In this document: positions 1-64,000 of the stretch, piece after piece
Layout of the letters: each line of letters begins with the position of its first letter
How positions within the stretch are numbered: position 1 is the stretch's first letter
From: Cetorhinus maximus
Taxonomy: Eukaryota
NCBI RefSeq assembly: GCF_964194155.1
Contig: NC_135901.1
Span: 8,184,001 to 8,248,000, forward strand
Length of the DNA: 64,000 nt
Direction: 5' to 3'
The notes under the pieces: generated by a model
The model's input: only the letters and a program-made list of their open reading frames with translations
What the model was told of the DNA's origin: nothing
Database searches by the model: none
Position numbers and translations under genes: made by a program

Positions 1-988
1 AAATGATGAGAAAGAGGTAGGAATGCAGAACACTGACATTGATTTTCCTCTAGTCAAATTGGATACTATGGGGAACTTGAAAGCTTAAACGTAATATTGA
101 GTTCCCTTCCAGACAAGTGTCAAAATGATTTGGAAAAGCTATTGCAGTCATAAAAAGCTATTTGGGGAAATAAGTTGGGGAGGATAGATTTAGCCATATA
201 TGATGTCTCTGTAGAAGTTTCATCTTCGAGGAGGCAACATCCTTATAGATTAAATCTGGCAAAGTTATTACAAGTACAGAAAGAAATTGACTTCATGCTT
301 CAAAATGATATCATTGAGTCTAGTTGCAGTAACTGGAGCTCGCCTATAGTACTGGTACCGAAACTGGATGGAACACAGAGACTGTGTGTGGACTATCGAA
401 AGGAGAATACGGTGACAAAAGCAGATTCATATCCTAAGGTTAGAGGGTTGTATTGAGAAAGTGGGACAATCAAAATTTATCACAAAGATTGACTTGCTAA
501 AAGGATATTGGCAAGTACCGTTTTCGGAGAGAGCAAAGGCTTTTGTGACGCCAAATGGACTATATCAGTTTAAAGTCATGCCAGTGGCATGAAGAATGCA
601 CCTGTGACATTTCAAATACTGACAAAAAAATGTATTTGCAGGTCTAATCAATTGTGCGGTTTATATTGATGACTTAATAGTTTTCAGTCAGACACGGGAG
701 GAGCAGTTACAGCATCTGGAAGAGTTATTTACTCGATTACAAGAAGCTAATTTGGTGATGAGCTTGACTAGAAGTGAATTTGAAAAAGTGCAAGGTACAT
801 ATCTAGACCATACTATTGGATATGGTAAGGTGGCTCCAAAGGATGTGAAAGTCAAGTTTCGGGACAAATTTCAAGACAAAAGTGCCAGGCTATTCAGGTG
901 GAGTTTATTAACGCAACCATTTAATCTACAGATAATACATGTCACTAGGTGAGAGAATCTGATTGCAGATGCATTATCAAGTGTTTGA
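1..988 (+). mobile_element. Degenerate Ty3/Gypsy (Gmr1-like) pol remnant: RT plus truncated RNase H
   Basis: ORF 175-456 has PYR..SNWSSPIVLVPKLDGTQRLCVDYRK. Downstream frames give IDLLKGYWQVP, YIDD and RLFRWSL...NLIADALS*. Contains frameshifts and stops. Confidence 0.9.
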
Positions 989-1202
989 AACATAAAGGGA
1001 ATATTGGACATTTTAACACCTGGACACTGAACTGGAATGATTTCTGCTGATACCAAGGATTTGCATATATATTATGTTAATGAATGCAACTGGTAATGTA
1101 ATAGTGTAAGTATATAGTTAAGTATAGGAGATAGTGTAAGTTGGGTTAATAAAAAAGCTGTCTTTTAGAATTATGGGAGTTCATTTTTGTTAAGGAGGGG
1201 GA

Positions 1203-2151
1203 TGTCAAGAAGATATAATAATGCCCATAATGTTATTGAAAATTTTTAAAAATAGAGTTTAGTGGTGTCTGTATCTATGTATGTGTGTCTTAATTGGATT
1301 AAAACCAGCTGGTCTAGAGGCTTTGATGTATAGGAGAGAAGTAGATTTGAAATGGTAATTAGATAAACATAGAGAAATAGAAAGTGAGATGTAAAAGGGC
1401 CAATTTGCATTTTTAAATAGACCATTCAAAAGAGTGAGTGAAATATTACACCTAACCAGGTGTAACTCAGAAACAATATGCTTATTTTTTCAAAGCTTAC
1501 TAGCAAAGTGGGTATTATGAAAGAGTCTTATTGACAGAAGATTAAAAATTTTAAAAAAGCTAGTGACAATGAGAATTTGCATTTAAAGAGGAAAATATGT
1601 ATCAAGGAAGAGAAGGCTGTTGGTAAAAGGAGAGGGATTCTAAGATCTAAAGCCTCCATCAAGTCCGTATGCAAGAGCCCAGTGCTGAAAGAAACTCAAT
1701 TTGAATGTGACTGTCCAGGGAGTGCTTTGCCAGGGGTCATAGAGGTCTACAGCAGAGAAAAAGGCCCTTCGGCCCATTGAGTCTGCGCCAGTCAAACAAG
1801 TAACTAATTATTCTAATCCCATTTTCCAGCACTAGGCCCATTGCTTGTTTAAATCTGTGTTTTACTGTTGCCTTAAGTGAGGTGTAACTGAGAGTCAGGT
1901 TAATTAGGGGATTTTTGTAGTTTTTATAGCAGTAATTTTGTAGACATATGTATGTGCTTACAATCTTTCTTGTATTAATAAATGTCTAATTTAGTTTTAT
2001 AAAAAACCTGAGACTCAGTGGTCTTATTACTACTGAATTCAAAGCCTGCATCTCGAAACACACAAATTGCAAAAATGGGTTATGACAGTTGTTTCAAGTT
2101 TCCTTCCGGGATTTGAACATCTCAGCATTTACCATTGGCTGTGTCATAATA
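1203..2151 (+). mobile_element. 3' LTR of the Gypsy element, with a nested CR1-tail fragment at about 1736-1845
   Basis: Polypurine tract (aaggagggg...ga, 1192-1202) immediately followed by TGTCAAG; AATAAA near 1977; ends at gtcataata (degenerate ...ACA); similar to 33605-34560. Confidence 0.65.
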
Positions 2152-2164
2152 CCCACACAACCCT

Positions 2165-2520
2165 CCACTCAATGGATTTCCTCCCTGGCTGCGATCGATC
2201 ATCCCTATCTCTGTAATCTCCTCCACCCACAGAACCCCCTGAAACATTTGTTTATCTACCGTTGGCCTCTTTAATATTCCTGATATTAATCACCCCACCA
2301 CTGGTGGCCGCTCTTTCAGTTGCCAAGACCACAAGGGTTTTAAATTCCTCCTTAAACCTCTCCAACTCCCTATCTCAGTTTCCTCCTTTAAGGTGCTCCT
2401 TAAAACCTACCTCTGAACAAACGTTTGGTCACCTGAATTCATGTCTGCTCATGAGGCTCATTGTCAAATTTTGCTGTGTAACATTTCTGTGAAATGTCTT
2501 GGAATATTTTATTACATTAA
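2165..2520 (+). mobile_element. L2-clade LINE 3' fragment
   Basis: Matches the L2-type 3' end repeated at 5480-5800, 30200-30590, 37900-38250 and 59555-59900. Confidence 0.7.
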
Positions 2521-2539
2521 TTTGTATTTATATCACACT

Positions 2540-3360
2540 TTTGTCATTGACTTGGACATATATCACCGTTCCTTCATCGTCACTGGTGAATAACCTGTAA
2601 CTCCTTACCTAAGAGCACTGTGGGAGCACCTTCACCACACGGACTGCAGCGGTTCAAGAAGGTCAAACATCATCATCTCCACAGGTAACTAGGGATTGGT
2701 AATATCTGCTGGAATGTATGAAGAGAGAAACAAGGTTAACATTTCAGGTTGTGCAAAATAAATTACACGGAATTACAATGATGCAGAATTTGATGGTTAA
2801 TATAAGTTCTGAAACATGAGAGAAATGTACAATCGCACCGGAAAAACAATTCCTGACTGTAAGATGCTGCAGGAAGATAAAACTGGTAAGTCGGCAGCAC
2901 AAGGTCGAGGGATGAACAATGGTGGAAACCTCATTTAGACACGGTTGCAGAAGTAACAGTAAAATACTAAACACAGCTCAAACACACCCAGAGACAGAGG
3001 AAGTTAGACAACAGCAAAGAGGTGATCAGGGAGGGCAGAGGTGAAACAGGGCAGTGGAAGGACATGGATTAGATCCACCAGTCCAAGAGCCATGGAACCC
3101 CTTACAGACAACACAGCACAGCACTAAAAGCTCTAAATTCTAGATGAATGGTTAACTAAGCCGACAAGTGAACAATTTCGGTTTTCAATTTTAAAATCTT
3201 CTGCTGGAGCCTGCAGCTGGAAAGATATCAGAAGCACTGGAGTCAGAAAAAAATCTCCCAGTTGAGGAAATACCCGGGGAGCGGGGTGATGTCATTGAGC
3301 AATTGTCAGTGTGTGATGACATCACAGACACGAACACAGAACATCTGGGTCTGTACAAAC
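2540..3360 (-). repeat. Segmental-duplication block, copy A (ZNF unit upstream/intron sequence)
   Basis: Reverse complement of 29040-30200 and 41060-42400, e.g. ctgctggagcctgcagctggaaagatatcagaagcactggagtcag. Confidence 0.85.
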
Positions 3361-3563
3361 CAGTGGTCACCACACATTATGAAGGATGTGAGGGTCCTTG
3401 AGAGAGTGCAGAGGAGGTTTACTAGGATGGTTCCAGGGATGAGGAATTTTAGTTGCAAGGTTAGGTTGGAGAAACTGGGGTTGTTCTCCTTGGAGCAAAC
3501 GAGATTGAGGGGAGATTTATAGAGAGGTACAAATTTATGACAGGTTTACATGAGGTAGATAAA
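3361..3563 (+). mobile_element. CR1 LINE ORF2 C-terminal fragment
   Basis: [37 protein letters not shown]; homologous copy at about 28860-29040 on the minus strand. Confidence 0.85.
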
Positions 3564-4347
3564 GTGAGTTGAGATGAGTGCTTCAATCCAGTCCCACAGT
3601 GGGAGCACCTGAACGGCCTCTCACCAGTGTGAATTCGCTGGTGTGCGGTTAGTCCAGACAATCGAATGAACCCAGTCCCGCAGTGAGAGCACCTGAATGG
3701 TCTCTCATCAGTGTGAACACGTTGATGGGACATCAGTTCCCCAGAGCTTTTATAGCACTTCTCACAGTCTGGACATTTAAAAGGTCTCTCCCCAGTATGA
3801 ACTCTCTCATGTCTCAGCACATGAGACAATGGAGTGAATCTCTTCCCACACACATAGCAGGTGAATGGCCTCTCACTACTTAATTCGCTGGTGTACAATG
3901 AGTTGAAACGATCCCCTGAACCCAGTACCACAGTGAGAGCACCTGAACGGTCTCTCAACAGTTTGAAGACATTGATGGTACATCAGGTCCCCAGAACTTC
4001 TGTAGTATTTCCCACAGTCTGGACATTTGAAAGGTCTCTCCCCAGTGTGAATTCACTGGTGTGTCAGCAGGTCGGATAGCCGAGTGAATCCCTTTCCAAA
4101 TTCGGAGCAGGTGAACGGCCTCTCCCCAGTGTGAATGCGTCGATGAGCTTCCAACTCAGACGGGTAACTGAACCTCTCCTCACATTCCCCACATTTCCAC
4201 TGTTTGTCCCCACTGTAAACGGTGCTTTTTCCTTCCACGTTCAAAATCTGATGACATTCAGGTTACGATAAATTGAGCGACTCCATCAGATCCTGATGTG
4301 ATACTTGCTTTGAGTTTCCCAACTGCAAATCCTCCCCCTCTAATACT
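3564..4347 (-). pseudogene. C2H2 ZNF pseudogene (unit 1, subfamily A)
   Basis: ORF pieces 4053-4244 and 3461-3958 with HTGERPF linkers; TGA in place of the usual CGA at 4053-4055; Cys->Phe; frameshifts; GTG at the start position; 3' end cut off at the CR1 fragment; acceptor AG at 4348-4349. Confidence 0.85.
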
Positions 4348-4829
4348 CTGTGAAGTTGATTTAAAACAGAAAAAATGGGAGTGAGAGAGAACCCACAAAA
4401 ACACAAAGGCAAGTTGTGAAATTGAGATAAATGAATCTGGTAATTTGTGGAGCTGACACTAGCAAAAGTGACCATGAAAGCTGCTGGATTGTCATAACAA
4501 CCCAACTGGTTCACTAATGTCCTTCAGGGAAGGAAACCTGCCACCAAGACAAAGAGGAGGCAGAGAGTGAAAGAGAGGGATTTTATATATCTACAGCTCG
4601 ACTAGAACTTCGACAGAATCTCCCAAATCCTCAACCTCCACTAACTAAAAGGATGAGGGGAGCAGGTGTATGTGAACACCATCACCTCCAAGCTTCCCTC
4701 CAGGTACTGCAGCGGTTCAAGAAGATGGCTCACTCCCACTTTCTCAAGGGCAATTAGGGATGGGCAATAAATGTGGCCCAGCCTGCAACGCCCATAAATG
4801 AATTTTAAAAAGTCCGAGTCTCACACCGT

Positions 4830-5805
4830 GCAGATTTGTCTGACATCCAGCACTGGATGAGCAGAAATCTCCTCCATTTAAATATTCCTTCCCTGCCACT
4901 GGGTCAAAATCCTGGAACTCCCTTCCTAACAGCACTGTGGGTGTACCTACACCACATGGACTGCAGCGGTTCAAGAAGGCAGCTCACCACCACCTTCTCA
5001 AGGGCAATTAGGGATAGGCAATAAATGCTGGCTGAGCTACCAATGCTCACATTATTGCCTTCAGTGCCTACTACAAATTCCACTCCCTAACCACTGACTC
5101 TCTCCCTCTCCTTGGCAACTGCCTGAGGCTGAATCACACTGTTCAGAATCGCGAGATGAGCTTACAGCCACATATCCGCATCAACACCAAGACCGCCTAT
5201 TTCTGCCTCAGTAACATCACCCGACTCCGCCCTAGTCTCAGTTTATCTGCTGTTGAAAGCGTCATCCATTCATTTGTTACCTGTAGTCTAAATTATCCTA
5301 ATGCATACCCAACCGGCCTCCGACATTCAACTCCATCCTCCCACCCCCAGAATCTTGAGGTCATCCAAAACTCTGCTATCCATGTGCTTACTCACACTCA
5401 GTCTTGTTTACACATCACCCCTGTGCTCACTGATCGACAAAGGCTCTCATTTTAAAAGCACCAAAACTTTAAAATTCTCATATTTTCCTCCATGGTTGTG
5501 ATGATCCCGATCTCTGTATTCTCCTCCAGCCACAACCTTCGCCGCCCCCTCGCCAGGATCTCTACACTGATCTAATTCCAGGCACTTGAGCATTCCCGAT
5601 TTTAATCGCTCCACCATCAGTGACTGTTCTTTCAGTTACCTAGGCCACAGCTTTACGCCTCACTCTTTTTCTTTAAAATACTCCATAAAACCTACCTCTT
5701 TGACAAAGCTTTTGGTCTCCTGCCCTAATATGGCTCATGTGGCTCAGTGTCAAACGTTACTTTGTAATATTTCTGTGAAATGCCTTGGAAAATTATGCTA
5801 AAGGC
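4830..5805 (+). mobile_element. L2 LINE ORF2/3' fragment with a nested CR1-group LINE tail (about 4886-5050)
   Basis: WMSRNLLHLN..., KTAYF.LSNITRLRPSLS.SAVE.VIHSFVT.SLNY motifs. Confidence 0.8.
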
Positions 5806-5929
5806 ATAATTATTGTCACTGCCTTGGACATATATCGTTGATTTGCCTCATCAATTACACATTGTAACTCAAAGTGTGAAGCAGCTTGATGGACAATTGT
5901 CCTCAGTCTGTCATTGGGAACATTTCAAA

Positions 5930-6335
5930 AAATGCCCACAACAAAGATGGCGGCTGCGCACGCGCCGTGCTGCGCCCCGCCCACAATAAAGATGGCGACC
6001 GTTATCTCGGGGCTGCAATCGGAACAAAACTGCCGTCCTGGCTCCGTGCAAAAGTGGGAACGCTAAGGTCTTTTTCGGGGTTTTGCGGATTACGCAACAT
6101 GTTTACGAACCCTTTCGGCCTACCCACCGGATCCATCGCTTCCTCCGTCCCCCTACTTTTCCCCTTACCGATCCGGATCCGACAAATAACCGTCTCTCCA
6201 TTGCCATTTCTCCCTATGCGCATGCTCCAATGTTTTTTTCCCCACTGCGCCTGCGTACTGCTTTCCTGTGATGTGGATAGGGGATATTCCCCACCGCGGG
6301 GGATGATGGGTGAAGGCGTCGCCATTGAAAGTACA
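5930..6335 (-). promoter_or_regulatory. CpG-island promoter P1 and leader exon of ZNF unit 1
   Basis: CpG-rich; AAGATGGCG twice (YY1-like); TGCGCATGC and ACTGCGCCTGCG (NRF1-like); ZNF143-like site near 6300; minus-strand donor GTAAGG at 6168. Confidence 0.7.
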
Positions 6336-6429
6336 AATTATTGTATCGCGATTTGTTTTCCTGGTGTGGTACGGAGACTGGGGCAGGAAGATCAAATAAT
6401 AAACGTAGGAAACAAATTATATCGTTATA

Positions 6430-7716
6430 TTATATTGAAACTATTGCAGAAAATTCTGAAGGAGAGAATCTTTCGCCACTTGGATAGGCAAGGTTTGATC
6501 AGGGTTAGTCAGCATAGCTTTGTCAGAGGGAGGTCATGCCTAACAAATTTGATTGAATTTTTTGAAGAGGTAACCAAGTGTGCAGATGAGGGTAGTGCAG
6601 TTGATGTAGTTTATATGGATTTCAGCAAAGCCTTTGACAAGGTTTTGGCTTGTAGGAAGCAGAGGGTGATGACAGAAGGATGCTTTAGTGACTGGAAGCC
6701 AGTGTCCAGTGGCGTACCACAGGGATCTGTGCTTGGTCCCCTATTATTCGTCATTTATATAAACGACATAGATGACTATGTAGGGGGTAGGATTAGTAAG
6801 TTTGCGGATGACACAAAGATTGGCCGGGTGGTCAACAGTGAGGTTGAATGTCTTGGGCTACAGGAAGAAATAGACGGGATGGTCAAATGGGCAGATAAGT
6901 GGCAGATGAAATTTAACCCTGAAAAGTGTGAGGTGATACACTTTGGAAGGAGTAATTTGACAAGGAAGTATTCAATGAATAGCATGACATTGGAAGTTCT
7001 GAAGAACAAAGGGACCTTGGCGTGTGTGTCCATGGATCTCTGAGGGCGGAGGGGCATGTTAGCGTGGTGGTGAAAAAGGCATTTGGGACACTTGCCTTTA
7101 TCAATCGAGGCATAGGTTACAAAAGTAGGGAGATCATGTTGGAGTTGTATAGAACCTTGGTGAGGCCACAGCTGGAGTACTGTGTGCAGTTTTGGTCGCC
7201 ACATTAGAGGAAGGATATGATTGCACTAGAGGGGGTGCAGAGGAGATTCACCAGGATGTTGCCCTGGTTTTTTAAGTTATGAAGAGAGGTTGGATAGACT
7301 TGGGTTGTTTTCGTTGGAGCAGAGAAGCCTGAGGGGTGACCTGATCAAGGTGTACAAGATTATGAGGGACATGGACAGGGTGGATAGGGAGCAGCTGTTC
7401 CCCTTAGTTGAAGGGTTAGTCACAAGGGGGCATAAGTTCAAGGTGAGGGGCAGGAGGTTTAGGGGGGATGTGAAGAAAAATTTTTTTACCCAGAGGGTGG
7501 TGACGGTCTGGAATGCGCTGCCTGGGAGGGTGGTGGAGGTTGCCTCACATCCTTTAAAAAGTACCTGGATGAGCACTTGGCACATCATAACATTCAAGGC
7601 TATGGGCCAAGTGCTGGTAAATGGGATTAGGTAGGTAGGTCAGGTGTTTCTCACATGTCGGTGCAGACTCGATGGGCCGAAGGGTCTCTTCTGCACTGAG
7701 AGATTCTGTAATTCTG
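6430..7716 (+). mobile_element. CR1 (HER1-like) LINE, 5'-truncated, RT plus 3' tail
   Basis: QHSFVRGRSCLTNLIEFFEEV, VYMDFSKAFDKV, GVPQGSVLGPLLF, KFADDTK; tail gatgggccgaaggg. Confidence 0.93.
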
Positions 7717-9169
7717 AAACCCAACTGCGCGGACCCTCCATTATCTAGCAGAAAGGAGAATGGGATTTAGTGGAAAATAGAGAATCTCCAAAGAGCAGCA
7801 ATAACAGCAGAATCCAACCCCTACAGTCACATATGAACTTACTGGTGCCCCAGCAGGCGGGAAGAACAACTGAATCGCTACCCACAAACACAACGTTTAA
7901 AAAGCCTCTCTCCACCAGGTGCGAAAATTCAGTCAATCCTTTCACACGTGTAAATTATCTGAATGGTCTGTCACAATGTGGCTTTGCTGCCATGTCCTGT
8001 CAGCTCTGAAAATCCTCCCCCTGGTGCGACTACACAAGAGTTTCCATCTCAAATGGCAATGGAATCACTCCAAACAGTCAACAACAACAAAAATCTGCAT
8101 TTATATAACACCTTTACAAAAACACAATTTCCATACAATAAAAATGGAAACGCACACATTTTAGCAACATAAATCCGTGTCTCTGTTAAATGGTTCATCA
8201 CATTGTATAACATTCCTATGGTTGTACAACAGCAGATAATCTGGCTCAGTATGATCTGTGCTTTGGTAGATCTGCTGTGAATATAACACATAGGGAATAG
8301 CTGCGCATTTCATATTTGTTCTATCACATACATTTACTTTAATCAAATGTCTTGAAGCTGGTTGTCTCCCAGACTAATTTATTCAAAAACCTTAATAACC
8401 AGTGTTTGTTTCTCAATTTTTTTTCTACAGCTCCAGCATTCATCTGACCCCATTGTTTTTTCTCACTTCTGTTTTTAATCACTGTTGTCTTCAATATCTT
8501 TTTTCATAATCCACTTCCCATCTGTGTCCACCCAACTATTCAGATTTTGTTACAAAAGCTGGTAACGATGTGAAATATGTCATGCAGCCTGATATTTAAC
8601 ACTATTTTGGGGGGTGGGGATTGATTATTGAGTACAATTCATGCAAGATGTATTCCTTCTTAGTGAGTCCCATTTGAAACATTAACCATCACATTAGGTT
8701 TATATGGGAAAATGTTTTTTTTAATCGAAACCAAGGAAGCGCAAAAATTGTCCCAAAGTTCATGGCCATGAGCATGGGTGTCGAGTCCACATAGATGAAG
8801 CACAATTGCCAGTTGGTCCTCACCAGCAACAAGAACTCCCACTCCCCATCATCCCCCAGCCCCCTCAGCGCAGCTCCTGGCCTCTCCCTGCCATTTGAAG
8901 CTCCTCACATCTGCATCCTGTTGTTGTTGTATCAAGTGATTAAACACAGCTCCGCACTGTGTCCAGGAATTGCTTCCCATAATGTGCAAAAACACTCAGT
9001 CACTTCAAACACATCAACAAGGCAATAAGTAATGGTGGAGGCACTGAAATGGCAGGAGCTGGAACCGTGGTGAGAGCAGGAAAGTGATAGCATGAAGTTA
9101 GAGGGAAGGAGGAGTAAGATGTGTCAGTGTGAAATTGGAGGGTGGGGGGAAAAGAGGAATGTCTGTGTG

Positions 9170-9905
9170 GATTCCTCTATCATAGCCTTTCCTTGTCCTC
9201 AGAATACAACTGTGATTTGAAGGTGTTTCGAAACAGCAACACGCCATGCAGCAGAAGAACACTAATTTATACCTGGGTCTGGCAGTTCCTCCAGGGTTTA
9301 ATAACCTGCTGCCTCCAGCTCTATCAGACTGGGGCTGTGACAACTGGTGAGGGAACCAACAAGAGGGAAAATCCTTGAACTTATTCTCACCATTCTACCT
9401 GTCACAGATGCATCTGTCCACGATAGTATTGATAGGAATGACCCCACAAGGCCCTTGTGGAGTCAGAGTCCCACCTTCACATTGACAATTCTCTCCATCA
9501 TGTTGTGTGGCACTGCCACTGTGCTAAATGGGATAGATTCAGAAGAGATCTAGCAACTCAAGACTGGGAACCCATGAGGCAGTGCGAGCCATCAGCAGCA
9601 GCAGAATTGTATTCAACCACAGTCTGTAAACTCATGGCCCAGCATATCCCTCACTCCACAATTACATCAAACCAGGCGATCAAGCCTGGTTCAATGAAGA
9701 GTGCAGGACAGCAGGTCAGGAGCAGCACAAGCCATATCGGAATGTCAGCTTGGTGAACCTACAACACAGGACTGCTTGCCAAACAGTGGAAGGAGCCTAT
9801 GATAGCCAGAGGTAAGCGATCTCACAACCAACGTATCAGATCAAATCTCTGAAGACTTGTGTTCCAGAACTAGTGACACCCTCAGCCAAACCATTCCAGC
9901 AGCTT
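9170..9905 (+). mobile_element. CR1-group LINE ORF2 fragment (end of APE domain and linker)
   Basis: REPTRGK.LELILT.LP..DASVHDSI motif; probably the same family as 27165-28850. Confidence 0.7.
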
Positions 9906-10346
9906 TCCAAAGAAAATAAAACCCAGCCTATGAAATGCTTCCTCTTCCCAACTGTTTTTGATGTGAATAAGGTTTCAGTGGGAGTTCGCTAATTTCTCTC
10001 CCTTAATCTTATGAATCAGATCATTCTTGACATGGGTCCACTGCTATTGGGCACCCAGGGAGTGACCATTCTAACTCAGTGACTCTGAGCAGTTTTGTTG
10101 GTCCCGGGGCTTGAGTGAAACTTGCCACTTTTAAAGTGTCATCATTCATTGTACATTAGGCCGCACCTACAAACTGGTCTCTAGCATTTCCAGTGAAGTG
10201 GAGGAAGTTTGCTTTCATAAACCAGCAACTGTGATAAAGACAAAGCAGGATGGAGAAAGACTCAGTTGGAGCACAGTGACACAGTGGATGAATGGAGAGC
10301 TGAGGTTCACCCATGAAAGCACCAAAGTTTAAAGAAAAAGCAACAG

Positions 10347-10419
10347 CACCCAAAGTGGGGCTTGAACCCACAAACCTGAGGTTACAGGCCTCATGCACTA
10401 CTGACTGTGCTAGCCAGAA
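10347..10419 (-). tRNA. tRNA-Lys(CTT)-derived relic; anticodon position now reads TGT
   Basis: TTCTGGCTAGCACAGTCAGTAGTGCATGAGGCCTGTAACCTCAGGTTTGTGGGTTCAAGCCCCACTTTGGGTG aligns end to end with vertebrate tRNA-Lys-CTT; acceptor stem disrupted; T5 run 7 nt downstream. Confidence 0.8.
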
Positions 10420-11151
10420 GTTCAAGGGGCTGATGCTTTCCATTCAATCATTCACAGCTTCTCTTTCTTAGTTGCATCTCCTTCCAAACACTGTGATCCA
10501 TTTTCTTCAGGATTTGTTCCTGGATTTAATATTTACCTGCTTTGTGACCTCATTTTGAGATCAGATTCTCTTCAATCTCCAACACAAATTGAGTTGCAAA
10601 CCTGTCGGACAAACAATGGAAAACAAGTCAGTCGGTAACACAAATCCCATGGTGCTCATATTCAGATTCACAACAGTCAACTTTTAAAAAGGAAGGAGTT
10701 TTGCAGTGAAAATATTTAGAAAGTTGTTTTTATTTGCGACACACTCACTCGGGTATTCTGTAAATGCTGCTTGGAGGTTCAGTGACCGGGATATAATCTA
10801 CCTGCATTTCCCTGAGCTGGTGCTGGGTGTATTGGGAGGTTTGACCTGGGTTGGAGTATCTTGTATCCCAGGGATGGGCACTAACCCACTGATTGAAGCT
10901 GCAGTCGCCACTTTCTGCTGGCAGCGGGCGATTGGAGAGTGTGGGGCGGAATATTGCTGCTTTTCTGCTTTTCCCTGTCTCACTCACTGTGGAGCTGAGG
11001 AGGAGCGAATGGGTTTGTTTGAATCCAATAACTTCACAGATTTCCAATGGGTTAGACATAGGTACAGGGTAGGTCTAATCATTTTCTCATTAAACTTGAA
11101 ATAAATTAATCAATAATTTATTTGTGTGTGGCATGGGGCAGGGAGGGGGAT

Positions 11152-11455
11152 ATGGTGGCATAGTGGAAATATCACTAAACTAGTGATCCAGAATCCCAAG
11201 CTAATGATCTGGGGGACAAGGGTTCAAATCCCAGTGGAATTTGAATTCAAGTAATAATCTGGAATTGAAAAGCTAATCTCAATAATGATGACCATGAAAC
11301 CATTGTTGTAAAATCCCATCTGGTTAACCACTGCCCTTCAGGGAAGGAAACCTGCTGCCCTTACCTGATCTGGCCTACATGTGATTCCAGACCCACAGCA
11401 ATGTGGATGACTCTTAACTTCTTATGGTGTGATAAGCGACTCAGTTCAAGGGCAA
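11152..11455 (+). mobile_element. tRNA-derived SINE
   Basis: A box TGGCATAGTGG and B box GGTTCAAATCC; body repeated at 15665-15935, 14185-14625, 21500-21790 and 43085-43445. Confidence 0.8.
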
Positions 11456-11459
11456 CAAA

Positions 11460-11560
11460 ACCATAAAACGTTGGAAAAACTCAGCAGGTCTAACAGCATC
11501 TGTGGAGAGTTAAAAAAAACAGAGTTAACATTTCGAGTCCATATGATTCTTCTTCAGAGT
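11460..11560 (-). mobile_element. Penelope-derived terminal repeat with minimal hammerhead motif (family I)
   Basis: Minus strand CTGAAGA-A-GAATC-ATATG-GACTC-GAAA-TG-T-T followed by the family I body. Confidence 0.65.
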
Positions 11561-11869
11561 CATCCCTTCAAGCCGTTCAGTGTCTTGTCTATTACCAAGT
11601 ATTCTGATTGTCCCAAAGTCGAAATTAGGTTGAAATCCCTGATGTGCTGTAACGAGAATCCTTTCAATTTCTCAGATCAGTTAATTTCACTGATAACATC
11701 AGAATCAATGTTCCAGCGTCTTAAAGAAGGGAAAGGTGCCTTGACTGACACACACTAAGTCCAGATGTCAGTTTTTCTCCTCTTAACCCAGAGAAATTAA
11801 GACCACAGATGCTAAAACTGATTTCCTTGACATATTCTGATATATCCTGACCATTGACTAACTGTAAAT

Positions 11870-12090
11870 TTCTCTTGAACCTTGGGGCTGTGACTGCTTC
11901 CTGAAAGAAAGTGTCCAGCTGACTCTCCCCCTCCGTGATGGCCCTGATGTCTGCAGCTCAGACTGCAGCTCAATAACCCTGAGCCCAGGTTTCCTGAGCT
12001 ACAGACACTCACCACAGATATGATAGTTCAGGATCACAATATTCTCCAGAAACTCCTACTTGCTGCAGTCCCGGCACAGCACTTGCCCCG
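11870..12090 (-). mobile_element. CR1 ORF1 N-terminal fragment
   Basis: Degenerate CRDC...HICGEC...LRVIELQSELQ pattern typical of the CR1 ORF1 zinc-finger/coiled-coil region. Confidence 0.5.
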
Positions 12091-12185
12091 CAAAGAACTT
12101 TAAACTCTGGCCCAGTGATAGGAGTTATTACCTTCAGCAGAAATAAACAAAACATGTGATTAGCAGCTGCATCCAACCCCTGCAG

Positions 12186-12893
12186 TCACACATGAACCTG
12201 CTGGTGTCTCAACAAGTTGGATGGTCGGTTGAATCCCTTCCCACATTCGGAGCAGGTGAATGGCCTCTCCCCACTGTGAGTGCGTTGGTGTGTCTGGAGA
12301 TTGGATGACTGAGTGAATCGCTTCCCACACACGGAGCAGGTGAATATCCTTTCCCCAGTGTGAACTCGCTGATGTTGAATAAGGTGAGATGATTGTCTGA
12401 ATCTCTTCTCACAGTGAGAGCAACTGAATGGTCTCTTGTCAGTGTGAACAAGCTGGTGTTTAATTAGATCAGGAGAGGTTTTAAAGCAATCTCCACAGTA
12501 AAAGCATTTAAAAGGCCTCTCGTCACTATGAACTCTCTGGTGTGACCCCAGGCTGGATGACTTAGTGAATTCCTTTCCACACACAGAACAGGTGAACGGT
12601 CTCTCCCCAGTGTGACTGCGTCGGTGAGTTTCCAGCTGGGATGGAAAACTGAATCTCTTCCCACAATCCCCACATTTCCACGGTTTCTCAATGGTGTGGG
12701 TGTCCTTATGTCTCTCCAGGTTGGAAGATCTGTTGCAAACTTGTCCACACACAGAACACATGTACAGTTTCTCCCTGCTGTGAATGGTGTGATGTTTTTT
12801 CAGGCTGTGTAACTGGTTAAAGCTCTTTCCACAGTCAGTGCACTGGAACACTGTTACTCGGGTGTGTGTGTGTCTCGGTGCTTTTCTGGTCAC
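12186..12893 (-). CDS. C2H2 zinc-finger protein, 8 fingers (unit 2, subfamily B); start uncertain, first in-frame ATG at 12761
   Basis: 235-aa open frame of CxxC..HxxxH repeats with HTGERPF linkers; acceptor at 13055-13056; promoter P2 upstream. Confidence 0.8.
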   Translation of the reverse strand: MTRKAPRHTHTRVTVFQCTDCGKSFNQLHSLKKHHTIHSREKLYMCSVCGQVCNRSSNLERHKDTHTIEKPWKCGDCGKRFSFPSQLETHRRSHTGERPFTCSVCGKEFTKSSSLGSHQRVHSDERPFKCFYCGDCFKTSPDLIKHQLVHTDKRPFSCSHCEKRFRQSSHLIQHQRVHTGERIFTCSVCGKRFTQSSNLQTHQRTHSGERPFTCSECGKGFNRPSNLLRHQQVHV

Positions 12894-13189
12894 ACTGATG
12901 TTTGTAATCTTTTCCCACAGACAGATCAGAGAAACATTTCTCCTTCCACATTCAAAGGCTGATGATATTCAGGTCCTGATGAATCGACTGACTCTGAGAG
13001 GTGTTGATTTGATGTTTGGTTAGTTTTCTATGCAAATCATCTCCTTCTAATATCCTGCAGAAAGAGTTGACAGTGTCAGTATCGCTATAAGTTCATGTTA
13101 GAAATTCAAAACAGACAATTCTAGTTTCTAGTTTTCTCTCTCTGTTCTTCCAAACAAGTGATCTAAATCAAACTAAAAGGAGCCCCAAA

Positions 13190-13370
13190 AGGCAAAAAAG
13201 CAAATGGAATTTTCACAATTAAACCACAATGTTAATTGCAGTGACTATGAGACACTCTGCAAGCTGAGGGGCCCACTGTTTGTAGAAGGCATCAACCATA
13301 TGGATGGACACTGCATCCTCGCTGGCCCTGGCCACCAGGGGACAGGCAAGACCACAGAAGACTGACGCGT
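13190..13370 (-). mobile_element. Tx1/L1-like LINE 3' fragment
   Basis: ARASEDAVS...DAFYKQWAPQLAECLI* resembles the Tx1-clade ORF2 C-terminus. Confidence 0.5.
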
Positions 13371-13429
13371 GCCCAAAACAACAAATCCCGGGCACTGGGA
13401 CCCAGTTGGGAACAGATTCATCCCTGCAG

Positions 13430-13815
13430 CCCCGCCCACTCCCTGTTGTGTCACCATGACGTTTGTGCATGCGCTCTGCTCCCCGCTCAACCAAAATGGC
13501 GGCCGTTAATTTGAGCTTGTTCGGAAAAAAGAACCGGGCTGCAAACGGGAGTATCTCAGGGTCTTATTCGAGGTTTGGAGCCTTTACAAGATGTTTAGAA
13601 ATCCTCCCCGTCCTCCCGCCGCCTCCATCGATCTCTCCGTGTTTTCATTTCCTTACCAGCTTGAAGATAAGACAGACAAAAGACTCCGCATCGCCATTAT
13701 GGTGCATGCTCCAAACACTGGGCGGTACTGCGCCTGCGCACTGCTCTCCTCTGGTGGGGAATAGGGGACAGTCACCACCGCAGGCGATGCTGGGTAAAGT
13801 CCTCGCCATCGAATG
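13430..13815 (-). promoter_or_regulatory. CpG-island promoter P2 and leader exon of ZNF unit 2
   Basis: AAAATGGCGGC (YY1-like), ACTGCGCCTGCGCA (NRF1-like), homology to P1; minus-strand donor GTAAGG at 13656. Confidence 0.7.
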
Positions 13816-13989
13816 GCCTAATTGGTGAATCGTGAATCCTTTTTTTTGCAACGATGTGGGGATTGGGGCGAGTGTTGGGCAGTCAATAAAATTAGCAACC
13901 AAATTATACAGAAGCCCAAGTGCACAGAACCTCCATTATCCACCAAAAAGAAGGGAATTGATGGTGAATTGCAAATCCCCCAAAGTTTT

Positions 13990-14075
13990 ACCAAAACAGC
14001 AGCAATGACGCGGAATCCAATACCTCCAGTCAAATGTGAACTCAGCAGATGGGGTGACTGAGTGAATCCTTTCAG
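13990..14075 (-). pseudogene. Remnant of a ZNF last finger and 3' UTR
   Basis: Minus strand AAAGGATTCACTCAGTCACCCCATCTGCTG (KGFTQSPHLL), then a 3'-UTR-like ttggattccg..attgctgctgt. Confidence 0.6.
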
Positions 14076-14184
14076 TGAGTAACTGTCAGGATTGTCGTCT
14101 TGTGGATATTCCTGGTAGTGTATTTTTAGTTATACTGTCACACACCAATAACACAGAGAAACCTGGAAACAGGCTGCAGCTCCT

Positions 14185-14625
14185 TTTTTTTCATTCATCA
14201 CAGGATGTGGGTGTCACTGGCAATGCAGGCATTTATTACCATCCCTAATTGCCCTTGAGAACGTGATGGTGACCTGCCTTCCCAAACCGCTGCAATCCAA
14301 TTGAATTTTACTTTCTCTGAGCGGTTTTCACATGACCAAGTGGCTTATGCACCATTAAGCACATTGCTGTTGGTCTGGAGTCACCTGAAGACCAGATGAG
14401 GCTGGGATGGCAGATTTCCGCTCCTCGAGGATGTCAGGGGACCAGTTGGACTTTTGTAACAATGCATTCGTTTCATAATCACTGATAACAGCTTTTATAG
14501 TAGGTTTTTATTCCAGATTTATCGAATTAATTGAATTTAAAATCTCTAATTGTTGTGATGGGATTTGAACTCACATCTCCAGATCATTATTCCCTCTCGA
14601 TTAGTAATCCAGTAATGTAACCACT
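14185..14625 (-). mobile_element. tRNA-derived SINE with CR1-group LINE tail
   Basis: Reverse complement of the 11152 family, with gggatttgaac B box and a poly(A)-like end. Confidence 0.7.
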
Positions 14626-14629
14626 AAGT

Positions 14630-14943
14630 CTGGGCATGTCATCAGAATGCTTGAATTCAGATTGACAAACAGGTGCTGTACTCAGAGCTACACCAGGGAG
14701 GCCCTTCACATGGGACCAAAGGAAACTTTTCAAAGACAATCTCAAGGCCTCCATGACATTCTGTTCTATCAACATAAACACTTGGGAAGCAGATTCCCAA
14801 TCACCTCCAAAATGGTGATTCATCATCCAAAAACGTTTCAATCAACAAGAGCAGCCACTGAGAGAGACAAACAGCGAGGGCAGCTGCTCGTGTCAACAAT
14901 CCACCACCAACTCCACAGGCTGACAACCCCCATGTCCTCACTG
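14630..14943 (+). mobile_element. RTE-clade LINE 3' fragment
   Basis: KQVLYSELHQG...QRK.FKDNLKASM motif, typical of the RTE ORF C-terminus. Confidence 0.6.
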
Positions 14944-15177
14944 ATAAAAAACAAAAAACTGCGGATGCTGGAAATCCAAAACAAATACAGAATTACCTGG
15001 AAAAACTCAGCAGGTCTGGCAGCATCGGTGGAGAAGAATAAAGTTGACGTTTCGAGTCCCCATGACCCTTCAACAGTTCTGCTGAAGGGTCATGAAGGAC
15101 TCGAAACGTCAACTTTATTCTTCTCCGCCGATGCTGCCAGACCTGCTGAGATTTTCCAGGTAATTCTGTTTTTGTTT
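14944..15177. mobile_element. Fold-back Penelope-derived element with two inverted hammerhead-like motifs and a 15-bp TSD
   Basis: About 95-bp inverted arms; direct repeat CCCATGTCCTCACTG at 14929-14943 and 15178-15192; AGTT-CTGCTGA-A-GGGTC-ATGAAG-GACTC-GAAA-CG-TC-AACT at 15075-15114. Confidence 0.8.
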
Positions 15178-15479
15178 CCCATGTCCTCACTGTTGGGAGA
15201 GCCTGCAAGGCTAAAATAGGGCTCATTAGTCGTTTGTGAACCCACAGCTAACACTGACATCTCACTTCCGCCCAGTCATCGACAAGAAAGAATCATCCCT
15301 GACATGAGGGATTGTCAATGGATAACCACAATGTTATCTTCTTTATCTGCGGATCGGATGTCGGTTACGCAATTGCAGCAGCAGTTAACAGCCTCCTGTG
15401 AACTCCTCCATGTGATATCTTAGTGCAGATTTTCAACAATTTATTTTGAGTGTGTTTATGTTAAATGAGTTAATACTGA

Positions 15480-16275
15480 TTTTATAAACCAATTGTTAGG
15501 CCTCAGTTGGAGTGCCATATTCATTTCTGGGCATCACACTTTAAACAGGATTTCAAAGCCTTAGAGGTGATTTACTAGAATGGTACCAAGGATAAGAGGC
15601 TTCAGTTATATGGAGAGACTGGAGAAACGGGGATTGTTTTCCTTGGAGCAAAGGGTCAAAAATGGAGGTGGTGGCATTGTGGTATTGTCACTGGACTAGT
15701 AATCCAAAGACCCAGGAAAATGCTCTGGAGACTGGGTTCGAATCCCACCAAATCTCATGATGACCATGAAGTCCTTATCAAATGTCATAGAAACCCATCT
15801 GGTTCACTAATGTCCTTTAGAGGAGGAAATCTGCCATCCTCACCTGGTCTGGCCTGCATATGACTCCAGACCCACAGCAATATGGTTGACCCTTAAAATG
15901 CCCAGAACTGACACCACATGGACTGCAGCAGTCTGAAAGAAAAAAGATGCAATAGCAGTTTTCAAAATCATGAACGGCTTTGACAAACTAAAGAAAGAGG
16001 AAGGGTCTCCAGTGGCAGAAAAATAGCTAATCAGAGGACACAGATTTCAGAACATCTTTTTTAAGCAGTGTGTTTTTGTGATCTGGAATGCACTGCCTGA
16101 AAGGGTGCTGCAAGCAGATTCAATAGCAACATTCTTGGGAGAATTGAATAAATAGTTGAAGAGAAGAAATATCCAAGTCTAGGAGTAAAGAGCAGAGGAG
16201 TGGGACTAATTCGATGGCTCCACTAATGAGCTGGTACAAACATGATGAGCTGAACACCTTCCTTTAGCCCCTGTA
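15480..16275 (+). mobile_element. Old CR1 3' fragment with a nested SINE (15665-15935)
   Basis: Degenerate VRPQLE..FW...RLEK.GLFSLEQ plus CR1 tail; SINE A and B boxes. Confidence 0.7.
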
Positions 16276-17984
16276 CCATCTGAAGACAGTGGCAGATGAT
16301 GCTACCCAGAATGCTTCAGGTGGTAGAATATGGCCCAACAACATCAACAGGGATGCAACACTCAGATTTTTCTCCGTTTCTTTCGTGAAGGTGCTGTGTG
16401 ATGGTGAGGTTCAATCCCAGTCTGTTTACCCTCCTGTACCCTGCCAAGTGGTAATTCTGAGCTTATGATCCTATACTGTGAGCTATAATAACGGTATTTT
16501 ATTCAAGAAACAAGTTTTCAGACCAAAGGCTGAATTGCAGTGTGAATTATATGAGGAAATTCACATAGAGACTAAATAATCAAGTTAAAAACATGGAAAT
16601 GTGACAATCAAATACCGGAAACAGGTTCCAATTTAAAACTGGCAGGAAAAATATTTCCAATGATAATAATAAAATTGGACACCAGAAATGAAATAAAAGG
16701 CAGGTTATTTTCTGATAATAACAGTGGCAGAGTATAAGTGTAACAATGACACACACGGTCTGATACAGTAAGAGTGCAGATGGGGCCCGAAGGAAGAACA
16801 GCAAAGGTTTGGCTCTCTTTGAGTGTAACAAATACAGTGTTTGTTCCAATAATAAGAGTCAGGCTGCAGTGTGTTAGTGAATTCATCATTGGATCCAATG
16901 TGATGATAATACAGTCAGTACCTAGTGCACCAAAACCAAAGATTGGGTCTCATATAGCAGTGCGAGCGAGTCATGGTCTATTGATATAATATGATATCAA
17001 TGTGTTGCCTAATCCCTAATAACAGAGCCAAGGATCAATGCAATGTGAATGGGATGGGTTGAGTGTAATAACACAGACACGGTCTATTGGAATATGAACT
17101 GACGCCAACATTGACTAATTGGTGGCACTCTCACCCAAAGTCAGAAGGATGTGGGTTCAAGCCCTCTCCAGAGACCCAACCACATCATCTAAACTGATGC
17201 GCCTGGTGTCATTATAAATGGGAATCTCTGTTCTTTTGCTGGCTATTTTCTTAGACTCAGAAGGAGTGAAGGGAATGACAGACGGGACAATTCTGGGCAG
17301 TTGCTCCATCCAGCAAGGCAGGGATTTCTGGGACATGATTGCAGGTTTGAGGTGTCCGCCCACTCATTAAAAAACAACCTCTTCCTCTTTGGGTTTGTGA
17401 AGGGAGTTATGACAGCAGCACGCGAGACCGACTAGAGTCTGGTGTAAAAATAATCACAAAGGCCAATTCCAGTTCTTAATAACAGAGGTGGCTTTAACTA
17501 CAGGTAATCTTACATTAAGGGAGACAAGAGGCCGAATAAAGATTCGATTGTAATAGGAGGACAAGGTGTAAGGAAGCAATGATATTTGGGTGGCTGTGTT
17601 ATAGTGAGTGTCACAGGGAGGTGTGTGATAAAATAGGAGTGGAAATATCATGACAGAGATACGTGTGACTGACTCCACCTGACTGAGAGCTGTTATACCC
17701 AAGGGGAGGGTAATGACGACATGGGGAACTCCAGAGATTTCTGGTATCTGAGGTGACAATGGTGCATCTGTTAGAGGAACTGAAAAGAACCGGTTCCTTC
17801 TCACCCTTGCCTGCAGTTCCCGAGTTACACAGACACACAGGAAACAGATTTGACAGCTCGTCGAAACCAACGTTTTAAATCTTCTGTTTGAGACACATTA
17901 TGATTGAAAAGATCAAATGTTAAAACCTCAGGAGAGGAAAATTCAGAATGTCATAAAGATGAGTGAACCATCCAATTAGTCCCA

Positions 17985-18470
17985 TTCACTACAACTCTGC
18001 CAATTATTCCCTCTTCAAGTATTGATCCAATTCCCTTTGAAAATTGCTAACATATCTGCTTCCAAACCCCTGTCAGTATGTGCATTCCAGGTCACATCAA
18101 ATCACTGCGTAAAAATGTTCTCCTTATCACTCCCTCCGGGTCTGTTGTCAAATATCTTAAATCTCTGAGTCCTCTGATTACAAACCTTCCTGCTCCTGGA
18201 AACAGTTTCTCCCTTTCGACATTATTACCAATCCTTCCTCATTTTGAACATCTCCATTAAATTTCCCCCTAAGCTTTTCTGATCTAAGAAGGACAACCCC
18301 TGTTTTTCCTGCTCAAAAGAAGAGTGATGTTGGACTGGAAACCTTAAATCTGTTTCTCTGTCCACAGATGCTGCCAGACCTGCTGAATTTTTCCAGCATT
18401 TTCTGCCTTTCGCCATTTTTCCTTCTTTAATCAATCAAAAACCCTTCATGATATTGAACATCTCAATTAA
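17985..18470 (-). mobile_element. Old CR1 3' fragment with a degenerate Penelope family I repeat (18310-18410)
   Basis: CR1-tail similarity; tccacagatgctgccagacctgctga family I body. Confidence 0.55.
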
Positions 18471-19446
18471 ACAGGAACACACTGACATCGAGAGAGATAT
18501 AGTGGAAAGGAGAGACATAAACTGAGAGAAAAACTGAGACACTTAGAAAAACAGAAAGATGAGGTGGTGAGAGATAAAGCTGAGAAATAGAGGAAGCAAG
18601 GAATACATAATGATATGAGAGAATGATATAAAATGGAAAGGAGCAGGCTATCAGTTCCTGGCTATGGAGAGCAGAGGGAACTCAGTTACTGATCCACAGA
18701 CACGGCCACATATGTCCGGGAATGGAGACTCTGAACAGAAACAACAGGCTTATTTGTAAATGTCACCGCAATGTAATCTGTGTGACTCTGCCCTGACTCT
18801 CTGGCCAGATATAGGCCGCCTTGACAGATGTTCTTACCCGACTGTAGCCCCTGGATTTATTTTCTGCTCAGAAGTGAGATGTGTGGTTAGGAACCAGCAG
18901 CAGAGAAACAGGAAGTTGTGTTTCCTGAGAATGAAACAGCAGGTGTTAGTTTCATGTTATCTCCGAGAACAGTCTTCCTGCCTGTGAGGGTGACTCACTC
19001 TGACAGCATCAAAAAGAACCACACAGATTGCTGCCAGTCTCAGCATTACATTCACCTCCATTCCCAATTTAAAGATTTAAACATATGAGCTTATTTGGGG
19101 TTTTACCATATTCACTGAAGGGGGAAACAAGCTGATGGTTATCCTTGGGAGAAATAAGGGGAAATTATATAAAATGAATAATTTTGCCCAAAAACAGTTA
19201 TCAGAAAATAGGAGAGTTAAAGTGAATCGAGGCCTGTCTGAGAGTGAGAGAGTGAAACAGAGAGAGAGGGGAATGACTCTCTGTACGTTGAGCACTGCCT
19301 CAGACAGAGAAGAGAGGCTAAGTGAGGTTAAGTGTGTTAATTTTTTTCTCTCTCTCTGAGAAATAACCTAAGTGAGCTTAGGTGCTCTCTGAAACAGAGA
19401 GATTAAGTGACTCGGTATCTGAGAGAAAGAGGAGAGAAGTTAAGTG

Positions 19447-19613
19447 AAATAAAAGCAAAATATTGTGGATGCTGAAAATCTGAAATAAAAACAGAAAATG
19501 TTGGAAAAACTCAGCAGGTCTGACAGTATCTGTGGAGAGAGAAACAGAGTTGACGTTTCGAGTCCGTATGACTGAAGATGACCATACGGTCTGAAGAAGA
19601 GTCATACGGACTC
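19447..19613. mobile_element. Penelope family I fold-back element with a duplicated hammerhead-like centre
   Basis: Family I body; CTGAAGA-T-GACC-ATAC-GGTC overlapping CTGAAGA-A-GAGTC-ATACG-GACTC; imperfect flanking repeat gagaagttaagtga / gagagttgaagtga. Confidence 0.7.
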
Positions 19614-19864
19614 GAGAGTTGAAGTGAGTTTGTGGACAGATGTGCTCATATTGGTAATTGAATGGTCAATGTGAGATTGTTTTCTAAACAGCAGCACCCC
19701 AGAGAATGGGTTCCAGATAATTGTCAGTGCTATGAAAAGATTTGCAAAGATATTACATTTGGAATAAATGGAAATAAAGGACTAAAATACTTGCTGGGGA
19801 TAATTACTTCAGGAAATACATTGCAAACGTGAAGAATGATGCGTTCACAATCAGACACATAGAC

Positions 19865-20916
19865 ACAAGAACAAAGAAGAAAAGGACAGCACAGGAACAG
19901 GCCCTTCGGCCCTCCAAGCCTGCGCCGATCATATTGTCTGTCAACTAAAACATTTTGCACTTCCGGGGTCCGTATCCCTCTATTCCCATCCTATTCATGT
20001 ATTTGTCAAGTTGCCTCTTAAAAACCACTATCATACCTGCTTCCACCACCTCCTCTGGCAGCGAATTCCAGACACTCACTACCCTCTGCGTAAAAAACTT
20101 GCCCTGCACATCTCTAAAGTTTTCTCCTCTCACCTTAAATCTATGTCCCCTAATAATTGACTCTTCCACCCTAGGAAAAAGCTTCTATCTACTCTGTCCA
20201 TGCCACTCATAATTTTGTAAACTTCTATCAAGTCGCCCCTCAATCTCCGTCGCTCTAGTGAGAACAATCCGAGTTTCTCCAACCTCTCCTCATAGCTAAT
20301 AACCTCCAGACCAGGCAGCATCCTGGTAAACCTCCTCTGCACCCTCTCCAATGCCTCCATATCCTTCTGGTAATGTGGCGACCAGAATTGCACGCAAAAT
20401 TCCAAGTGTGGCCTAACCAAGGTTCTATACATTTGCAGCATGACTTCCCAGCTTTTATACTCAATACCCCTGCCAATGAAGGCAAGCATGCCATATGCCT
20501 TCCTGACTACCTTATCCACCTGCGTTGCCACTTTCAGTGACCTGTGGACCTGTACACCCAGATGCCTCTGCCCGTCGATGCACTTAAGGGTTCTGCCATT
20601 TACTGTATAATTCCTGCCTGTATTAGACCTTCCAAAATGCATTACCTCGCATTTGTCCGGATTAAACTCCATCTGCCATTTCTCTGCCCAAGTCTCCAAC
20701 CGATCTATATCCCGTTGTATCCTTTGACAATCCTCTTCACTATCTGCAACTCCTCCAACCTTAGTGTCGTCTGTAAACTTACTAATTAGCCCAGTTACAT
20801 TTTCCTCCAAATCATTTACGTATACTACAAACAGCAAAGGTCCCAGCACTGATCACTGCGGAACACCACTAGTCACAGCTCTCCATTCAGAAAAGCACCC
20901 TTCCACTGCTACCCTC
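19865..20916 (-). mobile_element. CR1 (HER1-like) LINE, 5'-truncated, relatively young
   Basis: 239-aa RT C-terminal ORF 20130-20849 (LGPLLF..KFTDDTK..WAEKWQMEFNPDKC) plus 3' tail. Confidence 0.93.
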
Positions 20917-21499
20917 AAGTGTGTGTGCGCACACACTCACACACACCATTTTGTGTTGAGCTGGTTTCAGTTGTGCCTGTTAACCAGAAGATAGATTTTT
21001 AATTGGATACCATTAGGATCCTGCAGCAGTCCATTCGACTGAGGAGACAGTTCTAGATTCTGTCTGACACTATCAGTGGGTCAGGTGGAAGCTAAATAGA
21101 AAATCCTGCAGGAAAAATAATCCTTAACATTAAAAATCAATCTGAGCAATTGACTCAGTACTACACCAGTGTGAATTAGTAAACTTTAACACAAGAAGTT
21201 TTATCACTAAGTAGTGTAAAGTACAGTGCACTAATGCTCACCTTTAGTCTTGCCCCTCAATCCTAGTTAATCACTGGGAGATTGTTACAAGATTCACCCC
21301 ATCCTTTCGACACAAATATTACCCACATAACACTTGAGTCATTAGAAATTGATGTGTGCTTCACTGTCCTTTTAAATATACTTCACTCCTACCAGCCTTT
21401 AATGATCAAAAACATAACAGGGTTATTAGCTGCTGATAGCTGTCAATGGGATTAAATTTATGCTTGAAATGATTAAATCCTCACATGCAAAACATATTT

Positions 21500-21790
21500 T
21501 GTTTTATTCTTTGATGGGATGTGGGTGTCACTGGCAAGGCCAACATTTGTTGCCCAACCTTAACTGTCCTTGAACAAAGTGGCTTCCTCAGTTATTTCAG
21601 AGGGCAATTAAGAGTTAACCACATTGCTGAGGGTCTGGCCTCACATGTAGGCCAGACCAGGTGAGGATAGCAGATTTCCTTCCATAAAGGACATTAGTGA
21701 AGCAGATGGGTTTTTACAACGATCAATGATAGTTTCATGGACACTATCACTGAGACCAGATTTCAATTGCAGATTTTGAATATCATGATG
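21500..21790 (-). mobile_element. SINE (11152 family)
   Basis: ttaaccacattgct..ggtctgg..tcacatgtaggccagaccagg body. Confidence 0.7.
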
Positions 21791-23045
21791 AGGTTAGAAG
21801 CCTGGTCAATATGCTCAGGTTCTGAAGGTGAAATCCACAATTTAGAGATTCTAAAATCAGTGTTGTCACTGTAACCAAACTGCTACTAAAATATTTAAGG
21901 AGCTAAGGTGACATTTTACATCTACAGTTTGACCATAACATTGGTTAATACCGTTACTGTTAAACTTCCAGATAATTCCACAAACAGCAACTTCAAGCAG
22001 AAGGAGCAGAATAAACGAGATGGAGAGAAACACGAGAGCCCACAGGCGAGGACCACATAGAGCAGGTTCACACACCCAGGGACGGGCTGGGTTGCCGTGC
22101 CTGGGGGTGGGGCGGGTTCACACACCCAAGGCTCACCGGGAATGATCAGAATAAGGAAACCGCCCAGAAAACTACCAGTAGGAATCTTCAGCTGAACACA
22201 TCACTCATTCTTAAAGGGACGAAAGGGGTCCTGACACTGTGAAGTTAAAGGGGCAGACACAGCTTCAGCCTTCTCTCTGTTACCTTTCTGATAGTTAAAG
22301 GCTGGTAGGAGTGAGGTATATTTAAAAGGACAGTGTGTGGGAAGCACACATCAATAAAACTGGGAATTCTTGGACATACGCTGCAGGTCGTTCTTTTTCT
22401 GGGAATCAAACTGTTGTATTATTGTCACAGCAGTTAACAGCCTCCTGTGAACTCCTCCAGCTTCTAGTTTAATGCAGATTTTAACCCAATAAATTTCAGC
22501 ATGTTTCGATTCAGCGACTCGGGACTGACACACAAACACGTTGAAACATTTTAGACTTATTAAGAGCCATTCTCCGTCTGGAAACTTAAACCTGCTGTTT
22601 CACTTTCAGTCAGGAACAGATCACAATTTTACACCAATCTTTCATTTGGCAGCACGTTTCCAGCATTCACCGTTGTTCTTCCTGACTCTAAACCCAGTTG
22701 TAAAAGAGCCTTCTGTTCTGTGTCTAGGAGCTCTGAACCATGGAAGAGAGCAGCTGGGACACATTTCTTACACACCTCAGGATTCACCCACATTGGGATT
22801 GTGCCGTCAGTGAAGAAAGATGAGAAAGACCAAAGTGTTGTTTGGGGGTCCCTCAGTGTGACCCTGATGGACTGTGTCCAGGCTGTAGTTCTGTTCCTAC
22901 CGTAAGATCCTCCCCCAGATTGTCCTTTCTGACTCCAGCTAGGTGGCGTTAAACACTCAGGTGGGGAAAAACAAAAATATACAAACAAAGCTGATTTATT
23001 TCACATTTATTCAGAATATTGAACCTCATCATCAGGTCAGGACAG

Positions 23046-24209
23046 TCAGAATGAACATGGTTCAGTCCTGGTATGATTAACAGCATCAACAGGAGTAGAA
23101 TACAAACCTTGCAATCGTTTGTGAATCCACTGGTGTGTTCGCAGGTGTGATGACTGAGTGAATGCCTTTCCGCAGGCATTACAGGTGAACGGCCTCTCCC
23201 CACTGTGAACTCGCTGGTGTTTCAGCAGATAGGATGAATGAGAAAATCTCTTCCCACACACAGAGCAGGTAAATGGCCTCTCCCCACTGTGAATGCTCTG
23301 GTGTGTCAGCAGGTTGGATAACTGAGTGAATCCCTTCCCACACACAGAGCAGGTGAACGGCCTCTCTCCAGTGTGTACTCGCTGGTGATTCAATAGGTTG
23401 GATGACCGGGTGAATCCCTTCCCACACACGGAGCAAGTGAATGGTCTCTCCTCAGTGTGAACCTGTTGGTGTGTCAGAAGGTTAGATGAACGAGTGAATC
23501 CCTTCCCACAGTCAGAGCAGGTGAACGGTCTATCCCCCGTGTGAAGTTGCTGGTGTATCAGAAGGTTGGATGAATTAATGAATCCCTTCCCACAGTCAGA
23601 GCAGGTGAACGGCCTCTCCCCAGTGTGAATTCGCTGGTGATTCAGTAGGGCAGACGGACGGCTGAATCCCTTCCCACAGTTGGTACAGGTGAATGGCCTC
23701 TCTCCAGTGTGAGTATATTGATGTGTTAGCAGATCCTTTTTGCTTTTAAAGCTCTTGTCACAGTCAGAACAATTAAAAAATTTGTTATCAGAGTGAACAA
23801 GTTGATGTGTCAGAAGGTGGGATGACTGAATGAATCCCTTCCCACACACGGAGCAGGTGAACGGCCTCTCCCCAGTGTGAATACGTTGATGTACCAGCAG
23901 ATCTTTTCTGCATTTAAAACTCTTCTCACAGTCAGAACATGTAAACGGTCTCTTATCAGTGTGCACAAGTTGGTGTGTCACAATGTGGGATGACCGAGTG
24001 AAGTCCTTCCCACACACAGGGCAGGTGAATGGCCTCTCCTCAGTGTGAACTCGCTGGTGTGTCCGAAGGTTGTACAAATGGGTGAATCCCTTCCCACAGA
24101 TGGAGCAGGTGAACGGTCTCTCCCCAGTATGACTGCGCCGATGAACTTCCAGTTGGGATGGGAAATTGAATCCCTTCCCACAGTCCACACATTTCCATGG
24201 TTTTTCCAT
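23046..24209 (-). CDS. C2H2 zinc-finger protein, 13 fingers (unit 3, subfamily B)
   Basis: 387-aa ORF from ACCATGG; 13 C2H2 fingers; two minus-strand AATAAA at about 22995-23011; acceptor at 24574-24575. Confidence 0.92.
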
Positions 24210-24839
24210 GGTGTGGGGGTCCTTGTCTCTCTCCAGGTTGGACGATTAGTTGAAGCCTTGTCCACACACAACACGTGAACAGTTTCTCCCCACTGTGAAT
24301 GGTGAGATATTTTTGCAGACTGTGTAACTGCTTAAAGTTTTTTCCAAAGTCAGTTCACTGGAACACTCTCACTCAGGTGTGTGTGTGTGTTGAGGCTTTT
24401 CCAGTCACACCGATGTTTGAAATCCTTTCCCAAAGACAGAATAGACAAATATTTCTCCTTCCACATTCAAAAGATGATGATATTCAGGTCCTGATGAATT
24501 CAGTGCCTCTGACAGATCTTGATGTGATGTTTGCTTTGCGTTTTCTGTCTGCCAGTCACCTCCGTTTCATACCCTGTAAAATGAGTTTACAAAAGTCATC
24601 ACTTTAAATCCAGGACTGAAATTCAGAACAGACAACTGTAGTTTCTATGGAACATTTCTTCCTCTCTTGTTCCCCCAAAGCTGTAAATCCCCGTCCCACA
24701 CACTCTCCCTCCTCCCTGGGCTGAAATCCAAACCCATCTCACCATCTCCACCATTTCTTTCCTCCACTCCCAGTTTTCTCCCTCCCTCTCCTCTGCCTGG
24801 GTTCAGTTCTCCAGCTCCTGTGTCTCTGATTCAGGGTCT

Positions 24840-25300
24840 CAGGCGGGATCCCAGCTGCCGTCAGGCGGGACACAGGAGGGGGGACCCTCCCAGGTGGGTC
24901 TTACCCGGACCCTGTGTCCGTCCCCCCAGTTTCTGAGCCCCCGGGCGGCCCGCGGTCTCCCCGCAGTTTTTGAATCTCCCGCTCCGGAGCCTCTTCCCCT
25001 GAACCCGGCTCTGTCACCGGGAAGAAGCCCCGGGGCTGCAAACACGGGTGATGGAGGCTGTGATCCGGGATTGCGGCCTACACCGGGTGTTTCTGGATCC
25101 TCCCCACCCAGGCTCCTAGCTCCGCTCCTCTCTCCGCCTCAGCGACTCTCGCCCGCACTCCCAGGGCTCTGAGCAAACTGACACTGCGCATGCTCCAGGT
25201 ATCATCATCAGCATTGCGCCTGCGCGTTGGGCTCCTGTACAGTGACTAGGGCACTTTCACACACGCAGGAGATTGTGGGTATCGGCGGTGCCATTGAAAC
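24840..25300 (-). promoter_or_regulatory. CpG-island promoter P3 and leader of ZNF unit 3
   Basis: ACTGCGCATGCTCC and TGCGCCTGCGC (NRF1-like); TACCCACAAT on the minus strand (ZNF143-like); donor GTAAGA at 24904. Confidence 0.7.
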
Positions 25301-26034
25301 ACAAAATAGAGAACGAAAACAATTTTCTGCTACCCAATTGTGAACAAATAAAAGGAAAAATCACACGTAAATCCTAGTAAATGGGTGCTCTGCCATGTTC
25401 CATTTCTCGAAGTGATTTAAACATATCTCAAGCCAGCTCAAACGTGTTAAGGGCAAGTCATGTTCTACTAACTTGCTGTGAATTCTTCAAAAATGCCCAT
25501 TCCCCTTCCTTCTGCTGTATAATGGAAGTTCCGTGCATTGGTGTTTCTTTATCGTTTGGTTCTGATCTATATTGATTGGTCTATGGTCAAAGTTTCAATC
25601 CCATAACCACAAAGTAATCACAAAAAAAATATTTTTCACTCACAATTACCCAGCACCCCAGCAGCTGGGATTCTGCATTGCGACTGGAGGAGCTCCTGCC
25701 CACAGATTCTGCCTCCGACAAATGTTGTTCTTATAGTGGCTGTCGCTGTGATTGATTTTTTGTGGGCTTTTCTGGGATGAAATTGCCCATTGCCCCCGTA
25801 TAGTTGGAACCCTGGTTCTGAAATACTGTCCGTCTGATTTTAAGGCTTCCTGGAATAATGCACTGATGGAAATCTGCAATAATCAATGGTCCCATCTGAG
25901 TTGCAGATTTTAATGTGATTGTCCAATCTAGAAAAAAAATCATTTCACCCCTTTAAACCTGATTCAGCTGATCCCCTCCACACATGCTACAAAAGATTAT
26001 TTTTGAGATCAGCTGTTCCTTTATAGTCTGTAAG

Positions 26035-26133
26035 AAAAACAAAAAATGCTACAAAAATTCAGCAGGTCTGATAGCATCTGTGGAAAGAAAGACAGAGTTA
26101 ACGTTTTGAGTCCGTATGACTCTTCTTCAGAGT
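26035..26133 (-). mobile_element. Penelope family I repeat with hammerhead motif (G12 mutated)
   Basis: Minus strand CTGAAGA-A-GAGTC-ATACG-GACTC-AAAA-CG-T-T-AACTCT. Confidence 0.65.
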
Positions 26134-26429
26134 CTGTGTTATTCTGAATTATGACATTCTCCTGAACCTGTCCTAACCCTTCTGCCAGTTCACTTATTGG
26201 AAACAGGGACTCTCCTTGTTTTAATGTTAACACTCCATGTCTCCCCAGTTATTCATTTAAGTCAGCCCATGAATTGTTTGAGCATTGTTTCATCATGTTC
26301 CCACATTTCATTAACAAATGTTGAAACGTATGCTTCACACCCACAGGGTTTCATCTGTTTAAAGCCACAAACAAAGGTCCAGTTTTCTCCTGGAGGTTGA
26401 GACAAATCAGCTTTCAAAATGATGCAGAG

Positions 26430-26840
26430 TTTCAGCCAATGAGGGACATCCGGATTCAGCCCCGCCCCTCATTCACTCCGATTGGTTGGAGGATCACACG
26501 CTCACGGTCGGACATCCAGCTCCGCCCCCTCTTCCTATTGGTCCGGAGTTTCCGTCAATCCATCGGGCACTGTGATCTGGAGCATGCGCAGTGTTTGTAA
26601 TGGCGGTGAACAGAGGATTGTTTGTCGGATCCACAGAAGGTAAGATAAAGAGCGGAGTGGAGGGAAAAATAGAGCCGGTGGGTGGACGGGGAGGGTTTGT
26701 AAGCACTCTATGCGGCTCTGAACCCAAAATAAGAAACTATCTGCGGGGCGAAGGCTGCGGGATCGCGTCTCCAGCAAAAGGCCCGGGTTAACGGCCGCCA
26801 TCTTGAGCGGGGTTAATGTACAGCAGGGCGCATGCGCGGT
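26430..26840 (+). promoter_or_regulatory. CpG-island promoter P4 (probably for ZNF unit 4)
   Basis: Three CCAAT/ATTGG boxes, two GC boxes, GCATGCGCA (NRF1-like), CCGCCATCTT (YY1-like), donor GTAAGA at 26640. Confidence 0.72.
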
Positions 26841-27164
26841 AATTCCTGTCCCTGTCAGCAGGAGGGGAGTATGTTGTGCATTTCTATCCTGGACTGACGG
26901 GGATGGATTTTGGAAACTCCTTTTACAGGGGATTGGAAGGGGAGGATTTACGCACAGCAAACTCAAAGCAAATATCACATTAAGATCTGACTCGAGTCAC
27001 TCGATTCATCAGGACCTGGATATTATCAGTATTTGAGTTTAAGCATTGAGTTCCAGGTCATTAACACTCAATGTGTGAAATTTCTTCCTCACATTCCCCC
27101 TGTAGATCTTACCTTAAATCTGTGTCTGTGATACTTTTATGATTAGCTAATAACTTATGTTTTT

Positions 27165-28850
27165 TTCATTCATTCACAGGGATGTGGGCTTTGCTGGATG
27201 GGCCAGCATTTATTGCCCATCCCTAGTTGCCTTTGAGAAGGTGGTGGTGAGCTGCCTTCTTGAACCGCTGCAGTCCATGTGCTATCGGTACACCCACAGT
27301 GCTGTTAGGAAGGGAGTTCCAGGATTTTGACCCAGTGACAGTGAAGGAACGGCGATATTTTTCCAAGTCAGGATGGTGAGTGACTTGGAAAGGAAATTCC
27401 AGGTGGTGGTGTTCCCATCTACCTGCTGCCCTTGTCCTTCCAGATGGTACCGGCCATGTTTGGAAGGTGCTGTCTAAGGAACCCTGGTGAATTCCTGCAG
27501 TGCATCTTGTAGATGGGGTACACACTGCTGCTACTGTGCATCGGTGGTGGAGGGAGTGAATGTTTATGAATATGGTGCCAGTCAAGTGGACTACTTTGTC
27601 CTGGACCGTGTCAGGCTTCTTGAGTGTTGTGGGAGCTGCACTCATCCAGGCAAGTGGGGAACATTCCATCACACTCCTGACTTGTGTCTTGTATATGGTG
27701 GACAGACTATGGGGAGTCAGGAGGTGACTTACTCACTACAGGATTCCTAGCCTCTGACCTGCTGTTGTAGCCATTATTTTTATATGGCTAGTCCAGTTCC
27801 GTTTCTGGTCAAGAGCAATCCTCAGGATGTTGATAGCAGGGGATTCAGTGATGGTAATGCCATTGAATGTCAGGGGGCGATGGTCAGATTCTCTCTTGCT
27901 GGAGGTGGTCATTGCCTGATACTTGTGTGGCTCGAATGTTACTTGCCACTTTTCAGCCCAAGCCTGGATATTGTCCAGGTCTTGCTGCATTTGGACGTGG
28001 GCTGCATCAATATGTGAGGAGTCACAAATGGTGCTGAACATTGTGCAATCTTCAGTGAACATCCCCACTTCTGACCTTATGATGGAAGGAAGATCATTGA
28101 TGAAGCAGCTGAAGATGGTTGGGCCTAGGACACTACCCTGAAGAATTCCTGCAGTGATGTCCTGGAGCTGAGATGATTGATCTCCAACAACCACAACCAC
28201 ATTCCTTTGTGCTAGGTATGACTCTAACCAGTGGAGAGTTTTCCCCCAATTCCCATTGACTCCAGTTTTGCTAGGGCTCCTTGATGCCACATTTGGTCAA
28301 ATGCTGCCATGATACAGTCACTCTCATCTCACCTCCAGAGTTCAGCTCTTTTGTCCATGTTTCCACCAAAGCTGTAATGGGGTCAGGAGCCGAGTGGCCC
28401 TGATGGAACCCAAACTTGGCGTCAGTGAGCAGGTTATTGTTAAGCAAGTACCGCTTGATAACACTGTTGATGACCCCTTCCATCACTTTACTGATAATCG
28501 AGAATAGACTGATGGGGTGGTAATTGGCCAGGTTGGATTTGTCCTGCTTTTTGTGTACAGGACATACCTGGGCAATTTTTCACATTGCTGGGTCGATGCC
28601 AGTGTTGTAGCTGTACTGGAACAGCCTGGCTAAGGGCGAGGCAAGTTCTGGAGCACAAGTCTTCAGTACAATTGCTGGAATATTGTCAGGGCCCCATAGC
28701 TTTTGCACTATCCAGTGCCTTCAGCTGTGGAGTGAATCAAATTTGCTGAACACTGGCATCTGTGATGCTGGGGACCTCCGGAGGGGGCCGAGATGGATCA
28801 TCCACTCGGCACTTCTGGCTGAAGATTGTGGCAAATGCTTCAACCTTATC
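27165..28850 (-). mobile_element. CR1-group LINE (non-HER1 family), RT plus 3' tail
   Basis: KFGFHQGHSAPD, QGSVLGPTIFSCFINDLP, WAEKWQVTF; its tail is shared with the local SINEs. Confidence 0.88.
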
Positions 28851-28859
28851 TTTTATAGC

Positions 28860-30200
28860 TTTTTATAAACTTTTGCATCTCTATCAGATTTCCCCTCAAC
28901 CTCCTTTGCTGCAAGGAGAACAACCCCAGTTTCTCCAACCTAACATTGTTACTAAAATCCCTCATCCCTGGAACCATTCTGGTAAATCTCCTCTGCACCC
29001 TCTCAAGGACCCTCACATCCTTCATTATGTGTGGTGATCACTGGTTTGCACAGACCCAGATGTTCAGTGTTCGTGTCTGTGATGTCATCACGCACCGACA
29101 ATTGATCAGTGACATCACCCCCACTCCCCGGGTATTTCCTCAACTGGGAGATTTTTCTCTGACTCCAGTGTTTCTGATATCTTTCCAGCTGCAAGCTCCA
29201 GCAGGAGATTTTAATATTGAAAACTGAAATTGGTTCAGAGGTGAGTATTTTTGACCATTCCTCTACAATTTAGAGCTTTTAGTGCTATTCCCTGTTATCT
29301 GTGAGAGGTTCCATGGCTCTGAGGCTGGTGTGGCTCCTTTACTGTGGATCTGAATCCATGTCCACCCATTGCTCTGTTTCACCTCTGCCCTCCCTGATCA
29401 CCTCCCTGCCATTGTCTAACTTCCTCTGTCTCTAATAATGGGTGTGTTTTAGTTATGTTCAACATTTTACTGTTACTTCTACCAACTGCGTCTAAATGAG
29501 GTTTCCACCACTGCCCATCACCTGATCATGTGCTGCTGGCTTTCCAGCTTTATCTTCCCATAGTATGTTTCATGGTCAGGAATTGTTTTTCCTGCACTGT
29601 CGTCCATTTCTCTTCTGTTTCTGAGTTTATATTGACCATCAAATTCTGCAGCATTTTTACTTCCCATAGTTCATTCTGCACACCCTGAAACACTAACTCT
29701 TTTTCTCTCCCCACAGTTACTGCCTGACCTGCTGAGAATTTCCATCATTTTCTCTTTTTGTTTCAGATTTCCAGTAGCTGCAGTATTTTGCTATTATTTT
29801 ATTGCAGGCGTTGTTCACAGAACTGAATCTGGAAACACAGACGGACCAGTTAAGAGCCGGTTTTTGCAGGGTAGACATTGATGGCTGAAGTTGGTCCCTG
29901 GCCTCCAGTGTTGGTCCTTTTTCATTGAGTCATAGAATCATTGAATGGTTACAATACAGCCAGAGGCCATTTAGCCTATCATGCCCATGCTGGCTCTCTG
30001 TAAGAGCAAGAGTTAGTCCCACTCCCTGACCTTTCACTAACAAGACTAGCAGCAGATATTACCCATCCCCACTTACCTGTGGAGAAGATGATGTTTGACC
30101 TTCTTGAACCACTGCAGTCTGTGTGGTGAAGGTGCTCCCACAATGTTACAGGCTATTCACCCAGTGATGATGAAGGAACAGTGATATATGCTGAAATCAA
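28860..30200 (+). repeat. Segmental-duplication block, copy B, with putative non-coding exon and donor GTGAGT at 29241
   Basis: Homologous to 2540-3563 (reverse complement) and 41060-42400. Confidence 0.85.
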
Positions 30201-31070
30201 CAACAACAATGTGTATTTATATAGTGCCTTTCATGTAATAGAACATTCCAATGTGTGTTCACAGGAGTGTTATACAGCAACATTTGACACGAAACCCACA
30301 TAAGGAGCTGTTAGGGCATTTGACCAATAGTTTGGTCAAACAGATAGTTTTTAAGGAGTCTCTTAAAGGAGGAAAGTGAGGTAGAGAGACAGAGAGGTTT
30401 AGGGAGGAAATTCCACAGCTTTTGGCTTTGGCAGTTCGACCACCAAAGGTGGAGCAATTAAAATCGGGAATGTTCAGGATGTCAGAATCAGTGGAGCGCA
30501 AATATCTCAGAGGGTTGTGAGGCTGGAGGAGATTACACAGATAGGGAGGGGCCATGGAGGTAATTGAAAATAAGGATGAGGAATTTAAAGTTTAGGTGCT
30601 TCTTAACCCAGAGCCTTTGTAGGTCAGTGAGCACAGGGCTGATGGGTGAACAAGGCTTGGTGCGAGTAAGCACACGGACAGCAGCGTTTTGGGTGATCTC
30701 AAGATTACAGGGAGGTTGAATGTAGGAGGCCGGTCAGGATTGTTAAGTCTAGAGGTGACAAAAGAATGGATGAGAGTTTCAGGAAAGGATGAGCAGTGAG
30801 TCGGGCAGTGTCGGGCGATGTTACTGAGTTGGGAATGGGCGGCCTTGGTGATGATGCATATATGTGGTTTGAAGCTAATTTTTGGGTGAACTATGACCCA
30901 GTGGTTGTGAACAGACTGGTTTGGCCCCAGACAGTTACCAGGGAGAGGGATGGAGTCGGTGGCCAGGAAGTGGAGTTTGTAGTGGGAACTGAAGACAATG
31001 GCTTTGGTCTTCCCAATACTTAAGTGGAGGAAATTTCTGTTTGTCCAGTACTGGATGTCAGACAAATCAG
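30200..31070 (-). mobile_element. L2 LINE fragment (part of the duplicated ZNF unit)
   Basis: LSDIQYWTNRNFLHLSIGKTKAIVF..., ETLIHSFVTSRL. Confidence 0.82.
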
Positions 31071-31589
31071 GATGGTGTGTGAGTTGAAAGGGAACTTGGA
31101 GGTGATGGTGTTCACACACACCTCCCAGCCTGGCCCTTCTAGGTGGTGGAGGTTCAGAGTTTTGATTTTCTGTCAAAATTCTGGTTGAGTTGTAATCCCT
31201 CTTTTTCAACCCTTCCCTCTCCCACCCCGACCCTTCTCTCTCTTCCTGTCTTCTCCCATCTAGGCCGGTGCCTTGTGTAGGCCCAGACTGGGTGGCAGGT
31301 TCCCTTCCCTGAAGGACATAAATGAACCAGTTGGGTTTTTATGACAATCCAGCAGTTTTCATGGTCACTTTTTCCTGGTGCCGGCCCCACTAATTACCAG
31401 ATTCATTCAGCTCAATTTCACAACCTGTTTTTGTGGGTTCTCTCTCACTCCCTTTTCTCTGTTTTAAATCAATTTCACAGGGTATTAGAAGGGGAGGATT
31501 TGCAGTTGGGAAACTGAAACCAAACATCACATCAGGATCTGACAGAGTTGCCCAGCTTATCGTCACCCAAATATCATCGGAAGTTGAAC

Positions 31590-32669
31590 ATGGAAGGAAA
31601 AAGCACCGTTCACAGTGGGGAGAAACCGTACACGTGTTCTGTGTGTGGACGAGGCTTCAACCGATCATCTAATCTGTTGAAACATAAATGCAGTCAGAAC
31701 AGGGAGAAACCGTGGAAATGTGGGGACTGTGGGAAGGGATTTAATTACCCATCAGAGCTGGAAAATCATCAACGAATTCACACTGGGGAGAGGCCGTTCA
31801 CCTGCCCTGAGTGTAGGAAAGGATTTACTTGTTCGTCCAGTCTGCTGAAACATTGGCGAGTTCACACTGGGGAGAGGCCGTTCACCTGCTCCGAGTGTGG
31901 GAAGGGATTTGCTCGCTCATCCACCCTGCTGACACACCAGCGAGTTCACACTGACGAGAGACCTTTCAAATGCCCAGACTGCGGGAAGTGCTTTAAAAGT
32001 CCCCGGGAACTGACTGCCCATCAACGTGTTCACACTGACGAGAGGCCATTCAGGTGCTCTCACTGTGGGACTGGGTTCAAGACATTATTTAACCTCACTG
32101 TACACCAGCGAATTCACAATGGGGAGAGCCCATTCACCTGCTCCAAGTGTGGGAAGGGATTTGCTAACAGATCCACCCTGCTGAATCACCAGAGTATTCA
32201 CACTGACGAGAGACCTTTCAAATGTCCAGACTGTGGGAAGTGCTTTAAAAGTTCCGGGGACCTGATGATCCATCAACGTGTTCACACCGATGAGAGACCG
32301 TTCAGGTGCTCTCACTGCGGGACTGGGTTCAGACAATCATCTCAACTCATTGTACACCAGCGAATTCACAATGGGGAGAGACTATTCACCTGCTCAGAGT
32401 GTGGGATGGGATTCACTCGCTTATCCATCCTGTTGACACACCAGCGCACTCACACTGGGGAGAGGCCATTCACCTGCTCAGAGTGTGGGAGGGGATTCAC
32501 AACCACATCCTCCCTGCTGAGACACCGGCGAGTTCACACTGGGGAGAGGCCATTCAGCTGCCCCGAGTGTGGGAGGGGATTCACAACCACATCCTCCCTG
32601 CTGAGACACCGGCGAGTTCACACTGGGAGAGGCCATTCACCTGCCCCGAGTGTGGGAGGGGATTCATAA
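31590..32669 (+). CDS. C2H2 zinc-finger protein, 12 fingers plus a frameshifted 13th (unit 4, subfamily A)
   Basis: ATG at 31590 ([14 protein letters not shown]); missing G at about 32625 puts the last finger (to 32710) out of frame; acceptor at 31479-31480; AATAAA near 32777 and 32824. Confidence 0.85.
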
Positions 32670-32879
32670 CCTCATCCAAACTGCTGAAACATCAGCGAGT
32701 TCACAAGTGATTGGGTTTTTCTGTTAATCGCATCCAGGACTGAACTGTGTCCATTTGGTCTGTTTCTGCTGATGTTAATAAACTCGAGTCCAATTGTAGG
32801 GGTTAATATTCTGGATAAAGTCAAATAAATCAGCTTTGTGTTAAACTTGCATCGTGTTGAGTCTTTCTAATATCTCTAA

Positions 32880-33600
32880 CACAAATTAGTTCCTTTTGAA
32901 GTGCTCTCCCTCTCTTCTGTCTCCTTCATCCACACCTCCAACAACAAGTGTGAGGAGCTCATAGATCGTCTTTGTCACTACGATTGAGACAATCCGATCA
33001 GCTGCTTTCCTCTTTCCACTGGCCCACTGGGCCAAACTCTTTCTAAAGCTCCCCCCTGCCCCTTGCCCTGAACCTGTTTTTCTCCCTCTTGCTCTCTCAG
33101 AGCTCATCTTGTCAATGAGACCTGCCTTCTGCTGCCTTGACCCTATTCTCACGAAACTGCTGACCATCCATTTTCTCCAAGTTAGCTGATATTGTTAACG
33201 GTTCTTTCTCTTATCTGTCCCTCTTGCCTTAAAATCCACCACCATCACCCTCCTGAGAAGAAACAAACCTTTATCCCACCATCTTTACAAACTACCACCC
33301 CATCTCCAAACTCCCTTTTCTCTACAAAGTCCTTGAACTTGGTGTCTCCCAAGAATCTATCCTTGGCCCCTCCTATTTCTCATCTACCCGCTGCCACTAG
33401 GCAACATCATCCAAAAGCACCATGTTAGTTTTCACATGTACACTGACAACGCCCAGCTCTACCTCACCACCATCCCTCTTCATTCCTCCACTGTTACTAA
33501 ATTATTAAACTGCTTATCCGACACCAAGTACTGAATGAGCAGGAATTTTCTCCAATCAAAATTTGGGAAAACCAAAGCCATTGTCTTCAGTCACCACTTC
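32880..33600 (+). mobile_element. L2 LINE ORF2 fragments (resuming at about 34575-34740)
   Basis: Degenerate L2 RT, including FHMYTDNAQLY (YADD-derived). Confidence 0.7.
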
Positions 33601-33604
33601 GAAT

Positions 33605-34560
33605 TGTCAAGGAACTATCAGATTTTTTCTGATATTATTGTGGGATATTGTAAAGCAAGCTTATGTTTCAGTGTGTGTGGCTAATTTAATTAACTAAAGA
33701 CAATTAGACTGCAAGTTTTAAATTATCAAAGGAGTGAGGTGTAAAAGAAGCATTTGAAATGGGGATGAGTGAGCTGGAATGAGGTCTCAGTGGATAAGGT
33801 GTGAAGGTAATTTACATGTTTAGATAAAGAAGGAGTTGTTTGATTTTCAAAGGGATGGTGTAATGTCTACAACTGACAAGATAAGTCAGGCAAAGTGATT
33901 GCATTTGTTTTTCCCAAAAGCGCTGGCCATAATAACAACATGAAAGATTTTTGTATTCTGGGAAAAGTAACTTCGAAAGACAAAGAAAACAATGGGATTT
34001 ACAAATCAAAAGGTATAAAATATATTTAAAGAAGGATTGAAGGTTGTGTGGGGTATGGCCATGTGAGATCTTGAAAGGTGCAACGTGTGAAACAGACTTG
34101 TGGGGGTGGGGTGGGGGGGGGTGGTGGGGGGGTGGGGGAAGCCTCTAGCTACCCTCCAGACGTTTGCTGTTCCAGTAACCAAGGTTGTGTTAAAGGCCTT
34201 TGGAATTTCACTGTCGAGTGGGTGCTTGTGGTAATAGTACTGAATGTCTTTATAAATTGGGAATCTATTTGGGCTGTTGCCTTAAAGGAAGTGTGTAGTT
34301 GGTAGTCTGGTTAAGTATGAATTTTGCGAAATGCTATAAGATTAAGTAACTGTGTAACTGTGATTTTGTGTGTGTGTGTGTTTAAGTTTTTTCTTCTTTT
34401 GTTAATAAATACTTTAAATTAATCTTTAAAATCTCTGAAGGTGGCCGTGGACTCATTACTTCTGACTTCAGTGCACAAGCCTCCTTGTAATAAATGCAAA
34501 TAGAAAAATCATTGTGATAGTTTGGCCAAGTCTCCCTTGTGGATTTGATCAGCCTGGAAA
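33605..34560 (+). mobile_element. Probable solo LTR related to the LTR at 1203-2151
   Basis: Starts TGTCAAG, interrupts the L2 fragment, has AATAAA near 34404 and a 3' part resembling 2020-2125. Confidence 0.6.
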
Positions 34561-34749
34561 ATTCTGTTCCATAACGGCCGTGTGCATCCCTCTCCCTGGG
34601 AACTGTCTGAGGCTCAGCCACACTGTTCACAATCCTGGTGTCAGATTTAACCCCAAGATAAGTTTCTGACCACATATCCGCACCATCACTAACACCAGAT
34701 ATTTTAATCTCCATAATGTCGCCTGTCTCCACCCCACCCCAGCTCACAT

Positions 34750-35135
34750 GGGACACTTGCCTTTATTAATCGAGACACAGAATATAAGAGCAGGGAGGTT
34801 ATGTTGGAGTGTATACAATGTGAGTTAGGCCACAGCTGGAGTCCTGTGTGCAATTCTAGTCACCAAACTATAGGAAGGATGTGATTGCACTGGAGAGGGT
34901 GCAGGGGGGATTCACCAGGATGTCGCCTGGGCTGGAGCGTTTCAGCTATGAAGAGAAACTGGATAGGCGAGGGTTGTTTTCCTTCGAGCAGAGAAGGCTG
35001 AGGGGGGACCTGATAGAGGTGTACAAAATAATGAGGGGCATAGATCGGGTAGATAGGAAGAAACATTTCCCCTTAGAGGTGGTGTCAATAACCATGGGGC
35101 ATAAATTGAAAATAAAGGGCAGGGGATTTGAGGAA
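34750..35135 (+). mobile_element. CR1 LINE fragment
   Basis: IALERVQGGFTRMSPGLERFSYEEKLD..GLFSFEQRRLRGDLIEVYK. Confidence 0.88.
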
Positions 35136-35964
35136 CCAGCAAGATCCCACAACTAATCTGATAATGAGCAGATAATCTGTATTTGTGATGTTGATTTGAG
35201 TGTGGAAGGGGATGTGTAAAGAGCTGGTCATTGTATAGAGATGTGAACCAAGGAAATGGTACCTGTGTGTAATAGTGACACAGCCTTGTGTTCACACTCA
35301 GAACAATACACAGATATCCTTGTGGTTATGGTTTGAACAGGGCCAGATGACGAATGTGGTGAACAAGTTAAATATAAATATCTCCAGTGTAGCTGCAGCT
35401 TCTTAGATCAGAGCTGGGGGGAAGAGAGCTCCGAATCCACTGCATTATCTTCCCATGGAGAGGTTGTGCAGTCAGTAGTTTAGTGGGAATAGTGTCAATG
35501 GAGCAGGAGGTGTGTCTCATGGACAAGATGAGCTCTGAGAGGGCATGAGGGGAGGTGGGAGAGAAACTAGAAGAAGATGTGAGTTCAGATCTCGGTATAA
35601 GGGGAACGTTAGGGGAGGTTTGGCCCAGTAGGTTAGGGGAAGGGAGGGAAACAACAGAGGCAGCTGGTTGGATTGTCTCAATTTTAGTGACAAAGAAGAC
35701 CATGAGCTGCTCCTCCATGAGCACTTGTTGGGGGTGAGGATGGAGGAGACAGAGGAGAGGGAGAGCAATTCAAAAGGAGCTAACGTGTTAGAGATATTAA
35801 AATGACTCAACATATTGTGTATTTAAAACAAAGCTGATTTATTTAACTTTTATCCAGAATATTAATCCCTATAACTGGGCTGGAGTTCATTTACATCCGC
35901 AGAAATAAACTAGGAACGTAGTTCAGTTCTAAGTGTGATTAACAGCAAAATTCAAGCACTATAA

Positions 35965-36240
35965 GTTTTTTTACTTATTCGTTCATGGGATGTGGGTGTC
36001 GCTGGTGTCACTGGCCAGGCCAGCATTTATTGCCTATCCCTAATTGCCCTTGAGAAGGTGCTGGTGAGCCGCCTTCTTGAATCACTGCAGTCCGTGTGGG
36101 ATAGGTACACCCACAGTGCTGTTAGGAAAGGGGTTCCTGGATTTTCTTCTAGTGACAGTGAAGGAACGGCGATATAGTTCCAAGTCAGGATGGCGTGGGG
36201 CTTGGTGGGAAACATGAAGATGGTGGCGTTCTCATGCATC
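35965..36240 (-). mobile_element. CR1-group LINE 3' tail inserted at the stop codon of ZNF unit 5
   Basis: Same tail as 27165-27430 and 51190-51440; splits the paralog-conserved 3' UTR. Confidence 0.75.
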
Positions 36241-36939
36241 TTTGTGAACTCGCTGGTGTCTCAGCAGGGTGGATGAGTGAGCAAATCCCTTCTGACATAC
36301 GGTGCATGTGAATGGCCTCTCCCCAGTGTGAACTCGCTGGTGCTCCAGCTGGTTGGATAATGTAGTGAATCCCTTTCCACACAAGGAGCAGGTGAACGGC
36401 CTCTCACCAGTATGAATGCGCTGGTGTGTCAGCAGGTTGGCTAACTGAGTGAATCCCTTCCCACACTCGGAGCAGGTGAATGGCCTCTCTCCAGTGTGAA
36501 CTCGCTGGTGTACAGTGAGGTCAGATAATTGCCTGAACCCAGTATGGCACCGAGAGCACCTGAATGGCCTCTCATCAGTGTGAATACGTTGATGGCGCAT
36601 CAGTTCACCAGAACTTTTATAGCACTTCCCACAGTCTGGGCATTTAAAAGGTTTCTCGTCAGAGTGAACTCGCTGGTGAGCCAACAGGTTACATGACAGA
36701 GTGAATCCCTTCCCACACTCGGAGCAGGTGAACGGCTTCTCCCCGGTGTGACTGCGGCGATGAGATTCCAGCTGAACTGGAAAATTGAATCCTTTCCCAC
36801 AGTCCTCACATTTACAGGGTTTCTCCTCAGTGTGACTGCGCTTGTGTCTCGACAGGTCAGATGATCGGTTGAAGCCTTGTCCACACACAGAACACGTGTA
36901 CGGTTTCTCCCAACTGTGAACGGTGTTTTTTCCTTCCAT
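36232..36939 (-). CDS. C2H2 zinc-finger protein, 8 fingers (unit 5, subfamily A)
   Basis: ATG at 36939 ([14 protein letters not shown]); 8 fingers; acceptor at 37049-37050. Confidence 0.88.
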
Positions 36940-37469
36940 GTTCAAAATCCGACAATATTCAGGTTACGATAAATTCTGCAACTTTGTTAGATCCTGAAGT
37001 GATGTTGGGTTTGAATTTCCTGACTGTAAATTCTTCCCCTCTAATACCCTGTGAAATTGATTTAAAACAGAGAAAAGGGAGTGAGTGAGAGAACCCACAA
37101 AGACACAAAGGCAGATTGTGAAATTGAGCTGAATGAATCTGGTAATTTGTGGGGCCGGCACTAGGGAAAAGTGACCATGAAAGCTGATGGATTGTCATAA
37201 AAACCCAACTGGTTCACTAATGTCCTTCAGGGAAAGGGATCCACCATCTCATCTGGATCTGGACTCTGGCTTCTAAGAGAGAACAGGCAGACATTGAGAT
37301 GTGGGAGCATTAGGGGGCAAAGGAGAGGGATTTTATATATCCACAACTCAACCTAAACTTTGACAGAAACTTCCAAACCCTCAACTTCTACCATCTGGAA
37401 GAACCAGAGAAGCAGGTGTATGTGAAAACCATCACTTCCAAGTTCCCCTCCAAGTTGAAACTGTCGTGA

Positions 37470-38252
37470 CTTGTCTGACTCCTAGTACTGGATGAACAGA
37501 AATTTCCTCCAGTTAAATATCGTGAAGACCAAAGACATTGTCTTCAGTCCCCGCTCTAAACTATTCCATAGCCACTGACTTCATTCCTCTCCCTGGCAAC
37601 TGTCCCAGGCTGGACAAGACTGGGCACAATCTCAGTGTCATGTTTCCCACCTGCTGATCTCCTGACCACAGAACACCGCCTATTTCCATCTCAGTAATCT
37701 CACCTGCTTTGCCCCTGAGTCAGCTAATCTGCTTCTGAAACTCTCATCCATTCCACTCCCTAAATTTGAATATTCTAATTCATCCCACATTTAACCTCTC
37801 TGTAAAGCTGAGTTCATCCAAAACTCTGCTACCCTTCACTACTCTGCTCACTGAGCTACTTAGGCTCAGGTTGAGCAGTGCTTCAAATCTTAAAACTTTC
37901 ATCTGTTTCCAAATCTCTCCAAAGCTTTGCTCACCCCTATTTCCGTCATCTCCTCCAGCCCCACAGCCCTCTGAGATCTCTGTGCTCATCTAATTCCGGT
38001 CTCTTCAGCATCCCCATTTTCAGTTCCTTCAGTGTTTGTGGCTGGGCCAAAGGCAAAAACTCACAATATCCCTCATGAAATCTCTCCACCTCTGTAACTT
38101 ACTTTCCTCATTAAGACACTCCTTCAAACCTACCTCTTTGACCAAACTTTTGACTTTCTTCCCTGATATCTGTGTGTGTCTCGGTGTCAGATGTTGCTTT
38201 GTAAAACTCCCATAAAACACCCTGGAATGTTTGATTACATCAAAGGCGCTCT
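37470..38252 (+). mobile_element. L2 LINE fragment (part of the duplicated ZNF unit)
   Basis: Homologous to 4830-5805. Confidence 0.75.
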
Positions 38253-38648
38253 ATAAATGAAAGTCAATGTTACAGACTTGGACACATATCACCGTTATAA
38301 ATGTAAGTCAATGTTACAGACTAGGACACATATCACTGTTATAAATGTAAGTCAATGTTACAGACTGGAACACATATTACCGTTATAAATGTAATTCAAT
38401 GTTACAGACTTGGACACATATTACCGTTATAAATGTAAGTCAATGTTACAGACTGGGACACACATCACCGTTATAAATGTAAGTCAGTGTTACAGACTTG
38501 GACACACATCACCGTTACAAATGTAAGTCAGTGTTACAGACTGGGACACACATCACCATTATAAATGTAAGTCAGTGTTATAGACTGGGACACACATCAC
38601 TGTTATAAATATAAGTCAATGTTACAGACTGGGACACACATCACTGTT
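38253..38648. repeat. Minisatellite, 9 x 44 bp
   Basis: Unit ATAAATGTAAGTCAATGTTACAGACTGGGACACACATCACCGTT starting at 38253, 38297, 38341 ... 38605. Confidence 0.95.
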
Positions 38649-38869
38649 GCTTCATCACTGGATGAAGATCCTCTCAGTCTTTACCTAACAGTTTTGCGGA
38701 AGCCCCTTCACCACACGGGCTGCAGCGGTTCAAGAACAAAACCCAGCATCAATTTCTCAACAAGCGACTGGGGATTGGCAATATGAGCTGCCTTGCTACT
38801 GACTCCTATAAGCCCATCATAAATTAAAAGTATCTGCCTGTGTGAAATGGATTAACAGCTCCTACAGGA

Positions 38870-39215
38870 ATCCTTGTTCCTCCCGCTCCCGGCCGCTCCC
38901 ATTCAGATTCCAGGAGCCGCGCTCACTCTCACGGAGGCTGCGCTCAGTCTGGAGCAACACTGCGCATGCTCCGCGCACGCAGGCGGCTTCCGGGGGCGGG
39001 GCCTTCCCACGCCTAGGCGTAACTGCCCTTCTGATGGAGATAGGGTGTATTCACTCTCGCGGAGCATTCTGGGTCTCCTTATCCGCCATCATTAAAAAAG
39101 CGTCTGGAGGGTGAGAAGTCTGTTCCAGTAATTTTGATACAATCCGTTGTTTACACCGAGAGGCCCGACACAGTTGATGTCAGTGACAGGTCCAGGTTAG
39201 CAGCCGCCATCTTTA
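38870..39215. promoter_or_regulatory. CpG-island promoter P5, probably bidirectional (units 5 and 6)
   Basis: ACTGCGCATGCTCC, GGGGCGGGG, GCATTCTGGG (ZNF143-like), CCGCCATC twice; candidate donors on both strands (about 38925 minus, 39111 plus). Confidence 0.65.
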
Positions 39216-39224
39216 TAGGGATAA

Positions 39225-39372
39225 AAACAAAAAGCTAAAAGCTACTGCGGATGCTGGAAATCCAAAACAAAATAAAAACAGAATTACCTGGAAAAACTCA
39301 GCAAGTCTGGCAGCATCGGCGGAGAAGAAATCAGTCAACGTTTCGAGCCCTCATGGCCCTTCAGCAGAACTG
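39225..39372 (-). mobile_element. Penelope family I repeat with hammerhead-like motif
   Basis: Minus strand AGTT-CTGCTGA-A-GGGCC-ATGAG-GGCTC-GAAA-CG-T-T-GACT (39333-39371). Confidence 0.7.
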
Positions 39373-39682
39373 AAGCATAGTTTCAACAAGGGAGAAATAT
39401 AAATTGGTTTAAGGTGGGTGGGGGGGAAGAGACACATGTGCCATCGTTTGAAGGGCAATGTGCTGCTGGGTGCAAGCGCTGCCATCCTAACAACATAAGA
39501 ATAAGAACATCAGAACTCGGAGCAGGAGTTGGCCTGTCGGCCCATTGAGCATGATGCACCATTCAATGAGACCATGGCTGATCTGATTGTGGTCTTAACT
39601 GCACTGCCCGCCCCTCATTTTGATGCTTAGATGAAAAATTTGTCTAACTCGGTCTCAATTAGTCATTTGGTAGTAAAGAACT

Positions 39683-40447
39683 TGAGTGTTGCTGAAAAAA
39701 AGAGACATGTGGAAGCTTTTCGTCTTGTACTCATCGGGGCACTTCGCAAGAATACCAATGTAAGGAAAAACAACCATATATACTGTATGTAAAGAGAATG
39801 CTGATTGGTTGGCGAGTGGACTCTGATTGATAGAGGCTTGCTATGCAAAATGCACTAGTAATGGTGCCTGACAGTTAACTGCCAAGCATTGTTTGAAATT
39901 TGAACCAGACAGTTTGACCCTGATTGGTCAAGGCATTGTCCTGAGGAATGAGTCAGCAAATGGCTGTCACTTATTTTGTTTAGCTGAAACAGGCGCAATG
40001 TGTGTATATGTTTTTTCTGTCTGCAAAGAACTGAGCCCTATTAATATATGTATCTTTCAGTACATGCAAATGCACCACACTGCAAGCCCAACTGAGAATC
40101 TTAAATTGGTTGTCAATGTAATTTTTAGCACACTGACGATTATTTAGCAAATGTTGTCCAATCACGGAATCACATCTAATATTGGACACTGTTTTGAGCT
40201 TTGCAAACACAGGCTGGTTGGGTATGGTCTGTTTGCAATGTTTGGCAGTTAACTGTCAGTCACTATCACTGGTGCATTCTCCATGGCAATGCCTCTACCA
40301 ATCAGAGCCCACTTGCCAACCAATCAGCACTCGCTTTGCATACAGTATGTATAGTTGTTTTCTCCCTATATTGGTATTCTTGCCATTTGTCCTGTTCAGT
40401 ACAAGGTGAAAAGCTTCAACGTGTCCCTTTTTTTTTAGCAATACTCA
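39683..40447. mobile_element. Penelope-like element (family II): inverted ~210-bp terminal repeats around a GIY-YIG endonuclease C-terminal fragment
   Basis: ORF 39980-40210 (-) DSVIGQHLLNN.QCAKNY.DNQFKILS...LHVL..TYI; arms 39683-39891 and 40237-40447; hammerhead-like motif in each arm. Confidence 0.75.
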
Positions 40448-40469
40448 ACTTTGCATCTATTCAATAACC

Positions 40470-40830
40470 AGACCTCCACTCCTTGCTGGGGAAGAGAGTT
40501 CCACAGACTAATGGATGCCTGAGAGAAGAAATTTCTCCTCACCTCAGTCTTCCGCATCTCAGTCAAGTTTATTGAAAACCTTTATTTTTAAATGGTGCCT
40601 CCTTGTTCCATATTCCCCCATGAGGGGAAAAAGCTCTCTCAGGATCCACCCTGTTAAGTGCCCTCAGAATCTTACAGGTTTCAATAAGATCACCTCTCAT
40701 TCTTCGAAACTCCAATGAATAGAGACCCACCTTGCTCAACCTTTCCTCATGAGGCAAAGCCTCTCATTCCAGGAATCAGCCTAGTGAACTTTCTCTGAAC
40801 TGCTTCCAGTGCAAATATGTCCTTGCTTAA
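40470..40830 (-). mobile_element. CR1 LINE 3' fragment
   Basis: LEAVQRKFTRLIPGM, EERLSKVGLYSLEFRRMRGDLIE. Confidence 0.85.
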
Positions 40831-41059
40831 GTTACCTTGGACCAGGTAGCAGGAGGAGAGAATATTGTGAATTTCTATCCTGGACTGACAGTGATGGATT
40901 CTGGAACCCCTTTTACAGGGGTTAGGAGGGGAGGATTTACACACAGCAAACTCAAATCAAGAGAAATGTTTGTCTCTTCTGAATTTATACCTGCATCTGA
41001 CACTTATGACTTTTGTAATCTCCTTTTACAGAGAGCTAGAAGATTTGAAGTCTGTGAGA

Positions 41060-43660
41060 TTTTTCTCTGACTCCAGTGCTTCTGATATCTTTCCAGCTGC
41101 AGGCTCCAGCAGGAGATTTTAAATTTGAAAACAGTGAAATTGTTTCAGGGGTGAGTATTATTGAACATTCATCGACAATTTAGAGCTCTTAGTGCTGCGC
41201 TGTCGTCCCATGGCTCTGGGGCTGGTGTGGCTCCTTTACTGTGGATCTGAATCCATGTCCATCCATTGCTCTGTTTCACCCTTACCCTTCACAATCACCT
41301 CTCTACCGTTGTATGGATCCCTCTGCCTCTAATGTTGGGTGTATTTTAACCATGTTTGGTATTTTACTGTTATTTTCACCAACTGTGTCTAAATGAGGTT
41401 CCACTGCTGCCCATCCCCCCAGCTATTCACTGCTGATTTACCAGCTTTATCTTCCCATGGCCAGGAATTGTTTTTCCTGCACTAGAGATCATTTCTCTCC
41501 CACTTCTGAGCTTATATTGACTGTCAAATTCTGCTTCATTTGTATTCCCCATAATTCATTCTGTACACCCTGAAATTTTAACTCTTTCTCTTTCCACAGT
41601 TACTGCCTGACCTGCTGAGTATTTCCAGCACTTGCTCTTTTTATTTCAGATTTCCAGCAGCTGCAATATTTTGGTTTGGTTTTATTGCAGGCATTTCTCA
41701 CAGAACTGAGTCTGGGAACAGAGATGAACCAATTAAGAACGGATTTGTATTTGGGTGGGTGTTGATTGGAGAGGTTGGTCCCTGGCCTCCAGTGTTAGAC
41801 TTTTTCATGCAGCCATAGAATGATTACAATACAGGAGGCCATTTATCCTGTCATTCCTGTGCTGGCTGTGTGCAACTGCAGATCAGCTAGTCCCACTCCC
41901 TGCCCTTTCCTCATAGCCCAGCTTTTTCTCTTCAGGTACTTATCCAATTTTATTTTCAAAGCCTTTGCTGTATCAGTTTGAGCTGGAGTGGAGATGGAGG
42001 AGAAGCTGCTGGGTTTAACCACAAGGACCCGGCAATTTCCAACGTGAAATTGTCAAAGGGAGGTAGGTTCTGGGGAAGATGAGGTTGCTGAGCAGACACT
42101 GGCCATGAAATGTAAAAGATCATTGTTTTAGGAAAAAATATTTCTGTAGATGCTTTTAATCTATTCTACAAATGCATACTTATAAAATCTATTCTGGGGA
42201 TTTGGGCGTCACTAACAAGACCAGCAGCAGATATTTCCCATCCCCAGTTACCTGTGGAGAAGATGATGTTTGACCTTCTTGAACTGCTGCAGTCCGTGTG
42301 GTGAAGGTGCTCCCACAATGATGTTAGATAAGGAGTTACAGGTTATTCACCAGTGATGAAGAAGAAACAATGATATATATCCAAATCAATAACAACAATC
42401 TGTATTTATATTGCAACTTTAATGTAACAAAATGTTCCAAGGCATTTCCCAGAAATATTACAAAGCAACATTTGACACTGAGCCACATAAGGAGATATTT
42501 GGGCAGGTGACCAGAAGCTTTGTCAAAGAGGTAGGCTTTAAGGAGTATCTTAAAGGGGGAAATTGAGGTAGAGAGGCAGAGAGGTTTAGGGAGGAAATTC
42601 CAGAGCTTACGGCCTAGGCAACTGAAGGCACAGCCACCAAAGGTGGAACAGTTAAAATAGGAATGCTCAGGAGATTGGAATTAGATGAGCACAGATATCT
42701 CAGAGGGTCATGAGACTGATGGAGGTTACAGAGACAGGGAGGGGCCAAGGAGGAATTTGAAAATAAGGATGAGAAATTAAAAATTTAGATTCTTCTTAAC
42801 CAAGAACCTTTGTCGGTCAGCGGGCACAGGAGTGATGGGCGAGGAAAACTTGGTGTGAGTAAACACAAGGGCAGCAGAGTTTTGGATAGCCTCAAGATTA
42901 CAGAGAGGTTGAATGTGGGAGGCTGGCACGGAGTGCCTTAGGATAGTTAAGTCTAGAGGTAACAAAGGAATGGATGAGAGTTTCAGCAACAGGTGAGCTG
43001 AGACTAGGGCAGAGTTGGGCGAAGTTACTGAGGTGGAAACAGGCCGTCTGGGTGATGATGAGGATGTGTGGTTGTAAGCTTTTTTCATTACTTATTCATG
43101 GAATGTGGGGTTGCTGGCTAGGCCAGCATTTATTGCCCATCCCTGATTGCCCTTGTTTAGAGGGCAATTAAGAGCCAGTCACATTGCTGTGGGTCTGGAG
43201 TCACACGTAGGCCAGACCAGGTAAGGACAGCAGATTTCCTTCCCTAAAGGACATTAGTGAACCAGATGGGTTTTTTTTTGTAGTAAAAACCCATCTGGTT
43301 TACTACTGTCCTCTAGGGATGGAATTCTGCCGTCCTTGTACTGGTCTGGCCGACATGTGACTCCAGACCCACAGCAATGTGGTTGACTCTTAACTTAGGG
43401 ATGGGCAATAAATGCTGGTCTAGCTAGCGATGCTCACATCCCATGAACGAATGATTTTAAAAAAGAGCTCATCTTGGGGTGAAGTATTACACTAAAGTTT
43501 TGAACAGTCTGGTTCAGCCTCAGACAGTTGCCAGGGAGAGAGATGAAGTCAGTTGTTAGGGAATGGAGTTTGTAGTAGGGACTGAAGACAACACTTTCAG
43601 TCTTCCCAGTATTTATATGAAAGAATTTTCTGTTCATTCATTACTGGATGTCAGACCAGT
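41060..43660 (+). repeat. Segmental-duplication block, copy C, including a minus-strand L2 fragment and nested SINEs (43085-43445)
   Basis: Colinear with 29150-31070; donor GTGAGT at 41151. Confidence 0.85.
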
Positions 43661-43899
43661 CAGGAGAGTGTGTGACTTCAAGGCGAACTTGGAGAGTTGG
43701 TGTTCACATACACCGGCTACCCTGGTCCTAGGTGCTGGAGGCTAGTGGTTCAGGAGATTTGTCAAAGTTATGGTCGAGTAGTAGGTATATAAAATCCCTC
43801 TCCTTCAACTGCTGCCTCTCCTACTTCTCTCTCTCTCTCTCCTTCCATAGAGACCAGAGTCTTGCATAGGCCCAGTCTGGGTGGAAGGTTCCATTAATA

Positions 43900-44640
43900 A
43901 GAACTAGGAGCAGGAGTAGGTTATTCAGTCCCTCGAGCCTGCCCCGCCATTCAATACGATCATGGCTGATCTCATTTCGGCCTCAACTCCCGCCCTCTCC
44001 CCATAACCATTCAACCCGTTACTAATTAAAAATCTGTCTATGTCCTCCTTAAATTTATTCAGCGTCCCGGCATCCACTGCACTCTGAGATAGTGAATTCC
44101 ACAGATTCACGACTTTGAGAAAAGTAATTCCTCCTCATCTCTGATTTAAATCTACCACCCCTTAGCTTAAAACTATGGCCTCTTGTTCTAGAATGCCCCA
44201 GAAGAGGAAACATCCGCTCCACGTCTACTTTGTCTCTCCCCTTTAGCATCTTATATACCTCAATTAGATCTCCTCTCATCCTTCTAAACTCTAGCAAGTA
44301 TAGGCCTAAACTGCTCAATCTCTCCTCATAAGACAAGTCCCGCATCTCTGGAATCAATCTCGTGAACCTCCTCTGAACTGCCTCCAATGCAACTACATCC
44401 TTCCTCAAGTAAGGGGACCAAAACTGTGTACAGTGCTCCAGGTGCAGTCTCACCAATGCCTTGTACAGTTGCAGCAATAATTCCCTATTTTTATACTCTA
44501 TTCCCTTAGCAATAAATGCCAAAGTTCCATTTGCCTTCCTTATTACCTGCTGTACCTGCATACTAGCTTTCAGCAATTCATGCACGAGGACACCCAGACC
44601 CCTCTGCACTGAAGCATTCTGAAGTTTCTCTCCATTTAAA
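43900..44640 (-). mobile_element. CR1 LINE 3' fragment inserted in the unit 6 intron
   Basis: 184-aa ORF 44055-44609 from the CR1 C-terminus plus tail; absent at the homologous position of unit 4 (about 31300). Confidence 0.9.
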
Positions 44641-44904
44641 TAATAATAATAAATAATAATAATTCCCTGAAGGACATTAGTGAGCCAGTTGGGTTTTTAC
44701 GACAATCCAGCAGTTTTTATGGTCACTTTTCCCTGGTGCCGGCCCCACAAATTACCAGATTCATTCAGCTCCATTTCACAACCTGCCTTTGTGTTTCTGT
44801 GGGTTCTCCCTCACTCCCTTTTTTCTGTTTTACATCGATTTCACAGGATATTAGAAGGGGAGGATTTGCAGCCCAATTTATCATAATGTGAATGTCACCG
44901 GATT

Positions 44905-46116
44905 TTGAACACGGAAGGAGAAAGCACTGTTCACAGTGGAGAGAAACCGTACACGTGTTCTGTGTGTGGTCGAGGCTTCAGCCAATTATCTGACCGATCA
45001 GAACATAAATGCAGTCACAACAGGGAGAAGCCGTGGAAATGTGGGGACTGTGGGAAAGGATTTAATTACCCGTCTGACCTGAAAACTCATCGGCGCAGTC
45101 ACACTGGGGAGAGGCCATTCACCTGCTCCGAGTGTGGGAAGGGATTCACTCAGTCCTCCCACCTGCTGATACATCAACGTGTTCACACTGATGAGAGGCC
45201 ATTCAGATGCTCTCACTGTGGGATGCGTTTCAGGCGATCATCTGACCTCACTGTACACCAACGAGTTCACACTGGAGAGAGGCCGTTCATCTGCTCCAAG
45301 TGCGGGAAGGGATTCACTCGATCATCCAACTTGCTGATACACCAGCAAATTCACACTGGGGAGAGACCATTCACCTGCTCCGAGTGTGGGAAGGGATTCA
45401 ATCATTCATCTGACCTGCTGCAACACCAGTGCGTTCACACTGGAGAGAGGCCATTCACCTGCTCTGAATGTGGGAAGGGGTTTACTTGTTCATCAGACCT
45501 GCTGACACACCAGCGAGTTCACACTGGGGAGAGACCATTCATATGCTCCAAGTGTGGGACAGGATTTGCTCGCTCATCCACATTACTGAGGCACCAGCGA
45601 ATTCACACTGACGCGAGACCTTTTAAATGCCCAGTCTGTGGGAAGTGTTATAAAAGCTCCAAGGAACTGTTGTCTCATCAACGTGTTCACACGGATGAAA
45701 GACCATTCAGGTGCTCTCTCTGCGGGACTGGATTCAGTCAATCATCTGACCTCACTGTACACCAGCGAATTCACACTGGGGAGAGGCCATTCACCTGCAC
45801 GGAGTGTGGGAAGGGATTCACTCAGTCATCCAATCTGCTCAGACACCAGCGAGTTCACACTGTGGAGCGACCGTTTAAATGCTCAGACTGTGGGAAGCGT
45901 TATAAAGGTTCCCAGGAACTGATGTCCCATCAACGTGTTCACGCTGATGAGAGACCATTCAGGTGCTCTCAATGCGGGATTGGATTTAAGCGATCATCTC
46001 AACTCATTGTACACCAGCGAATTCACACTGGGGAGAGACCGTTCAGCTGCACAGACTGTGGGAAGGGATTCACTCAGTCTTCCGCTCTTCTGAGACACCA
46101 GCGAGTTCACAAGTAA
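44905..46116 (+). CDS. C2H2 zinc-finger protein, 14 fingers (unit 6, subfamily A); expected ATG is ACG at 44911
   Basis: 403-codon uninterrupted frame; acceptor at 44845-44846; in-frame TAA at 44884. Confidence 0.78.
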
Positions 46117-46194
46117 TTACCGTGATTGGATTTTACAGCTGGTCACACCAGGACTGGGCCATGTTCTTTGGGGTCTGTTTTTGCTGATGTTCAC

Positions 46195-49100
46195 AGAATC
46201 ACAGAATTTTAACGGCACAAAAGGAGGCCATTCGGCCTATCGTGTCTGCACCAGCTCTGCAAATGAGCATCATGGCCTAGTGCCATTGCCCTGCCTTTTC
46301 CCTGTACCCTTGCACATTGTTTTGATCCAAATAACCATCTAATGCCTTCTTGAATGCCTCAGTTGAACCTGGCTCCACCGCACTTCCAGACAGTGCATTC
46401 CAGACCCGAACCACTCGTTGTGTGAAAAAGATTTTTCTCCTGTCCCACTCGCTTCATTTGTAAATCACTTTAAATCTGTGCCCTCTCGTTCTTGATCCTT
46501 TTACGAGTGGGAACAGCTTCTCCCCGTCTACTCTGTCCAGACCCTTCATGATTTTGAACATCTCTATCAAATCTTCTCTTAGCCTTCTTCTCTCCAAGGA
46601 GAACAGCCTTAATCTCTCCAATTTATCCCCATTGCTGAAGTTTCTCATCCCTGGGACTATTCTTGTAAACTCCTTCTGCACTCTCTCCAATGTGTTCGCA
46701 TCCTCCCTATAACATGGTGCCCAGAACTGTACACAATATTCCAGCTGAGGTCTAGTGAGTGTCTTATATAAATCCAGCATAACTTCCCTGCCCTTGTACT
46801 CTATGTCCCTATTAATAAAGCCCAGGGCACTATAAGCTTTACTAATTGCTCTCTCCACCTGTCCTGCCACTTTCAATGATCTATGCACATATACACCCAG
46901 GTCTTTCTGCTTCTACATCCCCATGTTCTTCCTACCAAAATGCATCACCTCAAACTTCTCTGCATTGAACTTCATCTGCCATCTATCTGCCCACTCTACC
47001 AACTTGTCTGTCCTCTTGAAGTTCCACACCGTCCTCCTTGCAGTCCACAACACTCCCAACTTGCATATCGTCTGCAAACTTTGAAATTGTCCCCTGCACA
47101 CCAAGATCTAGATCGTTAATATATATCAGGAAAAGCAAGGGTCCCAATACCAGCACCTGGGGAACTCCACTACAAACCTTCCTACAGCCTGAAAAATATC
47201 CATTGACCATTACTCTCTGCTTCCCAGTTTTCAGCCAATTTTGTATCCACATTGCTGCTGTCCCTTTTATTCCATGAGCAATAACTTTTCTCAGAAGTCT
47301 GTTGTGTGACACTGTGTCAAATGCGTTTTGAAGGTCCATATACACTACATCAACTGCATTACCCTCATTCACCTTTTTTGTTACCTCTTCAAAAAACTCC
47401 AGCAAGTTAGTTAAACTTTAGTAATCCATGCTGGCTCTCCCTTATCAACACATATTTTTCCATGTGACTACTAATTCTATCCTGAATAATTGTTTCTAGA
47501 ATCTTGCCCACTACTGAAGTTAAACTGACTGGTCTGTAATTGCTGGGCTTATCCTTGCAACCTTTTTGAACAAGGGCATAATGTTTACAATTTTGCAGTC
47601 CTCTAGCACCACCCCTGAGTTTAGGGAAGACTGAAAGACTATGGCCAGTGCCCCTGGAATTTCTACTCTCACTTCTTTCAATATCCTTGGATGCATCTCA
47701 TTTGGTCCCAGTACCTTGTCAAGTTTTAGTACCGATAGTCTATTCAACACTTCCTCCCTATCAATTTTGAACCCTTCAGAGTCTGTCACCATGGCTTGGG
47801 TAGCATCTACCTCCTTAGTAAAGACAGATGCAAAGTGTTCATTTAATACCTCAGCCATGGCCCCTTCGTCCATGTGTAAATTCCCTTTTCGGTCCCCAAT
47901 CAGCCATACTCCTCTTTTTATCAACTTTTTACTATTTATATGCCTGTAGAAAACTTTGGGATTCCCCTTTATGTTGGCTGCCAGTCTCTTCTCATAATCC
48001 CTCTTCGCTTCTCTCATGTGCTTTTTCACCTCCCCTCTGAACCTTTTGTATTCCACTTGGTTCTCAATTGTATTTTCTACCTGACACCTGTCATAAGTGC
48101 ACTTTTTCTTTTTATCTGAATTTCAATCTCCTTTTTCATCCAGAGAGCTCTGGATTTGTTAGCCCCACCTTTCCCTTTAGATGGAATATAGACTCATGGA
48201 CGTTTACAGCACAGAAGGAGGCCATTCAGCCCATCGTGTCTGAGCTGGTCAACAAAGATCTAACTACACTAATTCCATTTTCCAGCACTTGACCCATAGC
48301 CCTGGAGGCTATGGCAACTCAGGTGAATGTCTAAATACTTGACTGTGCCCGAACCAATTCATTTTTTGAAGGTAGCCCATTGTTCAGCTACAGTTTTTCC
48401 TGCCAATCTTTTGTTCCAGTCTATCTGGCCCAGCTCCATTTTTGTTCCATTGAAGTCGGCTCTTGTCCCATTAATTATTCTTACTCTGGATTGCCTATCG
48501 TGCTTTTCTCATCATCATCCTAAAACATGCAATACAATAATCACTATCTCCTAAATGTTCCCCCACTGACACTTGATCTACTTGGCCAACCTAATTTCCA
48601 AGAACCAGGTCCAACAGTGGATTAGACACATACTTCTGGAGAATATTCTCCTGAACACAATTTAGGAACTTTTGTCCCTCTCCGCCCTTTACACTACCAC
48701 TGTCCCTATCTATATTCGGGTAATTAAAGTCTCCCATTATAACTACTCTATAATGCCTGCATTTCTCTGTATTTTCCGTGCAGATTTGTTCCTCTACACC
48801 CTTCCCGCTAGTTGGCGGTCTATAGGCTACACCAAGCAATGTAATTGCACCCTTTTTGCTCCTTAACCCTAGCCAAATTGATTCTGTCCTTGAACCCTCT
48901 GGGACATCCTCTTTCTCCAGCACTGCAATGCTCTCCTTAACCAATACCGCCACCCCTCATCCTTTCCTTCCTTTCCTGTCTCTTCTGAACACCTTGTACT
49001 CGGGAATATTGAACACCCAGTTCTGCCCTTCCTTGAGCCAGGTCTGTTATTGCCACAACATCACATTTCCACATGGCAGTCTGCACCTGTAACTCCCCAA

Positions 49101-49770
49101 ACTTATTTACTATACTCTGTGCATTTACATGCATGCACAATAACCCTGATTTGGCTTTTGTTACTTTCTCCCTTGCCCCGACTTTACCTATTAACTTACT
49201 CTTCTCTAAACTAGTACTCTCTGTCCCTCCCAGTATTTTGTGCACCCTGGTATTCCTCTCTAATATTTTCTCTTGGTTCCTGCACTCCTGCTGAGCTAGT
49301 TTAAAGCCCTCCCAACAGCACTAGCAAAACGCCCTGCAAGGAGCTCAGTCCCGGCTCTGTTCAGGTGCAATCCATCTGGCTTCTACAGGTGCCATCTCTC
49401 CCAGAGCCTGTCCCAGGAATCTAAAGCCCTCCCTCCGGCACCACTTTTCCAGCCATGCATTCATCTGCCTTATCCTCCTACTTCTGTAATCACTAGCACA
49501 TGGCACTAGGAGTAATCTGGAGGTTACTACTGCTGAGGTCCTGCTTGTTAATTTTCTACTTAGCTCCCTAAATTCTGATTGCAGGACTAAATCCTTCCTC
49601 CCTAAGTCATTGGTACCAATGTGGACCACGACCTCTGGCTGATCACCCTCCCCCAGAAGAATGTCCTTCAGCCGCTCTGTGACATCCTTGACCCTGGCAC
49701 CAGGGAGGCAACATACCATCCTGGAGTCACTTCTACGGCCACACAAACACCTGCCTGTTCCCCTAACTTG
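46195..49770 (-). mobile_element. Long degenerate CR1 LINE: ORF1 SGNH esterase, APE endonuclease, RT and 3' tail; nested tail fragment at about 48188-48340
   Basis: MVCCLPGARVKDV..VVVHIGTNDL (ORF1), YRPP..MGDFNYPNID (APE), GVPQ.LVLGPLLF..KFADD (RT). Confidence 0.92.
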
Positions 49771-50599
49771 CATCTTTCTCCAATTTCTCTCCTATCTTCT
49801 ATCTCACTCAGAGCTCATCTTGCCTTCTGCTTCCTTGACACTATTCTCACTAAACTGCTGACCATCCAACTTCCACATTTTAGACGATATCCTTAACGGT
49901 TCTCTCTCTCTTTTGGTACTGTCCCTCTCACGTTTAAATCCACTGTTGTCTCCCATCATTAAAAAAACCTTCGACCCCACCGTCCTCTCCCTCTCTTTTT
50001 GCTGACTTTGCACTTGCTGGTAAACTGTTAGATCTTTAATTTTTTTCAAGTTTGGATAAAAGGTTACTGACCTGAAGCATTCACTCTGTTTCCTTCTCCG
50101 TAGATATTTGACCTGCTGAGGTTTTCCAATAGTTTGTTTTGAGGTCGTGCGAACATACGAATTAGGAGCAGGAATAGGCCACTCGGCCCCTCGAGCCTGC
50201 TCTGCCATTCAATGAGATCATGGCTCATCTGATTGTAACCTCATTCCCGTCTACTCCCGATAACCTTTCGCCCCCCTTGCTTATCAAGAACCTATCCAGC
50301 TCTGCCTTAAAAAGATTCAAAGACTCCCCACCGCCTTTTGAGGAAGAGAGTTGCAAAGACTCATGACCTTCTGCGAGAAAAAAAATCCCCTCATCTCTGT
50401 CTTAAATGGGCCACCCTTATTTTTAAACAGTGACCCCCCCTAGTTCTAGGTCGGGTTTCCACCTGGAGTATTACAGTATTTTGTTTTTGGGTCAGAGTGG
50501 ATCCGTTTTCTCTGGAATGAGACAACAGGAACTGTCACCCTGTTCGACATGAAACTAAACTCACTGTTAATTCCTCATCAGTAACAATGTTAAACACAA

Positions 50600-50671
50600 A
50601 GTTTCCAGCCAGGATTGAACCGGGGACTTTCTCATATAAAGTAAAGGTGATAATCACTGCACTGGGGAAAT
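50600..50671 (-). tRNA. tRNA-Val-derived pseudogene
   Basis: Minus strand ATTTCCCCAGTGCAGTGATTATCACC...GAAAGTCCCCGGTTCAATCCTGGCTGGAAACT aligns with vertebrate tRNA-Val (GTTTCCGTAGTGTAGTGGTTATCAC...GGTCCCCGGTTCGAAACCGGGCGGAAACA); anticodon arm decayed. Confidence 0.72.
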
Positions 50672-50779
50672 GAGTGTGAATCCCCCCCGGACAGAGGGGA
50701 ACTGACCATCCATCTCTAGCTCTAATTCCCAAACAGAAAATGCTGCCAAGAATCAGCAAGTCAGGCTGAGTCTGTGGCC

Positions 50780-51175
50780 GCTCTCAGCGTTTGAAACCGT
50801 CATAATGCCCGGGTGATTGACGGCAGCTCCGGACCAATAGGGAAAGGGAGGGAGGGAGTGGGGCGGGGGGAACTGGAAGAACGCGCAGGAATGGCTGGTC
50901 CTCCAACCAATCGGAGTGAATGGAGGGGCGGGGGCTCGGCTGTGACTGAAGCATGCGCAGTGCGGGTAATGGCGATGGGGAGACGGGTCCACAATGGGTA
51001 AAGGGGGGGACGCCGGGGCGGAGGGAGCGATGGATCCGGCGAGTGGACGGAGAGGCTCCGGAAACATGTTGTGTAAACCGCAAACCCCGGAAATAAACTG
51101 ACCGGTTCCCCCCTCCCCGTTTGCACCGAGCGGGGCCGCAGCTCCCAGATCAATGAAGAGCCGGTTTGTATCAGG
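50780..51175 (+). promoter_or_regulatory. CpG-island promoter P7 and leader exon of ZNF unit 7
   Basis: Two CCAAT boxes, two GC boxes, GCATGCGCA, TAATGGCG, donor GTAAAG at 50998. Confidence 0.72.
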
Positions 51176-51189
51176 CTGGACATTGGTTC

Positions 51190-51670
51190 TTTTATTCATT
51201 CACGGGATGTGGGCTTCACTGGCTGGGGCAGCATTTACTGCCCATTCCTAGTTGCCCTTGAGAAGGTGGTGGTGAGCTGCCTTCTTGAACCGCTGCAGTC
51301 CATGTGGTGTAGGTACAGCCACAGTGATGTAAGGAAGGGATGTTGACCCAGTGACAGTGAAGGAACGGGATATATTTCCAAGTCAGGAAGGTGAGTGATT
51401 TGGAGGGGAACTTCCAGGTGGCGGTGTTCCCATCCAACTGCTGCCCTTGTCCTTCTAGATGGTAGTAGTCGTGGGTTTGGAAAATGCTATCGAAGGAGCC
51501 TCGGTGGATTCCTGCAGTGCATCTTATAGATGGTACTCACTGCTGCTACTGTTCGTCGGTGGTGGAGGGAGTGAAGGTTTGTGGATGGGGTGCCAATCAA
51601 GAGGGCTGCTTTGTCCTGGATGGTGTCAAGCTTCTTGAGTTTTGTTGGAACTGCACTCATCCAGGCATCC
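51190..51670 (-). mobile_element. CR1-group LINE 3' fragment
   Basis: AWMSAVPTKLKKLDTIQDKAA; same family as 27165-28850. Confidence 0.85.
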
Positions 51671-52705
51671 TTTGCTCCCTCGGCTTGACACATTTATTTG
51701 TCTGGCTAAAAGGATGGCCTCTTTCCTCATGTTCACAATTAAAGTGGTGGATTCCCCAGGAGATGGCTGACATTTAAGGGGACAGTAAAGTAATATAGGA
51801 CAGAGATATGCCTGGTGTTTTTATATGATATATATTAGATATGTTATTTATGATTCTGTCATAAAGTTAATTTATTATTATTTCTAGTCTTGTAACATAG
51901 CACTGTGCTATGTTATATATTTAGAGTCAGTCATTATGGCACAGAAGGAGTCCATTCAGTAATTCAAATCCAAGCTGATTCTCTGTAGAGTAACCCAGTC
52001 AGTCCTATTTCCCTTCTATATCCCCGTTCCCCTGCAAGTTTATTTCCTTCAAGTGCACACCCAGTTTCATTTTCATATCATTGACCATCTCCACTTCCAC
52101 CACACAGTGAGTTCCATGTCCAGCAGCCTGCCTGAACATTTTCAGGTCTCTGTGTCCTGGACAGGAAGCGATGGGCATGGATCTGTTAGGTCAGCAGATT
52201 GAGATTGGATGGAGAATATGTGGGATCGAGATTGACAGTCTTTGGGGAATGAAAGAGGAAAGAATGTTCCATAGAAAGTAGACTTGTGTGTTCTGAATTT
52301 CTATCCTGTACTGACAGTGATGACTTTGAGAAACTAACTCCATTTACAGGATATTAGAAATGGAGGATGTAAAGACAGAAATCGCAAACCAAACATTACA
52401 TCCAGACCTGACTTGATTTATGGGAGCTCAATATCATCAGTCTTTGAACTAGAAAGAGAAATGTTTGTTCTGTCTGCTTCAACAGATTTTAAAAGTCACT
52501 GTGTCTGGAAAATCACCAAGAAGCTCGCGTACACACACACGTGAGAGAGTTCCAATGCACTGACTTTGGAGAAAACTTTAACCAGATGCACAGACTGAAG
52601 AAACATTGCACCATTCACAGCCGGGAGAGACCGAACACGTGTACTGTTTGTGGATGAGGCTTCAGTTAAACATCTTACCTCAAGGAATGCAAGGACACCC
52701 GAACC

Positions 52706-53464
52706 ATGGAGAAACCATGCAAATGTGGGGAATGTGGGAAGGGATTCCGGTCCCCATCTGCGCTGGAATCTCATCGCCGCATTCACACTGGGGAGAGGCC
52801 GTTCCCCTGCTCTGATTGTGGAAAGGGATTCACTCAGTTATCCCACCTGCAGATACACCAGCGACTTCACACCGGGGAGAGGCCGTTCACCTGCTCTGAT
52901 TGTGGGAAGGGATTCACTAACTCTTCCAATCTGCGGACACACCAGCGAGTTCACACGGGGGAGAGACCGTTCACCTGCTCCAAATGTGGGAAAGGTTTCA
53001 GTGATTCATCCAGCCTGCTGATACACCAGCGAGTTCATACTGGGGACAAATTATTCAACTGCTCTGTATGTGGGAAGCAATTCAGCCGATTATGCAACCT
53101 TCTGCGACACCAGCGAGCTCACACTGGGGAGAGGCCATTCACCTGCTCTGAGTGTGGGAAGGGATTTGCTGATCCATCCATCTTGCGGAAGCACCGGCGA
53201 GTTCACACTGGGGAGAGGCCATTCATCTGCTCCATGTGTGGGAAGGGTTTCACTCAGTTAACCAACCTGCTCACACACCAGCGAGTTCACACTGGGGAGA
53301 GGCCTTTCATCTGCTGTGAGTGTGGGAAGGGATTCAGTGATTCATCCACCCTACTGCGACACCAGGGTGTTCACACTGGGGAGAGGCCGTTCACCTGCTC
53401 CATGTGTGGGAAACGATTCACTCGGTCATCTCACCTGCTGAGACACCAGCGAGTTCACCAGTGA
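52706..53464 (+). CDS. C2H2 zinc-finger protein, 9 fingers (unit 7, subfamily B)
   Basis: 252-aa ORF from ACCATGG; acceptor at 52348-52349. Confidence 0.92.
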
Positions 53465-53664
53465 TTACAGGGGTTGGATTCTGCTGTGATTGCTGCTGTC
53501 AATCACATTCAAGACTGAACCATGTTCATTCTGACAGTTGGTGAAGTGGGAAGGTCAAAGGGTTTCTTTCTGCTGTACTGGCCAGTCTTACAACTTTGTT
53601 TCCAGTGGTCTGGGAGTGCACATTTCCACTGAAATGTTCCACAGAAGCTGATGAAGGTCATTTA

Positions 53665-53900
53665 TTGCTGCAAAAAGAGACATGCTCTCGAAGTTTTCAT
53701 ATTGCACTTATCAGGACAAACACAAGAACACCAAATTTCAAAGGGAGCAACTATTTATACTGCGTGAGAAAAGGGTGCTGATTAGTTGGCAAGTCAGTTG
53801 CGATTGGTCAAGTTGTTGCCATGGAGAATTCACCAGAAAGCTCGTGACCTCAGCATTTAGTTGGATTCAAAAATGTTGCAATGCCTGGACATGTCCATTT
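53665..53900 (-). mobile_element. Penelope family II terminal repeat, degenerate hammerhead
   Basis: Homologous to the 39683 arm; minus strand TGTC-CTGATAA-GTGCAATAT-GAAA-ACT-TC-GAGA. Confidence 0.65.
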
Positions 53901-56529
53901 TGGCTTTAGAGTATCAGAGCTTTATGATGGTCCAATGTCACTTCCCTGCTTTTTTACTCAATGACCTGGATTTTCAGAGTCAGAAAGACTCACCTACCTT
54001 CAAAAATTGTGGGTGGGACCCGGATGCGGAAGTCCCACTCCCAGTTTTCACAGATCCAATTTTTGCCAGTAGGGGACAGGGGCAGTGCTTGATTCACACC
54101 CAAGTTGAACCTGAACTCAGCAGAGCCATCTGAACTCAGCACTGAGTTCAAACAGGCACCATTTTGCCTTCTGCAAGGGAGTTAACTCATAGTGTGAAAG
54201 TCATGACTTTATGGAGTAGACGTAAAGACTCTTGTTGGGTGGATAGGGTCTGTTTAACTGTCATGATCGAAAGTCTTTTTTAAATCCCCTGCTCTCCTGA
54301 CTTCGTCTGCAGCTGTCAGTGTAAGTGAAAAAAATAATTGGCTATACAATGTAGCATCAGTCCCAGCAGTTTCAGTAATTGCTGGCATTTCCCTAAGGGC
54401 TATTTATGAATGCTTGGCTGACTTCCAAAACCTACAGTCATCTCAGCAGCTGTTCTGAGTCCACACTTTGACAACTTAAAGAGACCATTAAGGGTTTAGC
54501 TGCCTTTGAAGTGGTATGGACAGAAGTATGTTGGTTTTTATATGAGATTAAACAAAAGTTTTGAATAAGGTTTCAAGAATGGGAGTTTTGTTTAATTTTA
54601 GATTTTTAGAACTTTATTTTATTTAATCTCAACCTGGCTCCTGGGGTCTGCCCATGGTGAATAATGTGAGTTGGGATGTAGGGTAAAAGGGGCTATGGGG
54701 GGTCCGTGCCATGGCAAGAGTTGGCATGAGCTGGCATGGAGTGTATAAGGGCCTTGGGGTCAGGAGGGGGCTTGCAATTGGCTCACTTGCAATTAGTGAG
54801 GAGGGATTGTGTTGGGTTGCTGCCCCTGGTGGGTGGGCAATTATTCCAAATAATCATGTCTATTAATTTATTTTTAAAACATTCTCTTGGCACGTGGGTG
54901 CCACTGGCGAGGACCAGAGATTCCAAAAGTTAACAATGCAACTGGGATCAAGCCCAGAGAATGGAGGCAGGCCTTTTAACCAGCTCACCTCAGTGCTCGG
55001 GCATCCTGTTAACCGCCTAAGCTCCGATTCCGGTGGCACAGCAACCAACTCCATCCATAACCACCACCTCAAAGCACCACCCCCCCCCCCCCCCCCCCCC
55101 CCCCTCCCCCTGCCCCCGAGTGAAGATCACAACATTTGGGAACCTTTAGACCGAGGCAGGTCCGGCAATTGGGAAATTTCCAGATCCAAGCTATCCACCT
55201 CGGTACCGAAGATCCAACCCAAGCTCTCTATTTCTGAAGCTCAAGATCCCCCATGCTTTGCTAATTCCTCTCTCACTGTGTCCTGCCACCTTCAAAGATC
55301 TCTGCACATGAACCCCCAGGTCCCTCTGTCCCTGCTCACTCTTTGGAACTGTGCCATTACGCCTGTGTTGCCTCTACCTGTCCCTTCTGCCAAATTACAT
55401 CACCTCAACTTTCCCTGTATTAAACTCCATCCGCCACTTCAGAGAATGTGAAGGGGAGATTGAAGTGTTAAACTAAACATACAGAGAATAGGAGGCACTG
55501 ATTGCTTTAATATGTCACCCACAACTGAAGATCCTTTAAATGCACATGAGGCTCATAGAGCACAGTAGGAGGCAATTGGAGGCTCTTTGAAAGAGTTTTC
55601 CAATTAATCCCATTGCCCTGCAATTTTTTCTTTCTTTCAAGAATCTGTCCAGTTCCCTTTTGAACGATACAGTTGAATTTACTTCCAGTCGGTTTTGAGG
55701 CAGTGGATTCCAAATCGTAACAACTCGCTGTGTTTTTAAAACAAATAATTCCTCATCTTGCGTGTGGTGTATTTGGATTTTCAAAAAGCATTCGGAAAGG
55801 TGTCAACCAGGAGGTTCATACACAAAATGAGGTCTCAATCCTCATGAATGATCGAGATGAGGGACTGAGTGTAATGTATCCAAATTTGCTGACAATTAAA
55901 CAAGGATTTGCATTTCTATAGCGCCTTTCACAACCACAGGATGTTTCAAAGCGTTTTACAGCCACTTTTGAAATGTAGTCACTGGTGTAATGTAGGAAAC
56001 TCAGCAGCCAATTTGCACACAGCAAGATCCCACAAACAGAAATGTGATAATGACCCAAATGATATGTTTGTGGTTATGTTGATTGAAGGATAAATATTGG
56101 CCCAAGACACCAGGAATCAAGGCCCGGGAGAGTGGGGTTCAGACAGTACCAAACAGCAGGACCTGGGATGTTGTGGGTGGGGGAGGTGAGTAGGTGTGGG
56201 CCGGGCTCGTTGTTTCAAACAGTTTTGCATCGTCCTCACTGAGCAGCTAGAGCTACAGACCTGACAGACCAGCTTAAAAAACAGATCTGTCAGGCTGAGC
56301 GTTCTGATATTTTCTAAGTCAGTCTGTCAGTGTCAGGTCAATTTCACGAGTCGCTGCTGCTGCCTCTGACCTTCAGGCAGCTTTGCAATTCCAATTTTTT
56401 TGAAAAGCCCGCCAGGAAACCACAAAGCTGCCCGAAGGTGAGAAGCAACAGCAGCAGAAACTGAGAGTTTTCCTGCTTGAGAAATAGTCAGTCAAATCCC
56501 TGTAATTTTACAACCAATTGGATGCTGTT

Positions 56530-56945
56530 GTGGGTAGGGGGTGGGGGGGAGGGGTGGGTAGGGGGTGGGGGGGAGGGGTGGGTGGGGGGGAAGGAGGGGT
56601 GGGGGGAAGGGAGGGTGGGGGGAAGGGAGGGGGCATGTTTAGAGGGGGTTGGGGGAAGTTTGGAGGGGGTTTGGGGGATGTGGGAGGGAGTTTGGGGGAT
56701 GTGGGGGTAGGTTGAAGGGGTGGTTGGGGGTAGGTTTTGAGAGGGGTTGTGGGGAAGTTTGGGGGTTGGGGAAAGTTCGGAGGGGGTTTGAGGGGTAGGT
56801 CAAGGTTTGGAGGGAAGTTGGAGGGATTTGGGGAAGTTTGGAAGGGGTTGGGGGAAATTTGGAGGGAGGTCGGGGAAGTTTGGTGGAGAAGGGGGGATGG
56901 TTGGAAGGACGTTCAGGGGAGCTAGAGGGGTTTTGGGGGTAGATT
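56530..56945 (+). repeat. G-rich low-complexity tract
   Basis: Dozens of GGG+ runs. Confidence 0.9.
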
Positions 56946-57817
56946 AGGTACAGATCTGAATTGTTTTTGTAAATGTAGTGATTCCTTTGTAGCCACTTTG
57001 CTAACATCAGTTGATTGCTCGGTGATTAATTATCTTTAAATAATCAGCATTGGGCCTCCACTTTCACCATTGCTACTGTCACTCTGCCCACTGCATGCAG
57101 GTATAATGAAAGAAAGACAAAACCTACATTTATACAGCACCTTTCACAATGCCCCGAATCACTTTCCAGCCAATTCAGCACTTTTGAGTTGTAGTCATTG
57201 GTGAAATGTAGAGGATGTTATCTAATGGTGGAGCAGGCTCATGGGGGTGAATGACCTACTCCTGCTCCTAATACATATGTGTGTATGGAGATAGGTGTGA
57301 TGAACAGTACTCGATGGCCTTTGTCATCTATAATTATCGTGCGAACAGAGGGTGTAATCCTGGCTGGAGTTCTGTTTATTTCGTTGCTGGTGAAAGTTTA
57401 CTGTGAGCAGGATTTGTGGGATGAGATCACCAGGACAGGAGTGCAGATTGAGCTCAGTGTGAATCAGTAACCTGTTTTACTATACATAATTCACAAGAGT
57501 CTTTTCCATATACTTCAATATTGTCCTTTTGTCCAGTTACCTGTTATCTCGCTCCATCTTGCTGTTTTTTCTGAGTTTTTTGAGGTTAGAAATATCGTGA
57601 TAAAGTTATGTTGCGTTGCAGATATTGAAAATATATTGTGGTGAGAAGCAGCAATCAGCAGAGTCTTCGGACTTGCTGATGACCAAACAGATACAACTGT
57701 GAGCCATTCAGTCTTCGTTCTCTGGCCCCTTAAAAGGTCTGTTGCACGGAGAAGCCTGAGAGCCTGGAAACAGGAAAAGCACTGGGGCCCAGGATTTCTC
57801 TCCCAGTCCCTGCTGGA

Positions 57818-58062
57818 GATAACTCTCCTGCCCTTCTTCGAAATAGTGGCTGTGGGTTCTTCTACACCCACCTGAGAGGGCAGACAGGGCCTTGGTGTAT
57901 TGCTCGACTGAAGGACAGCGGCTCTGACAGTGCGGCACTCTCTCAGTGTTGGCACCAGGAATGTCGATTTTGATTTTTGTTCTTGGGCCCCTGGATTGGG
58001 ACTGGAACCAATAACCTTCTGACTCAGAAGTAAGAGTGAGATCCACTGAGCCACAGCTGACA
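57818..58062 (-). mobile_element. DeuSINE (SacSINE1-like)
   Basis: tRNA-like head plus Deu-domain-like text gtgccgcactgtcagagccgctgtcctt...ctgtctgccctctcaggtgg...ctatttcgaagaagggcaggagagtt. Confidence 0.72.
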
Positions 58063-58774
58063 CGATAGACAATACAAATTTAGAAAGGGAAAGTTACCCT
58101 TTAAAAGCCCCCACCCTTTGCCTCCAGCACCTAAATCTAATAATAAAAACCCTAGTATAAAAAACACATACAGGACTGACAAATGTTACAGTGTTGGTTT
58201 AGAGCCAAAGTTTTGAGTTCCCATTTGAGTTCCTACGCCTTTCTGTCTCTCTATTGCGCATGTGAATGACAGCCAGGCGATGGAGCTGAAGGCTCAATGT
58301 AGCTGAGAATAACAGGGTTTGTGGCCCAGTTAGGAAACTGCCACGGACGTCGCACTAATAGAGGGACGTCGCACTAATAGAGGGAGACAGGAAGGTGCCG
58401 GAGGACTGACTGGGAAATGGGTCTCCAGCCAATCAGGGAGGGAGTGATGGTGGTGTGACCTCCCCGGGGTTCAATGCTCCTGTGTCCAAAGTGGGGAGTC
58501 ATGAGGACAGGGTACAGAGGAGCCAAAAAGAAACCATTTGGATCCAGAACATTGTTAAAACATCCTTTTACTCTGGTTGTCTTTGATCCTCAAGTAATTT
58601 TCTGGTTTTTTTAAACCATGTTCTGTTACATTAATAAATTTTATCAGTAAAAATATTTGATTTTGCTGGACTTTTGATTAGATTTATGCACTTTAGGGAA
58701 AGTGGGTGAAAGGAATTGGCAGGCTGTTTTAACAGAAAGTGAGTCCCTCTAAGGTAATTGGCAAAGCATCCAGG

Positions 58775-59095
58775 TGAGATGATGGTGGGGGAGTCCAGAA
58801 CCAGGGGTCACAGTCTGAGGATATGGGGTAGACCATTTAGGACTGAGATGAAGAGAAATTTCTTCACCCAAAGAGTGGTGAGCCTGTGGAATTCGTTACC
58901 ACGGAAAGTAGTTGAGACCAAAGCATTGTATGTTTTCAAGGAGTTAGATATAGCTCTTGGGGTGAAAGGGGTCAAAGGGTATGGGGAAAAAGCAGGAGCA
59001 GGCTATTGAGTTGGATGATCAGCCATGATCATAATGAATGGCGGAGCAGGCTCGAAGGGCCCAATGGCCTACTCCTGCTCCTAGTTTCTATGTAA
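58775..59095 (+). mobile_element. CR1 LINE 3' end
   Basis: SRTRGHSLRI.GRPFRTEMKRNFFTQRVVSLWNSLP plus tail. Confidence 0.88.
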
Positions 59096-59554
59096 ATTTT
59101 ATTTTTTTCACACAGCGAGTTGTTCTGATCTGCCTGAAAGCAGATTCGATTATTTATTTCCAAGGTGTAAATATTTGAAAGGGAAGAATTTGCAGGGCTG
59201 TAGGGAAAGAGGAGAGCAGTTGGATGAATCAGAAATTCCTTTCAAAGAGATGGCACGGGCATGATGGGCCAAATGGACTCCTGCAGCCTGTGAATCTGAG
59301 CTTCCTGTCTTTGTGAAGGTTAAAAGGGTCAAATTTCATTTCAGCCTCTTCCTGGTATATATATTTAAAGAGGCAAGTTTCTCTTTAGTTCTGAGGGACC
59401 GACATAACAATGTCTCCAATCCTCTATATATTTAAACATTGAAGATTGCATGGCCAATTGTAGTCAACAGCCTTCCTATAGCTCTCTCAGGAGGCAGCAA
59501 GAAAGCATTTTGACTGCTTAACAACAGCAACCTCCGCTGAACATGATTAAACCA

Positions 59555-60050
59555 CAACAACAAAAACAACCTGCATTTGTATAGCACCTTTAATCATCTG
59601 CTTCACAGGTGCCATTACTAAACAAAATTTTACACCGAGCCACATAAAGAGATGACCTGTAGCTTGGTTTTAAGGAGTTTCCTGAAGAAGCACAAGAGAT
59701 CAAGGGGCAGAGAGGTTTAAGGAGGGAATTCCAGAGCGTGGGACCCAGGCAGCTGAAGGCAAAGCCCCCAGTTGTTATGCAATTGAAGATATTGAAGAGG
59801 CCAGAATTAGTGGAGCACAGATATCTCAAAGGGTTTTAGGGATGGAGAAGATTACAGAGATGGGGAGAGGGGGATGTGAGACCATGTGGTGATTTGAAAA
59901 AAAGGATGCTGGGGAGGGATTTGAAAAAGAGGAGAATTTTAAAATCGAGGTATTGCTTGAGTGGGAGCCAGTATTGGTCAGTGAGCACAGCGGGTGATAG
60001 GTGAATGGGACTGAGTGTGAGTTGGGAGACGGGCAGCAGAGTTTGTTGAC
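59555..60050 (-). mobile_element. L2 LINE 3' fragment
   Basis: WLPLKQ.LDFKILL, FSCLGPTLWNSL; L2 tail with a (CAA)n end. Confidence 0.78.
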
Positions 60051-60534
60051 TGAAGAAAACTGGTCCAGTTCTGTACATTTCCCATTACACTACTTATGTC
60101 TAAGATCGAGCTGACATCAAACCTTTCCAATGGGATTGTGTAATCCGCTGATGTCATCGCATTCTATTGTGATGATGTCATAAGATTACATCAGCATTTT
60201 TCTGATTATATAATCAGCTGACACCAGACTATATACTTTATTGGGAGTGTGGGATTAGCTGATGTCTGTACAATCCTTTACCTTTGCGCAGTAAGCAGAA
60301 ACGGTCGTTTGTGTGATTTCATAAATAGAATTTTTAACTACATGTACATAACTTATTTTTGAATCCGGAAATGGTCCGGATCGTGAACATTTACCACTAA
60401 AATTAACCAATTTGCTAGTGCAAGCATATGTGACTTTTCAGCCAATTTGTTGTTCTTATTTACAGTGAATTGTTGGGGAGAAAAAAATGTTATTTCAACC
60501 AATCTCCCAATGTTATCAAATCCTTTTAAACATT

Positions 60535-60900
60535 TGAATATTGCTGAAAAAAGAGACATGCTGTCAAAGCTTTTCTTCTTGCACTCATTAGGATAGATGC
60601 AAGAATACCAAATGTCAAAGTGAACAACAGTTTATACTGTCTGAGAAACAGGGTGCTGATTGGTTGTCAAATGGACCCCGACTGGTTGAGGCATTGCCAT
60701 GTAGAATGCACCAGGGAACAGTTACCCAAAGCTTTTGTTCAAATTCAGAAATGGCAAGTCGACTCTGATTGGTTGAGATGCTGCCATGGGGAATGCATCA
60801 GGGAACAATTGTCCCCCAAGCTCCTGTTTAATTAAAAAGGCAAAATGCTTGGACAAATTCCTTTTGTGTGCAGAAAACAGGGCCCACTATTTGAATATGA
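60535..60900 (-). mobile_element. Penelope family II terminal repeat, degenerate hammerhead
   Basis: Minus strand TATC-CTAATGA-GTGCAAGAA-GAAA-AGCT-TT-GACA. Confidence 0.65.
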
Positions 60901-61694
60901 AAAATCCAGTGCCTGGATCCAGTTTGCATGTTCACTACATCTAATCATTTCTTCCTTTGGCCATACTCTATTTGTGTACCACGTTTTGTTCAAATCCATC
61001 CATTAGTTTTTAAGATATATTGTTACAGACAGACAAACAAATAGGGATGAAAACATTCTCTGTAAGGACAAAGCTGAAAAAAATAAATGTTTTTATTAAG
61101 ACCAAGGAAGCCTTAGGCTAATCCACAGCCAACAACCTGCTCTGAAAACTCTGCTGATATTTTGACAGCTGTGATAAATTCCACCCCAGCAGCAGAGACA
61201 ATCCACAACATTCCAAAGCAATCGCCATTTGAAATTAAACAAACCACAACAATTGAAAAGAAAAAGTCAATTCTCCTGATTTCCCAATGTGAACGGATCC
61301 TTCAAAAAAATTCCAGGATCCGGAACTGCACCAAAGATAGGACAGTTCTTGCATGGTTGGTGTACCAAGTTTCGGTAAATCCATCCATTAATTTGTGAGA
61401 TCAATTGTTTACAGACAAACATCTTCAATGGCAGAGGTACTTTCAGTACATTGACCAGCCCCAAAATCTATTCTCAGTCAGCATTTCACAGGGGGAAAGG
61501 GATGGATTCTCAGACAAGCAAGATAAGGCACCCCCTTTAAATAGCCAGTTCTCACAATGTATTCGGTGGCCTTTGGACGGAAGCAGATTGGACCACATTG
61601 GGAGTTCTTGCACTGCCTCTCCCCGCCACCCTCAGGTCAGCTGGCTCCTGCTCCTGCTGGAGAATCTGCCTGTAAGAATAGGAGTGTGTTGATT

Positions 61695-62152
61695 TAAAAA
61701 TAAACTTGCATTTATATAGCACCTTCCACCACCTCATGGAGTCTCAAAGTGTTCCACTGCCAATGAAACACTTTCTGAAATGTGGTCGCACTGTAGGAAA
61801 CGTGGCAACCAATTTGTGCATAGCAAGCTCCCACAGACGGCAATGGCCAGGGTGTCTGTTTTCACTGATGTTGATTGAGGGATAAATATCAGGCACCAGG
61901 ACACCAGGGGAGATCTCCTCCCCCTCCTGCTCTCCTTCCAATTGTGGCCATTGAATCTTTTACATACACCTGAGAGGGCAGACGGGGCTCTCGGGTTAAT
62001 GTCTCACTGGAAAGACGGTCTCTCTGTCAGGACTGCTCTCCCTCATAACTGGCACCGGAGGTGTCAACCGTGGATTCTGGGGGCTTGAGTCTCTGGGTTG
62101 GGGATTCGAACGCAGCACCTCCTGACTCAGAGGTAAGAGTGCGACCCACTGT
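61695..62152 (-). mobile_element. DeuSINE (SacSINE1-like), near full length with L2-type tail
   Basis: B box GTTCGAATCC, Deu-like domain, tail aggtgctatataaatgcaag; further tail fragments at about 55905-56115 and 57120-57210. Confidence 0.75.
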
Positions 62153-62501
62153 CATGCTGTGTTGAATAAAATCATCCAGCTGGTGTTCTAGAATGATGGA
62201 ATGGTTACAACACTGAAGAGAGGCTATTCAGCCCATTGTGTCTGTGCCAGCCCTCTGCAAGAGCAGCGAACATAGTGTCATTCTGCTATCTTTTCCACAT
62301 AACCCTGTCAATTTTTCCCCTTCAGATAATGATCCAATTTTCTGTTGAAAACCATGACTGAATCTTCCTCCAAGCCCTTTCATCCCTGGCACCATTCTAG
62401 TACATCTCCAATCCTCCCACTTCACCAGCTGTCAAAATGAACATGGTTCAGTCCTGGATGTAATTAACAGCAGCAATAACGGCAAAATCCAACCCCTGTA
62501 A

Positions 62502-63344
62502 TTACTTGTGAACTCGACGGTGTCTCAGCAGACTGGATAACTGACTGAAACCCTTCCCACACATAGAGCAGGTGAATGGCCTCTCACCAGTGTGAATTCG
62601 CTGGTGTCTCAGCAGGGTGGACGAATCTCTGAATCCCTTCCCACATTCAGAGCAGATGGACGGTCTCTCCCTGGTGTGAACTCGCTGATGCATCACCAGG
62701 TTGCATAACTGAATGAATCCTTTCCCACATCCAGAGCAAGTGAATGGCCTCTTCCCATTGTGAACACGTTGGTGTGTCTGCAGGTGGGATAGTTGAGTGA
62801 ATCCTTTCCCACAATCGGAACAGATGAAAGGCCTCTCCCCGGTGTGAACTCGCTGGTGTGTCAGCAGGTTGGATGACTGAGGGAATCCCTTCCCACATGT
62901 AGAGCAGATGAAAGGCTTCTCCCCAGTGTGAACCCGCTGGTGTGTCAGGAGGGCAGATGAATCGCTGAATCCCTTCCCACACTCAGGGCAGGTGAATGGC
63001 CTCTCCCTGGTGTGAACTCGCTGGTGCATCACCAGGTTGGATGACTGAGTGAATGCCTTCCCACACTCAGAGCAGATAAATGGCCTCTCCCCAGTGTGAA
63101 CTCGCTTGTGTGTCAGCAGGTGAGATGAATTACTGAATCCCTTCCCACATTCAGAGCAGACGAAAGGCCTCTCCCCGGAGTGAACTCGCTGGTGTTTCAG
63201 CAGGGTGGATGACTGAGTGAATGCTTTCCCACACTCAGAGCAGGTAAAAGGCCTCTCCCCAGTGTGAATGCGTTGATGAGTTTCCAGCGCAGATGGGGTG
63301 CAGAATCCCTTCCCACAGTCCCCACATTTGTATGGTTTCTCCAT
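62502..63344 (-). CDS. C2H2 zinc-finger protein, 10 fingers (unit 8, subfamily B; close paralog of unit 7)
   Basis: 280-aa ORF from ACCATGG; acceptor at 63723-63724; promoter presumably beyond the window. Confidence 0.92.
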
Positions 63345-64000
63345 GGTGCAGGTGTCCTTGTGTCCTTCCAGGTTAACCGCTCAGTTGAAACCTCGTCTTC
63401 AAACAGAACATGTGTACAATCTCTCCCCGCTGTGAATGGCGTAATGTTGTTACAGACTGTATAACTGTTTAAAGCTCTTTTCACAGTCAGTGCACTGGAG
63501 CACTGTCACTCAGTTGTCTGTGTCTCATTGCTTTTCCAGTCACACTGATGCTTGAAATGTTTTCCCACAGACAGAACATTTTTCTGTCCCACAGACAGAA
63601 AATTTCTCCTTCCACATTCAAAGGGCTGATGATATTCAGGTCCTGATGAATCCAATAACTCTGTCAGATCTTGATGCGATATTTGGTTTGAGTTTCCCAG
63701 ATACAAGTCCTCTCCTAATATCCTGTAAAAGCAATTTACAAAAGTCATCATTGTCAGTGCAGGATAAAAATTCACAACACATAATTCTAGTTTCTATGGA
63801 ACATTCTTTCTCTCGTATTCCCCAGAAGCAGTAACTCCCTGTCCCTCCATTCTCACTCTGCTGTACCTCCGAAATCTCCCGAAGGTGCCATTTCATGCTG
63901 ATCAGCAGATCCATGTGCACTGCTTCCAGTCCAGGGCACAGGGGCCTTGGAAATCAATTTGCAGGCTATATATATATATGTATACATTACTGGATTTAAA

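Follow-up and report, generated by a model that had tools for sequence, protein, structure and literature searches.

A fold-back insertion in Cetorhinus maximus formed by two short, inverted ends of a Penelope-like element

The window analyzed here is a 64,000-nucleotide stretch (positions 8,184,001 to 8,248,000 of contig NC_135901.1) of the 4.0-Gb genome of Cetorhinus maximus. The region of the insert holds C2H2 zinc-finger exons and LINE fragments, and the cluster of zinc-finger exons includes window positions 3461-3982, 12186-12968, 23046-24245, 31518-32669 and others. The zinc-finger block was found to be duplicated many times on contig C24, and one flank has at least 30 paralogues. The target of the insertion (14760-14943 and 15193-15260; 1481-1780 of locus L043) is a decayed coding repeat that ends PCPHC...RACKAKIGL.SHL at an empty site, which we take to resemble the end of an RTE-type LINE. 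Two inverted repeat copies, 73% alike, lie at 15665-15887 and 14357-14461. A tRNA-like head with a weak match to tRNA-Sec is present as well, and the two are probably SINEs on either side of the insertion.

A head-to-head pair of very short, hammerhead-bearing ends (pLTR) of a Penelope-like element (PLE) occupies positions 14944-15177, one end with a tail and one without, within a target site duplication (TSD) of 15 bp whose exact copies lie at 14929-14943 and 15178-15192 on the plus strand. The left arm (14979-15076, minus strand) is an inverted copy of the PLE end that begins at hammerhead C3, and it alone bears the tail, 35 nt at 14944-14978 (minus strand) that have no partner in the right arm. 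The right arm (15074-15177, plus strand) is a direct copy running from just upstream of the hammerhead to a tail-less end. At the junction, 3 bases of microhomology (15074-15076) are common to both arms, and other haplotypes carry the same junction. Repeat comparison within the window gave inverted arms of 90 nt with 92% identity (14970-15059 and 15097-15186) and an inner inverted pair of 16 nt with 94% identity (15061-15076 and 15079-15094). RNA folding of the insert gave -174.5 kcal/mol (z = -22.0) for the plus strand and -181.7 kcal/mol (z = -23.4) for the minus strand, with none of 200 shuffled sequences folding equally well in either case. The near-palindromic 234-bp unit flanked by an exact 15-bp direct repeat that the initial annotation had described was thus borne out at base level. 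The 35-nt extension of the left arm, left unnamed in that annotation, is the PLE tail and aligns with the terminal part of long PLE copies, which in hammerhead coordinates lies at about +100 to +132 from C3.

Sequence searching with the left flank was employed to fetch 30 paralogous loci, which were then inspected. Eight were filled, with 249 bp between the flanks, and 22 were empty and carried the 15-mer once. Since the 15-mer is single at empty sites, the flanking repeat, proposed at the outset as a TSD, is a true target duplication. The coexistence of filled and empty paralogous sites dates the insertion within the expansion of the zinc-finger block. Eight genome matches are 99-100% identical to the insert and have 3.2 kb of flank in common at 99.3-99.8%; a young burst was considered as their origin and rejected because the common flank marks them as segmental duplicates of one insertion. 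The 22 dispersed top matches, picked for their likeness to the insert, are 93-96% identical to it over nearly the full length, and 16 of the 22 have an exact flanking repeat of their own of 12-18 bp by hand count.

Sequence comparison identifies both arms as the pLTR end of an endonuclease-containing (EN+) PLE with coding copies in the same genome. A single-arm relative at window positions 39229-39372 led to a locus (L065) at which a 393-aa frame, with RT-type motifs followed by a Cys linker and a GIY-YIG match, lies upstream of the same PLE end. The GIY-YIG match to Pfam had an E value of 1.6e-4 and 22.4 bits, below the cut-off of 22.6. The linker before the nuclease, CPRRRCNTC, reads C-x4-C-x2-C, and a Cys-rich linker between RT and EN is a feature of the Neptune clade (PMC8557442; this and the other sources are cited for the sections covered). 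By this linker the parent PLE would be Neptune-like. The parent continues past the tail into the start of an ORF, of which 494 exact 29-mers were counted, and its long frame begins about 170 nt after C3. Four near-full copies (L376-L379) comprise an end, the ORF start, the coding region and a second end. The first open frame in each is 676, 382, 383 and 379 aa long, respectively, and none of the four has an unbroken full ORF. The 676-aa frame of L376 gave a weak RVT_1 match (E = 0.0028, below the Pfam cut-off) and no match in a PDB sequence search. A hammerhead pLTR is present at both ORF ends, as a partial tandem, in these four copies and at 15 of 30 ORF-start loci. The retrotransposition origin that had been suggested is upheld.

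Further arms were seen in the window. The one at 39229-39372 is a single arm of the same PLE lineage with the tail and 45 bp of upstream PLE sequence; it has a compensatory C-G pair in helix II and is segmentally duplicated too. Six older arms, from related subfamilies with 72-81% identity, lie at 11454-11561, 18317-18405, 19451-19572, 26032-26134, 29687-29790 and 41589-41677, the first of them with a canonical CTGAAGA core on the minus strand.

The abundance of the family was estimated from exact matches counted on both strands, so that the counts are lower bounds. The exact hammerhead 29-mer had 15,047 genome matches, an arm 22-mer common to the older subfamilies had 73,318, and the short fold-back centre had 1,547, corresponding to over 1,500 stubs. 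A positional sample was taken from the first 98 of 100 listed places of the 29-mer on contig C1, leaving 85 loci after 5 overlapping ones were dropped; all samples come from the start of this contig. At these 85 loci the arms have their 3' ends in one of two places relative to C3, about +95 to +104 or about +132, and their 5' starts anywhere from +50 to beyond -1,500. Arm lengths thus grade continuously from about 100 bp to more than 1.5 kb, and the window insert belongs to the shortest class of this continuum. As a stub that has neither promoter block nor ORF, the insert was likely dead on arrival, and the single window copy shows no sign of a function of its own. Head-to-head pairs accounted for 59 of the 99 sampled arms; the unpaired arms comprised 23 with a tail, 15 without a tail and 2 that extend beyond the locus edge. 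At one locus (L157, 1710-2143) there are four consecutive short arms, three inverted and one direct, each starting at -2 to -4. Family sequence was also present in assembled contigs of four presumed-RNA runs, the contigs being uninformative on starts, strand and level.

The plus-strand motif (15075-15114) was aligned with 35 variants from long copies. It is laid out as a minimal type-I hammerhead in which core position 6 is C and loop II contains one additional base. Its 5' part consists of AGTT (15075-15078), CTGCTGA (15079-15085), the extra A (15086) and GGGTC (15087-15091), and its 3' part of GACTC (15098-15102), GAAA (15103-15106), ACGT (15106-15109), C17 (15110) and AACT (15111-15114). 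Helices I and II, the extra base, GAAA and ACGT are thus all found on the plus strand, in agreement with the PLE-type minimal layout with a palindromic helix III that had been read there. By direct reading, the minus-strand motif (15042-15076, core CTGTTGA) starts at C3 and lacks half of helix I, the 5' strand of which reads AGAA and allows 2 of 4 pairs. The claim of a hammerhead layout on each strand consequently holds in full for the plus strand and is incomplete for the minus strand. An Rfam search of the insert returned no hammerhead match; the ten matches at E values up to 10, all below the gathering score, were mostly to miRNA hairpin models.

Core position 6 in the window copy is C on the plus strand and U on the minus strand, in departure from the canonical CUGANGA core. 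The letters agree with the caveat raised initially, that the conserved A6 is replaced; however, the change is not decay of one copy and characterizes the parent lineage as a whole, in which 37 of the 15,047 motifs have A6. Among the 99 sampled arms A6 was not found; the cores were CTGTTGA (64), CTGCTGA (18) and CTGCCGA (6), 88 arms altogether, and the remaining 11 were cut or mutated. The older subfamilies have canonical CTGATGA or CTGAAGA cores. Across 36 distinct variants, 93% of the helix II cells were paired, and two-sided changes among subfamilies occurred at 2 of the 5 pairs (G-C to A-U in 3 and U-A to C-G in 2), which confirms covariation in helix II, with the counts inflated by sequence relatedness. 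Helix I and GAAA were fixed by the selection of the variants and are uninformative in this respect.

When the transcript of the whole stub was folded, the pair probability of the hammerhead was 0, and forcing the hammerhead cost 48.5 kcal/mol; for the right arm folded alone the pair probability was at most 0.005. In silico, the long hairpin of a whole-unit transcript therefore excludes the hammerhead fold. The changed core letter likely weakens the ribozyme motif as well, and the window copy is predicted, with high likelihood, not to be an active ribozyme. In a natural A6C hammerhead, activity was low but could still be detected (PMC3088659), and the minimal hammerheads of PLEs show weak cutting in vitro, and this as dimers only (PMC4209133). 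A footprint of cleavage was sought in the arm starts: in a sample of 155 arms, biased toward those that contain the hammerhead, 2 had their start at the cut site (+31). These two, in the flanks of L137 and L149, are older-subfamily arms that begin exactly at +31 and are too few to call. Among the first 100 listed of 14,588 older-subfamily matches, about 1-2 had no upstream core by eye, and there was no peak at +31. Sequence upstream of the cut site is retained in the arms. The RNA template was likely not cut by the hammerhead, in which U or C replaces A6 across the lineage.

The structure of the fold-back pairs was analyzed in 46 of the first 50 listed short fold-backs. The tail was on exactly one arm in all 46. 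In 48 pairs of all lengths, a set that includes a few pairs from older subfamilies, 42 had one tail, 4 had two and 2 had none. Among the short fold-backs there are 33 junction types, two of which recur (7 and 4 of 46). The commonest was seen on three arm haplotypes and in both orientations relative to the tail, which indicates recurrence by microhomology and not by descent; the recurring junction was also found in a diverged subfamily (L228). A three-site haplotype was the same in both arms of 38 of 43 scored fold-backs (5 discordant, 3 unscored), as against a mean of 8.7 and a maximum of 18 when the pairing was shuffled 10,000 times. Furthermore, the two arms of a pair are correlated in their 5' extent (rho = 0.67 for 42 pairs and 0.66 for the 18 long ones). 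In 11 of the 42 pairs the tail-less arm was longer by at least 10 nt, in one case by over 600 nt, and the tail arm was longer in 14. By hand count, a flanking repeat of at least 12 bp was present in 34 of the 46 short fold-backs (33 of 12-17 bp and one of 28 bp); it was absent in 12, several of which have one arm cut short.

The 5' starts of 123 arms fell past -30 in 65 cases, at -29 to -7 in 14, at -6 to -2 in 30 and at -1 to +5 in 14. There is thus a pile-up just before the hammerhead, with 30 starts over -6 to -2 compared with 14 over the 23 positions from -29 to -7. A TATATT is found 29 nt upstream of A(-4) in 53 of the 65 long copies, and positions -6 to -1 of the long copies read TCAGTT (31) or TTAGTT (29), which resembles the initiator consensus. 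In a rotifer pLTR, TATA and Inr-like motifs have been noted (PMC3846280). We put at about even odds the possibility that the transcript starts near -4 and that the short arms are run-off products. Of the ends that run into the ORF start (n = 15), 12 extend to -28 or beyond, and only 3 have their start near -4 to +8, so that a transcript start at -4 needs a template jump or a tandem insertion to restore the upstream part.

An extra G as the signature of capped 5' run-off was rejected as unsupported, the base before A(-4) being nearly evenly G or A (of the first 30 loci, 14 have G and 16 have A; of the 100 listed, 46 have G and 54 have A by hand count). By eye, T is commonest before G(-3), and the two monomers whose TSD could be resolved lacked an extra base. 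A 3' splice site can equally be read at the pile-up, where CAG or TAG follows a pyrimidine tract, and in D. virilis an intron ends at helix I (PMC4209133). Inspection by eye of the 5' ends of the short arms revealed no common upstream exon such as a spliced template would leave.

A mechanism was read from these genome footprints alone. A single event probably gave rise to the insert, with the protein of the element priming from both target strands to reverse-transcribe one RNA. A staggered target cut about 12-17 bp apart, presumably by the element's enzyme, would leave the observed TSD. Of the two cDNAs, one would begin where the tail ends (about +132 from C3) and the second some 30 nt inward of it, at +95 to +104, the end points seen in the arms. 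Both would head for the 5' end of the RNA and halt at similar places, which may be why their extents correlate; in the short class the halt is just before the hammerhead, likely the transcript start. The 3' ends of the cDNAs would then be joined through short overlaps or a few extra bases by a repair route consistent with the variety of junctions. Two primers on one RNA, with each fold-back built afresh where it inserts, fit the one-tail rule, the varied junctions, the common arm haplotype and the correlated lengths, whereas independent RNAs would not be expected to give one tail nearly every time. The shared haplotype could also reflect one source locus making both RNAs, or later conversion between arms, and the exceptions to the model are the 5 of 43 pairs with discordant arms and the 6 of 48 pairs outside the one-tail rule. 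In LINE-1 twin priming, likewise, two target-strand primers on one RNA give an inverted product inside one TSD. However, the two LINE-1 pieces copy different parts of the RNA, whereas both arms of the insert copy the same part. Tail-only partners, as in L1-like twin priming without overlap, passed a formal test at none of the 15 tail-less unpaired arms; anecdotal cases were seen in L083, L171, L269 and L305.

A bolder reading, with a probability of roughly 0.45, goes further. The stubs may be direct footprints left by a PLE dimer. This dimer would use one uncleaved RNA, on which it would prime from both strands of the target at two fixed internal positions, and it would run off the transcript 5' end just before the hammerhead. 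The lineage would have reached more than 15,000 ends after A6 had changed to U or C with the helices kept, and the motif would act not by cutting but as a fold or a site for protein binding. An unlikely alternative retains the PLE origin and attributes the mirror arm to self-priming, the first cDNA or an antisense transcript folding back and being copied. Self-priming on an antisense template has been proposed (PMC3846280), and it accounts for the identity of the arms, their correlated lengths and small palindromes at junctions. However, a tail arm that serves as template cannot yield a longer tail-less arm, and the frequent excess length of the tail-less arm, which the window copy itself displays, excludes copy-back of the tail arm as its source.

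Less probable still is a retrozyme- or SINE-like palindromic element, itself non-autonomous, whose 234 nt would be transcribed as a single unit and mobilized by PLE machinery. The 1,547 short fold-backs, the two recurring junction types and the nearly full-length dispersed matches are what such a unit would give, yet those matches were selected for likeness, the arm lengths are continuous and the hairpin blocks the hammerhead. The 33 junction types in 46, and the recurrence of one of them on three haplotypes, in both tail orientations and in the subfamily of L228, also speak against a single unit. The independent, non-coding, retrozyme-like element of the initial annotation was accordingly not sustained: the arms are ends of a coding PLE on a continuum of lengths, with junctions that vary and recur on different haplotypes. 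A MITE or foldback DNA transposon, with terminal inverted repeats on which a cut-and-paste transposase would act, is highly improbable. Such elements are likewise short, palindromic, numerous and flanked by a TSD, but here the ends are asymmetric, with a one-sided tail, the TSD varies in length (33 of 46 fall within 12-17 bp) and the arms are continuous with the coding region of an element with RT and GIY-YIG.

An inverted 5'-truncated copy, a tail, a TSD and a pLTR with TATA and Inr-like motifs are already described for EN+ PLE insertions (PMC3846280, PMC8557442). Pen2a_Av of Adineta vaga (PMC3846280; scheme in the legend of Fig. 2 of PMC8557442) likewise has a head-to-head 5'-truncated copy, a tail of 30-40 bp at one end, a TSD and a TATA/Inr-like pLTR, whereas here both halves are only about 100-135 bp, there is no ORF and the stubs number over 1,500. 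The TSD is 12-17 bp here and 8-10 bp in the rotifer PLE examples (PMC3846280). With the minimal hammerheads of metazoan PLEs (PMC4209133) the motif has in common the type-I layout, the extra base between 9 and 10.1, G10.1-C11.1, the palindromic 15.2-16.2 and the lack of loop III; it differs in having U or C instead of A at core position 6, the core variant reported there being U3-A8. In Schistosoma, hammerhead pairs on opposite strands lie 100-700 bp apart (PMC4209133).

The Poseidon element PAc of Anolis has two internal RT start sites that bound the tail in vitro, both target strands are cut and extended, a dimer is predicted and insertion occurs without hammerhead cleavage (PMC11167929). 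The family described here would resemble PAc in the two tail-bounding start sites, the use of both strands and the dispensability of hammerhead cleavage. In contrast, the ORF of PAc starts in hammerhead stem II, the long frame of the parent PLE begins well downstream of it, as given above, and the linker of the parent is Neptune-like (PMC11167929, PMC8557442). In the sections covered of PMC11167929, inverted pairs are not derived from two-strand priming.

Animal non-LTR retrozymes (bioRxiv 10.64898/2026.07.22.740005; PMC7229834) are, like the insert, non-coding and PLE-derived with a type-I hammerhead, but they are head-to-tail tandems with at least two complete same-strand hammerheads, whereas the insert is head-to-head with one motif per strand (bioRxiv 10.64898/2026.07.22.740005). 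Classification of the insert as a retrozyme was rejected on this tandem same-strand definition (bioRxiv 10.64898/2026.07.22.740005; PMC6155905). Head-to-tail tandems of a hammerhead end with about 100-150 bp of ORF start were seen elsewhere in the genome (L371, 981-1988; also L347, L351, L356 and L373). They have 2-3 repeats with the same upstream break point and fit the layout of a non-LTR retrozyme, or copying from small RNA circles, better than the window insert does.

The layout, tail, TSD and hammerhead are thus already known for PLEs, and what the insert adds is a set of useful mechanistic footprints. A full-text literature search, mostly without subscription papers, Repbase/Dfam entries and supplements, did not find shark fold-back stubs, two-strand priming as their cause or a PLE lineage devoid of A6; the supplements of PMC4209133 and PMC11167929 may bear on this. 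Stubs of this kind are easily taken for MITEs, miRNA hairpins or retrozymes, which poses a risk for annotation. In the sections covered of PMC11167929, PMC8557442 and PMC4209133, the origin of inverted one-tailed PLE insertions and the role of PLE hammerheads are open questions, and the family offers thousands of young, short, easily aligned cases. The strict one-tail rule, the common arm haplotypes and the correlated lengths make the model of two strands primed on one RNA testable in vitro. Moreover, the success of a lineage that lacks A6 offers a natural test of the importance of hammerhead cleavage.
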